A stretch of DNA of 64,000 nt, taken from positions 6,081 through 70,080 of the IMG/VR virus record IMGVR_UViG_3300033121_001585. The stretch is one strand, 5' to 3'. Below, in pieces: positions 1 through 64,000 of the stretch. The translations under genes and the position numbers were made by a program. Each line of letters opens with the position of its first letter. The stretch's first letter is position 1. Source of the stretch: a virus. Its lineage: Duplodnaviria > Caudoviricetes. The notes beneath the pieces are model-generated. The model was not told the origin of the DNA and did no database searches. It saw only the letters and a list, made by a program, of their open reading frames with translations.

Positions 1-499
1 GTTCTTTATTCTTTGAATACAAAGCTTTTGGTATGTGATACGGTAATGTTAATTCGCTTAATTGAATCCAAGCATCCCAGATTTGAAATTCTTCTATCTT
101 AGTATCAAAACCTTCAAACTTCATAATTTTGCGAACGTCGCAAGTACAATTTAACGGTAAAACGAAACCGTCTATTATTTTAGCTCTAGAAAAATAAGGT
201 AAATATTTTCTTTTTTCGTTCAGGAAAAAATCAGTATAAACTATGCCAGCTAAACTATATCTCTGAAAGATTTTTTCCGCTTCTATTAAATAATCTTTAT
301 CTAATCTCTCGTCAGATTCCATGAAAACAACAAAATCTTTTTTTTCATTTTTGATAAAATCTAAGCCGTTATTTAAAGCAAAAGATTTATTTGTAGATTG
401 AACTACTATACAATCTTTTCGTTGAAAAATTCCATTAGTTATTTTTTCTATAGAAAATAAATTTCCTTTATCTAATACAATTAGTCCTGCGTTGAGCAT
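1..499 (-). CDS. Partial GT2-like glycosyltransferase (runs off the window start; not in the ORF track)
   Basis: Hand translation from ATG at 499 stays open to base 1: MLNAGLIVLDKG...FVVFMESDE...IVYTDFF...WDAWIQLSE...YHIPKALY, resembling GT-A/GT2 motifs. Confidence 0.55.
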   Translation of the reverse strand, partial: MLNAGLIVLDKGNLFSIEKITNGIFQRKDCIVVQSTNKSFALNNGLDFIKNEKKDFVVFMESDERLDKDYLIEAEKIFQRYSLAGIVYTDFFLNEKRKYLPYFSRAKIIDGFVLPLNCTCDVRKIMKFEGFDTKIEEFQIWDAWIQLSELTLPYHIPKALYSKNKE

Positions 500-1293
500 A
501 TATCCTCGTATTTCTTAATCATACATATTTGAGTAGGATTACTAGATAAATAATGAACTAGTAAATCTTCAAATTGGAAAACCTTTTCTTCCCTGTTCTT
601 AACCATAAAGTCTAACAAGGCTGATTCTGATAGTATAAAAAATGAAGATATGTAATGGCATGTATATTGTATTTTGTCTATGTTAGCTTTAGCAAAGCTA
701 TATTTCATTAATTTTTCGTTAACTGATTCATCTATATTAGCTAAATAATCTTCTGGAAAAACTGCTCCAGTATTAGCTATTGTAAAATATGGAGAATTAC
801 ATTTTCTAAACGATGTAAAAATACAATCTACCTCTTTACTTTTTTCACCAACAGTAAAAGTTCTATCTATTCTCCAATCAAAACTCTTCTGTTTTTGCAA
901 TAATTTAACGATTCCTTGAAAAGGAACATTTTTAGAATCAGTCATAATAGCAAGCAAAGAAGGTCTTAATATTTGATTTTCAAGCGACGATACTGTTTTA
1001 CTTAAATCTTCTAACGTGTCTGTTTCATTAAACTTTAAAAATATTTCATTTTTACATAGAATTTCTGCTCTAACTATTATTTCCAAATTATTTTTATCTT
1101 TATCATTAGCCCATTCTTTCTTTCTAAAAGCAGAACATGTTCTATTTTTAATAGTAAAATGGCTAGTATTTTCTTCCATTTCTATTACAGCACCTTGCTG
1201 TTTAAACTTTTCTATTCTATTTAATAAGCATCCAACTTGGTTATTAGATTTATTGTATTTAACAAATACACATTTTTCACAACATGTTGACAT
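481..1293 (-). CDS. Hypothetical protein
   Basis: 270 aa ORF coupled to its neighbours; N-terminal CxxCxF. Confidence 0.75.
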   Translation of the reverse strand: MSTCCEKCVFVKYNKSNNQVGCLLNRIEKFKQQGAVIEMEENTSHFTIKNRTCSAFRKKEWANDKDKNNLEIIVRAEILCKNEIFLKFNETDTLEDLSKTVSSLENQILRPSLLAIMTDSKNVPFQGIVKLLQKQKSFDWRIDRTFTVGEKSKEVDCIFTSFRKCNSPYFTIANTGAVFPEDYLANIDESVNEKLMKYSFAKANIDKIQYTCHYISSFFILSESALLDFMVKNREEKVFQFEDLLVHYLSSNPTQICMIKKYEDICSTQD

Positions 1294-1769
1294 TACTTAA
1301 TCCTCATAGCCTCTATATGAAAATTTAGACCTTCGAAATATTTCTTAACAATTTTCATATTTTTTTGAATTAAAAAGTTACTAATATCAAACATTGATAA
1401 AGCACATTTTCTATAATTAATCTTCTTATTCTGCTCGCCGTATAAAAATATATTAAGCTTATTCAAATCAATTTCATTACGATTAAAAGCTTTCATGCAC
1501 TCAACAACATCTACATCTGCTAGTATAAGATTACCATTTATTGATAACTTTGAAATCCAATTATTTAAAATATTATCAACTTCATGAGAATCAAAATATG
1601 TAAGTATTCCAACCGCTCTAATTATCTCGCATTCACCATTATCTAAATAATAATCTAAATTATCTATACCAGCTTTAATAACTTTACTTCCAGGAGTTGC
1701 GTAAGGGTCAAAATTAGTATATCCTGGAATAAAAGCGTTCTGATTATTTAACAGCAGATTTAATTTCAT
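1293..1769 (-). CDS. SAM-dependent methyltransferase-like protein (short/degenerate)
   Basis: ECEIIRAVGILTYF...WISKLSINGNLIL resembles the class I MTase post-motif region. Confidence 0.5.
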   Translation of the reverse strand: MKLNLLLNNQNAFIPGYTNFDPYATPGSKVIKAGIDNLDYYLDNGECEIIRAVGILTYFDSHEVDNILNNWISKLSINGNLILADVDVVECMKAFNRNEIDLNKLNIFLYGEQNKKINYRKCALSMFDISNFLIQKNMKIVKKYFEGLNFHIEAMRIK

Positions 1770-2152
1770 GTTTTAGGAAGTCCGATATAAATATGATTTT
1801 TTAAGTTTTCTAAAGTTTCTTTCCAATTTTTTCCTTTTTCTACGTTTGAAGGAAAATGTTCTGCATATAATGGTAAATTGAAAACTAATGAAATTTCAAG
1901 ACATTTTCTATAAAAATTAACATTTCTAGATGTGCATATAATACCATCATATTCTAAATGTGTTGGTATTTTCATATATTGAGCAACATTTTCATAAAGA
2001 ACATTTACTTTATTCTCTATAGCGAAAAAATTATTGTCGGTAATTAATAATTCTTCTAGTTCATTATCATTTTCGTGAACTAAAATCAAATTAAGTCTCT
2101 CGTCATCTTCTCTGGTCGCTTTTCTTATTAAACAAGATAAATTAGTAGCCAT
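1766..2152 (-). CDS. Hypothetical protein, possibly a GT-B N-terminal-like fragment
   Basis: 128 aa ORF inside the GT cluster. Confidence 0.6.
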   Translation of the reverse strand: MATNLSCLIRKATREDDERLNLILVHENDNELEELLITDNNFFAIENKVNVLYENVAQYMKIPTHLEYDGIICTSRNVNFYRKCLEISLVFNLPLYAEHFPSNVEKGKNWKETLENLKNHIYIGLPKT

Positions 2153-2158
2153 TGTTTA

Positions 2159-2866
2159 TTAACTCATTGTTGGTGGTAATAGTTTACAAATTTTTGCAAC
2201 TAAACCGTGTCTTACTATGTCTTCTTCATATAAATCTACTATTCCGATATCATCATCTTCATCTTCAAGAATATTCATTACATATTCTAAAGGAGTAGTT
2301 CTACTTCCTATAAGGAATTTATAATCTAAGTCTGTTTGCGAACCGTCTCCGGTAATAACCATTTTGCTATTTTTACCTATTCTAGTTAAAATCATTCTTA
2401 ACTGTTTATAGGTAGCGTTTTGAGCTTCATCAACTATAACGAAACAATCTTCGTATGTTTTTCCTCTTAGAAACTCTAAAGCATCCATAATAAGTATTTC
2501 TTTATATACGAGGTCTTTAATTTCCTCTTCATGCATGAACTTATGGAAAAGGTCACTAAATGCAGCCATGTGAGGTTCAAGTTTATCTTTTTTATCTCCA
2601 GGCATCGCACCTAAATTTCTTCCGCATTCTTGAATTGGTCTAATTAAAATAATTTTCTTTACTTTGCCTTCTCTAAAGTATTCAAAAGCTTTACCTACAG
2701 ATAAATGCGTTTTACCAGTTCCAGCACAACCAGAACATATAGTGATAGAGCAGTTATCTATGCAATCTATAAGTTCTGCTTGACCTTCATTTAATGGTCT
2801 AACAGCATATTTGTTTTTTATTCTAGATAGAACATCTTCTTCGATGAGTCTTTCTATTTCTCCCAT
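2159..2866 (-). CDS. phoH: PhoH-family ATPase
   Basis: GCAGTGKT Walker A, LGAMPGD, FLRGKT, VIVDEAQN, ILTRIG, VITGDGSQTDL, DIVRHGLV. Confidence 0.95.
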   Translation of the reverse strand: MGEIERLIEEDVLSRIKNKYAVRPLNEGQAELIDCIDNCSITICSGCAGTGKTHLSVGKAFEYFREGKVKKIILIRPIQECGRNLGAMPGDKKDKLEPHMAAFSDLFHKFMHEEEIKDLVYKEILIMDALEFLRGKTYEDCFVIVDEAQNATYKQLRMILTRIGKNSKMVITGDGSQTDLDYKFLIGSRTTPLEYVMNILEDEDDDIGIVDLYEEDIVRHGLVAKICKLLPPTMS

Positions 2867-3981
2867 TATGATATCGCTTTCTTAATCTTTTCTCCGACTT
2901 GCTCGTAAGAAAATTCAAATATTTTGCTTAGAGAAGCTGAGAGTTTAGATTCTTTTAATTGGGGTTGAGAGTATGCTTCTCGCATACACTTTCTAAGATG
3001 TGGTATAGATATAGATGCCCATAGCTCGTTACCATAATACAAAGAACACGGATGGTTTTCCATCCCTTGTACTGGAACTAAATCGTAGTTCACTAGCCAA
3101 CCTTCTTTGTTTGTTAAATATTCCGTAAAACTACTCCAACCTGTAACGATAGGCGTTTTGCCGAAACCAAGAGCGTCTATAGCTGGTATACACCAACCCT
3201 CTCCATATGATGTTGATACGAAATTATCGCAACTCATATGAATACTGTCAATATCATTGTCTGACAAATAAGAATTTGTTAATATTATTTCTTTTTTGCT
3301 TCTAGCAATTCTTAATTCTTTTTTAACATAATTGCAATAATCGTACATCTGACTAGGAGTAGATTTTTGACCAGAAACTTTTAATACTAAATTAACAGGT
3401 TCATTTAAATCAAACTCCAAATGAAAAGCTTTGATTAATGCTGACAAGTTTTTTCTATTATTTGTTTCGCATATAGTATAGAATAAAAAATCTCCATGTT
3501 TATCATCGTCTATCTGTTTGTATATATTATGATTCTTTAGATACTTATCTAGATTAACAGGTATTGGTACAATTTTGATTGGTACTTTTACTTGACTATT
3601 GATAGCTACCGTTTTGACAAATTCAGAAGGAACCCATACCTCATCCATCAAATTCAATCTTTGTGCCCAATTAGATTTATTAAAATCAGAAGTCTCATAC
3701 AATAAATAACATATATTTTTCTTAAATTTTGAATTATAAATAATATGGTCTGGTAGAGTAAAATAAACAATATTATCACAACCTCTAATATCTTTATTTT
3801 CTAATTCTAATATATCTTTTGGAAGATTTTCATTATGTAAATTATACTTAATCGGTCTAATAACCAAATCAAGTTTAGCTTGTTGAAAAGCTCTAATAAA
3901 ATCTAACGCAGCTTTAGACCAACCGCTTCCATCCCTATAAGGAGCTATAAATAGAGTTCTCATCGCACCTTCTTTGCTCAA
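2866..3981 (-). CDS. GT4 (GT-B) glycosyltransferase
   Basis: DEVWVPSEF, RKNLSALIKAF, FVSTSYGEGWCIPAIDALGFG. Confidence 0.9.
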   Translation of the reverse strand: MSKEGAMRTLFIAPYRDGSGWSKAALDFIRAFQQAKLDLVIRPIKYNLHNENLPKDILELENKDIRGCDNIVYFTLPDHIIYNSKFKKNICYLLYETSDFNKSNWAQRLNLMDEVWVPSEFVKTVAINSQVKVPIKIVPIPVNLDKYLKNHNIYKQIDDDKHGDFLFYTICETNNRKNLSALIKAFHLEFDLNEPVNLVLKVSGQKSTPSQMYDYCNYVKKELRIARSKKEIILTNSYLSDNDIDSIHMSCDNFVSTSYGEGWCIPAIDALGFGKTPIVTGWSSFTEYLTNKEGWLVNYDLVPVQGMENHPCSLYYGNELWASISIPHLRKCMREAYSQPQLKESKLSASLSKIFEFSYEQVGEKIKKAIS

Positions 3982-6580
3982 AAATATTTCTTTGATTACA
4001 GAGATTTGTAAAATGATTCATGCATTGTTCTCTGTCAAGTTTAGAAAATGCTAAACCTAAATTTAAATCTCTTAGTGTTCCTAAAGCTAAGTGAGTATTA
4101 ACTAAATCAGGTCTACCAGCAACATGCTCAAATCCCCATCTAACAAACTGTGGATTAGAAAGTCCTTTTGGAATAATTTTTTGCGGGGTGAAATAATTAG
4201 CAGGGAAGGCCCATTTGTTGACGGAAGTATCTATTGAGTCAAAACACTCTTCCCAGACTTTAAAATTATGTTCCCAGGTGTATCTATCCTCGACTGCTTT
4301 TCTTGCTTTTGCTCCAATTCTTGCTCTCATTGAAAATGGCATTTGTGCGAACTTGATAAGTTTCTTTATAAAGTCGTCGTTATCTGGATAAGCTCTATAA
4401 CTCATAGTGCCTTGGTCCCTGAAAAAAGTTTTTACTTCTACAGGAAAACCATGTAGGTTTCTTACAACCTCAGACATTGCACTATAATCTACCGCGAATA
4501 CCGGCACACCGCAAGCAGCAGCTTCTACCATAGGTATTCCAAAACCTTCATTGGTAGCGTATTGTACGTAACAATCAAATATAGACATAACAGTAGATAA
4601 CACTTTATGCGGAATACCGTGTTTAATGTTAGGTAATATCGCAGTATTGTTTCCGCAATACTTACAAATAGCTAATCCGTCCTGGAAAAGAGATGGGAAA
4701 ATTTCTCTACATGATAAGCAATAGTATGTCATCATTGTTCTATGAGAAACGCCATGCTCTTTAATTAAACAAGGTATATCCCAACCGACATCAGGGTATG
4801 CTGTATGTAAATACAAATAAGACCTAGATGCAACATTTTCTGGGGCAACTTCAAGAAATTTAGCAAAAGACTGAATCAAATCTGGATACAATTTTCGTAT
4901 CTGATTTCTCATAACCGTGCCGATTATAAACATTTCTGGATTTAATCCAATTTTCTGCTTTGCTTCATTGCTATTAGTAAATTTAAAATTGTCTAGATTT
5001 ACTCCAGGAGAAGCTGTTTTAAAAAGATTAATTTTTTGATTAGCTTCTTCTCTCAATACATTAAATCCCCAATCAGTATAAGGTAATACTTTGTCGGCAT
5101 TACAAAATGTCGCAATCCATTCTTCTTTCTGTGGTGCTGAATCAACTGGTGGAGATATCACCCAATTAAAATATGGTCTAGCCGGAGAACGACTTTCAAA
5201 TTCACAATTATGAATAGTAAAATATGAAGTAAAACTTTTATCTTCTTCTACTTCAAAATTAAATACATCTATCTCTTTGACATTACTAATATCTACATCT
5301 GTTATTGTTAAGTATGCATATTTTTCATCTATTCTTTTATGTTTGAATTCTTCTGAAAAATCACCGTTTAATATTTTTCCATAATTCTTAATATTATCCT
5401 TAGAAATGAAACTAAAGCAATATTTATAAAAAGTTTTTCCATTTAAACTATTTTTAGCATAACATACAGATGGTAATATGTTAATATTAACGCACATCTG
5501 AAAAATCTGCATTGCTAATTTTTTACTGGAAGTACATGAACTAGCAGCTATATATAACCCATCTAAATTTAAATGACCGTCTCCTCTTAAGTATCCTCTT
5601 AAAAATTCTTTTTCTTCTATCTCTGTAAATTTTGTTAAGTATTTAGTTTTAGCTAATCCTGGACATAATCCTCTTATCATTTTAGCAAAATCGCTATTAA
5701 ATACTCTTACTGTTAAACAATTTTTAATTTTGTCTATTGTTAGTGTTGGAGTTAACTTAAATAATTTTTCGCATATTTCTTTAATGTCTTCATATATATA
5801 AACTTCATCAATACATAAAGTGAACTGAACACCTTTGAGTTTATCATAAATCTTTAAATCTTCATACATCATACAGCCTTCAGCAGTATAATATCCTAAT
5901 AATCTAGCTAAATCTCCTGTAATTGTTTTATTACATTTATGTTTTGGAAAACACACTATATCTCCAACATTTACTTTTTCTGCATTAATCCAATTCAGTT
6001 TACTTTTTGCAAAGTTTGGTAAGTTTTTAGTTTTTCTTTTTATTGCTAAAATAGGATGTTCTGGAGTTAAACTTAAACCAAATGGCATAAAAGAAGCTTT
6101 TATCTTATAAATTCTTCCAGAATATTTTCTAGTCAAAATATTTTTAATTTTCTGATAATTGCCATTATGAGTTAATAATTCATCTTTTATATCTATTTCT
6201 TTAACAGATTTGATATTATTTTTTACAAACAATAAATCATCTGGATTAGCTAGACAATTCCATTCATCCCTTATATCTAAAACAATATCAGGTTTGAATT
6301 GTAAACACACTTCATCAAACTTGAATTCGCCCCAAGCAAATGTAGGTTTACTATTATAAATCTTCATTGCTTCTTCATCGTTATCTTTGGGTTTAACAGT
6401 AAAATGCTTCCATGGTAACGATGGAATATCTGGATGAGTACCATCACTAAAAGCTGCTAGCTCAGCTATTTCATATTTATTTGAGGCTTGAAGCCTACTG
6501 AGTAATTCAAAACCGTAGTTTGAAAAACCAGTAGACAACAAGCTGCTTTCATTACAAAATAAGATTTTTTTCTTTTTCAT
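3935..6580 (-). CDS. GT4 glycosyltransferase containing an intein
   Basis: QIRKLYPDLI and YATNEGFGIPMVEAAACGVPV; internal intein; two CxxC pairs in the GT region. Confidence 0.9.
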   Translation of the reverse strand: MKKKKILFCNESSLLSTGFSNYGFELLSRLQASNKYEIAELAAFSDGTHPDIPSLPWKHFTVKPKDNDEEAMKIYNSKPTFAWGEFKFDEVCLQFKPDIVLDIRDEWNCLANPDDLLFVKNNIKSVKEIDIKDELLTHNGNYQKIKNILTRKYSGRIYKIKASFMPFGLSLTPEHPILAIKRKTKNLPNFAKSKLNWINAEKVNVGDIVCFPKHKCNKTITGDLARLLGYYTAEGCMMYEDLKIYDKLKGVQFTLCIDEVYIYEDIKEICEKLFKLTPTLTIDKIKNCLTVRVFNSDFAKMIRGLCPGLAKTKYLTKFTEIEEKEFLRGYLRGDGHLNLDGLYIAASSCTSSKKLAMQIFQMCVNINILPSVCYAKNSLNGKTFYKYCFSFISKDNIKNYGKILNGDFSEEFKHKRIDEKYAYLTITDVDISNVKEIDVFNFEVEEDKSFTSYFTIHNCEFESRSPARPYFNWVISPPVDSAPQKEEWIATFCNADKVLPYTDWGFNVLREEANQKINLFKTASPGVNLDNFKFTNSNEAKQKIGLNPEMFIIGTVMRNQIRKLYPDLIQSFAKFLEVAPENVASRSYLYLHTAYPDVGWDIPCLIKEHGVSHRTMMTYYCLSCREIFPSLFQDGLAICKYCGNNTAILPNIKHGIPHKVLSTVMSIFDCYVQYATNEGFGIPMVEAAACGVPVFAVDYSAMSEVVRNLHGFPVEVKTFFRDQGTMSYRAYPDNDDFIKKLIKFAQMPFSMRARIGAKARKAVEDRYTWEHNFKVWEECFDSIDTSVNKWAFPANYFTPQKIIPKGLSNPQFVRWGFEHVAGRPDLVNTHLALGTLRDLNLGLAFSKLDREQCMNHFTNLCNQRNIFEQRRCDENSIYSSL
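5207..6256 (-). mobile_element. Intein with LAGLIDADG homing endonuclease (350 aa) in the glycosyltransferase
   Basis: Junctions DEWN|CLANPDD and FTIHN|CEFES; LTPEHPIL block B; LLGYYTAEG and FLRGYLRGDG; VFNFEVEEDKSF block F. Confidence 0.9.
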
Positions 6581-7008
6581 TAGAATGGTGCGTCATCATC
6601 AGGTTTGGTGTTTGTAGAACCATTGTCTTCAGGATTATCATTAGGTGTTTCGTCGCCTTCAGATGAATCTTTCTTACCAACAAAGTAAAACTTGTCTACT
6701 CTAAACTTAATTCTTGAGCGTTTACTACCAGTGCCCTTGTCTTCCCAGGTTTCTTGCTTAACAGAACATTCTACTAAAATAGGAGAACCTTTTCTGAAAA
6801 ACTTACTAATTTGTTCGCCACCAGAATCCCAAGCTTCCATATCTAAGAAAGAAGTTTCTTTTCCTTTTTCTCCATTCTGTTTCTTAAAAAATCTCGAAAC
6901 AGCAATAGTAAAAGATGCAACCTTAGAACTTCCGACTTCTTTTAGTTCAACGTCACGAACTAAATTTCCCATAAAAATACATCTGTTCATAAAAATCTCC
7001 AAAAACAA
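6580..7008 (-). CDS. ssb: Single-stranded DNA-binding protein
   Basis: MGNLVRDVEL, ASFTIAVSR, QETWEDK; acidic tail DDDAPF. Confidence 0.95.
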   Translation of the reverse strand: MFLEIFMNRCIFMGNLVRDVELKEVGSSKVASFTIAVSRFFKKQNGEKGKETSFLDMEAWDSGGEQISKFFRKGSPILVECSVKQETWEDKGTGSKRSRIKFRVDKFYFVGKKDSSEGDETPNDNPEDNGSTNTKPDDDAPF

Positions 7009-7014
7009 TTGTGA

Positions 7015-7647
7015 CTAAATTTGAAATACTTTCTTCACTATCAAAGAACCTTTTTTCTTATCCTTTTCCCCCTGAATCAAAACAGTATTGCCTTGAGCCA
7101 ACAATCCTCCATACTCCTCGTAGACTTCTGAGAAAACGCAAACGTCCTGCATTGAGCAAGTATCATCGGATATGGTTAGGAAAGCCATAACCTTACCGGC
7201 GTTTTTCCCTTTCTTTATTGTAAACTCTCGTATAGCCTGAATTTCAACAGCGAAAACTAAAAATCCTGACACCTTTCCTGCTAAAAATTCTTTACATTTT
7301 ATGTTTGCGTTAGAAATATCGCAGCTATCAATTTTCGAATAAGTTATTGGAACACCTAATAATTTTTCTTCTGTCCAAGCTATCCAATTAGGCGAATCTT
7401 TAGATTCTGTTGTCGGTTTTTCTAAAATTTGCAATTCACTCTTTACTATCTGGACTCTTTTTACATCATGGCAACCACCTAATTCTTTCTTAGGTTTAGC
7501 CATAGCTCTTAAAGCGTCAATCAAACAGTGATAATTGTTTTTTCTCTCCAGAATCCACTTCTTTTCTCCTTCTGTTAGAGTTGTCCAAACTTTGAACTCC
7601 GCTAGCATTTCTGTTCGACTCATATTTTCCATATTGTATTGCACCAA
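7015..7647 (-). CDS. dnaE: DnaE C-terminal region (OB-fold), in the +1 frame relative to 7517..9553
   Basis: EEKLLGVPIT, TIKKGKNAGKVMAFLTISDDT, VFSEVYEEY match the DnaE OB domain; 131 nt overlap with the upstream dnaE ORF. Confidence 0.85.
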   Translation of the reverse strand: MVQYNMENMSRTEMLAEFKVWTTLTEGEKKWILERKNNYHCLIDALRAMAKPKKELGGCHDVKRVQIVKSELQILEKPTTESKDSPNWIAWTEEKLLGVPITYSKIDSCDISNANIKCKEFLAGKVSGFLVFAVEIQAIREFTIKKGKNAGKVMAFLTISDDTCSMQDVCVFSEVYEEYGGLLAQGNTVLIQGEKDKKKGSLIVKKVFQI

Positions 7648-9553
7648 CAGATATTAGATTTGTTATAGCTGGAACCGAAATTTTATCTGATGCTACTAAA
7701 ACAAAATCATACCAAGAAAAATGACTAAAAGGTTTTTTCAAATATTCTTCTGCTTGTTTTATTGCTACTCTTATTTTATCAACTTGGCTTTCCCCTATAC
7801 CTTTAATGTCAGATAAGCCGAATCTTATTTTTTCTCCATCCATATAGAAATGTTTTTTTAAGTCTTGTAACTTTGGAGTAAGAACTTCTATATCTAATAA
7901 TTTGCATTCATCTACTAATTCTCTAATTTCCTCTAACGGATGTTGTTTTTCTGAAGAAAATCTTAACCATGAAGTAAAAAATCGTAGCGGAAAGTGAGCT
8001 TTAGCATAAGCTGTCCAGTAACCCATTACTCCATATGAAAAAGCGTGAGAATTACATGTTAATATTCCATCATTCGCAACGAAAGTATGATTAGGAGCGT
8101 CCATAGTTACATCATATGTATCGTCTACCCCAATAGAAACAATTGAAATTATTTTTTCTTTTATTACCGGATATCCTTTTTCGCCAACTTTAGTTCTTCC
8201 TAACTTATAGTCTTCTTTTTTGTGACACGAAACACATAATTTAATCAAATTTTCTAATTTATTATTTTCTCTGTTTTTATCTTTGTGGTGCACTTCTAAT
8301 CTACAATTAGTTTTTCCGCATATTCCACATTTATTTTCTAATAGTTTAATATTAGTTTCAAATTCTGTATAAGCTCCGTTTGTATATCCTGGATTATCAA
8401 CACCTGTCATAAATCCAGAATTTTTACCATCATGATTTCCTTTGTTTTGTCTTAAATCTTCAATTGTTAATTTGCTAAATTTATTAATTGATGCAAAATC
8501 TGACGCTTCATATTCACCACAGATTAATAAATTGTCTCCAACTTTTAAGTCTTTAGTTTCTATTGTTGTATCATTAAAAGGAAATTTATGATTTGATGTT
8601 ACATCTATATATTTTCCGCTTTCTGTTGTTATTCTAAATAGTTCTTGTTTTCCAGCATATTTGATATCAATAATAATATTAGGATGTATTCTTTTATCAT
8701 TAAATAATGATAATCCTGTGCCGTAGTTTTTAATCAATTTCCATTTTTTATATAAAGATAAATGTTTTGTTTGTTTAGCATATTCGATATTGTTTCTAAT
8801 CCTATACATTTCAGCAACATTTAATATACAAGGATTTTTACCATTAAACATTCTTTTAATTATAGTTTTTCCGCTCACACACTTATTAAACGAGTACCTT
8901 TGCGACTTCTCAATCATGTCGAATATAATCTCAGCTTCTTGCTCTGTTACTACTCCTAGTTTTTTAGCTCCTTCAATAAACATTTTTTTGCATTTTGCCA
9001 TTTCTTCAGGCAATTTCTTTCCAATAGCTTTTCTTAACATATCAGCTTCTTGCAAGTTGAAACCGGCTATTAATTCTGAAAGTTTCATAGCTTGTTCTTG
9101 ATATATCATAACATTGTATGTTTTTTCAAGAGCAGGAATCATACTTGGATGAAATATTTCTGAAACTTCTTCTTTATTTTTTCTAGCACAATAATGTTCT
9201 GTCGTACTAATACCTTCTTCATCTAGACACTCAAGACAACCAGGACGTAGAATAGCTCCTAAAGCTCCAATATGTTCTATTGATGTAGGTCTTAATCTTT
9301 TAGTCCATTGTTTACCTAGTTGGCTTTCTAATTGGAAAACTCCCTTTGTACAACCCTTAGCCAACATTTTCCATACTTCAGGACAATTTTTGTTTATTTT
9401 TTCAAATTTTATATCTATTCCATAACGAGGTAGAATATCTCCATTTTCATAGTCTTCTATTTTTTTACCATGTTTTTGTAAAACTTTGTGATTGATTGGT
9501 ATAGAACAACCGCAATCAAATAAAACTTCGTTTTTTTTAATTATAAAATTCAT
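7517..9553 (-). CDS. dnaE: DNA polymerase III alpha, second half (finger/HhH regions) with an intein
   Basis: TKGVFQLES, ILRPG, VMIYQEQAM, ADMLRKAIGKK, YSFNK|SHAFSYG, RFGLSDIKGIG. Confidence 0.92.
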   Translation of the reverse strand: MNFIIKKNEVLFDCGCSIPINHKVLQKHGKKIEDYENGDILPRYGIDIKFEKINKNCPEVWKMLAKGCTKGVFQLESQLGKQWTKRLRPTSIEHIGALGAILRPGCLECLDEEGISTTEHYCARKNKEEVSEIFHPSMIPALEKTYNVMIYQEQAMKLSELIAGFNLQEADMLRKAIGKKLPEEMAKCKKMFIEGAKKLGVVTEQEAEIIFDMIEKSQRYSFNKCVSGKTIIKRMFNGKNPCILNVAEMYRIRNNIEYAKQTKHLSLYKKWKLIKNYGTGLSLFNDKRIHPNIIIDIKYAGKQELFRITTESGKYIDVTSNHKFPFNDTTIETKDLKVGDNLLICGEYEASDFASINKFSKLTIEDLRQNKGNHDGKNSGFMTGVDNPGYTNGAYTEFETNIKLLENKCGICGKTNCRLEVHHKDKNRENNKLENLIKLCVSCHKKEDYKLGRTKVGEKGYPVIKEKIISIVSIGVDDTYDVTMDAPNHTFVANDGILTCNSHAFSYGVMGYWTAYAKAHFPLRFFTSWLRFSSEKQHPLEEIRELVDECKLLDIEVLTPKLQDLKKHFYMDGEKIRFGLSDIKGIGESQVDKIRVAIKQAEEYLKKPFSHFSWYDFVLVASDKISVPAITNLISVGAIQYGKYESNRNASGVQSLDNSNRRRKEVDSGEKKQLSLFD
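8051..8881 (-). mobile_element. Intein with HNH endonuclease (277 aa) in DnaE
   Basis: Junctions YSFNK|CVSGKT and GILTCN|SHAF; VTSNHKF block B; CGICG...LEVHHKDKNRENNKLENLIKLCVSCH HNH; TYDVTMDAPNHTFVANDG block F. Confidence 0.9.
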
Positions 9554-10052
9554 GTTTATTAAATGTAGCTATTAACTTTTCTTTTTCTTTAAGAAAATTA
9601 AATTGAGGATTGCAATCCCAACAGACAAAATCTAATTCTATTGCAATTTTTCCTAATTTATCTAATTCTTGAAAAGAACATTTATTCGATGCGAAGCTTA
9701 TTATACCAGTATGATTTAATCTTGTCAATAGAGATTTGAAAAAATCTTTATTTAATATATGAGTATTTATATCATCAAATATTATTAACTCATTTTCTGT
9801 ATCTTCTACACATCCTAATAAGTCTAAACATTCAGAAAAAGGTTTTAAAGTATCGGTAGTAAACACGTTATGAATTTTGTCATATGAATAATATAAAACT
9901 TTGTGGATATCATTTATTTTAATCAGTTTCATCCACATGCATGATTGCCATTCATAATCACTGTATACATCGTGTTCATCTACAGCTTTATATAAAGCTG
10001 ATTCCCATCTAAATTTTAAAAAGTCACTTTCATTATAAGTTTTGCAAAACAT
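9537..10052 (-). CDS. Hypothetical protein
   Basis: 171 aa ORF at the end of the sugar cassette. Confidence 0.7.
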   Translation of the reverse strand: MFCKTYNESDFLKFRWESALYKAVDEHDVYSDYEWQSCMWMKLIKINDIHKVLYYSYDKIHNVFTTDTLKPFSECLDLLGCVEDTENELIIFDDINTHILNKDFFKSLLTRLNHTGIISFASNKCSFQELDKLGKIAIELDFVCWDCNPQFNFLKEKEKLIATFNKHEFYN

Positions 10053-10846
10053 TATTTTTCCTCATGCCAATATTCACTATGTTGTTCTCCTATATGCCAA
10101 TGATAACTGCTTAGACCATACTTAGGCCATTGAAAATCAATACGAGGAAACGGTCTGAATATACGATTTTCTAATCTATATTTATCATATATTTTCATAG
10201 CTTCATTTTTCAAAGGAGCGTTGTCTACTAAATATTCTAACGGATTGTTTATGAACTTATATATATCCATATTTTGAGAATATATTTGATGTTCCAATGC
10301 ATAGTAATAACTGCCTATATAAGTTTCTGCTCTAAGTAATTCATTGTAGTTTGGATGATTAACCTTAATATTTTCATCAAGAGGAATAGCAAATAATTTT
10401 AATAAACTGTTTCTTTCTCCTAAAAAAAGATGGTCTCGTGGATGAAAAGGAAAAGCTGAATACATTCCTAATGTAAAAATTGTATCATCGTAATTGTAAT
10501 TATCGTTATAAAAACGAACCATTTTTTCAATAGATGAAGATGAAAAAATTTGGTCTGAACGCATTTTCATTACGTGGTCAGAATCTTTATCGGTTTGCAA
10601 CATTCCGCAACGACTGCTTAATATTTGAGCGTTTCTATTTCCGTTTCCTAAATTCTCAGGTAACTTATTTTCTATAAGTTTTAATTTAACGTTTTTAATT
10701 GGAAAAGAAATTTTTAAATTAGATAGTTCACCACCCCATGTTGATATAATTATTTCTGAGAAAATTTCAGTTTGAATTAAATTATTTAATTGTAAATGTG
10801 TGCTGCCAGTATATATCGGACCTTGTATTACTGCTGAGTATTGCAT
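10052..10846 (-). CDS. WavE-like LPS-synthesis family protein
   Basis: SAVIQGPI, EIIISTW, GNRNAQILSSRCG, MKMRSDQ, PFHPRDHLFLG. Confidence 0.75.
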   Translation of the reverse strand: MQYSAVIQGPIYTGSTHLQLNNLIQTEIFSEIIISTWGGELSNLKISFPIKNVKLKLIENKLPENLGNGNRNAQILSSRCGMLQTDKDSDHVMKMRSDQIFSSSSIEKMVRFYNDNYNYDDTIFTLGMYSAFPFHPRDHLFLGERNSLLKLFAIPLDENIKVNHPNYNELLRAETYIGSYYYALEHQIYSQNMDIYKFINNPLEYLVDNAPLKNEAMKIYDKYRLENRIFRPFPRIDFQWPKYGLSSYHWHIGEQHSEYWHEEK

Positions 10847-11160
10847 AAATACTTATCTCCCGGTACTGAAGGAGTCTTAATAATTAACAGTTTTGTGTCT
10901 TCAAGGAAGACAACATCTGAAATTTCATCTGGTTGATAAATAAAAATTTGTCCAGCTTCTAACTCTAACTTAGAAGCAATAACCTTTCCACTAATAATAA
11001 TATTGTATTCTGTTGCTAATCTATGACAATGAGCTTCGCCTTTATAACCTTTTTTATAATCATGAATAGCTACTTCTACTTGTGGGCTAAAAAACAAAGT
11101 TGGAGAAAAAAATCCAATTAACCAACCGTTTTTAAACCTGTTTATATCATCTATACTCAT
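10828..11160 (-). CDS. Cupin-fold protein
   Basis: GWLIGFFSP, HCHRLATEYN, KTPSVPGDKY. Confidence 0.7.
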   Translation of the reverse strand: MSIDDINRFKNGWLIGFFSPTLFFSPQVEVAIHDYKKGYKGEAHCHRLATEYNIIISGKVIASKLELEAGQIFIYQPDEISDVVFLEDTKLLIIKTPSVPGDKYLCNTQQ

Positions 11161-12274
11161 TTTTCATCATCCTCGTTTGATGTCTTCCGCCATCAAATGT
11201 AACAGTGTTCAAGATATCTATAAGTTCAAAATGATTAGTAAAACTATTAGGTATGCTAAAGAAATTAGCGGCATTATGTCTAATAGCATACTCAGCAGAA
11301 TATAAATCTGTTACCAACGCTGCTCTAATACCAGGATATTTATTAGCACAAATATTTATTCCCTGTCCGGTTCTACAAAAACCTATTCCAAACCCTTTAT
11401 ACATTTTTATGTATTTTACAACATCATCGACATATAAATTATAATCACAATTTATTTCTGAATTAGCTCCAACATCAACGTAATCAATATTTTTCAGCTT
11501 CATTAATCCTCTTAATCTATATTTATTTACGTAACCAGAATGGTCACAGCAAAGAGCGAATTTTCTAGGAGATACAGTATAAGGAAAAATCGCATCTTTA
11601 AAAAAAGTTAATTCTTCAGGAGTTCCCATTACATATAACTTATCAACTTCTTTATAAGTTACTTTTCCTCCATTTTTTATTATTATATTATATAATGGAC
11701 AAACATATGATTCTTTCTCATATATATACTGAGTAGAATAATTAACAAAAAGAGAACCGCTAGAAAAACAATATACTCCAACAGAAGCTTTATCGCTAAT
11801 TACACGTTTTTCTTCAGTTCTTCTAACAGTTAAACCATCATTTGATTCGATATAACTGTAATTTGGCGAATTAGCTTTGAATACAGTTAAAAAACCTTCT
11901 TGTTTAAAATGAGCAGGGGAGGGTATGTATTTCGGCTCAAAATAAACATCTGGGCAGTAAACAATTAACGGTGTTGAATTACTTATATGATTCTTGGCTA
12001 GAAGAACAGAATCTACAGCACCGGCGGTATTTCCTTTAGATAAAATTAAAGTACATCCAGGATATCTTTGAAAAAGAAATTTTTGAAGACTATCATGCTC
12101 CTCCCTGACTATAAAAAATAAATTACACTCACTATAATCAATAGAATCCATAGACCATTCAATAATACATTTGTCACCGGCAACTATGAGAGGCTTGGGA
12201 GTTGAAAAACCGGCGTCAACCATCCGTTGCCCCTTTCCTGCTAAAGGAACAACCAAATTATATCTTTTATTCAT
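11147..12274 (-). CDS. Sugar nucleotidyltransferase-like domain fused to RpiB/LacAB sugar-phosphate isomerase
   Basis: VPLAGKGQRM...PKPLI, MGTPEEL; then CCDHSG, GFCRTGQGINICANKYPGIRAAL, RHNAAN, FDGGRHQTR. Confidence 0.85.
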   Translation of the reverse strand: MNKRYNLVVPLAGKGQRMVDAGFSTPKPLIVAGDKCIIEWSMDSIDYSECNLFFIVREEHDSLQKFLFQRYPGCTLILSKGNTAGAVDSVLLAKNHISNSTPLIVYCPDVYFEPKYIPSPAHFKQEGFLTVFKANSPNYSYIESNDGLTVRRTEEKRVISDKASVGVYCFSSGSLFVNYSTQYIYEKESYVCPLYNIIIKNGGKVTYKEVDKLYVMGTPEELTFFKDAIFPYTVSPRKFALCCDHSGYVNKYRLRGLMKLKNIDYVDVGANSEINCDYNLYVDDVVKYIKMYKGFGIGFCRTGQGINICANKYPGIRAALVTDLYSAEYAIRHNAANFFSIPNSFTNHFELIDILNTVTFDGGRHQTRMMKNEYR

Positions 12275-13094
12275 AAAGCTTATTTCTTTCTACTAGTCTA
12301 GCAACAACCTTTTGATGTGTATCATACATGTTCATTTTTTCAAAACTAAAAGCTGTATTTATATCTTGATTTTGCAAAATAATGTTTATTATTTCAGCTG
12401 CTAAATAATCTCCAGCACCAATTGTATCTATAAATTTAATAGGACAATATTTGAATTCGACATAACAAGGATAATATTTTATAGAACCATCATTTACAAA
12501 ACCTACTGGTGTTTTTGTCACATATTTAACTTGTCCAGTTTTATGTATGACTGATACTGACCCGTTTTTGTGTTTATTTTGATACAAATCAAATATTGGA
12601 TGAGAATCAGTATTCATAAATACCAAATCTACATACTGTAAATCTTTTTCTATTTTAGCTAGATTAATATCTTTATAATTTTGATGCAAAGCAAAATCTA
12701 CCGAAATAGAAGCTTCTGGGAAGATATTATGAATAAAATCAACATCTACTAAAGGAAGCATGTCTAAATATGCTATATGAATATGCTTAGGATTATCTTT
12801 TCTATCAACGCATATATCATTTATATGTTCGTTAGTTAATTTAGATTTTAAAGATAAATATTTATAAGAAAAATCTTCTGATAAAAAGAAATCGCATCTA
12901 TCTGGTACTAAATTTTTACTTATAACAACATTTGCTTTATCAAGTAAAACGTCGTATAAATTATTAACTCCTCCGCATCTAACTTGATGTACATATTTTT
13001 CTTTTTTTAATACGTGTACATAATCGTGAAAGAAATTACCTATTAGTAGGCATTTTTCCGTTTGGTTCCCAGGGATAGGATTGCTGGAATTCAT
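12267..13094 (-). CDS. PfkB/ribokinase-family carbohydrate kinase
   Basis: C-terminal signature IDTIGAGDYLAA. Confidence 0.7.
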   Translation of the reverse strand: MNSSNPIPGNQTEKCLLIGNFFHDYVHVLKKEKYVHQVRCGGVNNLYDVLLDKANVVISKNLVPDRCDFFLSEDFSYKYLSLKSKLTNEHINDICVDRKDNPKHIHIAYLDMLPLVDVDFIHNIFPEASISVDFALHQNYKDINLAKIEKDLQYVDLVFMNTDSHPIFDLYQNKHKNGSVSVIHKTGQVKYVTKTPVGFVNDGSIKYYPCYVEFKYCPIKFIDTIGAGDYLAAEIINIILQNQDINTAFSFEKMNMYDTHQKVVARLVERNKLYE

Positions 13095-14010
13095 GTTTAA
13101 ATATCTCCCAAAGTTCTTCTATTGTTCCTTCTCCACCTTTAGTATTCAAGGTGAAATTAGCTGTTCTTTTCGTTATAGCAGCGGCATCGGCTGGACAATA
13201 ACTTTTACCAACTTCATGCATAATAGATATATCATAATAGTCGTCTCCTATATATAACATATCTTTTCTGTCTACATTAAAATCATTTTCTATATCCGAT
13301 AATACTAAGCTTTTATCAAGCTGAGGACTTTTCTTTGTACTATAAAATGGTAACGCTCTATTTTTTGCTATAGAAGCATTGCCTTTATCTCCAGACAGTA
13401 ATACAAAATAAACTCCAGCACTTATAAATCTTTTAATAGCTGTAAAATCTCTGTCTAAAAACTCTTTGTATTCACACGAACCGCTTGTCATATTATATAT
13501 TTTCTTACCACTTGTAAGAACACCGTCTACATCGCAAACTATCATTTTAAAAGGTTTTTTAGGAGTATGACCATACGGGAAAGCAAAATCCGTTATTATT
13601 CCTCCAACATTTGGAGTTTTATACTTATTTAAATTAAGGTCAACCATTATTGTTTTCGAATTAGCCCAATCCAAATTAAAAGAATAATGTTGATGAACTA
13701 TAACATTACCATGAGTGCTTACCGAAATATTTTCATCTTTTTGTATGAAAGAATTTATTTCTCTAAATTGAGATAAGTAAAACATGGTTTGAATATCTTT
13801 AGCATGAGTTAATATTCTGTTATTTTTTAGAAATTCTTTTTCTATTTTTTCTTGAGGTTTGTCATGCCCTAAGTATAGTATATCATCTATATAAAAAACG
13901 TCAACTTCAACATTGACATTTTTTGCTAAAGCTCGTTTTATCTGACCAATTGTGTTTTCGTTTTCACTAATCGAACCAGTTAAATTTCCCCTATGAGCGT
14001 ATACAAGCAT
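13036..14010 (-). CDS. GDPD-like domain fused to a KdsC-like HAD phosphatase
   Basis: YAHRGN...EVDV...LGHD...HAK; then CDVDGVLTSG, YIGDDYYDI, CPADA, TKGGEGTIEE. Confidence 0.8.
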   Translation of the reverse strand: MLVYAHRGNLTGSISENENTIGQIKRALAKNVNVEVDVFYIDDILYLGHDKPQEKIEKEFLKNNRILTHAKDIQTMFYLSQFREINSFIQKDENISVSTHGNVIVHQHYSFNLDWANSKTIMVDLNLNKYKTPNVGGIITDFAFPYGHTPKKPFKMIVCDVDGVLTSGKKIYNMTSGSCEYKEFLDRDFTAIKRFISAGVYFVLLSGDKGNASIAKNRALPFYSTKKSPQLDKSLVLSDIENDFNVDRKDMLYIGDDYYDISIMHEVGKSYCPADAAAITKRTANFTLNTKGGEGTIEELWEIFKHEFQQSYPWEPNGKMPTNR

Positions 14011-14941
14011 TACCTATCCTCACTAAATCATTATACATATTTTCATAAGTCCAGGTTTCAGTAGCTTTTGCCACCGCATCAAACCCATTTTTGATTACAT
14101 TTTTAATACCATTCTCTATTAATAATGAAGGTTGTATATTAACTAAATGTCTAAATAACTTGTGATTTGTAATAGCTATAGGTCGCTTTGCTGCTATAGC
14201 CCAATCTGTAGCACTAGAAACTCCAGTGCTAAAATTTCCTTCGTATATAAAACAATTTACTTCATTTTCAGATAACCAATCCAGCAATTGATTATCAGTC
14301 ATATAATCGTGATTAATTTCTAATTTTATATTTTCTTTTTTAGGAACTTCTCTACATCTTCTTGCTGTATGTATAGCGTGCATACCGTGTTTATCTACAT
14401 GGGTATTAAACGGAATATGCAATCTAATAACAGCCTCATCAAATTCGTTATTAACTAATTGTATTAGTTTCTCAAAACATTTGTGACTAAAACCAAAACC
14501 GAATGAGCCGACTGAATTTGGTATTACGCTTTTATTCGATTGATGTCTCAATATTGGTCTATTCAGTTTGTAATTTATACCATTCTCAATATATGTTGGG
14601 TCTACATATATGTTGGCTACTCCAGGCCAATTTTCAGGAAAGTCGTGTACTATTAACGCGGAAGGTTTAATTTTAGCATGTGTAATTATTAACCAACTCA
14701 TAGGAATTGGATGATGATTAAATATAATAGCTTCAGGTTTACAATTTTCAAGTATTTTAAAGAAATCTGAACCGTCTTTACATTCTTTATATAAGACAAC
14801 ATTGTTCATATGCATGCATGGAATGCAATTACCAATAATTCCAAATTTCTCTTCATTAACAGTTTGAATTATATTTCCTATATTTTTTCCAAACTGATAT
14901 ACTCCGCATTTTGCAAATTCTTGATTTATAAATAAAATCAT
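13991..14941 (-). CDS. Putative glycosyltransferase-like protein
   Basis: GSFGFGFSHKCFEKL and GVSSATDWAIAAKRPIAIT resemble the GT-B C-terminal lobe. Confidence 0.5.
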   Translation of the reverse strand: MILFINQEFAKCGVYQFGKNIGNIIQTVNEEKFGIIGNCIPCMHMNNVVLYKECKDGSDFFKILENCKPEAIIFNHHPIPMSWLIITHAKIKPSALIVHDFPENWPGVANIYVDPTYIENGINYKLNRPILRHQSNKSVIPNSVGSFGFGFSHKCFEKLIQLVNNEFDEAVIRLHIPFNTHVDKHGMHAIHTARRCREVPKKENIKLEINHDYMTDNQLLDWLSENEVNCFIYEGNFSTGVSSATDWAIAAKRPIAITNHKLFRHLVNIQPSLLIENGIKNVIKNGFDAVAKATETWTYENMYNDLVRIGNACIRS

Positions 14942-16206
14942 ATTTCTATTTCCGAATCTTTAGTAATTATTTTTGGAACTGGTAAAGGAACAAGCAATGT
15001 TCCCCCACTTGATAAGTAATCTTTGAATCTAACTTTAAAATTGTCAATAAAATGCCAAGGGAAAATTACTAAACATTCAGGTTTTTCTTCCATAGCTTCA
15101 GCTTCAGAAACTATTGGTATATTTGAGCCTGGAGTAAATTTGCCAAATTTATCTGGAGTAACTTCTAGCAGCTTCGCTACCAAAGAAGAATCTATTTTGA
15201 ACTTCTGAAGTAAAGTATTAGCTTTAGTAGATGCTCCAATACCATAAACTTTACCTCTTGAAAAATTTAGTAAAGCTGACTTAAATTTATTATGTACTAC
15301 ATTAACATTCTTGTTAAAATATCTCCATTTATATACTCTGAAAAAGTTTTTCTCTTGATTCAATGCTAAGTTAACTTTAGGTTCTAAGTGTTCAACAGTA
15401 TTTAAAGCTTTATGACAACATAAGACTCTTAATGAACTACCATTAACATCATTATAACTTACATCAAAAATCTTCATACCGTTTCTATTTAATAAAGTGT
15501 TCAACGTATTTAATGAATAATAGCCTATATGTTCATGGCAAATATTATCAAAAGCTGTCGTGGTGAACATTGACATTAAATCTGTCATTTGTATGCACCA
15601 AATACCAGATGGTTGTAAATTATTAACTACTGTCTTTACAAACTCGTCAGGTTTAGGAATATCGTAGAACATTGCTATTGATGTTACGACATCAAACTTT
15701 CTATTAAATGTAATTTTGTCATTAAAATAATCATTGATAAAAATGTCGCAGTTGGCCGAAGCTGAAGAAGCTAAATTATTAGCGGGGTCGAAGCCTACAT
15801 TAAATTCAGAACCTACTTTTCTGAAAATCTTCAATAATGTTCCGTCGTTACAACCTATATCCAATATTGATTTTGGAAGGTTGCCATTAAGTTTAAAGAA
15901 ATGAGAAGAAACATTAGTTTCTATATCTTTCAAAGAACTTACCATACTAGCGTTAGTAGATGAACGATAGTAATACTGTCTATACATCGAATCCGGTTCA
16001 ATAAATTTGTTAAGTTGCACGAAATTGCAATTAGAACACTCATTTAATGACAAGTCTTCTTTTTGCAATAAACAATCGCTATGAGATGTTGGGTATGGCA
16101 AAAAACAAGATTGATATATCTTACCGTAATTTACTACTTTTTTTAGATTTGAACCGCCACATAGAATACAATTTTTCATAAAATACCTTTGAAAAAGTTT
16201 TCCCAA
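14938..16206 (-). CDS. NDP-sugar C-methyltransferase-like class I SAM methyltransferase
   Basis: CILC...CSNC zinc region, ILDIGCNDGTLL, AMFYD, ICHEHIGYYS, YGIGASTKANTLL, FPWHF, LVPLP. Confidence 0.88.
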   Translation of the reverse strand: MGKLFQRYFMKNCILCGGSNLKKVVNYGKIYQSCFLPYPTSHSDCLLQKEDLSLNECSNCNFVQLNKFIEPDSMYRQYYYRSSTNASMVSSLKDIETNVSSHFFKLNGNLPKSILDIGCNDGTLLKIFRKVGSEFNVGFDPANNLASSASANCDIFINDYFNDKITFNRKFDVVTSIAMFYDIPKPDEFVKTVVNNLQPSGIWCIQMTDLMSMFTTTAFDNICHEHIGYYSLNTLNTLLNRNGMKIFDVSYNDVNGSSLRVLCCHKALNTVEHLEPKVNLALNQEKNFFRVYKWRYFNKNVNVVHNKFKSALLNFSRGKVYGIGASTKANTLLQKFKIDSSLVAKLLEVTPDKFGKFTPGSNIPIVSEAEAMEEKPECLVIFPWHFIDNFKVRFKDYLSSGGTLLVPLPVPKIITKDSEIEI

Positions 16207-17216
16207 TCAGATGTGCATTTTTCTATAGAGAAGTGTTTAATAGCTGTTTCTCTTCCTTTTTGTCCTATTTTACTTGCTAAATCTTTGTTTGTCAATAGCT
16301 CTTTTATAAAAATTTTCAATTGCTCTGGATTATCGGACCAAAAACCGTTAACGCCATTCTGTATAAAATTATGTGCATCAAATGTAGGAATATCTGGCAT
16401 ATAGTTACCTAACTTTGGACCTATTGAAACCATAGGTATTCCAGTAGATAAAGCTTCTACGAAAGTATAAGTAACTCCGCCTGGTTTACTACATGTAGAA
16501 AAATAAACTCCACAATTTTTTCTTAATTCTTGTATATCTTCTTGAGGAAGATTACTTAAAGCAAATTCTATATCTTCGTTTCCAAAACCGCAAACTAACC
16601 TATTAAAATCTTTTGTAACATAATCATAAATATTCCAACACGATACATCCCCGCGTTTTTTTAACCATTTATTAACTGTTAATACTTTATCCGTGGAACC
16701 ATTCCAACCTGAATAAACATTAGTATCTACAGATTGTCTAATAACTGCATCAGGAAGATATCCATGTAAATATTTTTCTTGTTCAGACAAGGCAACTTTT
16801 TTAACTTTATTTCTAAAAGGGCTAAAATGAGACTGCATTTGACTAATAGTGCGTAGTACAACTCTTTTATCTTTAATTAAGTCCCAATTCATGGTTAAAT
16901 TTTCTTCATAATATCCTATAACTATCACATCAAAAATTTTAGCTAAGTTAGGATTGATTCTATAAATATACGGACCTTGTACTCCAGCCTGTATATTACT
17001 TAATCTACCTTTCAACTTATCATAATCATGATATTTCTCAAACAAATAAGAAGCTTCTTCGCACACAGGAAAATCTATTTTTCCTCTACTAGAATTAATA
17101 GGAGTCAAAGGTCTAGTATAATGTCCTATAGAAAAAACATCAAAGCCTAGACGGTTAAACATGGTTAACTCATCATACTCTAATGTTTCATGGCACGAAA
17201 AATAAAGTAATTTCAA
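16176..17216 (-). CDS. GT4-like glycosyltransferase
   Basis: TFVEALSTGIPMV, IQNGVNGF, IGQKGRETAIKHFS. Confidence 0.85.
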   Translation of the reverse strand: MKLLYFSCHETLEYDELTMFNRLGFDVFSIGHYTRPLTPINSSRGKIDFPVCEEASYLFEKYHDYDKLKGRLSNIQAGVQGPYIYRINPNLAKIFDVIVIGYYEENLTMNWDLIKDKRVVLRTISQMQSHFSPFRNKVKKVALSEQEKYLHGYLPDAVIRQSVDTNVYSGWNGSTDKVLTVNKWLKKRGDVSCWNIYDYVTKDFNRLVCGFGNEDIEFALSNLPQEDIQELRKNCGVYFSTCSKPGGVTYTFVEALSTGIPMVSIGPKLGNYMPDIPTFDAHNFIQNGVNGFWSDNPEQLKIFIKELLTNKDLASKIGQKGRETAIKHFSIEKCTSDWENFFKGIL

Positions 17217-17848
17217 GCGAACGCCCCTTTGAATTTAGAAGGCTTAGAAATGTTTCTGTGGAACCTCATAAAGCGTGAGATAATTTTTGCTGTGTCCCGA
17301 ACGTCCTGCAACGCATTGTGTGCCCCTTCCTTGCTCAACCCTAAATAATCTCTCAGCGTATCCATTTTATAATTTTCTGGTTCTTTATGATTTTCAAACC
17401 ATAGAAAGCATATATCCAATAAGTCTATTCTATCTCTCTTATTAAATAAAGAACTTTTTCCTTCTTTGTCTACATTTCCGAATGTTTTAGATAATCTCTC
17501 GACTATTGGGCAGTCGAAATTTTTAATGTTAGCTCCAGCAGCTATAGGAGCGGTGAAAAATGATTTTTTAGGATTAAATGTATCAACATACTCAACAAAT
17601 TTTCTCCAAACTACAGGCAAGCATGGAGCGGCTTCTAAATCTTCTCTTTTTAGTTTATTAACTTCTAGAGCTTTAGCCTCCACGTTAGCCCAATTATTAG
17701 GTTTGATAAGAGAATTGAATTCGTGCTGAGATTTAATTTCTAAAGTTCTTGGGTCAATTACGGTTGTCGCTATCTGTAAAACTTCGCAAGTTTCTGGATT
17801 AGTTGAACCAGTTTCCATATCAAAAACAATTATTTGATTAAAGTTCAT
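17213..17848 (-). CDS. DEDDh 3'-5' exonuclease (DnaQ/epsilon-like)
   Basis: ExoI VFDMETG, ExoII NIKNFD, ExoIII HNALQDV. Confidence 0.9.
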   Translation of the reverse strand: MNFNQIIVFDMETGSTNPETCEVLQIATTVIDPRTLEIKSQHEFNSLIKPNNWANVEAKALEVNKLKREDLEAAPCLPVVWRKFVEYVDTFNPKKSFFTAPIAAGANIKNFDCPIVERLSKTFGNVDKEGKSSLFNKRDRIDLLDICFLWFENHKEPENYKMDTLRDYLGLSKEGAHNALQDVRDTAKIISRFMRFHRNISKPSKFKGAFA

Positions 17849-18170
17849 TTTTCTCTTCTTTGTTGTTATCTGATGTTAATGTAAACACTGTGTCTCCGTC
17901 TTCATTAACAGTGCTTGTTAAAAAGAAATTATTGCTTGGGTCACAAACACATTCTGATGTAACTTTCTTTAGCACTAATTCATTATTATTTTGTAAGCAA
18001 ATACCAGAAATTATCTTTCTAAAATCATTAAGTACATATTTATGATTTAAATCGCTTAGTATTAATTGATTTAATAAAGTTTCATTCGCTAATCTTTGAT
18101 ATTCAATCTCATCTAATAATTTATGATTTGTCCAAAATAGTGATTTAAGATATCGAATTATTGATTTCAT
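17838..18170 (-). CDS. Hypothetical protein
   Basis: 110 aa coupled ORF. Confidence 0.65.
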   Translation of the reverse strand: MKSIIRYLKSLFWTNHKLLDEIEYQRLANETLLNQLILSDLNHKYVLNDFRKIISGICLQNNNELVLKKVTSECVCDPSNNFFLTSTVNEDGDTVFTLTSDNNKEEKNEL

Positions 18171-18696
18171 TTTTTACCTTCTTTAAAAAATTAACAGTCT
18201 TTTCTTCTAATTCTTTTCCGTTATTTAATAAAAACTTAATATCATACCAAGGATATATTGAAGATTTCATATATGATACATCAAATCCCAAGCCTACATA
18301 TTTTGATAACGAAATACTTTTTTTAGTTTTTAATAAAAGTCTTGTCGGAACTAACCCCATAGTGATTATAACACAAGGTTGCAAACTTTTCAACTCTAAC
18401 CACAACCAAGATTTACAATCTTCAATATTTTTTTCCGAAATTTTTTCCTTAGTATAACATTTTACAACATTAGTAATGTAAAAATCTGACCTTTCCATTC
18501 CAGATAAATTTAATAGCTTAGTTAGATATTCTCCTTCAACTCCAGTTAATGGTTCTCCCATTATATCATCAGAACTGCTAGGGGAAGTACATATCAGCAT
18601 AGCTTTAGATTTTTGTTGATAATTATCAACAACAACATTATTACATTTTTTTCTTAATGAACAACGCTCACAAGATTTAACTAGTTCCAATTCCAT
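18145..18696 (-). CDS. Uracil-DNA glycosylase family 4-like protein with degenerate active-site motifs
   Basis: CERCSLR, YITNVVKC, EDCKSWL, IITMGLVP retained; GEAPG replaced by CTSPS and HPS replaced by YPWYD. Confidence 0.75.
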   Translation of the reverse strand: MELELVKSCERCSLRKKCNNVVVDNYQQKSKAMLICTSPSSSDDIMGEPLTGVEGEYLTKLLNLSGMERSDFYITNVVKCYTKEKISEKNIEDCKSWLWLELKSLQPCVIITMGLVPTRLLLKTKKSISLSKYVGLGFDVSYMKSSIYPWYDIKFLLNNGKELEEKTVNFLKKVKNEINNSIS

Positions 18697-18931
18697 CTAT
18701 TTCCTCATATGTCATAGTAAGATTTTCTTCATTTAATAACTCTATAAATCTATCTATAGCCTTTTTAATATCTTTATATTCAAAATATTCACAATCTTTA
18801 TCTTCGCTGGTCACTTCAAAATAATCGTTTTTAGAATTCCATCTTAAAGCAACAGTATTTCCAGCAATAGATTCTTGTGGTCTTTTCTTGAAAAAATCAT
18901 ACATGTACTGCTTAACATCTCCGTCAATCAT
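18677..18931 (-). CDS. Hypothetical protein
   Basis: 84 aa coupled ORF. Confidence 0.6.
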   Translation of the reverse strand: MIDGDVKQYMYDFFKKRPQESIAGNTVALRWNSKNDYFEVTSEDKDCEYFEYKDIKKAIDRFIELLNEENLTMTYEEIDGIGTS

Positions 18932-20951
18932 CTAATTCACCATCTAGTAATAACTTTTGTACACCCATTAATTTATCCAACACAGCAATTCCTAAGATAT
19001 CAAACTTTGGCAAACCTATAGCTTCTAAGTCACCCATTTCCCAACCAGCAATAACGCTATCACCGTGCTTATCGTATACCATTGGACAAATTTTAGATAA
19101 TACATCAGAAGCTATTATAATTCCAGAAGGATGTTTACCTTGACTTTTCTTGGTTCCTTCAAGTCTTATCGCTTGTTCAAACAGTTTTGAATAAGGACCA
19201 TCTAGAGTGCCGTCATCTTTATTAATAAAGCACCATTGCTTTAATTTAGCTGGCGTGTTTTCTAGTGCCCATCTTATAATTGAAGATTCTCCAAATTCCT
19301 CTCTCATTTCTTGTAAATCATCAGCAATTTTGCTTTCGTCAACTATATTCTTACTAATCAAATTCATTTCTTCGAATGAGCATGCGTCGTGAATTCTGAA
19401 TACTTCCTTTAACGCTCCTCTACCTTGTATTCTATTATATGTTAACATTTCAGCAAATTTATCAGCCCCATATTTGTTCTTAACATATAGTTTAACGTCG
19501 TCTCTTCTAGTTATAGGAAAATCGCAATCAATATCAGGTAAAGATATTCTTCCTGGAGAATTTCTGCCCGCATTATAAAATCTTTCAAAGTACAAGTCAT
19601 TCTCTATCGGGTCAACATTTTCGCTCGTTATACCTATTAACATTGAAACTAGAGAACCAGCACCAGAACCTCTTCCACAACCTAATAATAATCCTAAATC
19701 CTCCCTAGCATGTCTGCAATAATCTTGCACGATTAAAAAATAAGAAGCTAAACCTGCTTCTTTAAAAACGCCTAATTCTTTCTTAATTCTTTCAGAATAT
19801 TCAGTTAATCTCTCTTTTGGAACATTAGGTAATATTTTTTCTTTCCATCCTTTAATACATAACTCTCTTAAATACTCGTCTGGATTAGCATTATTAGGAC
19901 ATTGAAATTTTGGTAATATAGGAGGTCCAAAAACATCATACTTCTCTATCATTTCAGCAATTTTTTCTGTATTTATTATTTCAGATTCTTCATAAGTCGA
20001 TGTTACTTCTTCTATTGAAGGTATGCCATAATTGCTTGACTTAAAAAAGAAAGATAGGTCATAATTCTCTTTTTTGCTTAGTTCAGTATTTACGCTTTTT
20101 AAAGTAGTTTCCATCTTACTGCATAATAATAATCTTTGGTCCCTTGAATCAATTTTATCTGGATAATAACTTGATGCTACAGCAACACATTCACAATCTG
20201 TTTTCTTTGCTATATATCTTAGAGCTTTAGAAACAATAACGGATGCTGGAACCGTCAGACTATTAATCAATTCGACTTCTAAAAAGAAATTCTTTTTCCC
20301 AAAAATCTCTTGGTATTTTCCAATCAAAGAAATAAGTTTCGACTTCCAATTTTCATCGACAAAAGATTTTGCGATTTCGTAATTCTCAGAGGAATAAGCA
20401 AGGAAGGGATTAGTAAAGATTGCGTCGGCCAAATCCGAACCGATGTGTCCGTTCATGGCGATGAGGCTTTCTTGCTTAGTAAATTCTGAAAATTGTTCTA
20501 ACTGAAGCCTTGGTTTTTTAAAAAAGTTTTTTGGTTCGTTGGATAAAGAAACAACCTGAATAAGCTTTTTCCAACCGTCATGATTTTTAGCTAATACATA
20601 TAAACCTTTTTCACCACAATTTGTTTCATCCTTAATCTCTGGAGATTTATCGCATAGATAGAATTGACAACCAATAATAGGTTTTATTGGTGAAGCTCTA
20701 AATTCTTTGCAGCCGTTTTTATGTCTGCATTCTCCTTTGCCACCATTCTTATGCTCTCCTTTTTGCTCTCCGCATACGCACACATCTTTCATAGCTTTCA
20801 TGAAAGAAATTGAGCCTGATATACCATCGTCAGTTAAAGCACAAGTATTGTAATTTAACTGTTTACATCTCTTAGCTATTTGTACAGGTTTACTTAAACC
20901 TTTTAATAAGGAATAATGACTATGTACTTTTAATGGTGTAAAATTTAACAT
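18924..20951 (-). CDS. dnaE: DNA polymerase III alpha, N-terminal half (PHP and palm)
   Basis: LKVHSHYSLLKG, ALTDDG, GRGSGAGSLV, FERF, PDIDCDF, KHPSGII, KFDILG near the C-terminus. Confidence 0.95.
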   Translation of the reverse strand: MLNFTPLKVHSHYSLLKGLSKPVQIAKRCKQLNYNTCALTDDGISGSISFMKAMKDVCVCGEQKGEHKNGGKGECRHKNGCKEFRASPIKPIIGCQFYLCDKSPEIKDETNCGEKGLYVLAKNHDGWKKLIQVVSLSNEPKNFFKKPRLQLEQFSEFTKQESLIAMNGHIGSDLADAIFTNPFLAYSSENYEIAKSFVDENWKSKLISLIGKYQEIFGKKNFFLEVELINSLTVPASVIVSKALRYIAKKTDCECVAVASSYYPDKIDSRDQRLLLCSKMETTLKSVNTELSKKENYDLSFFFKSSNYGIPSIEEVTSTYEESEIINTEKIAEMIEKYDVFGPPILPKFQCPNNANPDEYLRELCIKGWKEKILPNVPKERLTEYSERIKKELGVFKEAGLASYFLIVQDYCRHAREDLGLLLGCGRGSGAGSLVSMLIGITSENVDPIENDLYFERFYNAGRNSPGRISLPDIDCDFPITRRDDVKLYVKNKYGADKFAEMLTYNRIQGRGALKEVFRIHDACSFEEMNLISKNIVDESKIADDLQEMREEFGESSIIRWALENTPAKLKQWCFINKDDGTLDGPYSKLFEQAIRLEGTKKSQGKHPSGIIIASDVLSKICPMVYDKHGDSVIAGWEMGDLEAIGLPKFDILGIAVLDKLMGVQKLLLDGELDD

Positions 20952-20952
20952 A

Positions 20953-21201
20953 TTACCAGCTTACAGAATAAGTAATACCGCTATAGTAATCTAGACCTTT
21001 ATTCTTTTTAACAACATAACCTTGTTCCGCTAATATTTCGTCAGCAAATTTATGAAATTCTCTTTCTTTAAAAGTTGCTTCTCTGTAACCTCTATTAGCC
21101 TGTGCCCTAATAGCTTTATAGATATCTTCCATTTTCCTTTTAGCTTCAACTTTCAAAGCTATATTTCTAGCTGTAGCAGCTTTCATGAATTCTCCCAACA
21201 T
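20953..21201 (-). CDS. Small hypothetical protein (likely paralog of 21183..21407)
   Basis: Same pattern of A-x-x-A helix, GY and a terminal W. Confidence 0.6.
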   Translation of the reverse strand: MLGEFMKAATARNIALKVEAKRKMEDIYKAIRAQANRGYREATFKEREFHKFADEILAEQGYVVKKNKGLDYYSGITYSVSW

Positions 21202-21407
21202 ATAATAGTTTCATTTTTCTTATTAGTAGAAAATGTTATATCGTATCCTTGTCTTTCTAAATAAGACTTCAGACCTGTTGATATTATATAGCTTACTTCT
21301 GTCTTGTAAAGACCTTTTTCTATTGCTTCATGAATTTTTTTCATAATATCAGAACATTCTATGTTAATTCTGTCTGCTGCGTTTTTAGCTTCTTTTGCTG
21401 TCAACAT
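21183..21407 (-). CDS. Small hypothetical protein (likely paralog of 20953..21201)
   Basis: MLTAKEAK...LERQGY...IICW. Confidence 0.6.
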   Translation of the reverse strand: MLTAKEAKNAADRINIECSDIMKKIHEAIEKGLYKTEVSYIISTGLKSYLERQGYDITFSTNKKNETIICWENS

Positions 21408-21838
21408 TGTTTTGCCTCATTTCTTATTTTCATCAGAAGTTTTCCAAGATGATTTTCTCCTTTACCTAATGGGCATTGTCCCCAAAAAGTATCTTTCCAA
21501 GTATTACCTTCTATTAGTTCCTGCGTGCCAGTATCTAATAATTGTTGCAATAATTTTGTGCCAAGAGAAAATTTTTGTCTTAGCATGTCTTCCATGAATT
21601 CTAATTTTCTAAATTCCCAATCAGAGCGAATCGGGAAAGTTCGAGCGAGACGCTTTGCCCATTGCGGAGTAATGCTTACAAATCTATCTCTAATTTCATT
21701 AGACATAAATTTCGATGCTTGGTAAGCGTTTTCTACAGTATTAAATGCGTGCCCTATATCTTTTGGTATAAATATAGGTTTTTCGCACGGCCAAAAATTA
21801 GACAGAAATCTATATTCGCCTTGGAAACTAGTTATCAT
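21401..21838 (-). CDS. NADAR (YbiA-like) ADP-ribosyl glycohydrolase
   Basis: FLSNFWP, TVENAYQASKF, KFS, LLDTG, EGNTWKDTFWG, GENHLGKLLMKIR. Confidence 0.92.
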   Translation of the reverse strand: MITSFQGEYRFLSNFWPCEKPIFIPKDIGHAFNTVENAYQASKFMSNEIRDRFVSITPQWAKRLARTFPIRSDWEFRKLEFMEDMLRQKFSLGTKLLQQLLDTGTQELIEGNTWKDTFWGQCPLGKGENHLGKLLMKIRNEAKQC

Positions 21839-22467
21839 AGTAAGTTCTCAACAATTAATTTTGACCAATTTTCAAACAATTCAACATTAGCTTTAACTTT
21901 ATCTGTACTCCAGAATTCGCCTTTATCTAATGACGGGTCATTAAACTTAAATGTCACATTTGGATATATATCTATTTTATGTACTACTCCAAAATGTACT
22001 TTACCAACTTCATTAGAGTCATCGTATATAAGACCTATTTTTTGTTGTGTAAAACCTTCAGATAAATCAATTTCTTCTTTTAGCTCTCTCATAAAAGCAG
22101 CTTCGTAACAATTCTTGGGTTCTCCATCGCATGGATTAATATGACCACCGACTCCTAAAGAATATAGATTATGTAATCTTGTTTCGCCGGATTTATTTGT
22201 TCTTTGATACACAAAGTAATATACATCATAAGCTTTATCTTTATCAGAGGGGTTTGACTCCCACTTAAGACTATTCCAGGCTATAATTGAATATGGAATT
22301 AGTTGTTTTAGCTTAGGATTAGTTTCAGCAGGTTTTCTTTCAGTATAGTGCAGCGAATCTATCAATTTTGGATTATCTAGATATTTAGATACATCTTTAC
22401 TAATACCATTGAAATAACCAATATCTAAAAAAACTTCTTCTGGAAATACTAGTATTTGCTCGCTCAT
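21835..22467 (-). CDS. NUDIX-family phosphoesterase
   Basis: KQLIPY, YSLGVGGHIN, RELKEEI, VGKVHFGVV, FENWS. Confidence 0.8.
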   Translation of the reverse strand: MSEQILVFPEEVFLDIGYFNGISKDVSKYLDNPKLIDSLHYTERKPAETNPKLKQLIPYSIIAWNSLKWESNPSDKDKAYDVYYFVYQRTNKSGETRLHNLYSLGVGGHINPCDGEPKNCYEAAFMRELKEEIDLSEGFTQQKIGLIYDDSNEVGKVHFGVVHKIDIYPNVTFKFNDPSLDKGEFWSTDKVKANVELFENWSKLIVENLL

Positions 22468-23477
22468 CTGCTTTTTCCTCCACCGTCACCATAAGAATTG
22501 TAAGTTGTATCTTGACTATATTTTTTCAAAACTTTATCCATACCTAACTCTACTATATCATTGTGTATCGTTTTACACATTGACTCATTATAATCAGAAG
22601 TCTTCTTTTTGTCAATAGTGTTTTTGCCAAAATAGCATAATTTTTCACATTTCCAACTAGGATGAATTGTTCTAGGCTTTTTGCAATTTTTAATAGCGTT
22701 GAATCTATTTTCAAGTAGCTTTTCAGCTAACTTAATATGATTTTTATTAAAAACCATACTAAATGGCCCACCGTCTCTTATATAAAAAATCGTTACTATT
22801 TTTTGAGTAATATCTGGAAACAAAGTTGACATAGCATAAAAGTATATAAGTAATTGCGGGTCTTTGTGAAGACTCTCGTATGTTTTTTCTTTACCTGTAT
22901 TAATATCTTTTCTTTGTCCAGTTTTATAATCTATTAATTCGTAAACATTTTTCCCAGATTCAATAATCAAATCTAGAGTTCCTTTAATAGCTAAATTTCC
23001 TTCTATTACTCTTCCGTCATCAGTTTTAAACTTATACTTAGCCCAAGGTTTATCTATAACAATATCAAAGTATTTTTCCGGCTCTATTATCTTTTGATTC
23101 ATTGGATTGAACATGCCTTTATTATAAGTTAAAGCCATATTCAAATAACTTTTACATGTTTGAAAATCTATATGTTTCCAATCGTACATATGCTGAGTTT
23201 TTGTAGCATAATGATTGTATGCTAACTGCAAAAATAAATCAGCGTTGATTTCTTTATGTTCGAAGAAACCGAACTCATCATCATGAATAAAATCTTTGCC
23301 GTTTTGTTTTGCGAATTTTACTTTAGCTAACATTTCCAAAGCTTTATGTACAATAGTTCCAATCTCAGCTTTTTTATTTGCTGGACTTCTAAACCCTAAT
23401 ACATAATCCAAAAAAAATTTGAATTGACAAAAATCCCAACATGTATAGCTACTAGAACGTATATAAGTGGATATCAT
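22464..23477 (-). CDS. PD-(D/E)XK exonuclease (RecB/Cas4-like)
   Basis: FCQFKF, GTIVHKALE, KGTLDLI, IDYKTG, QLLIY, C-terminal Cys cluster. Confidence 0.85.
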   Translation of the reverse strand: MISTYIRSSSYTCWDFCQFKFFLDYVLGFRSPANKKAEIGTIVHKALEMLAKVKFAKQNGKDFIHDDEFGFFEHKEINADLFLQLAYNHYATKTQHMYDWKHIDFQTCKSYLNMALTYNKGMFNPMNQKIIEPEKYFDIVIDKPWAKYKFKTDDGRVIEGNLAIKGTLDLIIESGKNVYELIDYKTGQRKDINTGKEKTYESLHKDPQLLIYFYAMSTLFPDITQKIVTIFYIRDGGPFSMVFNKNHIKLAEKLLENRFNAIKNCKKPRTIHPSWKCEKLCYFGKNTIDKKKTSDYNESMCKTIHNDIVELGMDKVLKKYSQDTTYNSYGDGGGKSR

Positions 23478-24151
23478 TAAAAACCTATTTCTTTAACAAA
23501 CTTAACAACTTCATTATACGATTCATCAATTCCTAATTGAGAATTATCTAGAATTTTATCAAATCCTTGATAGTTATCTAAAGCTGTTTCTGAAGTGTGG
23601 ATATCTTTATCTGTAATTTTTCTTGTAAGCCTCAATAAAATCCCGCCTTCTGATTTTATAGCGTCAGCTTCATTTGGGAATCTCATATCTGCTATTAGAG
23701 CATACTTCAAATTTTCTTTTTTTATTACTCTCAAACATGAATTAACCCAAATATTTTCATACATCTTTCTAAAGATATCAGTACCTACTTGTTGTAGTAG
23801 TTCTCTAACAGTCATAAACGTGTTAAATTCTTTATTTAAATTTTCATCGAGATATTCTATGCTATTATGAGCCATAACAAAATCTATAGCATATTTATTT
23901 TTTAAAGATTCTGCGTGAGGCAAATTATTCCATTTTATTTTTGTTAACCTGTTCTTATCCGCATCTGTGCCCCATAACCATTCTTCAGGAACATCAAAAT
24001 AGTCTCGACAAAATTTCTTAAGTTCGTCAGCAAAATAGTATTTCTTAATACTATTAGTATTAAATAACTCTGGAGCGTTTCTAACTAAAAAGTTACAATT
24101 AGTATCTTTACCACTTTGCTTTCTACCTGAAATAGCTAATATCTTCGTCAT
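23477..24151 (-). CDS. Deoxynucleoside monophosphate kinase
   Basis: ISGRKQSGKDT, FADELK, RELLQQVGTD, DMRFPNEA, HTSE. Confidence 0.9.
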   Translation of the reverse strand: MTKILAISGRKQSGKDTNCNFLVRNAPELFNTNSIKKYYFADELKKFCRDYFDVPEEWLWGTDADKNRLTKIKWNNLPHAESLKNKYAIDFVMAHNSIEYLDENLNKEFNTFMTVRELLQQVGTDIFRKMYENIWVNSCLRVIKKENLKYALIADMRFPNEADAIKSEGGILLRLTRKITDKDIHTSETALDNYQGFDKILDNSQLGIDESYNEVVKFVKEIGF

Positions 24152-25314
24152 TTCTCTACCTCTTTAATTATAGGTAATAATTCTTTGTTTAAAATTGTCT
24201 CGTTAAGTTCACCAGGGTCTTTAACAGATAGACTAGGTATATAAACCTTATAGGATTTATCTAATTGATTTTTTATCTTTTCTGCTGCTAATCTTCCAGG
24301 ATTATCCATATCTGTCAAAATTATTACCGATAAAGCACCCGAAGTTTCCAATACTATTTGTTGATAATCAGTTAAGTCTACTCCAAACATAGCAACAGCA
24401 TTCTTAATGCCAAGTTCCTCTAATTTCCAAATATCAGGCGGGCCTTCTACTAAAATAACAGTTTTAGTTTTCCTTATATATTTTTTTGAATTCCAGTAGT
24501 TGTAAAGGTACGAATTGAGATTTGAATTAGAATTATTTCGCCATTTTGAATATTTTATATATCTTAAAGGGTCATTAGTCGGACATTGAAGGTCAGGATT
24601 ATGATACAAAAAACATTTTTTGCATTCGCTATAAATACTTCTTCCAGTGCAAGCAACAAACCCTTTCTTATCCTCATCATAAACAGGGACAACAATCCTT
24701 CCACACATTTCTTTGCCTTGAGAAGAACAAAGCCCAACGTCGTAGTCGTTTAAAATTTTAGCAGAAAAGCCACGGCGTAGAAAATACTCTGCTGGGATTT
24801 GAAGGTGGGAGCGGATTTGTTCTCTGGAAATTAAAGCTTTCTTGTTCGCTGCACTTTCTTGCTTACTAAAGAATTCGGACTGTGCAATAAATTTTTTCTG
24901 TTCTATCTCAGCAATGTTAGGTTGTAATGTTTTAAAGTCTACTTTAAGGAATTTGCATATCCATTTTATAGTTTCATTAAATGAAACCATTTTAGTTACA
25001 TCTTCAGCTTTTTCCCAACCTTTTAAATTTCTAGATAATACTCCTCTAACGAAACCTATTATTGTTTTCTTAAACACATCTTCACAATGATGCGTTCTGC
25101 ATTTCCAATATCCTCTAACTGAATAACCATCTATGTATATATTTAAAGCACTATTATTATCTCCGCAATGAATTGGGCATGTCCCAATGTAAAACTTTTG
25201 AGTTTTCATTAGCGAAATACCCAACTCTTCAAACAATTCGTCGTACTTGTAGGTAAGATATTCTGCTAGTAATTGTACTTTAGCAGAATCAGAATTGCAC
25301 ATCGTTGTCGTCAT
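24148..25314 (-). CDS. dnaG: DnaG-type DNA primase
   Basis: CPIH...C...C zinc domain; TOPRIM LVEGPPD and DMDNPG. Confidence 0.9.
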   Translation of the reverse strand: MTTTMCNSDSAKVQLLAEYLTYKYDELFEELGISLMKTQKFYIGTCPIHCGDNNSALNIYIDGYSVRGYWKCRTHHCEDVFKKTIIGFVRGVLSRNLKGWEKAEDVTKMVSFNETIKWICKFLKVDFKTLQPNIAEIEQKKFIAQSEFFSKQESAANKKALISREQIRSHLQIPAEYFLRRGFSAKILNDYDVGLCSSQGKEMCGRIVVPVYDEDKKGFVACTGRSIYSECKKCFLYHNPDLQCPTNDPLRYIKYSKWRNNSNSNLNSYLYNYWNSKKYIRKTKTVILVEGPPDIWKLEELGIKNAVAMFGVDLTDYQQIVLETSGALSVIILTDMDNPGRLAAEKIKNQLDKSYKVYIPSLSVKDPGELNETILNKELLPIIKEVEK

Positions 25315-26827
25315 CTTTTTTATGCTTCTTCTTATTATCTTTTGTTGGTGGTGGAGCGTCCTTATAAACGTCGTTTCTTGTTCTTCCTTCTGTTATTTTA
25401 GCTACGTCACCTATTAACTTCATGTTGATATAATCTCCATCATCTAATGCTGGTCCATGTCTACATACGATAGGAATAAGTTTTCTATTGTAATTCTCAT
25501 TATGTAAGTTTAACTCTTCTGCTTTTTCTTCAACCGTTTTAGGTTTGAAAATCGAAAAATTACTACATAACCAAATGATTCTATCGCTACCGCTAGCGAC
25601 ATCAGTATCTTCTTTTGTGATACCGTCTCTGTTTAATTGCATAAAAGCTAAACAGGCCACGCCGTATCTAACCATGAAATTATGCAAGGCTGTCATTTGG
25701 AAACCTAGCATTTGATACTCTTGAAGATTTTTACTTAGACCTTCAGAAGACATCAATTTTAGGTAATCGTAAATAATTAGACACGGTTTAGCTTCACCAG
25801 ATGGTTCAAATCCTACGTTCTTAACTATCCAACGTCTCATCATAGAAACTGTTTCTTCAAACGGTTGTCCAGCTATACTGATATAATCGTAAGGAATTTT
25901 TTCTAGTATTTTTACAGCTTCTATTACTTTATGTTTAGAAGCTTCATTTTTACTAAAAAGGCCAGTTTCTATATCTCTTATTTTTACTCCAGATAAACAA
26001 GCAACCATTCTATTCCAATGGTCTTCTTTAGACATTTCAGTATCTAAATTTAATACAGGAACAGAAAGTTTTCCAGCTACATGCAAACAAATATTATCAG
26101 CTAGTGTGGTTTTACCTACTTTAGGTCTAGCTCCAATAACATTTACCGTTCTTTTTCTAAAACCTCCTCCAATTGCCGCATCATATATAGCATTACCACT
26201 TGAAATACCAATGATTTGCTTAGGATTATTAGCTAGATAATTGATATACTCTTTGATGCCGTCTCCAATTTTTTCAGGACCGTTACTTTTAGTATCTGAA
26301 AGAGACGAAGTAAAATCAAGAATTGAGTTTTCTGCAATACCAAGAATATGGTCAACCGACTCTTCTCCTGTTACTAAACCTAAATTTCTATCCGCATTTT
26401 TAATCTCATCTCTTAATTGTCTAGTTATTTCCAATTTTCTAATCTTTGCTGCTATACTTCTTACGTTTTCTTTATTTATAGGATAGTTAGAGATAGCTCT
26501 GATAAGCTTTCTATCTTCTTCTTTTTCGAACAGCTTATTAAGTCCTAAAGTTGATGCAGCTGAGAATATAGAAGCTAAATCTACAGTTTGTTGCTTCTTT
26601 TCATCAAATAAGAATTGAAAACACTTATACAAAGCTTGATTTACATCGTTTGTATAAGTATTCATTGTTGTTAAATCTGAAACGTCTATATATACGTCTG
26701 AGCCATGTTTAAAGATACCAGCTAAAACCGCCCGTTCGCTAGCTAAATCAGCATTAACATTATTCATCATTATCTGCTTTCCCTTGTAAGATACATTTAT
26801 CACATACATAGCTAGTTGAATCACCAT
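25289..26827 (-). CDS. dnaB: DnaB-like replicative helicase (true start probably near MNNVNAD)
   Basis: ERAVLAGI, GARPKVGKT, DTEMS, IYDYLKL, MQLNR, RHGP. Confidence 0.93.
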   Translation of the reverse strand: MVIQLAMYVINVSYKGKQIMMNNVNADLASERAVLAGIFKHGSDVYIDVSDLTTMNTYTNDVNQALYKCFQFLFDEKKQQTVDLASIFSAASTLGLNKLFEKEEDRKLIRAISNYPINKENVRSIAAKIRKLEITRQLRDEIKNADRNLGLVTGEESVDHILGIAENSILDFTSSLSDTKSNGPEKIGDGIKEYINYLANNPKQIIGISSGNAIYDAAIGGGFRKRTVNVIGARPKVGKTTLADNICLHVAGKLSVPVLNLDTEMSKEDHWNRMVACLSGVKIRDIETGLFSKNEASKHKVIEAVKILEKIPYDYISIAGQPFEETVSMMRRWIVKNVGFEPSGEAKPCLIIYDYLKLMSSEGLSKNLQEYQMLGFQMTALHNFMVRYGVACLAFMQLNRDGITKEDTDVASGSDRIIWLCSNFSIFKPKTVEEKAEELNLHNENYNRKLIPIVCRHGPALDDGDYINMKLIGDVAKITEGRTRNDVYKDAPPPTKDNKKKHKKDDDNDVQF

Positions 26828-27353
26828 CTAATAGTCTGCTCGGTGCTAATTCTGGTTGTATTAGAAAACGCTTATCGCATTTTCTACATTTTACTTTTAC
26901 TTTTACAGCGGCAGGTCTATGCTGGATATTTTTTCTAGCTTCTATCGACTCTGGACTTCTAACTTTAGAATCAAAATCTTTATCTGAAATTGATTCAACT
27001 TTATTATCAACGTATTTATTTACTCTTTTTTTAATCTCAAAAGGAACGGTTCTACATCTTTTGTCTCCTTTATGATTATCTTCTTTAAATTCTACATCCT
27101 CGTCTGAATCAAACATCTTTCCAGCTTTAGCTTTTTTAGCTTTCTTTCTAAATATAGCTCCATCATCTTCTTCTTCTAATAAATTATCATTATCATCTTC
27201 GTCAGATATCTCTTGTTCTCCAGATAGGATTGTATCAGAAACGGTTGGAGTGTCAATAGCGGTTCCAATATCTCCAGAACCAGAACTATGTTCTATAGTT
27301 TTTGGTAAAATAAAATGTTTTGCAGCTTGAGCTAATATTTCTAATAATGTCAT
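26760..27353 (-). CDS. Hypothetical protein with an acidic tract and a C-terminal zinc ribbon
   Basis: CRKC...CDKC. Confidence 0.65.
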   Translation of the reverse strand: MTLLEILAQAAKHFILPKTIEHSSGSGDIGTAIDTPTVSDTILSGEQEISDEDDNDNLLEEEDDGAIFRKKAKKAKAGKMFDSDEDVEFKEDNHKGDKRCRTVPFEIKKRVNKYVDNKVESISDKDFDSKVRSPESIEARKNIQHRPAAVKVKVKCRKCDKRFLIQPELAPSRLLDGDSTSYVCDKCILQGKADNDE

Positions 27354-27901
27354 AGTAATCCACTTTCTTCTAATAATTTAATTCTTTCTCTACCGAATTC
27401 TGTAAATCGAATATATGGTAAAGTTGTTTTTTTTCTTTTTCCGTTTTCTTTAATATAACCTTTTTTATAATCAAGACTAATATATTTTAAGTCTAATAAA
27501 GAGAAATATACATTTTCATCAATAGTATATTTAATATGTTCTTCTATATACTGTTTGCTTCTAGCTATTTTTTGTTTCTTTAAGAACTTAAAGAGTTCTT
27601 TACATCCAGGATAATTAAAAGTTTTTCTTTCTCTTATTCTGTTATCGCTTAGTGTCAAATCAGAACCTTGAATTCTTCCAGAAAAATCTGGAATAGCGTG
27701 ACTACCGGCATATCCAAATATAATTGTATTGTTTTCATCAAAATCTTTAATAAAATCTTTTGGCTTACAATTTAATAGATAACTATTTTCTGGCAGTTTT
27801 AAATTTTCATCATGATTAGTTTGATAAGCTTTTATCTGATTAAGTATATATTGTTTAGGTGCTAATGTATAAACGCCGTCCTTATAAAGGATACCAAACA
27901 A
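27350..27901 (-). CDS. Hypothetical protein
   Basis: 183 aa coupled ORF. Confidence 0.65.
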   Translation of the reverse strand: MFGILYKDGVYTLAPKQYILNQIKAYQTNHDENLKLPENSYLLNCKPKDFIKDFDENNTIIFGYAGSHAIPDFSGRIQGSDLTLSDNRIRERKTFNYPGCKELFKFLKKQKIARSKQYIEEHIKYTIDENVYFSLLDLKYISLDYKKGYIKENGKRKKTTLPYIRFTEFGRERIKLLEESGLL

Positions 27902-27903
27902 AT

Positions 27904-28092
27904 TTATATAACCATTGTTAATAAACGGAGATTGTTTAACAACATTATCATCCCAATTTGGTATAATTCCTCATGACATTTATTATTATAAAACTTTTTA
28001 ACCAAATCTTGTAATTCGTTTAGAAATGTCTTATATTCGGTTTTAAATTCTAATTGTTCTGGCAGCGTAGCATACTCTTCGTTAAAATCCAT
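27904..28092 (-). CDS. Hypothetical protein
   Basis: 62 aa coupled ORF. Confidence 0.5.
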   Translation of the reverse strand: MDFNEEYATLPEQLEFKTEYKTFLNELQDLVKKFYNNKCHEELYQIGMIMLLNNLRLLTMVI

Positions 28093-28561
28093 GATTTTTA
28101 CCTTTCTTGCTATATTGTAACTCAGAAAAACGAGAAGATAGCGTTTCTACTTTAGATGATAAGTAATTAATTCTATCAGCTCTAGTTTGAGCAGAAATTT
28201 TAATTTTCTCAAGATTTAAGCAAAAATCATTATTATTAATAGCCATCATTCTTCGTTCGTCAGCTGAAGGTGCGTTATACTGTTTTGCTTCCTTAGCTAA
28301 GGTTCTTCTAATTAAAGAGTCCGCCCAATTAGCTTTAGAAACTTCTTCGTTATAAGCTTTTTGCAAATAGAAACTGTACTGAGCTAATACTACAGCTGCT
28401 TCTCCGCATTCTTCTGGAGTCATTTTTTGTAATAATTCTATTGGTAAAGTCAAATACTTTTCCGCTTGAATATTCGGGTTTTTATTTTTTATTCCTAAAC
28501 CGTTTTCATATTCATTTAGTAAAGTCTCTAACTTTTTCAGCATTTCAGCAGAGTTTTCCAT
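28082..28561 (-). CDS. Helical protein, possibly a UvsY-like recombination mediator
   Basis: All-helical pattern, near recA; weak resemblance only. Confidence 0.35.
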   Translation of the reverse strand: MENSAEMLKKLETLLNEYENGLGIKNKNPNIQAEKYLTLPIELLQKMTPEECGEAAVVLAQYSFYLQKAYNEEVSKANWADSLIRRTLAKEAKQYNAPSADERRMMAINNNDFCLNLEKIKISAQTRADRINYLSSKVETLSSRFSELQYSKKGKNHGF

Positions 28562-28947
28562 TCTTCCAAATCCTTATCGTAAGGTAATACTATTAAAGAA
28601 ATACCGTTTATCTCACACCATTCTTTTTTATCTCTGTCTCTTTTTTGAGACTTATAAAAATTCAAATCCATTTTGTTTCCATGAAAATGAGAATTATATG
28701 AATAATGTTGTTCTCCATGAACTTCTATCATAATCTTTTCATGAGGTAAGAAAAAATCGGCATACAATTGAGATTCGCATCCAGGTATTGGAACTTCCTC
28801 TAATAGAGGAGAAGTCTTGAAAATTGATTTAATTAATTCTCTAGCTTGTAGATGTAATTCAGAACGAGGTCTTGTATCACTACCTTTAGATTGATAGCCT
28901 ACTAAATATATAGTATGTTCTTTACCGTCTAATCCTTTTACTTTCAT
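28537..28947 (-). CDS. DUF559/Vsr-like PD-(D/E)XK endonuclease
   Basis: YADFFLP, IEVHGEQHY, RDRDKKEWCEINGISLIVLPY. Confidence 0.8.
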   Translation of the reverse strand: MKVKGLDGKEHTIYLVGYQSKGSDTRPRSELHLQARELIKSIFKTSPLLEEVPIPGCESQLYADFFLPHEKIMIEVHGEQHYSYNSHFHGNKMDLNFYKSQKRDRDKKEWCEINGISLIVLPYDKDLEEWKTLLKC

Positions 28948-29022
28948 ATTACATCATCCACGAAATAAGTATAAATTATTAAGTTAATAATAACTACAGT
29001 AGTTACATACCACCAAAATACA

Positions 29023-29640
29023 TCACGAAATATATTTAGAAATTTCATCTACAACCTCTCTCGGAGTCAATATCTTTTCAATACCTGTTCCAGCAACACC
29101 TGGAGCAATATTGTAATCTACAGCATATAATTCTTTTCCTATTATAAAATCAATAGCGTAAAGAGGTTCGTTAATTGATTTATAATCTCCAAAGTCTCCA
29201 TCTCTACCTATCAAAGATATAATCACATCTCCGCAATTAGAACGCCACGAATCATTACTTCTGTACTCTAACCAAAACTTATAACTTCCTATTGATAATA
29301 GTCTTAATGACAAACTTTTACAGGTAGGAAGATAAGCAGAAGAGAGCATACCAAAATATTTTTTTGCCTTAGCTTCATTGCACAATACTTTGTCTTCTCC
29401 ACGATGAGAAAACTCGTTTTCGTATACTACAACTTTATCAACGTATGACGTTTCACTGTTCCAGTATGAGCCTAAGACTTCCTCCACTTTGCCGTATGGA
29501 GGAACCAAAAAATTATTCTGATGAAGAAATTCAAACTGCCCTTTCTTGCTCAGACCACTTTTGGAAAGACGTTTATAACTAACCCCATTTAAATCAAATG
29601 CATGGTCATAATAATCGTGAAAATCTGATACGAGTTTCAT
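29023..29640 (-). CDS. Hypothetical protein, possibly a degenerate ATP-grasp
   Basis: YAIDF...YAVDYNIAPG resembles the ATP-grasp C-terminal motif. Confidence 0.35.
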   Translation of the reverse strand: MKLVSDFHDYYDHAFDLNGVSYKRLSKSGLSKKGQFEFLHQNNFLVPPYGKVEEVLGSYWNSETSYVDKVVVYENEFSHRGEDKVLCNEAKAKKYFGMLSSAYLPTCKSLSLRLLSIGSYKFWLEYRSNDSWRSNCGDVIISLIGRDGDFGDYKSINEPLYAIDFIIGKELYAVDYNIAPGVAGTGIEKILTPREVVDEISKYIS

Positions 29641-29822
29641 ATCTTAATTTTCCAAGTAGGAATATCTATTGAACCTTTAAGAGTTATTGCATTGTTCCTA
29701 TTAACTAATAAACTGTTATTAGACAAAAATTCTGGAAAAGATTTAGAAAACGTAATAGCTTCATATACGTTAAGGCTAAATTTTAAACTTAATGTTTCAG
29801 TCATTATGCTACCTCCAAACAC
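29637..29822 (-). CDS. Hypothetical protein
   Basis: 61 aa coupled ORF. Confidence 0.45.
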   Translation of the reverse strand: MFGGSIMTETLSLKFSLNVYEAITFSKSFPEFLSNNSLLVNRNNAITLKGSIDIPTWKIKI

Positions 29823-29998
29823 TTATGTCTAGCTCTATTTAAAGTATCTTCTTTTGAAAGCTTTTCTAGATGATAGTCTAATAACATATTCATCTTTTTT
29901 TCGCACCAGTCGGCACGCTGTTTATCACTCCACATAGCGTCTTGCCTTCGTTCATATTCCAAAATTATTTCCGTAATTTGTTCCTTAGATAAGCACAT
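29804..29998 (-). CDS. Hypothetical protein
   Basis: 64 aa coupled ORF. Confidence 0.5.
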   Translation of the reverse strand: MCLSKEQITEIILEYERRQDAMWSDKQRADWCEKKMNMLLDYHLEKLSKEDTLNRARHKCLEVA

Positions 29999-30008
29999 AA
30001 CAAATCTC

Positions 30009-31064
30009 CTAATACAATATTTTTTGAATTTCTTTTTCTAGAATTTCAATCCAATTAGGATTTGCTTTAAGTAATGCACCTAACTTATGTTCTCCTTGTC
30101 CTTTGCATTTTTTCTTAGCTTCATCATTCCATTCCATAACACCTAAAACAGGCAAATGATTTTGCATAAAATCACAAACATACCAAGAACCGCTTTTTGA
30201 AATTAAATTAACATCTAATCCTAATTTGATAGCTTCGGCTACTTCATCTATTCCTTGTCCGTATTTGATAATGCTATCAAACTCTACACCTGGAGGCATT
30301 CCTAAAGCTGTTGCTTCTGTAATCCATGTGACTTTCTGACCTATTCTCTTACCATCGTTTTCTACAGCCTCTACACCTTTGCAACGCAACTTAACATCAA
30401 CCTGATATTGGATTGCATTTCCGCCTTTTTCCATAATTCCAGCACCGTAACCTGAAGTATTAGCCATTAAATGCGTAATACCAATCACTATACTTTTTTT
30501 AACAGGTACAACTGACTCCATTTGTCTACAAAACTGAGCTAATAAGGCAGCACCGCCACCGCGAGTAGATGTACCAATTCCGTCTGTTAACTCTTTTTCA
30601 TGACAAAGAGCAGAAAACGAATCAATAACTACTACGCAAGCTTTATGGTTTAATAGAATCTTTTCGCCAATAGTTAAATAATCTTGTGCTGAAAGTATCT
30701 TTTCTTCAGTTGATTCTATAATTGTAACTTGGTCTGGATTTAAATTGTATCCTTTTAGATTCATTTCTTTTAAACGTCCTTCGACGTTTAGTATATAGAT
30801 ATGTTTAGAACCGTATTTAGGTTGTTGACACTTTGAGCAAAAATAAAGAGCTAAGGTAGTTTTTCCGCACTTTGGCTTTCCGGCTAATACAACCCAACTA
30901 CCTTCTGGAATTCCTCCACCTATAGCTAGATTAACAGCTGGACTCACAGGTATAGTAAGCCTAGTTTTAACCTCTTTAATAAAATCTTGTCCACCCTTAG
31001 CTACATTTTCACCAAAATCTTTTTTAACTAATTCTAATATTTTATTAGTAAATTCATTACTCAT
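30009..31064 (-). CDS. recA: RecA/UvsX recombinase
   Basis: GGGIPEG, GKPKCGKTT, VVIDSFSAL, GGNAIQY. Confidence 0.92.
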   Translation of the reverse strand: MSNEFTNKILELVKKDFGENVAKGGQDFIKEVKTRLTIPVSPAVNLAIGGGIPEGSWVVLAGKPKCGKTTLALYFCSKCQQPKYGSKHIYILNVEGRLKEMNLKGYNLNPDQVTIIESTEEKILSAQDYLTIGEKILLNHKACVVVIDSFSALCHEKELTDGIGTSTRGGGAALLAQFCRQMESVVPVKKSIVIGITHLMANTSGYGAGIMEKGGNAIQYQVDVKLRCKGVEAVENDGKRIGQKVTWITEATALGMPPGVEFDSIIKYGQGIDEVAEAIKLGLDVNLISKSGSWYVCDFMQNHLPVLGVMEWNDEAKKKCKGQGEHKLGALLKANPNWIEILEKEIQKILY

Positions 31065-31489
31065 TATAAATCTCTTAATTTGTCTATTGCTGATTTTTTA
31101 TGTTTGAAACTTTCTCTTGGAATTTCATCAGTTGTAGATACATCAAGAGTTGTCGTTTCTTTTGGAGCTAATTTTTCTAACTCTAATTGTTTTTTCTTAA
31201 ATAAATCATGTATCCAAGAAGCTCTTAAAGAGTATATGTTCTTTTGTTCTCTTATAACAGCAAGGATAACTTGAGGTTGCCACACTTTTAATACTGTATT
31301 AGCAGCTAGAATTTGATTCATATAATCTTTTTTCCAAGCTGGTAAATTCCAGAATTTAAAAGGTAGGTTTGTTTTTCTGCTATATGCTAAATTTTCACAC
31401 ATTTTTTCAGCTATAAATTGATTAGCCGAAATAAATCCTCCACCATATCTAGATTCATACTTACTTTTATCAGTAGATTCTAAAGACAT
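31064..31489 (-). CDS. Hypothetical protein
   Basis: 141 aa ORF coupled to recA. Confidence 0.7.
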   Translation of the reverse strand: MSLESTDKSKYESRYGGGFISANQFIAEKMCENLAYSRKTNLPFKFWNLPAWKKDYMNQILAANTVLKVWQPQVILAVIREQKNIYSLRASWIHDLFKKKQLELEKLAPKETTTLDVSTTDEIPRESFKHKKSAIDKLRDL

Positions 31490-32028
31490 AGCTTTTCGTA
31501 CTCCTTCAAGAAGAGTTCTCTTGCTTTTAATGAAGATAATGGTTTAATTTTAAACGATGCGGCATGCTCTAAACCATCATAATCCAATGTACATTCCTTA
31601 GATAATAAATCTCTAGCTTCAGTTACTAAAGCTATATTATCTGCGTTTTTCACAGCAGACATACATCTTTTATTTTTACATAGTTTAAATTTCTTCCATA
31701 CCGCTTTTTCTATTCTATCTTCTATTTCTTTAAAAGAAGGAAGAAACTTTTTGATTGGTCTAATTAAATCGCCGCAATAAGCCTCAGTAGCATCATGTAA
31801 TAAACCTTCTAAAGCGTATGCTTCTGGACATAAACGACTAACAATTACAGAATGTTGAGCAACTGAATAAAATTTATTGCAATGTCCATTGAATCTGCAT
31901 AGATGAGATAATGCGTGGGCTATATCTTCAATATCTATTTGAGTATAATCTGGTTGCCAAAATGCAAATGTATTACCTTTTTTAGTTTTAATCCAACCAT
32001 TAGGGTTGATGAAACTGCCGCTTGACAT
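31480..32028 (-). CDS. HD-domain phosphohydrolase (YfbR-like deoxynucleotidase family)
   Basis: DIAHALS..CRFNGH, YSVAQHS, LLHDATEAYCGD, KNAD. Confidence 0.9.
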   Translation of the reverse strand: MSSGSFINPNGWIKTKKGNTFAFWQPDYTQIDIEDIAHALSHLCRFNGHCNKFYSVAQHSVIVSRLCPEAYALEGLLHDATEAYCGDLIRPIKKFLPSFKEIEDRIEKAVWKKFKLCKNKRCMSAVKNADNIALVTEARDLLSKECTLDYDGLEHAASFKIKPLSSLKARELFLKEYEKLCL

Positions 32029-32320
32029 GTGGTTGACACCCCCAACCTAATTTTTCTTCTCTTATTGTTATTTGAGAGTCGCCAAATTCTCTCATGTAGT
32101 TATCAATTTTTTTCTGTCCGTTTTCCAAAATCTCAGCAGAGAAGGTAGCTTGTTCTGGATTTGAACGCATATCTTTTACGGCAAAGGTTACATTACCTTT
32201 ATCGTCTTTCCTGACAGTTAAAGCTAGTCCTAGTAAATGTAATGTGGTTCGATTTATATGAAACAGTAATCCGCTATCAAGAAAATATTTTTCATCAATA
32301 GCATCTTTTTTCCAATCCAT
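32000..32320 (-). CDS. Hypothetical protein
   Basis: 106 aa coupled ORF. Confidence 0.65.
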   Translation of the reverse strand: MDWKKDAIDEKYFLDSGLLFHINRTTLHLLGLALTVRKDDKGNVTFAVKDMRSNPEQATFSAEILENGQKKIDNYMREFGDSQITIREEKLGWGCQPHVKRQFHQP

Positions 32321-32324
32321 ATGT

Positions 32325-32696
32325 TTACCTCTTGTTCATTATAACAAAGTTCCCGCATTTGTCAACAGGTTTAACCTCGTTTTTCCAAACTTTAAATTCA
32401 ACTATAGGTAAAATGCTTTTGTAAACTAAATTGTCTTTAACGAAACCTGCTGATACGCAATCTAAGATTCTATCTGTTCCAATTACTGTAAAAGCTTTGT
32501 ACGCGAAAAAATACCCATCAGCATCAGTTGGACCTACCATAAAGATACTTGTACCTTTTCGAAGATATAATTGTCTTATTGATATGTGTGGATTTTCTGA
32601 TAAGTATCTTTTCAAATCTAACCAAGATTTTCTATCTGTTTGCATAACGACAGAATTATTACTAAGAGTGGCTACGAAACCAACTAAATGATTCAT
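32325..32696 (-). CDS. Hypothetical protein
   Basis: 123 aa ORF. Confidence 0.65.
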   Translation of the reverse strand: MNHLVGFVATLSNNSVVMQTDRKSWLDLKRYLSENPHISIRQLYLRKGTSIFMVGPTDADGYFFAYKAFTVIGTDRILDCVSAGFVKDNLVYKSILPIVEFKVWKNEVKPVDKCGNFVIMNKR

Positions 32697-32697
32697 G

Positions 32698-33039
32698 TTA
32701 TTTTCTCACAGGTTGAACGCAGTCAGGTCTTTCTTCATAAGGAGTCTTTTTCTTTCTTTCTCTTTCCAATTCATCACTAATTTCAGCAGCGCTAGGAGTC
32801 ATAATACAAGTGCCTTTAGTTTTAGTAGCAAAAGTATTCAAGAGAGGAGTCTTTGGAGGATTAGGAACCGGGAGATTTTTTGGAGCAGTTTTTTCAGCGT
32901 CCACAGCCTTTCTCTGCTTATACAAAATTATCTCTTTCTCGATTAATTCCAAAGGATGTTTAAGCTTATCCGCCAATTCTTGAGGCTGCATCGAATCTAT
33001 ATTACTTTCAAGATAAAATCTTTCTACTTCATTTAACAT
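32698..33039 (-). CDS. Hypothetical protein
   Basis: 113 aa ORF. Confidence 0.65.
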   Translation of the reverse strand: MLNEVERFYLESNIDSMQPQELADKLKHPLELIEKEIILYKQRKAVDAEKTAPKNLPVPNPPKTPLLNTFATKTKGTCIMTPSAAEISDELERERKKKTPYEERPDCVQPVRK

Positions 33040-33344
33040 GATAAAAATAACCTTTCAGCGTTTCTTAAATGAGACGGATTTTTTGTTTTAAGATACTTTA
33101 AATAAAGTTCAAAAATTTCCGCGTCAACTTTTACAAATTGATAAATTGGTTTGCCTTTTTTAGAATTAAAACTTTTGTTTTCATTTTCTAAATTCCATAA
33201 ACTATTAGGGTCATAAAAATGTCCGCTATTAGTTCCCGTATTACATTTCTTAATAAAAAATCTACTATCCTTAGTTTTAGCTACAGAATTTTTATCGTTT
33301 TCTGGAACCGTATTACCATTGCTATCATAATTAATTTCATTCAT
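33033..33344 (-). CDS. Hypothetical protein
   Basis: 103 aa coupled ORF. Confidence 0.65.
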   Translation of the reverse strand: MNEINYDSNGNTVPENDKNSVAKTKDSRFFIKKCNTGTNSGHFYDPNSLWNLENENKSFNSKKGKPIYQFVKVDAEIFELYLKYLKTKNPSHLRNAERLFLSC

Positions 33345-33673
33345 TTTGCTTTCTCTGTTTCTATTTCTACTATATTACCATTAGTTTTAACATCTTTAAT
33401 ATTTACTTTTGGTATAAAATTTTCACCTTCTTGTATATCATAACCTCTGTAATGGAACCCACCTTTTATGTCTTTAACGAAGGATTTATCTCCGCAAAAA
33501 CAACATTTAGCTCTTACTTGCCATTCAAATTTTTCTTTAGGTCTACTAATTGTAACTATAACCAAATGTTTATCACAGTTACTACAAGTAAGTATAACGT
33601 CTCCACCATTTTCCAAAATTTTAATTGGATTAGTATCTTGAGCCTTTTCAGTTAGCGTTAGCACTGGATGCAT
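33341..33673 (-). CDS. Zinc-ribbon hypothetical protein
   Basis: CSNC...CCFC. Confidence 0.65.
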   Translation of the reverse strand: MHPVLTLTEKAQDTNPIKILENGGDVILTCSNCDKHLVIVTISRPKEKFEWQVRAKCCFCGDKSFVKDIKGGFHYRGYDIQEGENFIPKVNIKDVKTNGNIVEIETEKAK

Positions 33674-33849
33674 GATTTCACCTTTTCTAATATTTCTTGT
33701 CTTTTTTTAGCCGCATCTTCTATAGAATCGCAGTTTATTTCTAGTATTGTATATCCTGAATCGTGTATAGCTGGAGGCAAACATTCTCCTGTATGTAATA
33801 ATTCATGTGTTTTAAATCGTAATGATATTAATATTTTATGAGGAATCAT
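33658..33849 (-). CDS. Hypothetical protein
   Basis: 63 aa coupled ORF. Confidence 0.5.
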   Translation of the reverse strand: MIPHKILISLRFKTHELLHTGECLPPAIHDSGYTILEINCDSIEDAAKKRQEILEKVKSCIQC

Positions 33850-34271
33850 TTTTCACCCGTTTCTACATATCTTTTTACATTAGATATTCTAGATAAGTCT
33901 ATACCTGTTTCGTTTCTAGTAGTTCCAGGTATACTACCATCTCTCCACCAAGGAATCTTATCTGTAGGTCGAACTACAGAAGCTCCTGTTTTTTCCTCAA
34001 GCATCTTATATCCGCGTTCTTTTTTCTCTTTTTTCTTTTCAGATTGTTCTTGAACGTAATCTTTGCCTAAACGCTTTGTGTTTCTTTCGGCTAAAGACAT
34101 GATATTGGTTGGGTCATTTTTAATAAAAACGAACGCACCGTTACCTATCAATCTTTCTATCTTACCTTTTACACCGCATAAAGGGCATCTAGTTAGTTTC
34201 TCTTCTGAAAAACTTTGAGTGATTTCAAATACGGTTTTACAGGCTTTACAATCGTAGTCATATGCTGGCAT
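33846..34271 (-). CDS. FmdB-family zinc-ribbon protein
   Basis: MPAYDYDCKAC...CPLCG...ERLI. Confidence 0.85.
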   Translation of the reverse strand: MPAYDYDCKACKTVFEITQSFSEEKLTRCPLCGVKGKIERLIGNGAFVFIKNDPTNIMSLAERNTKRLGKDYVQEQSEKKKEKKERGYKMLEEKTGASVVRPTDKIPWWRDGSIPGTTRNETGIDLSRISNVKRYVETGEK

Positions 34272-34717
34272 TATTTATCCCAAACTTGTACATAGATATC
34301 TGTTAATAAAAATTCTTGAGTTATAATTTTCTTAAGCATTTCGAAATCTCCACCACCTAAACCACAACCTAATTTAGATATAGATATTTCTTTGATTTGA
34401 TTGTTTTCACAATACATTATTAAGTTTTGCAACGATTTTTCTATTCCGTAATAACTAACATATTTCTTACCTCTTCCATAATATTTTTGAGTAGCAAGAT
34501 TAGCTATTTTTTTACCTTCAGTTGTATCAACTACTTGAATTTGACCTACTTCCCAACCGTCTTTGTTATATTTTTCCATATATGCTTTGTAAGCATTAGG
34601 AAATTTAGCTCTAATTTGTTTAGCCAATCCAGCGTTAAATACTCCACAGCAATTAACGCCGTGACCAATTAAAGGAGATTCGCTATCAAAAATATTACCT
34701 TTTATATATTCAATCAT
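34271..34717 (-). CDS. Macrodomain (ADP-ribose hydrolase, DarG/Poa1-like)
   Basis: IKGNIFD, HGVNCCGVFNAGLAKQI, NLATQ, KLGCGLGGGDF. Confidence 0.9.
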   Translation of the reverse strand: MIEYIKGNIFDSESPLIGHGVNCCGVFNAGLAKQIRAKFPNAYKAYMEKYNKDGWEVGQIQVVDTTEGKKIANLATQKYYGRGKKYVSYYGIEKSLQNLIMYCENNQIKEISISKLGCGLGGGDFEMLKKIITQEFLLTDIYVQVWDK

Positions 34718-35063
34718 TTTTCTTATCCTTTGCTACACTTTCAATTACTAAATGTCCATTTTCAGATAATACTTCTGGTAGCAACGACAAAGCTAAGTTA
34801 GCATCTTTCATTCCATGACTTTTAATAGCTCTCCTTAATATTGCTTTCTGAAAAATATTATATCTTTTATTTAAAATAGTTTTCAATACTTCTTCTGAAT
34901 TATTGTCTTTCCACCTAAGTATAATACTGATTATATTAACTATAATACCAATTAACATTAATATAATTGTAATATCAATTTGATATGTAGTAGGTTCCTT
35001 ACTGTTTAGTAATTGAGCGAAGAGTTTTCCTTTCTCTTGAATAAGTTCTTCATTAGAAATCAT
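34710..35063 (-). CDS. Hypothetical membrane protein
   Basis: One hydrophobic segment IILMLIGIIVNIISIIL. Confidence 0.6.
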   Translation of the reverse strand: MISNEELIQEKGKLFAQLLNSKEPTTYQIDITIILMLIGIIVNIISIILRWKDNNSEEVLKTILNKRYNIFQKAILRRAIKSHGMKDANLALSLLPEVLSENGHLVIESVAKDKKND

Positions 35064-36057
35064 CTGCTATTCCTGTCTGATATTCTGTTACTCTAGTTTC
35101 AAAAAAGTTTTTTTGTTTTGACAAATCAATAATTTCGCTGAGCCAAGGGAACGGCGTTTGTATTTTACCATAAAGTTCTGGAAAATGCAAGCTCGACAAT
35201 CTACGATTTGCAATATATTTCATGTAATCAACAAACATATTAGCATTTAAACCTAATATACCTCTTGGTAATACATCCTTAGCATAATCAATTTCTAAAT
35301 TAACAGCTTTTTGAATATGTAATTTAGTTTCTGACTCAAAATCTGGAGAAAATATTTCTGGGTTTTCTGACCTGATTTTATTTATCAGTTTAGTGCCAAA
35401 TTCTATATGGAGGCTTTCGTCTCTTAACGTGTATTGAATTTGTTCTGAAATTCCAGGAAATTTATTTTGTCTGCCAAACGAAAGCAACATAGCAAAACCG
35501 GAATAGAAAAATATTCCTTCGCATACTATGTAGTATGTAATAATATTGCGTAGTAACTCTTGTTTTCCTTGAAGAGTTTTTATATCAAAGTCTTTTCTGT
35601 GAATATCTCTGGTAATTTCCATTAAGAAATCGTCTTTAGCTTTAATAGCTGGTATAGTATTATAAGCTTCGTATACTTCTTTTATATCTAAACCTAAAGA
35701 ATCGCAACAGTATACAATAGTTAGATTATGCAAAGATTCTTCAAATTGTTGTCTAGAAATATAAGTACGACATTCCGCGTCTCCTATATATTTCAAAATT
35801 ACAAGCAATAAATTGTTAGAAACTAAACTTTCTGAACCAGCAAAAAATCCTAAACAACGCTTGACTACCAAACGCTCATCATCAGATATATCGTTTGATT
35901 TCCATTGAGTAATATCTTTTTGCATGCTTACTTCTGTAGGCATCCAATTGTTAGAACAACCTTTTAAGTACAAATCCCACGCCCACTTATTTTTATGTGG
36001 AAGAATTTGATTTACTATGGCTACATCTTCGCTTATAATTTTAAGTGCATGACTCAC
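35053..36057 (-). CDS. nrdB: Class Ia ribonucleotide reductase beta subunit
   Basis: WMPTEV, FEESLH, EGIFFYSGF, RDESLH, NFFETRVTEY. Confidence 0.95.
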   Translation of the reverse strand: MSHALKIISEDVAIVNQILPHKNKWAWDLYLKGCSNNWMPTEVSMQKDITQWKSNDISDDERLVVKRCLGFFAGSESLVSNNLLLVILKYIGDAECRTYISRQQFEESLHNLTIVYCCDSLGLDIKEVYEAYNTIPAIKAKDDFLMEITRDIHRKDFDIKTLQGKQELLRNIITYYIVCEGIFFYSGFAMLLSFGRQNKFPGISEQIQYTLRDESLHIEFGTKLINKIRSENPEIFSPDFESETKLHIQKAVNLEIDYAKDVLPRGILGLNANMFVDYMKYIANRRLSSLHFPELYGKIQTPFPWLSEIIDLSKQKNFFETRVTEYQTGIADDF

Positions 36058-39000
36058 AAATTTCTCCTCGTTTCATAGCCTCTATAGAACAAGAGCTTTT
36101 TTCTACTTTAGAAGCAGCTTTTGCTCTTACATAGTAAGTTGTTTTTAAGTCTTTTTCCCAACAATATTGGTATATATCAGCTAGGTATTTCATACTTGGT
36201 TTACCGCAATAGATATTAAAGCTTTGTCCCATATCTATATATTTTTGTCTAGCTGAAGCAGCATCTACTAAATAACGATAATCTATATCAAAAGCACCTT
36301 TGTATTCCTCTTTAATTTCATCAGGTATGTTTAGCTGTAACACATCCCCGTCAGCCTTTTTAATAGCATCAACTAGTTCATTGCACCACAAACCTAAACT
36401 TTTCATCCTCTTAACAAAGTGTTCATTGATTATAGTGAATTCTCCACTTAATGTAGAATAGACGTATATAATTCCATAATCAGGTTCTATAGATTGACTG
36501 CAACCGACTATTGATGAAATAGTAGCTGTTGGTGCAATAGCTAACAAGCTTGAATTTCTAATACCGTAACGTCCTAAATCTTGACATAAAGGTTCCCAAT
36601 CGAGTTCATTATATGATGGAACTCTAATTTTTTTTCCTCTGAATTTTTCTAAATCTTTATATAATTGATGAGGTAATCCGTTTGAATCCCATTCAGAATT
36701 TTTGTAAGATTTAAATTTACCTTTTTCTTTTGCTAATTTAATGGAAGTTTTAATTGCGTGATAGTAAATAAACTCTTGCACACCACCAGCTATATCTACA
36801 GCACTTTGAGATTCGTAAGGTATTTCTAGAATATGAAGCAAATCAGAAAATCCCATTATTCCTAAACCTATAGGGCGATGCCTTAAATTTGACTTTTGAG
36901 CTTCTTTAATTGGATAATGATTTTTATCAATAACATCATCTAAAGAATTAATTGCTGTTTCAACAGTTTTTGCAAGTTTAGTATAATCAATCAACCAAAC
37001 CTTTTTATCTTCATTAAAATATACATGTTCTACTAGATTAATACTAGCAAGATTACAATTATGGACAACGATTCCGTTAGCAACAAAATGATGTTTTTTC
37101 TCTAAACATAAATCATAAACTTTTTTAACGCCTACCAATTCAATTGATTGTACTTTAGAACAATTTCTTGCACCTATATTAGATTCTATATTTTTATTTA
37201 GAAAATCTCGCAATTTATTACTTTTATTTTCACACAATAAGAAATTAATGTTATCGTAAAAAGATTTACATTCTTTATAACCATGTATCCTTAAAGAACC
37301 TTGATATCTCTTTCTAGGATAAGAATCTACTATAATTGACCTGATACCAAATTCATTTAATATTTTTTGAGTGCTTAGTAGTAATTGTTTACTAGCAGAA
37401 GTTAGACAAACGCTTATTCTACCTTTAGTATCAATTAACGCACATCCATCAGCAGAAAATAAACCACTTAAAAAACTAGCCTTTTTATTCAAATCTTTAT
37501 TTCTAATACATTCATATATATCTTTATTTTTAGCTAAAGCTTGCTTAAAACCAAACTTTTTTTCAAGAAAATCTTTCCATAATTGGTTACCACTAGCCCA
37601 ACAAAATACTCCGTTTTTATCAGGTTTAGCTTCAAATTGAGGAAACCTTCCATTACCTGAATCGCTAATATTAGCGATAAACCATTCTTTGATTTTATTC
37701 ATTACAAAATCTTTTGCTTTAAATTCAGTAGGGCCAAAACAAACTCCGTAATTGCTATAAGCTTGCCATCCGTCTCCTAAAATCCAACCAGCAGTTAAAT
37801 AATCATCGTCTTGAACTATTTTTTCTTTAGATAGAGAATCGTTGCAAGATATAGCAATAAAATCTCCAATTTTTATATTTTTGAGTTGTTTCCATTGATA
37901 ACCATCTGGAATACTATAATCATTTTTCTTGTATCTTAACTTAGAATTGTCTTTATATTTAGTTAAAATAGGATGATTATCGGTTGCTTCTAATTCATAA
38001 CCATTATTTAATGTAATTTTATAAACATATTTTTCTCCATTATAAATCAATTTAGCTTTTTCAAAACTTTTATTTTGAATAAAATCTGAATCAGACGTAT
38101 ATTGAGTATATACATATTTATCATTACATTCTTCTATAGGAAGATAACCATTATCTGTTAATACTAATGAGCCTTCAGCTAAACAAACTGCTGTTTCTCC
38201 TAATACTTTCTTTTGTCCCATCTCATATAAAGTTTTTTTGGTATGTCTTAATATTTCCGTGCAAAGGTTAGATGAGTGAACAATTCCTTCATTCTTATTA
38301 GTGTATAGTATGTTGCTTATATCCTTAAAACAAATCCAAGGATGACCTGTGCTTAATGCTGAGATAAGAATCTTTTTGAATAAAGATTTTGCTTCAACTT
38401 TCTTGAAAGTTTTTATTTTACCAGCTTCAGCAAGAGAGACATATTTATTATATTTCTTTTCGAAGTCTTTACCGTAAGAGTCATGAAGGTCTGATACTTC
38501 GTCTGGTGAGAATAGATACCAGTATGAATCTTTTTCGTAAAAAACTTTTTTGAAAAATAGGTCTGAACACCATAAAGCTGTATTCATATCGTGGCAACGT
38601 CTTCGCTCGTCACCTGTATTCTTTTTCAAGTCGCAAAAATCTTCTACTTGTAAATGCCAGTCAGGTAGATAAGAAACTCCAGCCCCTTTTCTTTTTCCGC
38701 CTTGGTCGAATGCTACTAATGTATCATTAAGGATTTTCATAAATGGAATTGGGCCGGAAGACTTTCCGTTTGTTTTTTTGATTCTAGCCCCTTCGCCTCT
38801 TACATATCCCCAATCAATGGCTACTCCACCAGCAAACTTGGATAATCTTGCTTGGTCATGAATTGTTCCCATAATTCCGTCTTCGCTATCATCCATAGTG
38901 CTTAGATAACAACTTGATAATTGAGGAAAGTTAGTTCCGCTATTAAATAGAGTTGGAGTCGATGGCATATATAAAAATTGAGACATTGAATGATAGTATT

Positions 39001-39598
39001 CTAAAGCTTTTTGCTCCTTATTCTCATCATCATAAGCTAAACCCATCGCTACTCTCATAAAGAAAGCTTGCGGTGTTTCCATCTTTCTTCCTTCGATGTG
39101 AATTAAATATCTATCATAAATTGTTTGTATGCCAAGATATTTAAATTTTAAATCTCTTTCTATTACTAAAGCTTCTGATAACATCTCTAAATCAAAATTT
39201 AATAATTCTGGATTGATTCTTTCAGCATCGACCATTTCGTACAAATTATCAATGAACGCTTGTTTGTACTGGTCTTCGAATAAATCATGCTCTACGCCAG
39301 TATTAAAAACTTCTTTGTATAAATTATTCAATAGCAATCTAGCTGCTACATAACTATAATTTGGTTCTTTTTCAATTTTAGCTCTGGCGGAAAGGATTAA
39401 AGACTTATCAATTTCAATGGTGGGAACACCGTCATACAACTGAAAGCTTGCGTCAAGAACGATTTCGCTGGCAGACACATTTTCTAACCCTTCGCATGCC
39501 CTTTCTGCTGATTTATTTATTTTATCCAAAATAAGAGGTTCTGTATTTCCGTGGCGTTTCTTGACGCTAACATTTGGCATTAGTGTTCCTTCATTCAT
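36041..39598 (-). CDS. nrdA: Class Ia ribonucleotide reductase alpha subunit with ATP cone and intein
   Basis: VKKRHG ATP cone, PSTPTLFN, LSSCY, SNLCTEI, CNLASINL, APTATIS, KTTYY, terminal CESCT. Confidence 0.96.
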   Translation of the reverse strand: MNEGTLMPNVSVKKRHGNTEPLILDKINKSAERACEGLENVSASEIVLDASFQLYDGVPTIEIDKSLILSARAKIEKEPNYSYVAARLLLNNLYKEVFNTGVEHDLFEDQYKQAFIDNLYEMVDAERINPELLNFDLEMLSEALVIERDLKFKYLGIQTIYDRYLIHIEGRKMETPQAFFMRVAMGLAYDDENKEQKALEYYHSMSQFLYMPSTPTLFNSGTNFPQLSSCYLSTMDDSEDGIMGTIHDQARLSKFAGGVAIDWGYVRGEGARIKKTNGKSSGPIPFMKILNDTLVAFDQGGKRKGAGVSYLPDWHLQVEDFCDLKKNTGDERRRCHDMNTALWCSDLFFKKVFYEKDSYWYLFSPDEVSDLHDSYGKDFEKKYNKYVSLAEAGKIKTFKKVEAKSLFKKILISALSTGHPWICFKDISNILYTNKNEGIVHSSNLCTEILRHTKKTLYEMGQKKVLGETAVCLAEGSLVLTDNGYLPIEECNDKYVYTQYTSDSDFIQNKSFEKAKLIYNGEKYVYKITLNNGYELEATDNHPILTKYKDNSKLRYKKNDYSIPDGYQWKQLKNIKIGDFIAISCNDSLSKEKIVQDDDYLTAGWILGDGWQAYSNYGVCFGPTEFKAKDFVMNKIKEWFIANISDSGNGRFPQFEAKPDKNGVFCWASGNQLWKDFLEKKFGFKQALAKNKDIYECIRNKDLNKKASFLSGLFSADGCALIDTKGRISVCLTSASKQLLLSTQKILNEFGIRSIIVDSYPRKRYQGSLRIHGYKECKSFYDNINFLLCENKSNKLRDFLNKNIESNIGARNCSKVQSIELVGVKKVYDLCLEKKHHFVANGIVVHNCNLASINLVEHVYFNEDKKVWLIDYTKLAKTVETAINSLDDVIDKNHYPIKEAQKSNLRHRPIGLGIMGFSDLLHILEIPYESQSAVDIAGGVQEFIYYHAIKTSIKLAKEKGKFKSYKNSEWDSNGLPHQLYKDLEKFRGKKIRVPSYNELDWEPLCQDLGRYGIRNSSLLAIAPTATISSIVGCSQSIEPDYGIIYVYSTLSGEFTIINEHFVKRMKSLGLWCNELVDAIKKADGDVLQLNIPDEIKEEYKGAFDIDYRYLVDAASARQKYIDMGQSFNIYCGKPSMKYLADIYQYCWEKDLKTTYYVRAKAASKVEKSSCSIEAMKRGEICESCT
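37058..38185 (-). mobile_element. LAGLIDADG intein (376 aa) in NrdA
   Basis: Junctions ETAV|CLAEGS and IVVHN|CNLAS; ATDNHPI; AGWILGDG and FLSGLFSADG. Confidence 0.93.
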
Positions 39599-39606
39599 TT
39601 TTTTAT

Positions 39607-39663
39607 CTCCAGCATATTTTTATTTATTCTAAGGTAGGATAGAATACTTTTACCCTGCTGGAG
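39607..39663 (-). promoter_or_regulatory. Structured nrdA leader; the outer stem covers the GGAG Shine-Dalgarno
   Basis: 8-bp CTCCAGCA/TGCTGGAG enclosing a 7-bp TATTCTA/TAGAATA hairpin; GGAG lies 8 nt before the ATG at 39598. Confidence 0.5.
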
Positions 39664-39683
39664 TTACTGCGACACAAAGAAAT

Positions 39684-39721
39684 GCAAAAAAAATAGCATA
39701 GAGTGTTAATTCTATGCTATT
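39684..39721 (-). terminator. Intrinsic terminator after the serine protease gene
   Basis: 11-bp inverted repeat AATAGCATAGA/TCTATGCTATT followed by a T run on the minus strand. Confidence 0.7.
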
Positions 39722-39746
39722 GTATCATGATATCTGAATATGTCAA
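39719..39746 (-). promoter_or_regulatory. Sigma70-type promoter for nrdAB
   Basis: TTGACA (39746-39741), 16 nt, TGa-TACAAT (39724-39719). Confidence 0.7.
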
Positions 39747-40408
39747 TTGGAAAAAAGCCAGGACAACTTATTTTTATTAGCCCAATCTTTAATATCATTT
39801 ATCGGAATAACCTGTGCCCCCACGAATTCAAATCTAGCTCTTACCATTCCAATGCATTTACCGTTCATATCATACATTCCTCCACCGCTGCATCCTGGTA
39901 ATACTGTTAATTGGCAAATCAGATGCTCTCCAGAATCATAACAAAGTATTCCTTTAGTGACTGCTAAATCTCCATATTTGCCCCAATGTGCAAAATCTCC
40001 ATAATAAAAGACATCCATTCCTTTTTTAATACATTTTTTATCAAATTCAAATTCCGTACTTTTAGTACATGAACTCAAATCAATAGAACATTCTAATACA
40101 GCTACATCTATCTCTTTTGATGTTGCTAAAACTTTAGTATTAACAATTAATTTTGACTTCTCATCGACTTTAAAAACAAACAGTTTATTTTTTAGTCCTT
40201 CAACAACATGATTATTAGTCAATACATATGTTTTATTTTTCTTATTAACTATAAGACCCGTTCCCCCTAAACTTTTTTCTAAGTTATTTGGGTCATTTAT
40301 AATAGATACAGTATTGTAATTAACTTTTTCTACGTTTTTAATCAGACTTTCGTCAGAGTATAAAGAGGCGACAAGCAGTAAACTACTGCATAAAAAGATT
40401 ATCTTCAT
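39743..40408 (-). CDS. Secreted trypsin-like serine protease
   Basis: Signal peptide; LTNNHVV (His), DVAVL (Asp), PGCSGGG (Ser). Confidence 0.88.
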   Translation of the reverse strand: MKIIFLCSSLLLVASLYSDESLIKNVEKVNYNTVSIINDPNNLEKSLGGTGLIVNKKNKTYVLTNNHVVEGLKNKLFVFKVDEKSKLIVNTKVLATSKEIDVAVLECSIDLSSCTKSTEFEFDKKCIKKGMDVFYYGDFAHWGKYGDLAVTKGILCYDSGEHLICQLTVLPGCSGGGMYDMNGKCIGMVRARFEFVGAQVIPINDIKDWANKNKLSWLFSN

Positions 40409-40845
40409 CTTCCTCCTGAACAGTTGCCACCACTAAAATTACCTAAAAAAGGTATAGAATTTAAAATTGGTGCTTGTTGAGTTACTTGTTCTCGATACCA
40501 CGATTTACCGTTCCATGTTAATTCAGTTCCATCATCATGAATACATCTAAATAAACCATTTCTTGTATATACTCTAGTTCTATCTGGGTCTATTTTAACT
40601 TTTTTACAACCTTTACTATCGCAAATGTAAGTATATTCTTCTACTACTTCTGTTCTTTCGTTTACAGTTGAGAAAACATCATTTGATTCTATTTCTTTTA
40701 GTTTTGCCTTGATATTATCAATTTGCACAGATAGACTATCAAGGTCTGTCATAATCATTTTAAATTTATTTTTATTTAAGCCATTATCAGCGTTTGCTGA
40801 AGAGACTATTGCTAAAGCAATTATCAATCCATATATCTTATTCAT
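40405..40845 (-). CDS. Secreted hypothetical protein
   Basis: Signal peptide ending SANA; C-terminal GGNCSGGR. Confidence 0.7.
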   Translation of the reverse strand: MNKIYGLIIALAIVSSANADNGLNKNKFKMIMTDLDSLSVQIDNIKAKLKEIESNDVFSTVNERTEVVEEYTYICDSKGCKKVKIDPDRTRVYTRNGLFRCIHDDGTELTWNGKSWYREQVTQQAPILNSIPFLGNFSGGNCSGGR

Positions 40846-40853
40846 AAATCACC

Positions 40854-41789
40854 TTAAATCATCTTGAATAATTTTTTATCAATTGGTTGTTCTGGGAAAC
40901 CTTCAAATTGAGAATAAGCAAAGCATTCTCCAGCACGAATCATGTTTTCGATAACTTTTCTTCTTGCTCTAATTACACCCACAGGCAAATCTTCATTTGT
41001 TTGGAAATCTTTTAGACGACCGTGTACATCTCCCCAAGAGTTTAAAATAAGAGCATAATCTTCTGTGTATGTTTCATCAACACCCATAATACACATTTGA
41101 TGTGCCCAACTTCCACTACCAGCATGGAAACCATCGCTTCTAGGTTCCATAGTAAAACCTTGGTCGCTAGCTACAGTACATACGTAACCATTACAAATAG
41201 CTGCTACCAATTCATCCCAACTATTAATTTTAGCTGCTGACTTAATAGGATGTATTTTAGCTAATTCAACAAATTCTTTAGGTGGACCTGGATTGTAACC
41301 CCATTTCTTAGCTACGCTACCAGCATATTTAGGAACTCCTGTTTCATCAGAAGCAAGAACGCCATACTTAATAACAGCTTCAGCTTGCCATGAACCTAAG
41401 CTTCCATCACTATTACCAAGACTGCCGTTACCAATAAATACTCTTCCAGTACCATAAAAATATGGAGGAAATACGTTTCGGAATTTTTCTAAATCGCCTT
41501 TCATAAATATTTCACAACATTCTAAATATTCAGATGCGTTTTTAGCACCAAAACTTACACAATCTCCAATTTCTTGTGGGTAATTAAGAGTGTCTTTCCC
41601 TAAAACTTTTCTTACTACCTGATAAAGAAACATCTTTCTTTTTTCACCAACAGGTCTACCAACCAATAGGTGCTTCATATCTTTAAATGAAGAACTACCT
41701 CTAAGCATATTCCATGCTTCTTTAGCTAGCTGTTCGCCGCCCCAACCTTTAACCGTGCCGTTTTGATAAGCTTGTACTATTGCAGACAT
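40854..41789 (-). CDS. Papain-like (C1) cysteine peptidase
   Basis: QEIGDCVSFG, WAHQMCIMG, ILNSWG. Confidence 0.85.
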   Translation of the reverse strand: MSAIVQAYQNGTVKGWGGEQLAKEAWNMLRGSSSFKDMKHLLVGRPVGEKRKMFLYQVVRKVLGKDTLNYPQEIGDCVSFGAKNASEYLECCEIFMKGDLEKFRNVFPPYFYGTGRVFIGNGSLGNSDGSLGSWQAEAVIKYGVLASDETGVPKYAGSVAKKWGYNPGPPKEFVELAKIHPIKSAAKINSWDELVAAICNGYVCTVASDQGFTMEPRSDGFHAGSGSWAHQMCIMGVDETYTEDYALILNSWGDVHGRLKDFQTNEDLPVGVIRARRKVIENMIRAGECFAYSQFEGFPEQPIDKKLFKMI

Positions 41790-41790
41790 T

Positions 41791-42567
41791 TTAGTTCACC
41801 TTTACTTTTTCTAGACCTAATGCTATTTCGTCAAAAGCTGCTTTAAAATCATCTTTATTTACTAATTTTCTATCTGTATATAATGCATACACTATTTCTT
41901 GTAAATCAGTAAAGAATGAGTCCCATTTTTCAGCTGGAATATTAACATCAGCTAACGCTTTTTTATTAGTTTTTGTGACTTCTATTAAAATTTCTTCAGG
42001 TTTTGTGAGTGTACCGGCAGCTATTCTAGTAGAAATACTCTTGTATGATTTAGCTATTTCTGCCGCTCCATTTTTAGCATCAGCAGGAACATTTTTATTA
42101 GCTAGTTTATATACGGTTGCAGATAACTTATATCTTCCGTCTGGAAACGATGGGTCTGGTTCAGGATTAGGATTTGGGTCAGGACCAGGATTAGCTCCAC
42201 CAATATCTAATGTGCCGCTAATAGTTTTTATAAACACTTTGTTATTTGTATACAAATAAGCAACATTCGCGTATATGTATAATCTTCTCTTGATTATTCC
42301 AGAACCAAAAAAGATTTTTTCGGAATCTTTCCAATGATATAACTTAGATTTGATTTCGCCTTTGTATACATCAAGTATTTGCCAGTCTACGCTATGTGAT
42401 AGATAACCAGTAGGTTTCTTATCAATAGGCGTTAAACCTAAGACTACAACTTCTCCTAAGTCAACAGGAGCTTCATTGCCTGTAATTTTATGTACTGGTA
42501 ATTCTTGACCAAATAAATTTACATTTAAAAATAAAACGAAAAGTATTGTTGGTATAAATTTATTCAT
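41791..42567 (-). CDS. Secreted protein with a Pro-rich linker
   Basis: Signal peptide; GPDPNPNPEPDP linker followed by a helical domain. Confidence 0.75.
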   Translation of the reverse strand: MNKFIPTILFVLFLNVNLFGQELPVHKITGNEAPVDLGEVVVLGLTPIDKKPTGYLSHSVDWQILDVYKGEIKSKLYHWKDSEKIFFGSGIIKRRLYIYANVAYLYTNNKVFIKTISGTLDIGGANPGPDPNPNPEPDPSFPDGRYKLSATVYKLANKNVPADAKNGAAEIAKSYKSISTRIAAGTLTKPEEILIEVTKTNKKALADVNIPAEKWDSFFTDLQEIVYALYTDRKLVNKDDFKAAFDEIALGLEKVKVN

Positions 42568-42580
42568 AATTTCCTCGATT

Positions 42581-42619
42581 AATAAAAAAAGATGACACAG
42601 TATTTAACCGTGCCATCTT
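42581..42619 (-). terminator. Intrinsic terminator
   Basis: Minus strand AAGATGGCACGG-loop-CTGTGTCATCTT (12 bp with two G-U pairs, strand-specific) followed by a T run. Confidence 0.75.
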
Positions 42620-42637
42620 AATGATAAAAAACTGTTT

Positions 42638-42865
42638 TTACTTTTTCAAGCTGGCTAAAACTTTTTTAACTTCTTCAGACTTTCCTAACGTGTTAATTAG
42701 TAAAGCTACAAGTTCAAGGAACCATTGTTCGTTTAGAACTTTCTTGATTGCTTCGATAACGCTCTTAACATTTTCATTTTTTGAAAACACAGAGAAGAAA
42801 TCTAACATCTGAACTGCAATATTCACATACTTTCGTAAATCGTCTGGTGACATTTTTCTCTCCAT
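42638..42865 (-). CDS. Hypothetical protein
   Basis: 75 aa helical ORF. Confidence 0.6.
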   Translation of the reverse strand: MERKMSPDDLRKYVNIAVQMLDFFSVFSKNENVKSVIEAIKKVLNEQWFLELVALLINTLGKSEEVKKVLASLKK

Positions 42866-43368
42866 TACATATAAATTTTAGTTAATTCTTTAATACCTTT
42901 TTGTATTTTCTGTCTAGCATATTCGCCAGAATAACCATGATGTTTCCCAATTTCTTCTAAAGTATATTTTCCAAAATAATATTCTTCAACTACCTCTCGT
43001 AGTTCTGGATTTAAAGAGTTAAGAGAATCTTTAAGTTCATTAATCATGCAAATTTTGTTATTGCTGATTTTATTACTATGAAGATTATCATCTAAAGATA
43101 TGTAAGTATGCCTATACTTTTTCTTAACTTCATTAATACAAGCCCATTTAACAAAATTCCAAAGAGATGAAGTAAATTTTCTGTTAAAAGAACTTTTATG
43201 TCCTTGTAGACATCTCCATAAACCTATAAGACCGCAAGATTTTCTTTCTTCTAAATCCAAATATTTGTCAAATTTGCTTAAAACTGTTTTGATGATTTTC
43301 TTATTATCAACATCATTTAAGGCTTTCTTAAAATCCTCGTCCGAAATAACATTATTTTTCATTTTCAC
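42865..43368 (-). CDS. Sigma70-family (regions 2 and 4 only) RNA polymerase sigma factor
   Basis: GLIGLWRC, FTSSLWNFVKW, YFGKYTLEEIGKHHGYSGEYARQ. Confidence 0.85.
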   Translation of the reverse strand: MKMKNNVISDEDFKKALNDVDNKKIIKTVLSKFDKYLDLEERKSCGLIGLWRCLQGHKSSFNRKFTSSLWNFVKWACINEVKKKYRHTYISLDDNLHSNKISNNKICMINELKDSLNSLNPELREVVEEYYFGKYTLEEIGKHHGYSGEYARQKIQKGIKELTKIYM

Positions 43369-43384
43369 CCATTCCTTAACAGTC

Positions 43385-43960
43385 TCATCGTAGAGGTTCT
43401 GTTAAAATTTTATCGGCTACGCCATATTCAACGGCATCGCGAGCCTTTAACCATAGTCCACAATCTATATCGTTAGTGAATTTTGAAACTTTTTTCTTAA
43501 TTGTCTTAGCGACTTTTTCCAGAATGTTAGTATTATTCTCTTTGATATAGTCATTGTATTTCTCCTGATATTTTATATAATCTTCTGGAATAGTATAAGA
43601 TATAGGATGTAACATTATAGTAGCAGAATCTCTAACAAATCTATAACCTTTAGTGCCAAAAATAAATATATAAGCCGCAGCAGAAGCTACCATACCTGAT
43701 GCGACTGTAGATATAACTACACCTTTATTTTTTAAGATTTCCATTTCGTCTATTATAGCTAACATATCTGTAACAGAACCACCATCATTATTCAGCAATA
43801 GAGTGATAGGAAGTTTTGCGTCATTCTCATACATATAGTACATTTGTTGAATAACGTCATAAGACGAGTTAGTAGAAATTTCATCCCAAACAAATATTCT
43901 TCTCTTATCAAAATGATGTTGTAAAATTTTTTCAGCTAATTCATTATCTTTGCTTGCCAT
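43385..43960 (-). CDS. clpP: ClpP-like protease
   Basis: NNDGGSV, GMVASAAAYI (Ser), IMLHP (His), WLKARDAVEYGVADKI. Confidence 0.85.
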   Translation of the reverse strand: MASKDNELAEKILQHHFDKRRIFVWDEISTNSSYDVIQQMYYMYENDAKLPITLLLNNDGGSVTDMLAIIDEMEILKNKGVVISTVASGMVASAAAYIFIFGTKGYRFVRDSATIMLHPISYTIPEDYIKYQEKYNDYIKENNTNILEKVAKTIKKKVSKFTNDIDCGLWLKARDAVEYGVADKILTEPLR

Positions 43961-43963
43961 TAA

Positions 43964-44578
43964 TTACTCCCATGAGCGTAAAATTTGTTCAGTTTTAAAG
44001 CTTGATACTTTACCTTCTACTTCTTCTTTACTTTTACCAACAAAAGGAATTACCTTATTATCTGAAACTACTATTGCCCAGAACTTATATTTAGACTTTA
44101 AATCTTTTTTCAAGATATCTATTGAATCCTTTTCTTCAGAACATAACTCCTTCTCAATATCATTTAACACTTCTGTTTCGTCAAAAATCTTACCAATACC
44201 AATTCTTGCTCTGTATCTAGTCCAAACATCTAATGTTTCTACTCCGTTAACAGCTTCCATTTTATCAATAAGCTTGGGAGTAATGCTAAAATTAGTATGC
44301 ATCATCCAAAAATTAAATAATTTACTTGGAACATTACCTTCATTTATTGGTATAATTCCTATTGAACCAACTAAAAAAGGACCGCTTACTTTAGTTGCTT
44401 TATCAGCTTTATTTTCATTCCATTCTTCATCTTCGTCTTCACTTGTGTTATTGGCAAGACCTGCTAGTAGCGGGTCTTCCCATTTCATAAACTTAACTTC
44501 TTTGGTTGTAGAATTCATTTTCTTTGTTCTCATTAGAAAAGCGTTTTCTGTATTGACAATAACCTTTAAAATTACCAA
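43964..44578 (-). CDS. Hypothetical protein (true start probably downstream of the track start)
   Basis: FNFWMMHTNF...GVETLDVWTRYRARIGIGKIF. Confidence 0.7.
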   Translation of the reverse strand: MVILKVIVNTENAFLMRTKKMNSTTKEVKFMKWEDPLLAGLANNTSEDEDEEWNENKADKATKVSGPFLVGSIGIIPINEGNVPSKLFNFWMMHTNFSITPKLIDKMEAVNGVETLDVWTRYRARIGIGKIFDETEVLNDIEKELCSEEKDSIDILKKDLKSKYKFWAIVVSDNKVIPFVGKSKEEVEGKVSSFKTEQILRSWE

Positions 44579-45320
44579 TTCTAGCTGGAGAATTTAAAGC
44601 ATAAGCACAATGTTCAAACGGCGACCAGTGACCATTATTAACTAAATCGTCGTGTAATTCAAAGTCTTTTTCTTTAGAGATATCTCCATCATGTGTAGTA
44701 TAAGAAACTCTAGCCGCTCTAGCAACACAAATTTTCAGTTTTTCATCTATGGTTAAGTCAGGGTCTAAAAACTTATCCATAAACGGCAGATGCCATTCTC
44801 CAGGATTAAGCAAGGAAGGTGTGTTTTCAAGATAAAGTTTTTTCATCTTGAAAGCTAAATCCTGAAATTCTGGTTGAGCGTCTTTGTGTGCCCTTAGAAT
44901 AAAGAAATTACCAAAGTCTGTAGCGGTAAGAAGAGTAGTAATATGGAAAAAAGGTTCCATAAGACGGTTGGAAATTTGTTTATGGACTTTAAGAGCTTCT
45001 AATTTTTTTGCAGAAGAAATTGCATCGAACATCGCCTCAAACCAAATTTTTTCTGCTAGGTCAGCGTCTCCCTTGCTCAGATTTTTCTCTGCCTGCATTC
45101 CTTTTTGATTTATACCCCAAGTCACCGGCATAGCTGGACACTTCAATATCTGTTCAACCATTTTAGATATTGGAATAGCTCTAGAACTAGCAGCATTTCT
45201 AGAAAACATTCTATGAGTCATTACTTCAGAATGTATAAATCTTGGATATGTTAATATGTATGTTGTTAATCTGCAACCAACGCAGTTTATACTATCTAAT
45301 AGAATTCTTGCCGTTATCAT
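44493..45320 (-). CDS. thyX: FAD-dependent thymidylate synthase ThyX
   Basis: EVMTHRMFSRNAASSRAIP, HKQISNRLME, FFILR, HWSPFEH. Confidence 0.92.
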   Translation of the reverse strand: MITARILLDSINCVGCRLTTYILTYPRFIHSEVMTHRMFSRNAASSRAIPISKMVEQILKCPAMPVTWGINQKGMQAEKNLSKGDADLAEKIWFEAMFDAISSAKKLEALKVHKQISNRLMEPFFHITTLLTATDFGNFFILRAHKDAQPEFQDLAFKMKKLYLENTPSLLNPGEWHLPFMDKFLDPDLTIDEKLKICVARAARVSYTTHDGDISKEKDFELHDDLVNNGHWSPFEHCAYALNSPARIGNFKGYCQYRKRFSNENKENEFYNQRS

Positions 45321-45682
45321 GGTTTAAAAACGCTTGTCGGTGATATTGATGGTAAATTTTTATTTTTTTCTATGTTGGTTACTATAGCTTTAAAACTGTT
45401 AGCTACAGTTTCTCCATTTATTCCTTTAGCAACCATTGCTGGTATACTTTTCTTCATTAATTCTAAAAATTTTTCAGTAGTGATAATACATGTTAACTTA
45501 CCCAAATCATAACCTAACTTTTGAGGAACATCGTGCCAATCCTCTTCTAAAGCAAGTGGGTATAAATTTATATTGCCGTCAGGAGTCATACCAAAGAAAA
45601 TTCCATTACCGCAAGCTTCTATCAATTCTCTTAATCTGTCTTTAGTATTTTCCTTTTCTTTTTTTTGCCAAAACCATCTCAT
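45317..45682 (-). CDS. Hypothetical protein
   Basis: 121 aa coupled ORF. Confidence 0.6.
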   Translation of the reverse strand: MRWFWQKKEKENTKDRLRELIEACGNGIFFGMTPDGNINLYPLALEEDWHDVPQKLGYDLGKLTCIITTEKFLELMKKSIPAMVAKGINGETVANSFKAIVTNIEKNKNLPSISPTSVFKP

Positions 45683-46089
45683 ATTGAATTACTCGCTTTG
45701 ATTATTAAATTTTTGATATCTTTAATTTCATTGATTAATAAACTGCTTTTCTTCCATTCGTACTTAGATTCATCTCTAAGTTTTATTACAGCTGGAACTA
45801 CTGAAACATAGACAATTTTTAATTGATTTTTTGATACTTCTTCGATTAAGAAAGGTTTATTATCAAGTATTATCCAACCGTCTATTCCGTCAAAAGCTTT
45901 AATTCCAGTTATTTCTTCTATTAGTTCACAAGCAGCTTTGTATGACTCTTTATTGTCATAGTTTACTGATGGTATTGTACCACAAGAATTCTTTTCTGTC
46001 AATATCAAAGGGTCATTTTTATGCTGTAAGTCTAAAGAGCAAACAAAAATTCCTACTTGTATTGAATATTTTTTATATGTTTCACTCAT
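45679..46089 (-). CDS. Degenerate NUDIX-like protein
   Basis: AACELIEEITGI resembles a Nudix-box remnant. Confidence 0.35.
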   Translation of the reverse strand: MSETYKKYSIQVGIFVCSLDLQHKNDPLILTEKNSCGTIPSVNYDNKESYKAACELIEEITGIKAFDGIDGWIILDNKPFLIEEVSKNQLKIVYVSVVPAVIKLRDESKYEWKKSSLLINEIKDIKNLIIKASNSI

Positions 46090-46576
46090 TTAATAGTATC
46101 TCTAGTATTACTAATAATTCCTCTTTGGAAATATTTTTGATTTCATAGAATATTACAGGCATTATATCTTCAATTTTGTAAAGACAAAGAGCAGCGTTAC
46201 CATCTCCAGCTGTAGGTATAATTCTACCTTGAGTTTTACTCATGAAATTTTTAAGTTTTTTTACAGATGTAAGCCAAACAGATTCGCCATTATTGATGAT
46301 ATGTGCCCATAACTCAGCTTCGGTAATTGCTACGCCGCTGTTATTACCAGTTTTAGGATTGTAAAACTCTATTGCCACGTTACCAGATTTTGCTGAGTAC
46401 AAATCGTATTTAACTTCTATTCTAAAATCTTTATTATACTTAACTAATATATCATGTTTTACATCCTTGTTTTTATTTAAGACAACATCTATTCCATGTT
46501 GCTTAAATATATTTGAGACTATATCTTCTCCAACGCTTCCTATATTTAAATCTCTAACAAAATTTTTCTTAGGCAT
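46082..46576 (-). CDS. PD-(D/E)XK-like nuclease
   Basis: GSVGEDIV, HDILV, IEVKYD, GNVAIEF. Confidence 0.65.
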   Translation of the reverse strand: MPKKNFVRDLNIGSVGEDIVSNIFKQHGIDVVLNKNKDVKHDILVKYNKDFRIEVKYDLYSAKSGNVAIEFYNPKTGNNSGVAITEAELWAHIINNGESVWLTSVKKLKNFMSKTQGRIIPTAGDGNAALCLYKIEDIMPVIFYEIKNISKEELLVILEILLNE

Positions 46577-47657
46577 TTATAGCTCTTTCTATATTTTCAC
46601 AAGTTCTATCCCACGATAAGAATTTAGCTGTTTCTATACCTGCTAGATTAATATCAAGCTTTCCGCTTTGTTTCTTCTTGTGAACATTTAACATATGTTG
46701 AGAAATTTCATCAAAATTTTGCTTCTCAAAAGTAGCCCAATTACCTTGATTTTTAAAGAAAACTCCATCATAAGCAGATTCTTTTATTTTTAAAGTTGTT
46801 AGCATAGCATTTTTATTATTAGCAAAAGCTGAATGAGCAGTATTATTTGTGGCTATAACATATTTACCGCAACTCATCATTTCTAACAATTCAAGATTCC
46901 AACCTTCTGCTCTTGAAAGAAATAAACCGCAATCTGAATTCATTATAAGTTCAGCTACATTTTTTTGATTTTGTAATCTAGTATTAATTATAGCTATCTT
47001 TTCTTTCATTGGAGAATTGAGATACATATCTGTCCATTCTTGATTTCCTTTAGGTCCAATAAAAGGATTAAAGCAATTCATTATTAACATAACGTCGTCT
47101 TCAGGCTTAAACGTATCGCAAAAAATATCTAGCAAAACATCGTGACCTTTTCTAACTTCCCATTTTCCAATAGCTAGAAATTTTGTCGCTGTTTTATGGC
47201 TTGGAAAAATTTCTTTAAAAGAAAGATTTTCATTAAATAAGTTTCTGTCTACTCCTAAAGGCGTAATATACGTAGGCACAATTACATTATTATTTTCTAA
47301 TATTTCTTTAGCCCATTCGCAAGTAACAAAAATTTTATCTAAATGTTGTAGAGAACTAACTTCGGTTTCGTTAAATTTATCCAATTCAAAAAATGGAAAT
47401 CCTATATGTTGACCTTTACCAATCATAGTCTTTAAGTCATTTTGATGCCATATTTTTAAACATGTGGCATGTCTATTATAATCTAATGAAGCTTTTATTT
47501 TAGACACAATCAAATCTTTATCTTCTGCCGGAACTTCTACATTTCCAATAGGGTGCAAGAAAACATCGTTTCCTCTGTTACTTAAAGATTTTGTTATATT
47601 AAGAGAGGCTATTCCATAACCAAGCTGATTAATTGGACAATAAAGATTGATATCCAT
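46569..47657 (-). CDS. GT4 glycosyltransferase
   Basis: IGKWEVRKGHDVLL, LSRAEGWNLELLEMMSCG. Confidence 0.9.
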   Translation of the reverse strand: MDINLYCPINQLGYGIASLNITKSLSNRGNDVFLHPIGNVEVPAEDKDLIVSKIKASLDYNRHATCLKIWHQNDLKTMIGKGQHIGFPFFELDKFNETEVSSLQHLDKIFVTCEWAKEILENNNVIVPTYITPLGVDRNLFNENLSFKEIFPSHKTATKFLAIGKWEVRKGHDVLLDIFCDTFKPEDDVMLIMNCFNPFIGPKGNQEWTDMYLNSPMKEKIAIINTRLQNQKNVAELIMNSDCGLFLSRAEGWNLELLEMMSCGKYVIATNNTAHSAFANNKNAMLTTLKIKESAYDGVFFKNQGNWATFEKQNFDEISQHMLNVHKKKQSGKLDINLAGIETAKFLSWDRTCENIERAINA

Positions 47658-47658
47658 T

Positions 47659-48210
47659 TTACTCTCTTCTACCGTGATGGTCTATTGGTTTAAAAGTTTT
47701 CTTAGACATAATAGCTGTAACATCAGCTACATTCAATGGTTGAAAATTATGACAATCTACACCAACATCAAATGAAAGAGAATTTGGGTCATCATATAGA
47801 CTACCATGAGAATGTCCATATAGATGATATCTGCCATGATGAGACTTGTCCCATACTCTCATCGCGTAATGAAATAATACAATTGTTTTTCCTTCAGAAC
47901 GAACCTCATATAAATCATATATCCTACTAAACAATTTTCTAAATGACTCATGCTTTAAATGATGTTTATCATGGTTTCCAATAATTAAAACTACATTTGA
48001 GCAATTAATCATTTCTCTGAACTTAATTGTATTTGCTAAACCACCAAAAGCCCAATCTCCTAAATGATATAAAGTATGATTTTTTTGAACTTTTGCGTTA
48101 ATATTATTAGCCATACAAATATTCATCTCATCTACCGAAGAGAATGGTCTATTTGAATATTTAATAATATTTTCATGAAAAGCATGAGTATCTGACGTAA
48201 ACCAATCCAA
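47659..48210 (-). CDS. Calcineurin-like metallophosphoesterase
   Basis: FTSDTH, LGD, GNHD, LFHY, GHSH, DVGVD. Confidence 0.92.
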   Translation of the reverse strand: MDWFTSDTHAFHENIIKYSNRPFSSVDEMNICMANNINAKVQKNHTLYHLGDWAFGGLANTIKFREMINCSNVVLIIGNHDKHHLKHESFRKLFSRIYDLYEVRSEGKTIVLFHYAMRVWDKSHHGRYHLYGHSHGSLYDDPNSLSFDVGVDCHNFQPLNVADVTAIMSKKTFKPIDHHGRRE

Positions 48211-48211
48211 T

Positions 48212-48514
48212 TTAACTTACCTCCGAAAATCCATCAGCAAAACTATTTATATTTGCCTTTGTTTTTACAAAATTCTTGTTATATTTTCTAAAATAGCAAT
48301 AGATATAATCTTTAACAATTTCATTTACATTTTTTTTATCAATTTCTTTATAATAAAAAGAACATATTTCTTTAAAATTATTAACATGTATATAAAAATT
48401 AATTTTCCGATTAAGCACATCATCTATACGTGTTATACTTATTCCTTCTAAATCGGCTATAGAAGATAATTTAGATTCTATTTTCTCACACGCTTCTAAT
48501 AGCTTTTCTTTCAT
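48212..48514 (-). CDS. Hypothetical protein
   Basis: 100 aa ORF. Confidence 0.6.
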   Translation of the reverse strand: MKEKLLEACEKIESKLSSIADLEGISITRIDDVLNRKINFYIHVNNFKEICSFYYKEIDKKNVNEIVKDYIYCYFRKYNKNFVKTKANINSFADGFSEVS

Positions 48515-49800
48515 CCTTGAACCTCATCCCAAGGAGCGGTTTCGCTATTATTAGACTCGTTAAACAAATCCTGTTTTACTTCTGTTTGATGTTCTTCTGT
48601 TGCTGGAGCATCAGCTTTCTTTTTTCCTTTTTTCTTAGGTTCACTAGGAACTTTTTCTTCTTTTACTTTTTCAAGCTTAGGAACAGCAAAAGTTGAAACA
48701 GACATTAGCTCAATCAGACCTAAAGGTATTGTATTCCAATATTCCTTCTCGTCAAGCATTTTCGCAAACATTTTTGAAGAAAAGGTTCCTATTAATGCTC
48801 TCTTAACAGGACCAGAAAAGTTTTTATTAATAGCTTGATTAAATGTAGTTTTAGCAGCTAATACTAATGCTTCAATATCTGAATTATCAGGAGAATTAGA
48901 ATTTTTTAAACAAACTCTGTAAGCAAGCATATTACCTAATGCTACCAACATTGTTGCAGCACCCTTAGTACCATTTGGTGGCGGGCAAAGAGGCATTCCT
49001 GGATTCATTAATTCAGGACATTGAGCCTTAACATAAGTGAAAGCCGTTACAACACAATCTGACAACCATTTTGCATCTTTATTAAATTTTAATGCTATTC
49101 TAGCTCCACCAACTAAAGAGCAAGCAATATCAGAAGCACCTTTTCCGTTTAATGAACTGACAGGTAAACCGGCAGCACCAAGACTATCAAAACGAACTTG
49201 ATTATAAAAAGGCGATTTTTCATTAGAGTTAAGTAATTTAGTTGTTTCATAAGCAAGGAAGAGTGCCTTGCTATCCTTAGACTTAGAAAGTTTTTCCTGA
49301 ATTGTCAAACTGTGTAGATGTGAGCGGTCTACTGGTCTACCTAATTGGAGATTCAAGAAATCTTTTTTCGTATTACCATCTAAGTAGATTAAACAAGTAA
49401 TATCACAATTATCAACTCTTTCCTTATACTTGTCTAACTCCGACAATAAACGTAAAGCCTCTAATCTATGCCCGCCATCCAAGAGAGGAATAGTCTGACC
49501 GTCCTCTAAGCGGAGCGAAACTTTGTTTCCGTCAAAAGTCAACGTCCCTCTTTGCTCATCCCTCAAACCGCAAGAAACCGCTGTTGGCGTAAAGTCGCCG
49601 TTTTCAATTTCAGAAATAATTTTTTTGACATGCGAACCAACCACTTCTCTTTGTTCGCCGCAACCTGTAAGAGCATTAAATTTTTCCGAAGAAACTATTT
49701 TCTTTAAAACTCCGTACTTTTCATTGATAACGATATATTTTCGAAAATATTGTTCGCTTACGCCGAAATTTCTAACTTCTTTAACTGTTTGATACATCAT
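48511..49800 (-). CDS. DGQHR/DndB-like (ParB-related) domain protein
   Basis: QREVVGSHVKKI, LLDGGHRLEAL, FLNLQLGRPV. Confidence 0.7.
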   Translation of the reverse strand: MMYQTVKEVRNFGVSEQYFRKYIVINEKYGVLKKIVSSEKFNALTGCGEQREVVGSHVKKIISEIENGDFTPTAVSCGLRDEQRGTLTFDGNKVSLRLEDGQTIPLLDGGHRLEALRLLSELDKYKERVDNCDITCLIYLDGNTKKDFLNLQLGRPVDRSHLHSLTIQEKLSKSKDSKALFLAYETTKLLNSNEKSPFYNQVRFDSLGAAGLPVSSLNGKGASDIACSLVGGARIALKFNKDAKWLSDCVVTAFTYVKAQCPELMNPGMPLCPPPNGTKGAATMLVALGNMLAYRVCLKNSNSPDNSDIEALVLAAKTTFNQAINKNFSGPVKRALIGTFSSKMFAKMLDEKEYWNTIPLGLIELMSVSTFAVPKLEKVKEEKVPSEPKKKGKKKADAPATEEHQTEVKQDLFNESNNSETAPWDEVQG

Positions 49801-49823
49801 TTTCTCCGTTTATTGTTTTATAC

Positions 49824-50039
49824 TTATTTATTCCAATATTTTCCAATACCTAATGTTTTATCTGCTAAATCAGAAGCATATAAAGCTCTTTGGATTATAT
49901 TCATTTTAGATATTTCTCTTAAAGCTTTTTCCATTCTATCAAGCATTATATCTTTTTTGTTATTAAGAAATATTTCTATTGCTGCGGCTGGATTTTTCAT
50001 TATTATATTTTGTACAAAATTTTGCGTGAAGTTGGTCAA
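49824..50039 (-). CDS. Hypothetical protein
   Basis: 71 aa ORF. Confidence 0.5.
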   Translation of the reverse strand: MTNFTQNFVQNIIMKNPAAAIEIFLNNKKDIMLDRMEKALREISKMNIIQRALYASDLADKTLGIGKYWNK

Positions 50040-50262
50040 ATTTTTCTTTTTCTCTTCTCATTTTGCAATATTCCCAATAATCATCTATCTCTTTTTTTCT
50101 AGCTTCTTTCTTTAAACATTCTTCAGCTTTTGGACACGGTTCTTTAGCTTCTTTTTTATATTCATATACTCCGCAAAAATCACATTCATAAGATGGACTC
50201 CCATGATATGAAGTGTCTAACCATCTATGACTACAATGTACGTCTGTTCTATAATGACTCAT
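49963..50262 (-). CDS. Hypothetical Cys/His-containing protein
   Basis: HCSHRW...CDFCG. Confidence 0.55.
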   Translation of the reverse strand: MSHYRTDVHCSHRWLDTSYHGSPSYECDFCGVYEYKKEAKEPCPKAEECLKKEARKKEIDDYWEYCKMRREKEKFDQLHAKFCTKYNNEKSSRSNRNIS

Positions 50263-51161
50263 AAGAGTTTTCTTACCTTCTGAAGTTCCTTATTTATATT
50301 CTGTAATGTTCTAATTGGCAAATCAACTCTATTGATAGCATCATTGTTGATATGACCATAATGCATTTCCAAAGCTTGCAACAGAAGCTCCCTTATTTTA
50401 ACACGGTCTGGAAGAATTGGCAAGGTTGATTTATGGAAAACTTCCTCAACGGCGAGTTTGCGGACTTCAAATTCTTTCTTTAGTCTATCAAAACTCCATT
50501 CACCGTTTCGAATTGCTTTTAGTTCCTTACTGTTTGTAGTAAGGTTTAAATCTCCAGTAGATAATATTTGTTCAGCTTCGCCTAGCAATCTCATACAATG
50601 ATAACCGAACTTAACATCGTATCCATATTTTTCTATATATTCTAATCTCTTACCTTCTGGTTCTTTACTCTCTAGCTTGTGAAACTGTGAAACTGCATAT
50701 CCTCGCAGTTTGTTCCAACATTGCTTACTCAAAAACATTTTTCTATTATCTCTAATCAAATGTCCGATAGCTGTAATATGCTTAACACAAGTTTCGGGAG
50801 TAAACAAAGAATCTATGATATTAGGGTTATTGTCAAAAAGTAATTGAAAATATCTGACGAGATTAAATATGGTGAAATCAAATTCCTTACCAGAAGATTC
50901 ATCCTGAACATGATGTTCTTGCCACTGTTCAAATTTCGGATAATCATTATCAAATCCTATCAGGTATCCGGCTGTATGGGGAAAGACTATACTTTTTGGA
51001 GGAATGCAAAATCCATAAATATCATAATCTGAAGTTTTATTATTTTTGCTTAGACCGTAAGCACGGCTCCCCATTATTGTTTCATAATGCAGATTTGTTT
51101 TAATAAAATCTGGTGGGGTGATTAATTTGTGTTTCAAGCAGTAATGAACAGAGCTAGCCAT
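50259..51161 (-). CDS. DNA polymerase beta-superfamily nucleotidyltransferase
   Basis: GSRAYGL...SDYDIYG, NPNIIDSLF, KFGYHCMRLL. Confidence 0.88.
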   Translation of the reverse strand: MASSVHYCLKHKLITPPDFIKTNLHYETIMGSRAYGLSKNNKTSDYDIYGFCIPPKSIVFPHTAGYLIGFDNDYPKFEQWQEHHVQDESSGKEFDFTIFNLVRYFQLLFDNNPNIIDSLFTPETCVKHITAIGHLIRDNRKMFLSKQCWNKLRGYAVSQFHKLESKEPEGKRLEYIEKYGYDVKFGYHCMRLLGEAEQILSTGDLNLTTNSKELKAIRNGEWSFDRLKKEFEVRKLAVEEVFHKSTLPILPDRVKIRELLLQALEMHYGHINNDAINRVDLPIRTLQNINKELQKVRKLL

Positions 51162-51184
51162 AGGATTCTCCTTCGGTTAGCTAT

Positions 51185-51212
51185 ATTATAACACGTTAAG
51201 TCTTTTTGACAA
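51185..51212 (-). promoter_or_regulatory. Sigma70-type promoter for the nucleotidyltransferase gene
   Basis: TTGTCA, 16 nt, TGt-TATAAT, then AAGGAG SD before the ATG at 51161. Confidence 0.7.
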
Positions 51213-51528
51213 GCTCAGAAATGCGTTCTCTCAGAAATTTATTTTCGGTGAGCAGAGAAGCATTCTCTACTTTTGTTTTGATATAATTATCTTCTAAAGC
51301 TTCTGTTTTTGTTTTGATAGACTCTAATTCTTTAGTTAAGCTTTCAACTAAACTTTTATAAAGTGTAAACGCTTGGTCATTATTATCAAGTTTTTGATGA
51401 TGTTCTTGTCCGTCTTTATCTAAATCATCCTTATGTCTATCCTTTTTCCAGTCTAATAACCACTTTCCAAAAGCACCAAAGAACGCACCAACAATACCTG
51501 TTATTGTGCCTATGATAGCTTCGCTCAT
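51196..51528 (-). CDS. Membrane-anchored coiled-coil protein
   Basis: N-terminal Gly-rich hydrophobic segment and heptad-like C-terminus. Confidence 0.6.
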   Translation of the reverse strand: MSEAIIGTITGIVGAFFGAFGKWLLDWKKDRHKDDLDKDGQEHHQKLDNNDQAFTLYKSLVESLTKELESIKTKTEALEDNYIKTKVENASLLTENKFLRERISELVKKT

Positions 51529-51968
51529 TAGAAACTCTTTTGTAATTCTAATATTTTATCTAATTGTTTTTCAGCAGAACTTATACATTTTGTGATATCA
51601 TGTTTAAGTAGTGAATTTTCGAAAACTTTCTTTAATTCTTCTAACTCTTTTTTCTCGTCTTTATTTGTAACGAAAAAATCCGTGATTAATTTTTGTTTAA
51701 CTAAAGTCGCTCCTATTTCAGCGTTTTCTACTTCAGCAATAATTGTTCCTCTATAAATTTCAGATAATTCTCTAAGTTGAGATGTTTCTAATGCTATATT
51801 TTCAATAATAACATGATTAATTAGAAGCACATTAGGATGTAATTCTTCTATTATTTCTTTAGCTTCACCAAAAGAATTGGAAACTAATACACCCTCTACA
51901 TCTAATTCTTTAGAATAAAGTTCTTTTTTTCGTTGTTCTTGTTCATTATCTATGACTAATAACAACAT
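51528..51968 (-). CDS. Pseudo-receiver-like hypothetical protein
   Basis: LLVIDNE...PNVLLIN resembles the CheY fold without the phospho-Asp. Confidence 0.35.
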   Translation of the reverse strand: MLLLVIDNEQEQRKKELYSKELDVEGVLVSNSFGEAKEIIEELHPNVLLINHVIIENIALETSQLRELSEIYRGTIIAEVENAEIGATLVKQKLITDFFVTNKDEKKELEELKKVFENSLLKHDITKCISSAEKQLDKILELQKSF

Positions 51969-51971
51969 GAT

Positions 51972-52328
51972 TTAGCTCCGTATGTAAACAAAAATAGGAA
52001 TATTTTTTTCTTTAGCTCTTTCTATCATATCCAAAGTCCCGTTAGACTGTCCATCCCAAATAGCAATAAGAGCATCCGCGTAATCTGCCATTTCTTGATT
52101 TCGGATAAATCCGGCTGATATTCCGTATTTTTTCCAATCAGCAGGGAAGGCACTAATTTTTACACCGTTTTTTAGTGCCCAAGTCTCACCAAGTAGGTCC
52201 GGTCCTTTAGCTCTACCAGATACAATTTCAGATATAAAAAGATTATTTTTCTTTATAGCATCCAAAATACATTCTTCAACCACTGGATATTTGAGAATAG
52301 TTCGTGAACCAGCTACTATGACTTTCAT
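51972..52328 (-). CDS. SLOG/YspA-like (DUF2493) protein
   Basis: VIVAGSR, IVSGRAKGPD, FPADW, AGFIRNQEM, WDGQSNGTLDMI. Confidence 0.85.
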   Translation of the reverse strand: MKVIVAGSRTILKYPVVEECILDAIKKNNLFISEIVSGRAKGPDLLGETWALKNGVKISAFPADWKKYGISAGFIRNQEMADYADALIAIWDGQSNGTLDMIERAKEKNIPIFVYIRS

Positions 52329-52341
52329 GAATACCTCTAAT

Positions 52342-52368
52342 AAAAAAACCCTGTCGCAAGGGCAGGGT
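52342..52368 (-). terminator. Intrinsic terminator
   Basis: Minus strand CCCTGCCC-TTGC-GACAGGG hairpin followed by 7 T. Confidence 0.65.
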
Positions 52369-52396
52369 ATATTACAATCCGTAAATCGTAATGTGG

Positions 52397-52579
52397 TTAT
52401 TTCTTATGACCAGGACAAGCTTTGCAGCAGTCGCAGTTTTCGCAATCACATTTTGGTCCGCATGGGCAGCAGCACGAAGTCTTACATGTCTGTTCAAACC
52501 AAGGACAATGTTTTCCAGCTGTAAGACCTACTCCAAATGATAAAGCTACACCTAAAACAAAAATCGCTAAATTCTTCAT
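52397..52579 (-). CDS. Small secreted Cys-rich peptide
   Basis: Signal peptide followed by CKTSCCCPCGPKCDCENCDCCKAC. Confidence 0.65.
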   Translation of the reverse strand: MKNLAIFVLGVALSFGVGLTAGKHCPWFEQTCKTSCCCPCGPKCDCENCDCCKACPGHKK

Positions 52580-52582
52580 ATT

Positions 52583-53011
52583 TTACTCCGGTAATGAATA
52601 ATGTGGAACTGATAATTGTAAAACCTTTTCATTCTCAATATTTAAGAAAAAAGTATCGTACTTTACTAATACTTTATCCAAGTGTTTTTCTTGAACTTTC
52701 TTATTAGTTATAATAAATTTAGGCATACCTTCAGGGTGTGCGAGATTAGAACTATCGAAGTCTATACTCGCAGGATAATCTCCACCATTCCATAAGTATA
52801 TTATATAAATTCTGTCGTCAACAAACTTAGACTGAATTGTAATATCAACGAAGTACGAAGCGTCATTCTTAGCAGAGGAAACCTTTCCTTTAAACTTAGT
52901 CTCTAAAACCTCTTTAGAGAGAATAATTTTTTTCGCTCCTTCGAAAGTTACTAAACCAATAGAAACACAAGCAATAGTAGTGACAAGAAGCCAAACCAAA
53001 ATTTTTTTCAT
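52583..53011 (-). CDS. Exported hypothetical protein
   Basis: N-terminal hydrophobic segment. Confidence 0.6.
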   Translation of the reverse strand: MKKILVWLLVTTIACVSIGLVTFEGAKKIILSKEVLETKFKGKVSSAKNDASYFVDITIQSKFVDDRIYIIYLWNGGDYPASIDFDSSNLAHPEGMPKFIITNKKVQEKHLDKVLVKYDTFFLNIENEKVLQLSVPHYSLPE

Positions 53012-53071
53012 CGCAATTTCTCCAAATAAATATTCTTCTCTCTGCTTAGTTTTTTACTCAAACCTAGAACT

Positions 53072-53100
53072 ATAATACAACCAATCTCAGAAAAAAACAA
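53072..53100 (-). promoter_or_regulatory. Possible sigma70 promoter
   Basis: TTGTTT, 17 nt, TATTAT in the intergenic gap. Confidence 0.3.
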
Positions 53101-53101
53101 G

Positions 53102-53545
53102 CTAATTCCGAACAATTTTTTCACATTTACTATATCTTTTAATAGTAACCCACTTCCATATTTGTGTTCTATTCAAGAATTGTACTCCTTCTGGAGTTCT
53201 GCATACTTCATCTTTCGTTTTATCGTAATTAATTGTTATTTTGATATTTTCTCTATTAGTAACTATATAATTTCCATTTGGTGTTGGGCCTTCTATTACT
53301 TTATCTACATGTCCTACAACTTTATTATCTGCATTAATGATAGGTTCGCCTTTAACTGGTATATTTCTCCAGCCCAAAACTTCGGTTTCGCCTACACTAC
53401 AGTCACCGCTTACTGTGAGCCTGAACAAGCTTTGATTGTAGCAATTATTATTTTTTATATAATGAAGAATTTCGTGTTTCACAGTGGCACTTATGAGTCT
53501 CTGTCCATCTTTATACAAGTGATATATATATGCTGACCTAGCCAT
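53102..53545 (-). CDS. Hypothetical protein
   Basis: 147 aa ORF. Confidence 0.6.
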   Translation of the reverse strand: MARSAYIYHLYKDGQRLISATVKHEILHYIKNNNCYNQSLFRLTVSGDCSVGETEVLGWRNIPVKGEPIINADNKVVGHVDKVIEGPTPNGNYIVTNRENIKITINYDKTKDEVCRTPEGVQFLNRTQIWKWVTIKRYSKCEKIVRN

Positions 53546-53551
53546 TTTATA

Positions 53552-53803
53552 TTAAAACCTCTTTTTGAATACGAATATCTTACGGTCTAGTGCTACATCC
53601 ACCCATTGACCAACACCGGCAAACTCAGCTTCTTCTCTAATTTGTGATTTACCGTATTCTGAACCAGCGTAGAAAAAACAAAAAAACGACAAGAATAATA
53701 GCAGCACGGCTAAAATTCTAATCGTTAAATCTTTTCTACAAAATTCAGCTTTTTTGGTAATTAAATCTACTACATCGTATGTATCATACCAATAATTTAT
53801 CAT
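53552..53803 (-). CDS. Small membrane protein
   Basis: One transmembrane segment. Confidence 0.55.
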   Translation of the reverse strand: MINYWYDTYDVVDLITKKAEFCRKDLTIRILAVLLLFLSFFCFFYAGSEYGKSQIREEAEFAGVGQWVDVALDRKIFVFKKRF

Positions 53804-53948
53804 CTGATTTTAGTTGCATTGGTCTTTTGCATTTTGGGCATTGCTTAAAAAGCAATTTATTAAATTCGTTAGAAATAACTCTTACATCTTCGTTCTCTGT
53901 ACGTTTTTCAACGTAACGACATTCGCAATTCCAATAATCGTCGTCCAT
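53784..53948 (-). CDS. Small Cys-containing ORF (54 aa, not in the track)
   Basis: GGAG SD; MDDDYWNCEC...CPKCKRPM... Confidence 0.55.
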   Translation of the reverse strand: MDDDYWNCECRYVEKRTENEDVRVISNEFNKLLFKQCPKCKRPMQLKSDDKLLV

Positions 53949-53961
53949 TTTAATAAACTCC

Positions 53962-54047
53962 AAAAAAAATAGGAGACTGACAAGGATTGATAAGACGTTT
54001 TTTTACAACCATAAGTAATGTAGTCCTATCGGAGCATTCAGCCTACT
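53962..54047 (-). ncRNA. Y-RNA-like module E with a terminal U tract
   Basis: GGCTGA-ATGC...GATAGGAC-TACATT...GTCTTATC...CTTG-TCAGTC followed by 8 T. Confidence 0.6.
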
Positions 54048-54049
54048 AG

Positions 54050-54180
54050 TGTGGGCGACAGGATTTGAACCTATAACCTAAACTTCTTCAATGTAGTTCA
54101 ATATAGCATTTTCGAGTTGAAACAAAGTTTTAATATTAAACTTTTTTAGTTTCGCTCTACCGGGTTGAGCTACACCCACA
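54050..54180 (-). ncRNA. tRNA-Phe(GAA)-like RNA interrupted by a 56-nt insert (module D)
   Basis: GTGGGTG TA GCTC..GAGC G AAACT [56 nt] TTGAAGA AGTTT AGGTT ATAGG TTCAAAT CCTGT CGCCCAC A. Confidence 0.75.
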
Positions 54181-54185
54181 TAAAA

Positions 54186-54254
54186 GCAACGACAAAAACA
54201 AAACAAAGTTTGGTATCATTAACAGTGATGTACTTCGTTTTAAGCATTCGTTGC
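54186..54254 (-). ncRNA. Y-RNA-like module C carrying an Asn(GUU)-like anticodon hairpin
   Basis: GCAACGA-ATGC..AAAACGAAG-TAC-ATCA-CTGTTAA-TGAT..CTTTGTTTT..TTG-TCGTTGC. Confidence 0.6.
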
Positions 54255-54255
54255 A

Positions 54256-54328
54256 GACGAGTCGTTGGATTCGAACCATAATCTCCAGATAGATTCTGTT
54301 GTTCTGCCAGTTGAACTACCGACCCGTA
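54256..54328 (-). ncRNA. Pseudo-tRNA / tRNA-like module B
   Basis: Acceptor-like stem, D arm GTTC/GAAC, T loop GGTTCGAATCC; anticodon loop only 5 nt and T stem imperfect. Confidence 0.55.
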
Positions 54329-54330
54329 CA

Positions 54331-54395
54331 GTAAGTTGATTCATGAACTACACTACATACATGGAGGCTTGAATTTATCTCTGCCATCAACTTAC
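54331..54395 (-). ncRNA. 5' leader hairpin (module A) of the RNA array
   Basis: 10-bp GTAAGTTGAT/ATCAACTTAC stem starting at the predicted transcription start. Confidence 0.45.
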
Positions 54396-54401
54396 ATCTA
54401 T

Positions 54402-54429
54402 ATCATAACACGGTTTTGACCAAAGTCAA
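54402..54429 (-). promoter_or_regulatory. Sigma70-type promoter of the ncRNA array
   Basis: TTGACT, 16 nt, TGt-TATGAT. Confidence 0.7.
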
Positions 54430-54449
54430 GAGAGTTTTTCCAAAAACTC

Positions 54450-54647
54450 CTAATCGTTGGGGAAAGAAATTGAAACTATGTCTGCGATTTTAACTTTCCC
54501 ACCACTAGAACCTTCGTTAAGTGTTAAGTAAACAAATTCATCGTCCCAAGGTTGCATAAAACCTTCGGTTTTTGAACCGTCTTTTAGATTGAAGACTGCT
54601 TTATGATGCATTTTGTTTTTATAGTTATTTAACTGATTAATAGTCAT
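54450..54647 (-). CDS. Small Sm/Hfq-like fold protein (putative)
   Basis: AVFNLKDGSKTEGFMQPWDDEFVYL (Sm1-like) and KVKIADIVSIS (Sm2-like). Confidence 0.45.
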   Translation of the reverse strand: MTINQLNNYKNKMHHKAVFNLKDGSKTEGFMQPWDDEFVYLTLNEGSSGGKVKIADIVSISFPND

Positions 54648-54648
54648 A

Positions 54649-55011
54649 TTATTTCACTGTTGAAATTAATTCATAAAAAGATTTTACTACTTTTAGTAAT
54701 TTTTCTTTATCTAACTCTTTTACAACTGCATTTTCTTCATCTGCATACTGTAGACTAACAGTACCATCAAACCTAAATGAAATTGCTAAATTACAACCAA
54801 ATTTAATTTTGTTTCTATCGTGATAATAACCAAATACTATACCTTGTTTTTCGTCGGCGTATACAGCTAGAGTAGACTTTTCGTCTAAATCTATCCATAC
54901 TCCAACTAGATTATCTAAACCGTCGTGAGTTGTTGTAAATTTCATGGCTTCGCCTTTAAATAAGTGCTTTTGTCCATACAAACCATAACAATAAACCATT
55001 ATTGTTGTCAT
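54649..55011 (-). CDS. Hypothetical protein
   Basis: 120 aa ORF; true start probably MKFTTT. Confidence 0.55.
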   Translation of the reverse strand: MTTIMVYCYGLYGQKHLFKGEAMKFTTTHDGLDNLVGVWIDLDEKSTLAVYADEKQGIVFGYYHDRNKIKFGCNLAISFRFDGTVSLQYADEENAVVKELDKEKLLKVVKSFYELISTVK

Positions 55012-55261
55012 TATTGTTTTGTATAACTTCGTTTTTTGTATTAGTTCTACAGTTTTCTAAACTTGATAAAAAGCTAAACATAAATAAAAAAGATAAAGAC
55101 ATTGATAAGAACATTGGGAAGAATTTATTTGTTTTTTTATTTTCAGTTAATTCTTTTCCTCTAATAACCATCCAAGTCATTATTCCCGTTACTGTAGAAA
55201 GGATTAGCGATAAAAGTATTATTAACTCGTATGGATTCATTTTAGTTATCTTTCTTATCAT
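54956..55261 (-). CDS. Membrane protein
   Basis: Two or three hydrophobic segments. Confidence 0.55.
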   Translation of the reverse strand: MIRKITKMNPYELIILLSLILSTVTGIMTWMVIRGKELTENKKTNKFFPMFLSMSLSFLFMFSFLSSLENCRTNTKNEVIQNNNDNNNGLLLWFVWTKALI

Positions 55262-55559
55262 TAAAGATTGTTGGAGCTATTAATAGTATAACCGACGTAG
55301 ACACGCAAGTATAGAATATAGCTTTATCATACCACGTACCGTATTGGTTAACGCATACGCACATTCTTGGATGAACAACATTTTCTCTAAAATTTAAATC
55401 ACTTGTGTTTAGTAACGCAAAGCACAGCAAAAATATATGCATTAAACCAAAAAATGCTCTTGCACCTTTATCTAAAGTTTTTTCCATTCTCAAACAAGTA
55501 AATATAATTGATGGTATTAGTATGTAAAGAGAAATAAAGAGAAATACACCACTATACAT
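55242..55559 (-). CDS. Membrane protein
   Basis: Three hydrophobic segments. Confidence 0.55.
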   Translation of the reverse strand: MYSGVFLFISLYILIPSIIFTCLRMEKTLDKGARAFFGLMHIFLLCFALLNTSDLNFRENVVHPRMCVCVNQYGTWYDKAIFYTCVSTSVILLIAPTIFNDKKDN

Positions 55560-56197
55560 TAGTACAAACCTTCTTTTTCAAAACCTATATATTCTTGTAC
55601 GCTTCCCCAAATCTGATTAACTATTTTAGTGCTTCCAACTGTGATTCTACATATACCATATTTATGTTTAGTTTTACTGGATTTTTTAGGTTTCTTAAAA
55701 AGACTATATCTTGTAATATCTTCTAAAGATAACTGTTTTTTCCAATAATTAATTATTTCATCATCTGGTATATTCCCATGATGCTGTATGTATAAATAAA
55801 TATCTTTATTTTCAACCAAATAATATTTTCGTAGAAAAAACATAAAAAATTTAAGTAAATCTACATCACAATTAGTTACTGATACATTATGTTTGTTTTT
55901 ACTTCCTTCTCCCCACCACAGCATACATCCGGCAGCATGTTCCCAATGATTCCTGTTTATATCATTTCTTCCATTTTCTTGATATGATAATCTTTTTTGT
56001 TTGCATCTTTCCGAAAAATCTTTTAATCTTTCTCTATGATTGATTGTAATGTTTATTTTTCTTTTGATGTTAACTTTTATATTTTTTGTCCAATTATAGA
56101 TTGAACTTTTAGCAACCTTTAATTGTTTAGCTATTTCTGTAATAGTCAAATTTTGTTTTCTTAATTCAATAGCTAATGTTTTAATTTCTTGTTTCAT
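55559..56197 (-). CDS. HTH plus LAGLIDADG-like protein (start corrected to MKQEIK; the track start overlaps the tRNA)
   Basis: TITEIAKQLKVAKSSIYNW HTH; CMLWWGEGSK...VTNCD; YGICRI. Confidence 0.6.
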   Translation of the reverse strand: MKQEIKTLAIELRKQNLTITEIAKQLKVAKSSIYNWTKNIKVNIKRKINITINHRERLKDFSERCKQKRLSYQENGRNDINRNHWEHAAGCMLWWGEGSKNKHNVSVTNCDVDLLKFFMFFLRKYYLVENKDIYLYIQHHGNIPDDEIINYWKKQLSLEDITRYSLFKKPKKSSKTKHKYGICRITVGSTKIVNQIWGSVQEYIGFEKEGLY

Positions 56198-56220
56198 ATA
56201 GATTTTATCTTTTAAAATAG

Positions 56221-56292
56221 TCCCGGCAGTTGGATTCGAACCAACGACCCTCGACATATGAAGACGATGAGCTACCGCTGCTCCACACCGGG
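56221..56292 (-). tRNA. tRNA with CAT anticodon (Met/fMet-like body), CCA not encoded
   Basis: CCCGGTG TG GAGC AGCGGTA GCTC A TCGTC TTCATAT GTCGA GGGTC GTTGG TTCGAAT CCAAC TGCCGGG A. Confidence 0.9.
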
Positions 56293-56296
56293 ATAA

Positions 56297-56320
56297 GACT
56301 TGCTTAGCAAGTCATTTTTT
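56297..56320. other. Perfect hairpin between the Ro60 stop and the tRNA 5' end
   Basis: GACTTGC-TTA-GCAAGTC; the T run follows on the + strand. Confidence 0.4.
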
Positions 56321-56327
56321 ACACTTT

Positions 56328-57881
56328 TTATATACTTACATCGTGTATAATTTTAGCAAAATCTCTACTATCATTATTTACGAAGTTATCAATTACTTTA
56401 AATACAGAATCAGACCAACCTCCGACATTGAGAACATCCTTGTTTCCTAAAACCTGAGTAGTTGTATATGGTTGAATATCTATACAGACTAACTTAGCTT
56501 TAGGATTATTCTTTTTGAAAACATCCCATTCTCTTTGCATTTGCGTTGACTTTCCATATGATAATCTTCCGCTATTCATCCAACTTTCATTATCACTAAT
56601 AAAGATAACTAAATCAGCTTTAGTTGAATTTAAGTTCAAGTGTCTCAAAGCACAAGAACAATCTGTGCCTCCACCATGCAAAGCTAGTTTCTGAGCATTT
56701 GTCATTAAAGAATCCAATGGATTAAGAACAACGTATTTAACAGATGTATCAAATGGTAATATAGTTGTTCTAGCTCCATTTCTTCTTAATACAGAAGAAG
56801 CAAACAATGCTGCTACTTCAACGCAGGTTGTCTTTGATGTTGAACCTTTTCTTTCTCCTGTAATAGCAGACTCCATACTTCCGCTTGTATCAACGCAAAC
56901 TACTAAATCTTTAGCAAAATCAGGAATGTTATAAGTAGCGTATTCTGCCGCTTTTTGCACAGCTAATTTAATAGCCATGTGAATATTTGGCTCTAAATTT
57001 TGGAATGTTGTAAATAATTGATAAGGAAAAACTTTGCTGTATTTTACCGCATTCTCACTAGCAAGTTTTTCACTAATTACATTTACTAAATGAATATCAT
57101 CAAAAACATTATGTCTAGCTAAAGTATTGATATTCATTCTTAAAGCATTCCAAGGCATATTAACAGCAATAGCTTTCCACTGTTCGTTACTTAATTCTAA
57201 TCCTGTTAATACTCTAAAATCTACGTTTGGAATTTCAGATGTATCGCCAGCTTTAAACTTTTCAAAAAGCTTAATTTGTGCTGGAAGATTTCTTTTCTTT
57301 ACTTCTTTATTACCTAGTAACCAACCATAGAAAGCTTCTTTAGTCTTACTTTCTGGAGTTGGATGTATCATTTTTACAATGTCAGCAAGAGAAGGGTTGT
57401 TGCCAACAGCACCAGAAAATAGTTCGTCTCCGGTTTTTGAAGAAAGAAATTCTTTAATTAAATTCTTCAAACTAGTACCAAAGCTTTTCCGTCCAAACTT
57501 TCCGCTTCTAATAAGCTGAACAAAGTTACGGAGCATCTTTTGGTTGACGACGATTTTTGGAAAAATCTTTTTGACTAATTCTGTGTGACCCTTTCCTGCT
57601 AACCATGCAAGCAGAGCAGTTGGAGTATCCTTCATATTACTTTCAGTTTTTGCATATACAGCTAACTTAGCTATAAACTCTGGTCTGCACTTTTCTGCAC
57701 ATTCAAGAAATTTATCTAATTGTTCGCCAGCAGAAGCATAATAAGTATTATTAAATGTTCCTGTAACAGCTAATTGTGCTAAAGCATTTTCTGCGTCTAG
57801 AGAATAAGCTTTTCCACCAGCTTCATTAACTGTATCAGCTGCTTTTTTATTTGATTCTGTTTTAAAAACCATTTTGTTCAT
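56328..57881 (-). CDS. Ro60/TROVE-domain RNA-binding protein with vWA domain
   Basis: NEAGGKAY, LAQLAVTGTFNNTYY, SLADIVKMIHP, WNALRMNINT, vWA MIDAS VDTSGSM, GGGTDCS, ISDNESW. Confidence 0.93.
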   Translation of the reverse strand: MNKMVFKTESNKKAADTVNEAGGKAYSLDAENALAQLAVTGTFNNTYYASAGEQLDKFLECAEKCRPEFIAKLAVYAKTESNMKDTPTALLAWLAGKGHTELVKKIFPKIVVNQKMLRNFVQLIRSGKFGRKSFGTSLKNLIKEFLSSKTGDELFSGAVGNNPSLADIVKMIHPTPESKTKEAFYGWLLGNKEVKKRNLPAQIKLFEKFKAGDTSEIPNVDFRVLTGLELSNEQWKAIAVNMPWNALRMNINTLARHNVFDDIHLVNVISEKLASENAVKYSKVFPYQLFTTFQNLEPNIHMAIKLAVQKAAEYATYNIPDFAKDLVVCVDTSGSMESAITGERKGSTSKTTCVEVAALFASSVLRRNGARTTILPFDTSVKYVVLNPLDSLMTNAQKLALHGGGTDCSCALRHLNLNSTKADLVIFISDNESWMNSGRLSYGKSTQMQREWDVFKKNNPKAKLVCIDIQPYTTTQVLGNKDVLNVGGWSDSVFKVIDNFVNNDSRDFAKIIHDVSI

Positions 57882-58483
57882 TTGAAGTCTCCTTCAACAA
57901 GATTATGCATGAATTTAATTTCTTCAATAATAAGTAACGCTTCTTTAAAGTCTTGGCAATCTTCGTTTGCTACTTTCTTAAGTAATTGTACACTCTCTGG
58001 AAGATATTTTACAAGCCATTTTTTAGGAACATCTTTATGCCTGCAATCTTTAAGATTATCTTTCCTATCCTTCATCTTAATAAATTTTGAGATATTTGAA
58101 CTTTTTTCTATGTGTTCAAAATCAACTCTCTTTTTTTCTTCTCTTAGAGTTCCTTCTGGCAACCATTTGCTAGGGTTAGTTAATTCCATAACTAAGTTTA
58201 TAACATTATTACCGCAACCGTTTCTGATTTTATCGCAATAGTTGCTGACTAAATGATTTGGAATAGCATAGTCTTCTATAGTATCATGCAACCATGAAGC
58301 CGCTACCATTTCTTTCATTGACTCGCTATCATATGGTACTTTTAATTCCAGCAAAGAATTTTGTACATCTTGTGCTACTCTAGCAACGTGTACAATGTAA
58401 GGAAGTTTACTACCAAACTTCCTATATTGACCATCATGAGCGTATGATGCGATTTCAATAGCTTTTTCAATTATTGATGACAT
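57878..58483 (-). CDS. SpoT/Mesh1-like HD hydrolase (small alarmone hydrolase family)
   Basis: AHDGQYRK, PYIVHVARVA, WLHDTIED, VMELTN, IKMKDRKDNL. Confidence 0.85.
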   Translation of the reverse strand: MSSIIEKAIEIASYAHDGQYRKFGSKLPYIVHVARVAQDVQNSLLELKVPYDSESMKEMVAASWLHDTIEDYAIPNHLVSNYCDKIRNGCGNNVINLVMELTNPSKWLPEGTLREEKKRVDFEHIEKSSNISKFIKMKDRKDNLKDCRHKDVPKKWLVKYLPESVQLLKKVANEDCQDFKEALLIIEEIKFMHNLVEGDFK

Positions 58484-58881
58484 AATTCCTTAAGTCTTTC
58501 TGTAATTTTTAAGAAATCCAAATTTTTAACTATTCTGCAAGCTGGATGATAAGTGTAAATGACGATTACATCATTTACTTGTATTTGGGAAATAACTTTT
58601 TCCGCTTGCTTTCCGAATGCTATTATAGCATCAGGTTTTTGCTCTGTCAATACCTTTTTTACGTGATTTATATCCGGTTTAACTACTGAATCCGGCGAAT
58701 CTCCAACTATAGGAGTGGTATTATCCCACCAAAATTCTATATTTGGGCAATTTTCTGTAAATATTCTTAGTCGTTGCCCGCTACGAGAACGATGTAAAGC
58801 TTTTAACCATGATTCTCTAGGCCAAATGCCTCCAGCATATAATGGTGACCAAGCATTCTGAAGTAGACCTAATACTTTCAT
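58471..58881 (-). CDS. UDG-superfamily-like hypothetical protein
   Basis: KPDAIIAFGKQA and TYHPA. Confidence 0.45.
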   Translation of the reverse strand: MKVLGLLQNAWSPLYAGGIWPRESWLKALHRSRSGQRLRIFTENCPNIEFWWDNTTPIVGDSPDSVVKPDINHVKKVLTEQKPDAIIAFGKQAEKVISQIQVNDVIVIYTYHPACRIVKNLDFLKITERLKELCHQ

Positions 58882-59420
58882 GTATATTTAATACCTAGAT
58901 GAGTTCTTAAAATCCAGAAAAATGCATAGCAATCATAATGATTATCTATACAGACTGTAAACTTCTTATTGTTGTTTTTGTATTCATCAAATTTAAATTC
59001 TGTCATACCTTCACAATAACAATATCCATAGTTTTTATCGTTAAACAAACCTAAGAAATTGCATGTTATTGGAATTGGTGATTCTATAGAAATATTCCAA
59101 TTATGAAAATTGTATCTCATCCATACTTTTACTCCTTCTGCTATTTCCATATAGTAAACAGGACATAGTACACTTTTTGAAGTATGATTAGATGCAACTT
59201 TTACTAAATTTTTGTATTCTTCATATGTTTTTGCTAGAATGCCTCCTAGTTTATCTCTAACAAAAATTATTTGATTCCAAAAACTATCTTTATATTTTAA
59301 ATCATCTTTGGGAGCATTTCTATTAGCCCATTCTTGTAGGAGTTCCATAAGCTTCGCTTTCTTTTTATCTTTGACAACCACAAATATCGCCAGGAGTGTA
59401 ACAGCAACCGCAAGTTTCAC
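58878..59420 (-). CDS. Hypothetical protein
   Basis: 180 aa ORF; true start probably downstream. Confidence 0.6.
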   Translation of the reverse strand: MKLAVAVTLLAIFVVVKDKKKAKLMELLQEWANRNAPKDDLKYKDSFWNQIIFVRDKLGGILAKTYEEYKNLVKVASNHTSKSVLCPVYYMEIAEGVKVWMRYNFHNWNISIESPIPITCNFLGLFNDKNYGYCYCEGMTEFKFDEYKNNNKKFTVCIDNHYDCYAFFWILRTHLGIKYT

Positions 59421-59610
59421 AATATCTTTCTAATTCTTCATAGCCGCTATCCATACTATCATTAATCCAGTTTTGAAGATGGCCATTTTTTTCTTCTTCA
59501 GTCATATTATGCCATTCTTCACTAGAAATGTTCCAATCTTCAGTGTCGAATGTTTCTTCTCTTTTAGATTTGCAATTTGCTCCGTTATTGCACCAGAATT
59601 TCACCCTCAT
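59365..59610 (-). CDS. Small Cys-containing hypothetical protein
   Basis: CETCGCC...CGC. Confidence 0.55.
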   Translation of the reverse strand: MRVKFWCNNGANCKSKREETFDTEDWNISSEEWHNMTEEEKNGHLQNWINDSMDSGYEELERYCETCGCCYTPGDICGCQR

Positions 59611-59854
59611 TGAATTTTATCTCCATTTTTGGTATATCTATTAATTCATGTTCTTCTGGTAGTTTATATATTTTATTATTAATACAAACTAATCCTCTTT
59701 GAATAATCTTTACTTTTTTATCTTCAATTTCGTATAATATTCCTAAAAAGTATCCGTCTGGATAATATAGTTTAATATTTGTTCTTAGAATATTGAAATA
59801 AAAATCTAAGCCAAGATATAAATTATCAGCGTTAATCATATTTGTTTTTCCCAA
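59585..59854 (-). CDS. Hypothetical protein
   Basis: 89 aa coupled ORF. Confidence 0.5.
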   Translation of the reverse strand: MGKTNMINADNLYLGLDFYFNILRTNIKLYYPDGYFLGILYEIEDKKVKIIQRGLVCINNKIYKLPEEHELIDIPKMEIKFNEGEILVQ

Positions 59855-60321
59855 AAAAGACTTTCTTTGGGATTAATCTTAATCAAATTAATTCCGTCTA
59901 ATGTAATATACATATTGTATTGGTCGTCTCCGCAACAGAAATTAAATTTTTTCAATTCAAAACCTTGTCTAATAAGATTATTTGAACTGTAAATATTTAC
60001 TGTATCTGTTATTGCTATGAGTTTTTTAATATTTCTTGCTTGAGCTAGATGTTCTCTTGTTTGAATTAAACTTTCTTGTAAACCTTGTCCTCTATATTTT
60101 GGACTTACATAAGTTGGACCTAAATAAGCAACGCTATTATTTAGATATGAGATTCTTCCAAACCCTCTTAATTCTTCGTCGTTATATTTAACAGTCCATT
60201 CCTTGTCTATGTTTGTATCTACATAATTATATCCGTCCATCTTTTGGGCTATATCTATAACTTGAAGATGATTAAAAATTTTTTCATGAGGCACACAAGC
60301 TATTGTCTGAAATCCTCGCAT
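59836..60321 (-). CDS. GNAT acetyltransferase
   Basis: YVSPKYRGQGLQ motif A; NIYSSNNLIRQGF. Confidence 0.85.
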   Translation of the reverse strand: MRGFQTIACVPHEKIFNHLQVIDIAQKMDGYNYVDTNIDKEWTVKYNDEELRGFGRISYLNNSVAYLGPTYVSPKYRGQGLQESLIQTREHLAQARNIKKLIAITDTVNIYSSNNLIRQGFELKKFNFCCGDDQYNMYITLDGINLIKINPKESLFWEKQI

Positions 60322-60838
60322 AAGTTTTTTCCTTAAATTTCTTTAGGTCAGCAGAGAAGGTCGGGTTGTACGCCTTCCAATCCCTGAAATGTCCAAAGTC
60401 AAAGTGGTGCTGTAGACATAATACCACAAGGTTGCTTTCTGTCAATTCCAGTTCTGGATAAAGATGATAAGGTTTTATGTGATGTACTTGTAAGTTGCTG
60501 CTGGAATTACAGATTGTACAAAAAGGATTTTTTGATACAACTTCATTCCTAACTTTATACCATAAACCGCTTCTCTCACAAATAGTTAAATGAGCAAAAG
60601 AGACAATGCCGAAGCAAGCCTCTTCGATGAGATTTGTTTTTGGGTTAAGGAAGTAGGTCACTTCCCTTGCTAAAGAATAATCCTTCGTCATCCGGTTTTT
60701 CCTCATAAATAAGGGCACAACAGTCGTAAGCGTAACACTTTGGGCAAATTGTATCAGACATAGCAAATTCGTCGCCAAAATATTCTGAGTGTTTGATTTC
60801 TTTGAGTGGAAATTTATGACCACAATCTTCGCATTCAA
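60284..60838 (-). CDS. HNH endonuclease (true start probably near 60691)
   Basis: CTICNSSSNLQVHHIKP...NLVVLCLQHH. Confidence 0.85.
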   Translation of the reverse strand: MNAKIVVINFHSKKSNTQNILATNLLCLIQFAQSVTLTTVVPLFMRKNRMTKDYSLAREVTYFLNPKTNLIEEACFGIVSFAHLTICERSGLWYKVRNEVVSKNPFCTICNSSSNLQVHHIKPYHLYPELELTESNLVVLCLQHHFDFGHFRDWKAYNPTFSADLKKFKEKTYARISDNSLCAS

Positions 60839-61052
60839 TTTCTATAGAGTCATCGTAAGTGATATTATATTTAGGTTGTGGCCCTATGCTGTATACTCTT
60901 TGAATATCAAATTTTATTGAAACTAAGTTTCCTTTTTCGTCATATGTTTTTTCGCATCTTCCAGGAACTTCATAGTAATCCTTTTTGAAACTAGGATTAG
61001 GTTCGCAGGATTTAATTGGTACTAAATGATAGTAATAATCTTTTTCACACAT
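60645..61052 (-). CDS. Zinc-ribbon hypothetical protein
   Basis: CEDCG...CPKC. Confidence 0.6.
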   Translation of the reverse strand: MCEKDYYYHLVPIKSCEPNPSFKKDYYEVPGRCEKTYDEKGNLVSIKFDIQRVYSIGPQPKYNITYDDSIEIECEDCGHKFPLKEIKHSEYFGDEFAMSDTICPKCYAYDCCALIYEEKPDDEGLFFSKGSDLLP

Positions 61053-61251
61053 GTTTATTTTTCCACTTTTCCCGAAAATCTACAGCTTCCTTATATTCTT
61101 CATCTGATATATCCCAACACAAAGAAATCCCACATTTATTACATATTGGAGTTAATCCGCCAGGAATGGTACTTGCTGTAATATGAACTCCCATAGGGCT
61201 ACGCTTTATCCTTTTATTTTTATAAAGCGGTCGGTTTCTCGTAAACCGCAA
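61045..61251 (-). CDS. Small hypothetical protein
   Basis: CNKCG. Confidence 0.45.
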   Translation of the reverse strand: MRFTRNRPLYKNKRIKRSPMGVHITASTIPGGLTPICNKCGISLCWDISDEEYKEAVDFREKWKNKHV

Positions 61252-61601
61252 AAGTTACACGTTCTTGTTTCAGATGAAGAAAAATCAGCAAAATCATTTG
61301 ATGTTTCTGTATATTCTTTATGCTGACACAAATTTTGTAGTTCTTGTAATTTAGCTGAATATTTTTCTAACAAAACTCTATGGTCTACTTGTAATTTATC
61401 AACTTCGCTTCTTAAATGATTTATGTAAGTAAATTCTGTATCTATTTTCCAAATACGACTATTTATAATTTGATAACAATCAAATTGTTTTGCGGTTTTA
61501 AGAGCTTCCTCTTGTTCTTCTGCTTCGAAATCTTTAATAAAATTTTCCCAACCATGACGTTTGTCATTGTTGTTCCAAGCGAACAATAAATACTGCTTCA
61601 T
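61206..61601 (-). CDS. Hypothetical protein
   Basis: YLLFAW...GWENF; C-terminal CQH...CNFCG. Confidence 0.6.
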   Translation of the reverse strand: MKQYLLFAWNNNDKRHGWENFIKDFEAEEQEEALKTAKQFDCYQIINSRIWKIDTEFTYINHLRSEVDKLQVDHRVLLEKYSAKLQELQNLCQHKEYTETSNDFADFSSSETRTCNFCGLRETDRFIKIKG

Positions 61602-61984
61602 ATTCTGCCTTCTCTTTCATATCCAATGCAAAAATGTAAAGGGATTATTCTTTCTCTACCTAAACTTAGTTCTTCTCTTATATCTTCTAATTGTTTAGAT
61701 TTAATTGAGTACCACCAAGCATTACCATTAGTTGACAAAGTTTCTAGAATTATTTTGAATTCTACTTGTTTGTTTTCATGTTTATTCCAGTGAGCAGAGA
61801 AGGCGTCATTGTATTCGTGATGAGAAACTATGGTGATATGCTCATCCCAACTAGGTTTAGTTAATTTTATTAGCCTGAAATTATTGTTGAAAAATAATTT
61901 TCTTAAGTATTTTCCTAATTGATAATCGCATTCCAACCATATCCACCAATTAGGTCGATATTTTATAGTTCCTACGCTTTGCAT
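61598..61984 (-). CDS. 2H phosphoesterase-fold protein
   Basis: Two Hx(T/S/C) motifs: EHITIV and LHFCIG. Confidence 0.65.
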   Translation of the reverse strand: MQSVGTIKYRPNWWIWLECDYQLGKYLRKLFFNNNFRLIKLTKPSWDEHITIVSHHEYNDAFSAHWNKHENKQVEFKIILETLSTNGNAWWYSIKSKQLEDIREELSLGRERIIPLHFCIGYEREGRI

Positions 61985-62251
61985 TTATAATGTTTCACCT
62001 TTTTTCATTTTATAGTAAGACCAATATCCATAGAACCATGCAGCCCCCATCAGATTTTTATCTTCATCTCCAGCATACATACCTGCTGGAGCGTGTGGGT
62101 TACGTGGAGGAAATTCATCTTTAGATGCTGATAAGTATCCTTCAAATGAAGCCTTTAAAAACGGCGTCAGTTTTGCGTAATTTGGATTGTGTTGACGCAA
62201 AAATAATTTGAAGTTTTTATTAGTATCTACTAATCTTAAGTTTTCAACCAT
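61985..62251 (-). CDS. Hypothetical protein
   Basis: 88 aa ORF. Confidence 0.55.
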   Translation of the reverse strand: MVENLRLVDTNKNFKLFLRQHNPNYAKLTPFLKASFEGYLSASKDEFPPRNPHAPAGMYAGDEDKNLMGAAWFYGYWSYYKMKKGETL

Positions 62252-62468
62252 CGTATACTCCTAATTGTCTCCAGCCGCCTCTTCTATCTCTTACTTCTCC
62301 ATGTACTACTAACATATGTGTCTCTTCGAGACACCTTATGCAGTCGCTACAGATATCTTTTTCGCCTTTTATATGTTTAAGTTTTACTAAGTGAATTAAT
62401 TGATGGTCATTTAATTCTTGTTTACAAAAGTCACATGTATAAGTGACTATCATTTTTTCGGTTCTCAT
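62244..62468 (-). CDS. Small zinc-finger protein
   Basis: CDFC...CSDC. Confidence 0.6.
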   Translation of the reverse strand: MRTEKMIVTYTCDFCKQELNDHQLIHLVKLKHIKGEKDICSDCIRCLEETHMLVVHGEVRDRRGGWRQLGVYDG

Positions 62469-63235
62469 GATTTTACCGTTCTACTTGTAAATGAACAATA
62501 TCCATCAAATCTTTGATTTGTTAAAAGTGATTGCATATTGTTTTTTCTTTGTATTTCTAAATGTTCTTTAAATGTTAATAATTTTGTTATTTGCCCACAC
62601 GTTAATAAATCTCTTTTGTATAAATTTGCGCTTGAGCATGTTTGAACACCTATTACACAACATCCCCTATTTTTAGCTATGTATTCGTATATTTTTTCTA
62701 TTTGCGACTCAGAACAATGTTGTAAAACATTTAAACAGAATACAAAATCAAAATTTGATGGGTATGGTAATTTTGAAAAATCTTTTCCGTCATATGTTAT
62801 TGTCTTTTCTTTTGGCACTACTGATTCAGGATGATGATATACGTCTATTCCAACGTAGTTTACATTATACCTGTTTTCTTTATCAAGAATTGAATATAAA
62901 GAACCTAGACCGTATCCTATTTCTAACACATTCAAATCTTTAAGTTCATGATTTAGCCAAAAACTATAAGCGTAAATCGTTTCTAATTGATTTAAACATC
63001 CTGTGTGAATATGCAACATTTGATTAAAATAGTTTATCTGTTTAACAGACAAAGGTTCATTAGATTTAACTCCACCGCAATACGGGTGTCCGTTAAATTT
63101 TTCGCTTGCTTCTTTCCAAAATTCTCCACAGTCTATTTCGTCTGGACCTTTTACTAAAGGGGTGGCTTCGCCACCTTGTAGAAAATTTTGTTTGTATAGT
63201 TCGTATTCTTCTGTAGTAAAATTTAGTAAGCTCAT
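62465..63235 (-). CDS. Class I SAM-dependent methyltransferase
   Basis: VLEIGYGLG, YVGIDV, FDFVFCLNVLQH. Confidence 0.85.
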   Translation of the reverse strand: MSLLNFTTEEYELYKQNFLQGGEATPLVKGPDEIDCGEFWKEASEKFNGHPYCGGVKSNEPLSVKQINYFNQMLHIHTGCLNQLETIYAYSFWLNHELKDLNVLEIGYGLGSLYSILDKENRYNVNYVGIDVYHHPESVVPKEKTITYDGKDFSKLPYPSNFDFVFCLNVLQHCSESQIEKIYEYIAKNRGCCVIGVQTCSSANLYKRDLLTCGQITKLLTFKEHLEIQRKNNMQSLLTNQRFDGYCSFTSRTVKS

Positions 63236-63681
63236 TAATACCTCAAATATTCTCTATGGTAAAGCACAATAGCCCCGGCGGTAGCTACATTATAACTGTC
63301 TGGGTACAAACTGTCAAGCCTAACTGTAGTATAACATCGTTTTAATATTTCTTTTGGTATACCGTTATCTTCTGCTCCTAATAAATAAGAACAAATTTTT
63401 GGATGTCCAAAACCTTTAAGCGGTTTTCCACCTTGTTCTATTGCTACAATACGACAACCTTTTGGTAATGCCTTTTTATATTCTTCAAAAGTCTCATATT
63501 CAAAAAGAGGAATTCTAATTGGCACATTGATTGTATCAGATGATTGAGCCTTATATCTTGCCCCAATAGTGAAAATATAGTTAGCTCCAAGTAAAAAAGC
63601 GGAACGCCAAAGCGTCCCTACATTTACTTCTGATTTAACATTGTAAATCCCTATCGAAAAATAACCGTCTGATTTAATCAT
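63235..63681 (-). CDS. SPOUT (SpoU/TrmH/TrmL-like) RNA methyltransferase
   Basis: NVGTLWRSA, LLGAEDNGIP, SYNVATAGAIVLYHR. Confidence 0.9.
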   Translation of the reverse strand: MIKSDGYFSIGIYNVKSEVNVGTLWRSAFLLGANYIFTIGARYKAQSSDTINVPIRIPLFEYETFEEYKKALPKGCRIVAIEQGGKPLKGFGHPKICSYLLGAEDNGIPKEILKRCYTTVRLDSLYPDSYNVATAGAIVLYHREYLRY

Positions 63682-64000
63682 GATTTAAAACTTCTCTTAT
63701 TAGATTTAAGATTGTTATATCATCAGAATGTCTTGTTTTGGTAAAAAGATTTTTTAGTCTTTTATTACAAGTAATACAAACTTTTCTTAGTCCATAAGTT
63801 TCTGCTGCTTTGTTTAAACAATAAAAACACTCGTCTTTTTCGTTTCTTACGTAAGAGTCAGCAAGAGAAGTGCCTGTTCCGTCTCCAGGCTGCATACTGT
63901 AATTTGGTAATAGTTGACTCATGTCTGTTTCATACTTCTCGGCTTCAATGAGATATACATCGTGTTGATTTCCTGTTTTTAAGTATTCTTCGCATTTTCT
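63674..64000 (-). CDS. Hypothetical protein; the frame stays open to the window end
   Basis: The track ORF 63674..63922 extends in frame upstream as RKCEEYLKTG... Confidence 0.55.
   Translation of the reverse strand, partial: RKCEEYLKTGNQHDVYLIEAEKYETDMSQLLPNYSMQPGDGTGTSLADSYVRNEKDECFYCLNKAAETYGLRKVCITCNKRLKNLFTKTRHSDDITILNLIREVLNHD

What the first reader, a model, noticed from the sequence alone, without database searches (positions are those of the whole stretch)
7517..7647. dnaE frame switch: the short frame ends in the clamp motif QLSLFD, next to an A_AAA_AAC slippery site
Seen: the polymerase ORF stops as ...EKKQLSLFD* (7537-7517), while the DnaE-like continuation (SRTEML...OB fold) is in the +1 frame. 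In that frame, codons AGA AAA AAC (7545-7537) contain the heptamer A_AAA_AAC, and a -1 slip there gives K-Q-L-S-L-F-D-stop. Established: QL[S/D]LF is the bacterial beta-clamp-binding consensus, and dnaX uses a -1 shift on an A-rich heptamer to make tau and gamma. Inference: two polymerase isoforms, one with the OB domain and one truncated with an exposed host-clamp ligand. The separate join near 7630 (CAATATGG, possibly missing AT from CAA TAT ATG GAA) may be an assembly error, a real mutation or an independent start. No canonical stimulator (SD spacing, strong hairpin) was found.
Basis: partly seen in the sequence, partly recalled or inferred. Interest (0 to 1): 0.8.

Follow-up and report, generated by a model that had tools for sequence, protein, structure and literature searches.

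The report
Overlapping split-polymerase genes; clamp-motif tail
A phage DNA polymerase is encoded in separate pieces, and one piece runs 113 bases into the next gene in another reading frame, ending in a perfect bacterial sliding-clamp docking motif; no ribosomal frameshift is needed and it is not an assembly error.

Summary
The sequence facts are right. ORF A (7517-9553, minus strand; DnaE fingers + HhH, with an HNH intein) ends ...EKKQLSLFD*. The OB-fold continuation (ORF B, start ATG 7632 or 7623, stop 7015) lies in the +1 frame, and A_AAA_AAC sits at 7543-7537.

The frameshift reading is not supported. ORF A is open all the way to QLSLFD, so ordinary translation makes that C-terminus. The heptamer is commonplace (61 A_AAA_AAN per about 20,000 codons), has no usable stimulator and is absent from relatives. 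The 'join near 7630' is an old, conserved gene split: all close relatives have a separate OB gene starting MSRT.., while more distant ones have the two parts fused. Independent assemblies show no indels.

The new result is that the 113-nt overlap looks truly dual-coding. Three or four lineages with saturated synonymous sites keep the alternate frame open for 31-45 codons (stop-avoidance P = 0.0001-0.008 each). Other relatives reach a stop within about 0-17 codons, with one exception. A 96%-identical strain has only changes that are synonymous in the tail frame.

QL[SD]LF occurs nowhere else in about 650,000 six-frame residues searched. It sits 33 residues after the HhH domain; E. coli QADMF sits 31 after. 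Clamp binding itself is inferred, not tested.

The parts
7517..9553 (-). ORF A: middle DnaE subunit (fingers + HhH, 678 aa with intein), ending in the alternate-frame tail ...EKKQLSLFD*
   Evidence: single open frame; Pfam DNA_pol3_finger 6e-41 and HHH_6 8e-8. The intein-less allele in strain L057 is 403 aa with an identical tail.
8051..8881 (-). HNH intein (277 aa, residues 225-501) inserted at FNK|C...N|SHA in the fingers domain
   Evidence: Intein_splicing, HNH; boundaries taken from the intein-less allele in L057, which reads ..SFNK|SHAFSYG..
7634..7891 (-). HhH (beta-binding) domain of ORF A, residues 555-640
   Evidence: PF14579 HHH_6.
7520..7632 (-). Dual-coding overlap: the last 38 codons of ORF A (a polar linker plus QLSLFD) lie over the first 38 codons of ORF B
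   Evidence: Stop-avoidance P = 0.0026. Strain comparison: 2 changes, both synonymous in A. Homologous open alternate frame in L009, L010 and L054.
7520..7537 (-). QLSLFD, a consensus beta-clamp-binding motif at the C-terminus of ORF A (stop TGA 7517-7519)
   Evidence: Consensus QL[S/D]LF per PMC3919608.
7015..7632 (-). ORF B: separate OB-fold DnaE subunit (start ATG 7632 or 7623, about 202-205 aa)
   Evidence: thirteen stand-alone homologues of 196-211 aa that start MSRT.ML. Syntenic in L003-L012.
7537..7543 (-). A_AAA_AAC heptamer in the ORF B frame: present, but judged not functional
   Evidence: Absent from L009, L010 and L054.
18924..20951 (-). N-terminal DnaE subunit (PHP + palm), a separate gene about 9.4 kb upstream
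   Evidence: PF02811, PF07733.
6580..7008 (-). SSB gene directly downstream (context; conserved synteny)

Best explanation
This phage encodes its DnaE-type polymerase as three genes: PHP/palm (18924-20951), fingers/HhH (ORF A) and OB fold (ORF B). ORF A and ORF B are two independently translated, overlapping genes. ORF B starts at its own ATG (7632 or 7623, MSRT...), as in all close relatives. ORF A is read by ordinary translation through that start, in the frame one base behind ORF B's, for 38 more codons. That stretch forms a polar, probably disordered linker ending in QLSLFD*. The overlap arose because the stop codon that ends ORF A next to the ORF B start in the 'short' relatives is missing here (that TAA is made by ACT AAA in the ORF B frame). 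The open alternate frame has since been kept by selection. Shown: gene structure, conservation of the split, absence of indels, stop-avoidance in the tail frame, and rarity and position of the motif. Inferred (about 60%): the tail is a tether that docks the middle polymerase subunit on the host beta sliding clamp. That would re-create across two genes the canonical DnaE order HhH -> clamp motif -> OB. No ribosomal frameshift is involved.
For: 1. ORF A is one open frame to 7517.
2. The split is conserved. Stand-alone OB proteins starting MSRT.ML were found in 12 relatives. In L003-L012 the upstream gene stops between 4 nt before and 11 nt after that ATG, and the frame offset differs in L006. 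More distant relatives have the two parts fused.
3. It is not an error. Contigs from four independent studies show 0 indels over 7200-8000; one strain differs by 32 substitutions.
4. Strain L057 (63 differences over 1477 nt) has only two changes in the overlap. Both are synonymous in frame A and one is non-synonymous in B. There are no changes at all in 7529-7687. Synonymous changes in the ORF B frame number 1 in 38 codons against a background of 51 in 441, P = 0.066.
5. The -1 frame of window genes carries 13% stops per codon, and P(open run >= 37 codons) = 0.005. None of the 8 places where a T-ending synonymous ORF B codon would create a stop in frame A uses one (P = 0.0026).
6. The same holds in L009 (P = 0.008), L010 (P = 1.3e-4) and L054 (P = 1.6e-3), although third codon positions are saturated between them.
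7. Over the homologous 36 codons, 27 of 28 distinct fused or short-form relatives have 1-7 stops, with the first at codon 0-17. The exception, fused L064, has none. Tail lineages have no stop before codon 30.
8. QL[SD]LF occurs only here in 128,000 + 522,608 six-frame residues.
9. The motif starts 33 residues after GAI of the HhH domain. E. coli QADMF starts 31 residues after GAF. The DnaE domain order HhH -> clamp motif -> OB is described in PMC3919608.
10. No dnaN was found in this record (47% complete), or in five related phage records of which three are at least 95% complete. No clamp or clamp-loader domain appeared in the 27 window ORFs scanned against Pfam.
Against: The host is unknown. 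The other tail-bearing lineages do not end in a canonical motif (L010 ...GILQEV*; L054 has QTELDF 14 residues from its end). Sister lineage L009 has E instead of the key Q (ELSLFD). Fused relatives and one complete related phage carry no recognisable clamp motif on replication proteins, so clamp use is not a general trait of this polymerase family. LSLFD lies over NYHCL in frame B, so part of its conservation between the window and L009 could be hitch-hiking. The strain-level test is weak (P = 0.066). There are no expression or proteome data. ORF B has only weak SD-like sequence upstream, though about half of the window's genes lack one too.
Confidence: 0.72

Rival explanations
1. The tail is translated and kept by selection, but QLSLFD is not a clamp ligand. 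The tail would serve another role, for example docking another replisome partner, holding the A and B subunits together, or setting the A:B ratio by letting ribosomes run over the ORF B start.
For: Tails are kept open in L010 and L054 without a canonical motif. Fused relatives have no clamp motif at all. Moving the ORF A stop 104 nt beyond the ORF B ATG abolishes the stop/start coupling seen in relatives.
Against: An exact consensus pentapeptide at a C-terminus, at the canonical position after HhH, has a chance expectation of about 1.7e-6 per position, and it was seen nowhere else in about 650,000 residues. Both strain substitutions inside it are synonymous in frame A.
Confidence: 0.22
2. One reading: a programmed -1 frameshift at A_AAA_AAC (7543-7537) moves ribosomes from the OB frame into the QLSLFD frame, giving tau/gamma-like isoforms, together with a second frame change near 7630.
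For: The heptamer exists in the ORF B frame. The 86 nt after it fold better than shuffled sequence (z = -3.3).
Against: ORF A already reads QLSLFD* without any slip. A slip from ORF B would give only a peptide of about 38 aa. The heptamer type occurs 61 times per 20,166 codons. AAGGAG lies 22 nt upstream and GGAG 2 nt upstream, neither at dnaX-like spacing. The first hairpin is AU-rich and starts at spacing 0-1, and the stronger one starts 33 nt downstream, beyond the ORF A stop. The heptamer is absent in L009, L010 and L054, which still have the tail. Frame A is kept open upstream of the heptamer too, which only read-through from ORF A explains. No Rfam frameshift element matches.
Confidence: 0.03
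3. A programmed +1 (or -2) frameshift near 7630 joins ORF A to ORF B to make a fused fingers-HhH-OB protein alongside the truncated one.
For: Fused single-ORF homologues exist in more distant phages, so a fused product would be functional.
Against: No shared slippery sequence occurs at the junction in the window, L003, L006, L007, L009, L010, L011 or L054. The frame offset is +1 in most but +2 in L006. ATG-MSRT is conserved, with the upstream stop beside it in most relatives, which is the signature of separate coupled genes.
Confidence: 0.04
4. Assembly or sequencing indel, or a recently broken pseudogene.
For: A homopolymer run (A6) and a frame change inside a conserved polymerase are typical signs of error.
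Against: An identical frame structure with no indels is seen in contigs from four independent studies, including a 96%-identical strain, and in L057-L059. The same split occurs in a whole clade. Both frames are conserved across the A6 run.
Confidence: 0.01

Closest known systems
Internal beta-clamp-binding motif of cellular DnaE/PolC (E. coli alpha 920-QADMF-924; PolC QLSLF)
   Same: It is a consensus pentapeptide placed just after the (HhH)2 domain and before the OB fold. Spacing from the GA[FI] of HhH is 33 residues here and 31 in E. coli.
   Different: Here it is the C-terminus of a separate polypeptide. It is encoded in the alternate reading frame of the first codons of the OB-fold gene, it is lineage-specific, and fused and short-form relatives lack it.
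dnaX tau/gamma programmed -1 frameshift
   Same: An A-rich heptamer, and the idea of long and short replisome proteins from one locus.
   Different: No slip is required, no stimulators are present, the heptamer is not conserved, and the two products come from two start codons rather than one.
Overlapping genes formed by stop-codon loss or overprinting in viruses (categories reviewed in PMC2268670 and PMC8227390)
   Same: Two same-strand genes in different frames share 113 nt. The newer frame encodes a polar, probably disordered peptide, and stops are avoided in the overprinted frame.
   Different: The overprinted piece is not a new protein. It is a C-terminal extension of the neighbouring subunit of the same enzyme, and it carries a known short linear motif.
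Split DnaE of cyanobacteria (split intein) and 'fractured' phage genes (PMC2677866)
   Same: A replicative C-family polymerase encoded in pieces, with inteins present in the gene.
   Different: No split intein lies at either break. The intein here is a contiguous HNH intein inside ORF A and is absent from a sister strain. The pieces must therefore assemble non-covalently.

Membership tests
dnaX-type programmed -1 ribosomal frameshift site | Slippery heptamer X_XXY_YYZ in the zero frame | tested here: met
   A_AAA_AAC at 7543-7537 in the ORF B frame. This is uninformative, because 61 A_AAA_AAN sites occur in 20,166 codons.
dnaX-type programmed -1 ribosomal frameshift site | Stimulators: an SD-like element about 10-14 nt upstream and/or a stable stem-loop about 5-9 nt downstream | tested here: not met
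   AAGGAG is 22 nt upstream and GGAG 2 nt upstream. The downstream hairpins are weak at spacing 0-1, or start 33 nt away. No Rfam frameshift family matches.
dnaX-type programmed -1 ribosomal frameshift site | The shift is needed to make the product, and the site is conserved in relatives | tested here: not met
   ORF A reads to QLSLFD* unshifted. The heptamer is absent in L009, L010 and L054.
Beta-clamp-binding motif proteins (QL[S/D]LF) | Match to the consensus, with Q1, L4 and F5 | tested here: met
   QLSLF at 7537-7523. Consensus and key positions per PMC3919608.
Beta-clamp-binding motif proteins (QL[S/D]LF) | Exposed, flexible context (terminus or loop) | tested here: inconclusive
   The motif is at the C-terminus, and 27 of the 33 preceding residues are polar or charged. 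No structure was predicted.
Beta-clamp-binding motif proteins (QL[S/D]LF) | Physical binding to the clamp pocket | not testable with these tools
The host and its clamp are unknown.
Beta-clamp-binding motif proteins (QL[S/D]LF) | Conservation among relatives | tested here: inconclusive
   Identical in strains L057-L059, with substitutions that are synonymous only in frame A. L009 has ELSLFD. L010 and L054 differ. Short-form and fused relatives lack it.
DnaE-type C-family DNA polymerase | PHP, palm, fingers, HhH and OB domains | tested here: met
   PF02811 + PF07733 (18924-20951), PF17657 + PF14579 (ORF A) and PF01336 (ORF B). The domains are spread over three genes.
Dual-coding (overlapping) genes | Both frames open and both under purifying selection | tested here: met
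   Frame B: conserved SR..ML.EF.AW..LT.KE..W across split and fused relatives. Frame A: stop-avoidance P = 0.0026, 0.008, 1.3e-4 and 1.6e-3 in four lineages with saturated third positions, with controls.
Dual-coding (overlapping) genes | Both products expressed | not tested
   No RNA, ribosome-profiling or proteome data were examined.

The most novel reading that the evidence does not exclude
After an ancestral frameshift split a phage DnaE between its HhH and OB domains, the upstream subunit kept reading into the alternate frame of the OB gene. This 31-45-codon overprinted tail has been kept by selection in several deep lineages as a carrier for short docking motifs. In the window's lineage it evolved de novo into a perfect host beta-clamp ligand, giving a polymerase family that otherwise lacks any clamp motif access to the host clamp.
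Probability: 0.45. Interest if true: 0.7.

Novelty: new variant of a known kind. Interest (0 to 1): 0.5.

Why it matters
It replaces an attractive but wrong recoding story with a testable one. A consensus clamp-binding motif appears to have been born in the alternate reading frame of a neighbouring gene, exactly where cellular DnaE carries its clamp motif.

If the tail binds the host clamp, this is a clean natural example of de novo origin of a short linear motif by overprinting. It would also show how a phage polymerase with no clamp gene of its own can acquire host-clamp processivity.

The work also documents a clade of 140-165-kb environmental phages whose C-family polymerase is assembled from two or three separately encoded chains. 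For annotation, gene callers truncate ORF B (162-174 aa instead of about 202) to avoid the overlap, so this arrangement is systematically mis-annotated.

Tried and rejected
- Complex prediction (tail of P0018 with the E. coli beta clamp) was closed, so no docking test was made.
- blastn of the locus against the phage collection gave no match.
- Single-protein search for related loci in viral contigs found nothing. An alignment query was needed.
- The metagenome scan with the split-clade alignment gave 41 loci. Almost all were fused forms, and there were no new tail-bearing lineages.
- Clamp-like motifs were sought in fused homologues and in one complete related phage, G002. The only canonical QL[SD]LF there was an internal, hydrophobic QLDLF at residue 24 of a 469-aa ORF. 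Nothing was found at a C-terminus of a replication protein.
- dnaN searches (PF00712, TIGR00663) in the own record and in five related phage records were all negative. The own record is only 47% complete, so absence there proves little.
- No motif is shared in register among the WIN, L010 and L054 tails. ILQEV and FLQVV resemble each other but are offset by 3 codons, so this was judged a by-product of SYK codons. L054 QTELDF resembles the E. coli alpha C-terminal QVELEF and is kept only as a lead.
- An SD-like AAGGAG followed 7 nt later by an in-frame GTG (7556-7554) could give a 13-aa peptide ending QLSLFD. This is pure speculation and was not pursued.
- The careful maximum-likelihood tree did not finish, so only the quick tree (SH-aLRT support) was used.
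- The strain-level test for suppressed synonymous change is only P = 0.066.

Full report
**What is there.** The window is part of a 70-kb IMG/VR virus record, 47% complete. Nearly all genes are on the minus strand.
- ORF A (9553->7517, 678 aa) matches DNA_pol3_finger (6e-41) and HHH_6. It contains an intein with an HNH nuclease, at residues 225-501, window 8881-8051.
- ORF A ends ...EKKQLSLFD followed by TGA at 7519-7517.
- ORF B lies in the +1 frame. It is open from 7647, has ATGs at 7632 and 7623, reads MENMSRTEML..., and carries an OB fold.
- The PHP/palm part of the polymerase is a separate gene at 18924-20951.
- The replication module also holds a DnaB-like helicase, a Toprim primase, a DnaQ-like exonuclease, UDG, SSB and a RecA-like protein. 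No clamp or clamp-loader domain appeared in the 27 ORFs scanned.
- The heptamer A_AAA_AAC is at 7543-7537 in the ORF B frame.

**The frame change near 7630 is an old gene split, not an error and not recoding.**
- A protein search found 12 stand-alone homologues of ORF B (174-211 aa as called by gene finders); most of those not truncated at the N-terminus start MSRT(K/R)ML.
- Their loci are syntenic: WavE-like gene, fingers/HhH gene, OB gene, SSB, glycosyltransferase.
- In L003, L006, L007 and L011 the upstream gene stops between 4 nt before and 11 nt after the OB gene's ATG. The frame offset is +1 in most and +2 in L006. A variable offset, a conserved ATG and an adjacent stop are the signature of two coupled genes, not of a frameshift site.
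- More distant relatives (35-49% identity, dozens of loci) have fingers-HhH-OB fused in one ORF of 526-588 aa. The split is therefore derived and defines a clade (quick tree, SH-aLRT 90).
- Contigs from four independent studies laid on 7200-8000 show no insertions or deletions. One carries a strain with 32 substitutions.
- Loci L057-L059 from other samples have the same frames.

**No frameshift is needed or indicated.**
- ORF A is continuous, so QLSLFD* is its ordinary C-terminus. A -1 slip from ORF B would make only a peptide of about 38 residues.
- In-frame A_AAA_AAN heptamers occur 61 times in 20,166 codons of the window.
- The nearest SD-like sequences are 22 nt and 2 nt upstream.
- The 86 nt downstream fold somewhat better than shuffles (z = -3.3). 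However, the first hairpin is AU-rich and starts at spacing 0-1, and the stronger one starts 33 nt away, beyond the ORF A stop.
- No Rfam frameshift element matches.
- The heptamer is missing in L009, L010 and L054, which nevertheless have long tails.

**The overlap looks truly dual-coding.** In the 'short' relatives, ORF A is stopped by a TAA formed by ACT AAA (Thr-Lys) in the OB frame. The window has ACA GAA there, and frame A runs on for 104 nt past the second ATG.

Long alternate-frame tails also exist in three other places:
- L009/L060, the closest relative at 68% identity: ...EELSLFDTCP*.
- L010: ...DRGILQEV*.
- L054, carried on 11 contigs: a 45-residue tail containing QTELDF.

The evidence that these tails are kept by selection:
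- In window genes the frame one base behind the coding frame has 13% stop codons, and an open run of at least 37 codons has probability 0.005.
- A stop arises in frame A whenever a T-ending ORF B codon precedes a codon starting AA, AG or GA. The window has 8 such opportunities and uses none. It uses TTC although 79% of Phe codons are TTT, and AAC although 78% of Asn codons are AAT (P = 0.0026).
- The same test gives 0.008 (L009), 1.3e-4 (L010) and 1.6e-3 (L054).
- Third codon positions at conserved residues are 39-53% identical in all pairs, whatever the protein identity. Synonymous sites are therefore saturated and these lineages are effectively independent trials.
- As a control for the local amino-acid content, 27 of 28 distinct fused or short-form relatives have 1-7 stops over the homologous 36 codons, the first at codon 0-17. 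Fused L064 is the one exception, with none. Tail lineages have no stop before codon 30.
- Frame B is clearly translated too. Its SR..ML.EF.AW..LT.KE..W pattern is conserved from split to fused forms.
- In the quick tree the short-stop forms are one clade (SH-aLRT 100), and the tail-bearing lineages branch outside it at the base of the split clade. This fits an ancestral tail that was lost once.

**Strain-level evidence.** Strain L057 lacks the intein and differs at 63 of 1477 sites without gaps.
- It has just two differences in the overlap: CTG>TTG and GAT>GAC in frame A. Both are synonymous there, and the second is Ile>Thr in frame B.
- No differences occur between 7529 and 7687.
- Changes synonymous in the ORF B frame number 1 per 38 codons in the overlap, against 51 per 441 outside (P = 0.066). 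This is suggestive only.

**The motif.**
- QL[SD]LF occurs once in 128,000 six-frame residues of the window. It occurs nowhere else in 522,608 six-frame residues of 47 related loci, apart from strain copies of this site. The composition-based expectation is 1.7e-6 per position.
- Published work gives QL[S/D]LF as the beta-clamp consensus, with positions 1, 4 and 5 the most important, and places the motif in DnaE directly after (HhH)2 and before the OB fold (PMC3919608; E. coli 920-QADMF-924, PMC3201878).
- In E. coli alpha, read here from the genome, QADMF begins 31 residues after GAF of the HhH domain. In ORF A, QLSLF begins 33 residues after GAI.
- The 33 linker residues are 27/33 polar or charged.
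- The motif lies over the part of ORF B that varies among relatives (after the conserved W). That is where the alternate frame is free to evolve.
- No dnaN is detectable in this record, or in five related phage records of which three are at least 95% complete. A clamp ligand would therefore have to address the host clamp.

**Caveats.**
- L009 has E in place of Q.
- L010 and L054 lack a canonical motif.
- Fused relatives and a complete related phage have no clamp motif on replication proteins.
- LSLFD overlies NYHCL in frame B, so the window-L009 identity there could be partly hitch-hiking.

**Verdict.** The frameshift mechanism is rejected (about 3%), and so is an assembly error (about 1%). 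The best account is two overlapping genes with a selection-maintained, overprinted C-terminal tail on the middle DnaE subunit (about 85% for the gene structure). In this lineage the tail probably acts as a host-clamp tether (about 60%, inferred).

It is a new variant of known things: split polymerases, overlapping genes and clamp motifs. It is of moderate interest, and directly testable with a peptide-binding assay and proteomics.

Noticed in passing
window 8051-8881 (-); L057:1797-3008: The 277-aa HNH intein in ORF A is polymorphic. Strain L057, 96% identical in the flanks, has an intein-less 403-aa gene reading ..SFNK|SHAFSYG.., while L058 carries the intein.
   Followed up: partly
window 3935-6580 (-); L057:3945-5540: The glycosyltransferase downstream of SSB is 881 aa here, with a LAGLIDADG_3 hit at residues 324-401, but only 531 aa in strain L057. 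A second intein therefore appears to be present or absent between strains.
   Followed up: no
window 7467-7505 (-): A hairpin of about 12 bp with an internal loop sits inside ORF B just after the ORF A stop, over the codons for AMAKPKKELGGCH. The 86-nt segment has z = -3.3 against shuffles. L009 has one mismatch in the inner stem. It may be chance complementarity of the P-K and L-G codons.
   Followed up: partly
window 7554-7571 (-): A strong SD-like AAGGAG is followed 7 nt later by GTG in frame A. This could in principle start a 13-residue peptide ending QLSLFD. It is probably a by-product of the TEGEKK codons.
   Followed up: no
L013-L053, L063-L100: In this whole phage group, even the 'fused' fingers-HhH-OB proteins start at the fingers domain. 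The PHP/palm half is always a separate gene, so a two-chain C-family polymerase is the norm and three chains is the derived state. Other split forms ending ..GATDCYD also exist (P0052, P0089, P0103).
   Followed up: partly
L054:4090-4180: The alternate-frame tail of the P0018 lineage contains DQTELDFLQ, which resembles the E. coli alpha C-terminal SEQVELEFD.
   Followed up: partly
window 36041-39598 (-): The ribonucleotide reductase large subunit carries a LAGLIDADG intein. That makes three intein-bearing genes in one 64-kb window.
   Followed up: no
all OB subunits and fused homologues: The extreme C-terminus ..VK.V.QI* is almost invariant across split and fused forms. It may be a conserved terminal contact, function unknown.
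   Followed up: no
window 7015-7647; P0004, P0005, P0014: Gene callers shorten ORF B to 162-186 aa, using internal ATG or TTG starts, to avoid the overlap. Database entries for this subunit are therefore N-terminally truncated in the tail-bearing lineages.
   Followed up: yes

What the first reader, a model, noticed from the sequence alone, without database searches (positions are those of the whole stretch)
54050..54180. tRNA-Phe interrupted at 31/32 by a circularly permuted copy of the Ro module
Seen: intact acceptor, D and T arms and anticodon stem AAACT/AGTTT. Deleting 54092-54147 (56 nt) restores a 7-nt loop TTGAAGA (anticodon GAA) with discriminator A. The insert reads stem2' (GTTTAATAT), TTG, a TTTC/GAAA hairpin, ATGC, stem2 (ATATTGAAC), TACA, so the scaffold is permuted and the tRNA itself is the payload. 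Established: YrlA joins its Ro stem at the anticodon-stem position but has its ends there and a closed acceptor; this unit has the opposite topology with a free acceptor end. Inference: a chargeable Y RNA, or a new short tRNA intron removed by cleavage and ligation, possibly Ro60-gated. It is too short for a group I intron.
Basis: partly seen in the sequence, partly recalled or inferred. Interest (0 to 1): 0.85.

Follow-up and report, generated by a model that had tools for sequence, protein, structure and literature searches.

The report
Y RNA built inside a tRNA
A phage that carries a Ro60 gene encodes a small RNA that looks like a normal tRNA, except that its anticodon loop is replaced by a closed copy of the Ro60-binding Y RNA module. 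It is a rearranged, free-ended version of the known tRNA-mimicking YrlA RNAs, not a tRNA gene with an intron.

Summary
Window 54050-54179 is a full tRNA cloverleaf (Rfam tRNA 47.2 bits) with 63 nt where the 7-nt anticodon loop should be.

The insert is a Y RNA Ro60-binding module in circularly permuted order. A profile of 63 classical YrlA units from related Ro60 loci matches the native unit as two halves in swapped order. It matches the re-permuted unit as one hit.

A second phage lineage (L007, Ro60 about 42% identical) has the same architecture. 12 of 34 pairs show compensatory change. Rfam YrlA (RF02553) does not detect the unit.

The tRNA-Phe/intron reading is not supported:
- The GAA segment is not conserved in L007 or in the closest classical YrlA (L161).
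- I see no bulge-helix-bulge.
- The half-complete contig has no splicing endonuclease or RNA ligase.
- The tRNA body resembles no Phe tRNA.

Best reading (0.72): a tRNA-ordered YrlA-class Y RNA with a free acceptor end. It is probably cut out by RNase P and 3' processing and bound by the phage Ro60. Charging is untested. This is a new variant of a known kind.

The parts
54050..54179 (-). Whole unit: a tRNA-ordered Y RNA, that is, a cloverleaf with a closed Ro60-binding module in place of the anticodon loop
   Evidence: Rfam tRNA 47.2 bits; ARAGORN -i; model R1 and its L007 homologue
54173..54179 (-). Acceptor stem, 5' strand (7 nt). The expected RNase P cut lies just 5' of 54179
   Evidence: Pairs 7/7 with 54051-54057. 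3 compensatory pairs versus L007. The RNase P site is inferred
54154..54170 (-). D arm (4-bp stem, 9-nt loop with GG)
   Evidence: cmscan alignment. The stem is identical in L007 and L161
54148..54152 (-). Anticodon-stem equivalent, 5' strand
   Evidence: Pairs with 54080-54084. 3 compensatory pairs versus L007 and 4 across three sequences
54133..54141 (-). Stem 2 of the Y module, 3' strand (starts GUUU)
   Evidence: Pairs with 54096-54104. The first four pairs are invariant and the outer pairs covary
54123..54132 (-). Linker ending in CUUUG, the counterpart of the conserved CCUUG of Y RNA 3' strands
   Evidence: Direct reading. Same place as CCUUG in L007 and in the classical consensus
54110..54122 (-). 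Stem 1 closed into a hairpin (4 bp, 5-nt loop). In ordinary Y RNAs the 5' and 3' ends lie here
   Evidence: 2 of 4 pairs are compensatory versus L007. No other partner strand lies nearby
54105..54109 (-). AUGC(U), the tail of the conserved GAAUGC-type 5' strand motif
   Evidence: The classical-YrlA profile aligns from here. Motif cluster
54096..54104 (-). Stem 2, 5' strand (ends GAAC)
54091..54095 (-). UACAU, a conserved motif that follows stem 2 in all Y modules of this family
   Evidence: The same GAAC-UACAU motif occurs in bacterial YrlA arrays
54085..54090 (-). Variable linker. Together with the last U of UACAU it was read as the anticodon loop (GAA)
   Evidence: Not conserved: CCAA in L007 and AGCUAA in L161
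54080..54084 (-). Anticodon-stem equivalent, 3' strand
54058..54074 (-). T arm (5-bp stem, UUCAAAU loop)
54050..54057 (-). Acceptor stem, 3' strand, plus discriminator A. CCA is not encoded
54186..54254 (-). Context: free-standing Y module C, which ends 6 nt before the unit
   Evidence: Regex and direct reading
53975..54043 (-). Context: free-standing Y module D, which starts 6 nt after the unit and is followed by a U tract (53962-53974)
   Evidence: weak RF02553 hit of 18.8 bits
54258..54325 (-). Context: tRNA-like element B (5-nt anticodon loop, weak T stem)
   Evidence: Rfam tRNA 28.1 bits, just under threshold
54402..54429 (-). Context: sigma-70-like promoter match upstream of the RNA array
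   Evidence: 10 of 12 with TG. This is a consensus match only
56328..57881 (-). Context: phage Ro60 gene (TROVE plus Ro60 vWA domains), the presumed protein partner
   Evidence: Pfam PF05731 and PF25045; 49% identical to the Ro60 of Myxococcus phage Mx1

Best explanation
The unit is a non-coding Y RNA of the YrlA class whose parts are arranged in tRNA order. It is a complete tRNA-like body (acceptor, D and T arms, 5-bp anticodon stem). Its anticodon arm is prolonged by the Ro60-binding module: stem 2, the conserved internal loop, and stem 1 closed by a 5-nt loop. Relative to classical YrlA it is a circular permutation. Classical YrlA has its ends in stem 1 and a closed acceptor stem. This unit has its ends in the acceptor stem and a closed stem 1.

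Proposed working (inferred):
1. The roughly 470-nt array is transcribed from the promoter-like site at 54429-54402.
2. RNase P cuts 5' of 54179, and 3' processing trims to the discriminator at 54050. This also frees the flanking Y modules C and D.
3. CCA is probably added.
4. The roughly 130-nt RNA binds the phage Ro60 through the closed Y helix and presents a tRNA-shaped handle with a free 3' end to tRNA-binding host or phage factors.

The GAA triplet is incidental. The RNA is not a decoding tRNA and the insert is not an intron.
For: Shown:
- Cloverleaf at 47.2 bits with a 63-nt loop.
- Rfam YrlA scores three of the array units in related locus L143 at 64-80 bits, two of them above its gathering score of 69. 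From all the related Ro60 loci 63 distinct classical units were extracted.
- A profile of those 63 units hits the native unit as two pieces in swapped order (model 9-66 to unit 71-127; model 74-111 to the unit's first ~42 nt). It hits the re-permuted unit as one piece (model 10-111, 43.7 bits). L007 behaves the same way (54.5 bits).
- A single-sequence covariance model with the proposed structure finds L007 7864-7992 at 68.1 bits, E 5e-11. That is above every ordinary tRNA (54 bits or less) in 0.8 Mb.
- On the window/L007 alignment 98.5% of cells pair and 12 of 34 pairs change on both sides. Slid controls give 32-47% paired and 0-2 such pairs.
- A three-way table with the classical unit L161 9660-9797 shows compensatory changes in the acceptor, anticodon stem, stem 2, stem 1 and T stem.
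- A Ro60 gene lies on the same strand 2.1 kb upstream.
- No T arm lies upstream and no D arm downstream, so the tRNA order is unambiguous.

From the literature:
- M. smegmatis YrlA is cut by RNase P in its acceptor loop and receives CCA in vivo (PMC4201824).
- YrlA folds as a tRNA but lacks a free CCA end (10.1101/312249).
Against: - Only two independent lineages carry the unambiguous form (the window and the L007-type contigs). The covariation therefore rests on two or three sequences, and alignment A4 was fitted to the model's structure.
- For the AU-rich window sequence alone, the proposed fold (-23.1 kcal/mol) is less stable than the predicted minimum-energy fold (-30.0).
- The 5' strand motif departs from the published GNCGAA(N)G consensus at two positions, although the partner strand compensates. 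Ro60 binding is therefore not assured.
- No expression, processing or binding data could be obtained.
Confidence: 0.72

Rival explanations
1. It is an intron-bearing tRNA-Phe(GAA). The 56-nt Y-like insert between positions 31 and 32 is removed by cleavage and ligation, giving a decoding tRNA and perhaps a separate, possibly circular, Y-like RNA.
For: ARAGORN -i gives Phe(gaa) with a 56-nt insert. The restored loop has U at position 33 and a purine at 37, the discriminator is A, and the cloverleaf is otherwise sound. Wang et al. raise the idea that some YrlA RNAs might be processed towards canonical tRNAs. RNA-modifying and repair-type genes lie nearby (SpoU, RlaP, a weak 2H match).
Against: - The loop segment is not conserved. 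L007 has CCAA and L161 has AGCUAA at that place. ARAGORN parses L007 as Val(aac) with a 37-nt insert elsewhere.
- A U at 33 plus a purine at 37 is expected by chance in roughly one in five such AU-rich segments (my estimate).
- I see no bulge-helix-bulge at the proposed junctions in the sequence.
- To my knowledge, no splicing system that cuts at position 31/32 has been described in bacteria.
- 56 nt is far too short for a group I intron.
- No tRNA splicing endonuclease, RtcB or RNA ligase is found in the contig. The contig is only about 47% complete.
- The nearest ordinary tRNAs include no Phe.
- The insert itself is conserved and covaries as a Y module.
Confidence: 0.06
2. It is a processing signal only. 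The tRNA-like body exists to recruit RNase P and 3' processing enzymes that release the neighbouring Y RNAs C and D. The embedded module has no role of its own.
For: The unit sits between two Y modules with 6-nt spacers. A second tRNA-like element (B, with a 5-nt anticodon loop) precedes module C. The related locus L002 also alternates tRNA-like elements and Y modules.
Against: The embedded module is conserved in architecture, with compensatory changes, between phages whose Ro60 proteins are only about 42% identical. That is not expected for a passive spacer. Element B shows that a plain tRNA-like element is enough for punctuation.
Confidence: 0.1
3. It is a decayed tRNA gene that picked up a piece of a neighbouring Y module by recombination and has no function.
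For: The sequence is AU-rich, with repeats of the anticodon-stem strands (AAACU- and AGUUU-type copies) that allow alternative folds. The proposed fold is not the minimum-energy fold.
Against: All six helices are kept, with 12 compensatory pairs versus L007. The tertiary-interaction positions of the tRNA body are intact (U8, A14, GG in the D loop, UUC in the T loop, A15 with U48). The position next to a Y module downstream of Ro60 is the same in both phages.
Confidence: 0.03

Closest known systems
YrlA (Rfam RF02553; Chen et al. 2014, PMC4201824; Wang et al. 2018, 10.1101/312249)
   Same: Encoded next to Ro60. It has the same building blocks: stem 1, a GAAUGC-type 5' strand, stem 2 ending GAAC, UACAU, variable region, T arm, acceptor, D arm, a GUUU-type 3' strand of stem 2, and CUUG. 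The D stem is conserved, and the Ro60 module joins at the anticodon-stem position.
   Different: The order is circularly permuted. Here the acceptor stem carries the ends and stem 1 is a hairpin. In YrlA the ends are in stem 1 and the acceptor stem is a closed loop. RF02553 gives only 16.5 bits over part of the unit (gathering score 69). The anticodon stem is a full 5 bp.
[quoted passage not shown]
   Same: It ends up with an open, tRNA-like acceptor end on a Ro60-bound tRNA mimic.
   Different: There the open form arises by cutting a classical YrlA, so it is a two-piece RNA. Here the open form is encoded directly as one chain.
D. radiodurans Yrn1
   Same: A Y RNA with tRNA-like features. As modelled by Chen et al., the order of its T and D arms differs from YrlA, and the stem-loop between them occupies the anticodon-arm position (5-bp stem, 6-nt loop).
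   Different: As I read that model, the Ro60-binding stem sits at the acceptor end and carries the RNA ends, and the anticodon-like arm is a short closed hairpin. Here the Ro60 module is on the anticodon arm.
tRNA genes with introns (archaeal and eukaryal bulge-helix-bulge introns; bacterial group I introns in the anticodon loop)
   Same: Extra sequence inside the anticodon loop region of a sound cloverleaf.
   Different: No bulge-helix-bulge. The insert is 56 nt rather than hundreds. It lies at 31/32, not 37/38. No restored anticodon loop is conserved in relatives. The insert is itself a conserved protein-binding module.
Circularly permuted tRNA genes of red algae and an archaeon (cited in 10.1101/312249)
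   Same: They show that tRNA-shaped RNAs exist in both gene orders and can be interconverted by processing.
   Different: Those are precursors of real decoding tRNAs and depend on the splicing endonuclease and ligase.
tmRNA and viral tRNA-like structures
   Same: tRNA mimics with a free CCA end attached to a non-tRNA functional module.
   Different: They are known to be aminoacylated and to act in translation or replication. Nothing of that kind is shown here.
b7a-tRNA (Burroughs and Aravind 2016, as described in 10.1101/312249)
   Same: A predicted tRNA-like RNA in tRNA order, linked to RNA repair genes and sometimes found next to Ro60.
   Different: The original paper was not available. No Band-7 gene is in this contig. 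Whether b7a-tRNA has an enlarged anticodon arm could not be checked.

Membership tests
YrlA (RF02553) | Encoded next to a Ro60 (TROVE) gene | tested here: met
   A TROVE plus Ro60-vWA protein lies at 56328-57881(-), same strand, 2.1 kb upstream
YrlA (RF02553) | tRNA-like domain with T and D arms able to form the tRNA elbow | tested here: met
   Rfam tRNA 47.2 bits. GG in the D loop, UUC in the T loop, A15 with U48
YrlA (RF02553) | Ro60-binding module: conserved helix with a GNCGAA(N)G 5' strand (PMC4201824) | tested here: inconclusive
   The unit has GAAAAUGC. Two motif positions differ, with compensating changes on the partner strand. The classical profile aligns from AUGC onward. Binding was not tested
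YrlA (RF02553) | Topology: ends in the Ro60 stem; T arm, then closed acceptor stem-loop, then D arm | tested here: not met
   The order is acceptor 5' strand, D arm, Y module, T arm, acceptor 3' strand. Profile hits come in swapped order. No T arm lies upstream and no D arm downstream
YrlA (RF02553) | Score at or above the Rfam gathering threshold (69 bits) | tested here: not met
   16.5 bits, E 1.1, over 54126-54223 only. Classical units in L143 score 64-80 bits
YrlA (RF02553) | Homology of all parts once the order is restored | tested here: met
   The re-permuted unit aligns in one piece to the profile of 63 classical units (43.7 bits; L007 54.5 bits). This was a sequence profile only. The Rfam model could not be run on a rearranged sequence
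tRNA (RF00005), decoding | Cloverleaf with acceptor, D, anticodon and T stems | tested here: met
   47.2 bits, model positions 1-71
tRNA (RF00005), decoding | 7-nt anticodon loop | tested here: not met
   63 nt lie between the anticodon-stem strands
Intron-bearing tRNA (endonuclease type) | Bulge-helix-bulge at the exon-intron junctions | tested here: not met
   By inspection, the junctions at 54147/54148 and 54091/54092 lie in an A run and in UACAU, with no 4-bp helix between two 3-nt bulges
Intron-bearing tRNA (endonuclease type) | Restored anticodon loop conserved in homologues | tested here: not met
   L007 and L161 have unrelated linkers of 4 and 6 nt. ARAGORN gives a different anticodon and position for L007
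Intron-bearing tRNA (endonuclease type) | Splicing endonuclease and ligase available | tested here: inconclusive
   PF01974, PF01139 and PF09414 are not found in the 70-kb contig. The PF09511 control did not ring. The contig is about 47% complete and the host is unknown
Group I intron in tRNA | Catalytic core of a few hundred nt | tested here: not met
   The insert is 56 nt. No intron family appears in Rfam scans

The most novel reading that the evidence does not exclude
The RNA is a true hybrid. [quoted passage not shown] The phage would then either bring Ro60 to the translation or tRNA-repair machinery, or offer a Ro60-protected decoy to anti-phage tRNA nucleases. The unit would also be a living intermediate between tRNA and YrlA, bearing on the proposed tRNA origin of Y RNAs.
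Probability: 0.12. Interest if true: 0.85.

Novelty: new variant of a known kind. Interest (0 to 1): 0.6.

Why it matters
The solved YrlA structure showed a near-perfect tRNA mimic. Its authors stressed that its main difference from tRNA is the missing free CCA end, and they speculated that some YrlAs might be processed towards a canonical tRNA form (10.1101/312249). This phage RNA encodes that form directly. It has the same modules with the ends moved to the acceptor stem and the Ro60 helix closed.

That gives a natural single-chain substrate for several open questions:
- Does the tRNA handle of Y RNAs work through its 3' end (CCA addition, charging, EF-Tu, RNase P or RNase Z)?
- Does Ro60 tolerate a closed stem 1?
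- Did tRNA, YrlA and Yrn1 topologies arise from one another by duplication and truncation?

It also explains why family models miss such RNAs. Covariance models cannot see circular permutations, so tRNA scanners will keep calling them intron-bearing or broken tRNAs.

Tried and rejected
- blastn of the array against GenBank phages: no match.
- IMG/VR pattern scans. The first gave mostly unrelated tRNA-like loci and the second gave chance matches. Two specific patterns returned only the L007-type contigs plus chance hits inside coding sequence.
- Genome-collection scan: 83 hits. 40 were classified automatically as classical YrlA arrays. Of the other 43, those I looked at by eye are classical-type arrays or chance matches inside coding sequence. 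None is an unambiguous tRNA-ordered unit.
- Many apparent 'permuted' hits in metagenome loci (L140, L143, L145, L150, L200 and others). They are junctions between tandem classical YrlA units, whose closed acceptor stems and own stem-1 partners pair better. L149, L162 and L178 remain ambiguous because neighbouring repeats share acceptor sequences.
- Long-loop tRNA-like genes of L002 (12126-12244) and L067 (11225-11380). The classical-YrlA profile recognises no Y module in them, so they were not counted as homologues.
- Minimum-energy folding of the unit alone does not give the Y-like fold. I rely on comparative evidence instead.
- Arrays of Leu-like tRNA scaffolds (L057, L100, L101, L107). No Ro60 was found in their records, so they were set aside.
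- Literature. No paper in the held library describes a tRNA-ordered YrlA. The Burroughs and Aravind 2016 paper and the two Sim and Wolin reviews could not be opened.

Full report
OBSERVATION

The feature is on the minus strand. Rfam's tRNA model matches 54050-54179(-) over its full length at 47.2 bits (threshold 29), with 63 nt where the 7-nt anticodon loop belongs. Default ARAGORN does not report it.

Reading the strand shows a 7-bp acceptor stem, a D arm, a 5-bp anticodon stem, a T arm, discriminator A and no encoded CCA. The insert holds, in this order: a 9-nt strand beginning GUUU, a linker ending CUUUG, a 4-bp hairpin with a 5-nt loop, AUGC, the 9-nt complement ending GAAC, then UACAU.

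CONTEXT

The window is part of a 70-kb IMG/VR viral contig, estimated about 47% complete. All genes in this region are on the minus strand.
- A 517-aa protein at 56328-57881 carries the TROVE and Ro60-vWA domains. Its closest named relative is the Ro60 of Myxococcus phage Mx1, at 49% identity.
- Downstream come a tRNA-Met, a few small ORFs, and an RNA array at about 53962-54429. The array has a sigma-70-like promoter match, a tRNA-like element B (28.1 bits, 5-nt anticodon loop), Y module C, the unit in question, Y module D and a U tract.
- The spacers on either side of the unit are 6 nt.
- The motif AATGC-N(8-13)-TACAT occurs four times in the window (1.4 expected). Three of these lie in this 230-nt stretch.
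- Nearby genes include a SpoU methylase, another methyltransferase, a GNAT, an HD-domain protein that overlaps the Ro60 start, an RlaP-type nucleotidyltransferase and a weak 2H phosphoesterase match.

WHAT THE INSERT IS

I collected Ro60 loci from IMG/VR and from metagenomes. Downstream of Ro60 they carry arrays of Y RNA modules with a shared grammar: stem 1, a GAAUGC-type 5' strand, stem 2 ending GAAC, UACAU, an apical part, the GUUU-type return strand of stem 2, CUUG, and the return strand of stem 1.

In many units the apical part is a tRNA-like domain in the order T arm, closed acceptor stem-loop, D arm. Rfam's YrlA model scores three of these units in L143 at 64-80 bits, two of them above its gathering score of 69, so they are YrlA-class RNAs. 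I extracted 63 distinct classical units.

The window's unit contains the same parts but starts and ends in the acceptor stem, and its stem 1 is closed by a loop. I tested this in four ways.
1. Profile test. A profile of the 63 classical units hits the native unit as two pieces in swapped order. It hits an in-silico re-permuted unit (cut in the stem-1 loop, acceptor closed with a 7-nt linker) as one piece covering model positions 10-111, at 43.7 bits.
2. A second example. L007 7864-7992 lies just downstream of a Ro60 gene that is about 42% identical, and the same unit is present in two IMG/VR contigs. It behaves the same way (54.5 bits re-permuted).
3. Covariance model. A model built from the window unit alone with the proposed structure finds the L007 unit at 68.1 bits (E 5e-11). 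That is above all ordinary tRNAs in 0.8 Mb of related loci.
4. Pair counts. On the resulting two-sequence alignment 98.5% of cells pair, and 12 of 34 pairs differ on both sides. With partners slid by 1-3 columns, 32-47% pair and 0-2 differ on both sides.

The closest classical YrlA, L161 9660-9797, shares the same six-A linker and a 5-bp anticodon-type stem of different sequence. A three-way table shows compensatory changes in every variable helix. As expected for a permutation, Rfam YrlA does not detect the unit (16.5 bits).

WHY NOT A tRNA-Phe WITH AN INTRON

- The supposed anticodon loop is the linker between UACAU and the anticodon-stem strand. It reads UGAAGA here, CCAA in L007 and AGCUAA in L161. 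In other classical units it is longer, shorter or absent.
- ARAGORN gives L007 a different anticodon and insert position.
- A U at 33 and a purine at 37 would arise by chance in roughly a fifth of such segments (my estimate).
- I see no bulge-helix-bulge at the junctions.
- 56 nt is too short for a group I intron.
- No splicing endonuclease, RtcB or Rnl2-type ligase is present in the contig. The contig is incomplete, and the T4 Rnl1 search had no working control.
- The ordinary tRNAs most like the body are His, Pro, Ile, Met, Leu, Gly and Val, not Phe.
- The discriminator differs between the two examples (A versus U), which speaks against a conserved charging identity.
- A decayed gene is excluded by the covariation.

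HOW IT LIKELY WORKS

Shown: a conserved, structured RNA gene that combines a full tRNA body with a closed Y RNA module, next to Ro60.

Inferred:
- The array is one transcript.
- The 7-bp acceptor plus T arm makes the unit an RNase P substrate, as shown for M. smegmatis YrlA, which is cut in its acceptor loop and receives CCA in vivo (PMC4201824).
- 5' and 3' processing of the unit also releases Y modules C and D.
- The mature RNA binds the phage Ro60 through the conserved helix.
- The tRNA-shaped end engages a tRNA-binding partner, as proposed for YrlA (10.1101/312249), now with a free 3' end.

A duplication-and-truncation route from a tandem pair of classical units would produce this order. 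The reverse route is equally possible. The data do not give a direction.

COMPARISON AND NOVELTY

Three topologies of tRNA-like Y RNAs now stand side by side.
- Yrn1: as I read the model of Chen et al., tRNA order with the Ro60 stem at the acceptor end.
- YrlA: permuted, with the Ro60 stem and the RNA ends at the anticodon-stem position and a closed acceptor.
- This unit: tRNA order, with a closed Ro60 module on the anticodon arm and a free acceptor.

Wang et al. describe YrlAs as resembling circularly permuted tRNAs that lack a free CCA end. I found no description of the un-permuted form in the held literature, but several key reviews and the b7a-tRNA paper could not be read.

The form is rare. 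There are two lineages among about 90 Ro60 loci, against 63 classical units. No further lineage turned up in two specific IMG/VR scans, and no unambiguous example in one scan of 185,579 species genomes.

CAVEATS

- Covariation rests on two or three sequences, and alignment A4 is fitted to the model.
- The AU-rich window sequence has alternative folds that are 7 kcal/mol more stable than the comparative fold.
- The Ro60 motif is degenerate here.
- No expression data could be obtained.

Noticed in passing
window 54215-54229 (-), inside Y module C: The hairpin with the 7-nt loop CUGUUAA (Asn-like anticodon loop) directly after UACAU is not a one-off. The same loop on covarying stems (CAC/GUG, CACA/UGUG, ACC/GGU, AUCA/UGAU) occurs in 9 distinct Y modules from at least 8 Ro60 loci, with variants CUGUAAA and CUGUAAC. 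Simple Y modules of this family seem to display an anticodon-arm mimic.
   Followed up: partly
window 54258-54325 (-): tRNA-like element B is in tRNA order, with a 5-nt anticodon loop and a 3-bp T stem (Rfam tRNA 28.1 bits, just under threshold). Y module C follows it directly. It is probably a processing handle rather than a tRNA.
   Followed up: partly
L057 6246-8332; L100 7952-9422; L101 12867-13287; L107 12133-12467 (also L025, L070): Viral contigs with arrays of up to five units. The units share one Leu-like acceptor, D arm and T arm, but carry different 20-60 nt sequences in the anticodon and variable region. Some contain AAAACUACAU. No Ro60 was found in the (mostly incomplete) records.
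   Followed up: partly
L143 1838-1965: A Y RNA unit in which stem 2 appears to join a tRNA-like domain at the D loop. UACAU runs into GGUAGAGC. A closed 5-bp anticodon-like arm, a T arm and a closed acceptor follow, and the D-stem 5' strand comes last. This may be yet another topology. Rfam YrlA gives only 19.3 bits.
   Followed up: no
L067 6660-8710 (-) and 11225-11380 (-): About ten Y modules in a row lie downstream of one phage Ro60 gene, several of them classical YrlA. Upstream of Ro60 is a separate tRNA-like gene with an insert of about 88 nt containing GAUGC and GCUACAU but no recognisable Y module.
   Followed up: partly
L002 11649-11731, 11797-11888, 12126-12244: In the locus with the closest Ro60 (52% identity), tRNA-like genes with encoded CCA and anticodon loops of 15, 26 and about 50 nt alternate with simple Y modules. 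This is the same alternating layout as in the window.
   Followed up: partly
window 47659-51161 and 57878-63681 (-): Genes for RNA-acting or repair-type enzymes surround the Ro60 locus: an HD-domain protein overlapping the Ro60 start, a GNAT, HNH, a weak 2H phosphoesterase match, a class I methyltransferase, a SpoU methylase, an RlaP nucleotidyltransferase and a metallophosphoesterase. No RNA ligase was found in the contig.
   Followed up: partly
L329, L364, L388, L400, L406 (Thermoguttaceae MAGs): Planctomycete genomes carry YrlA arrays whose D arm and T loop closely resemble those of the L007 unit. This hints at the host range of that phage lineage.
   Followed up: no
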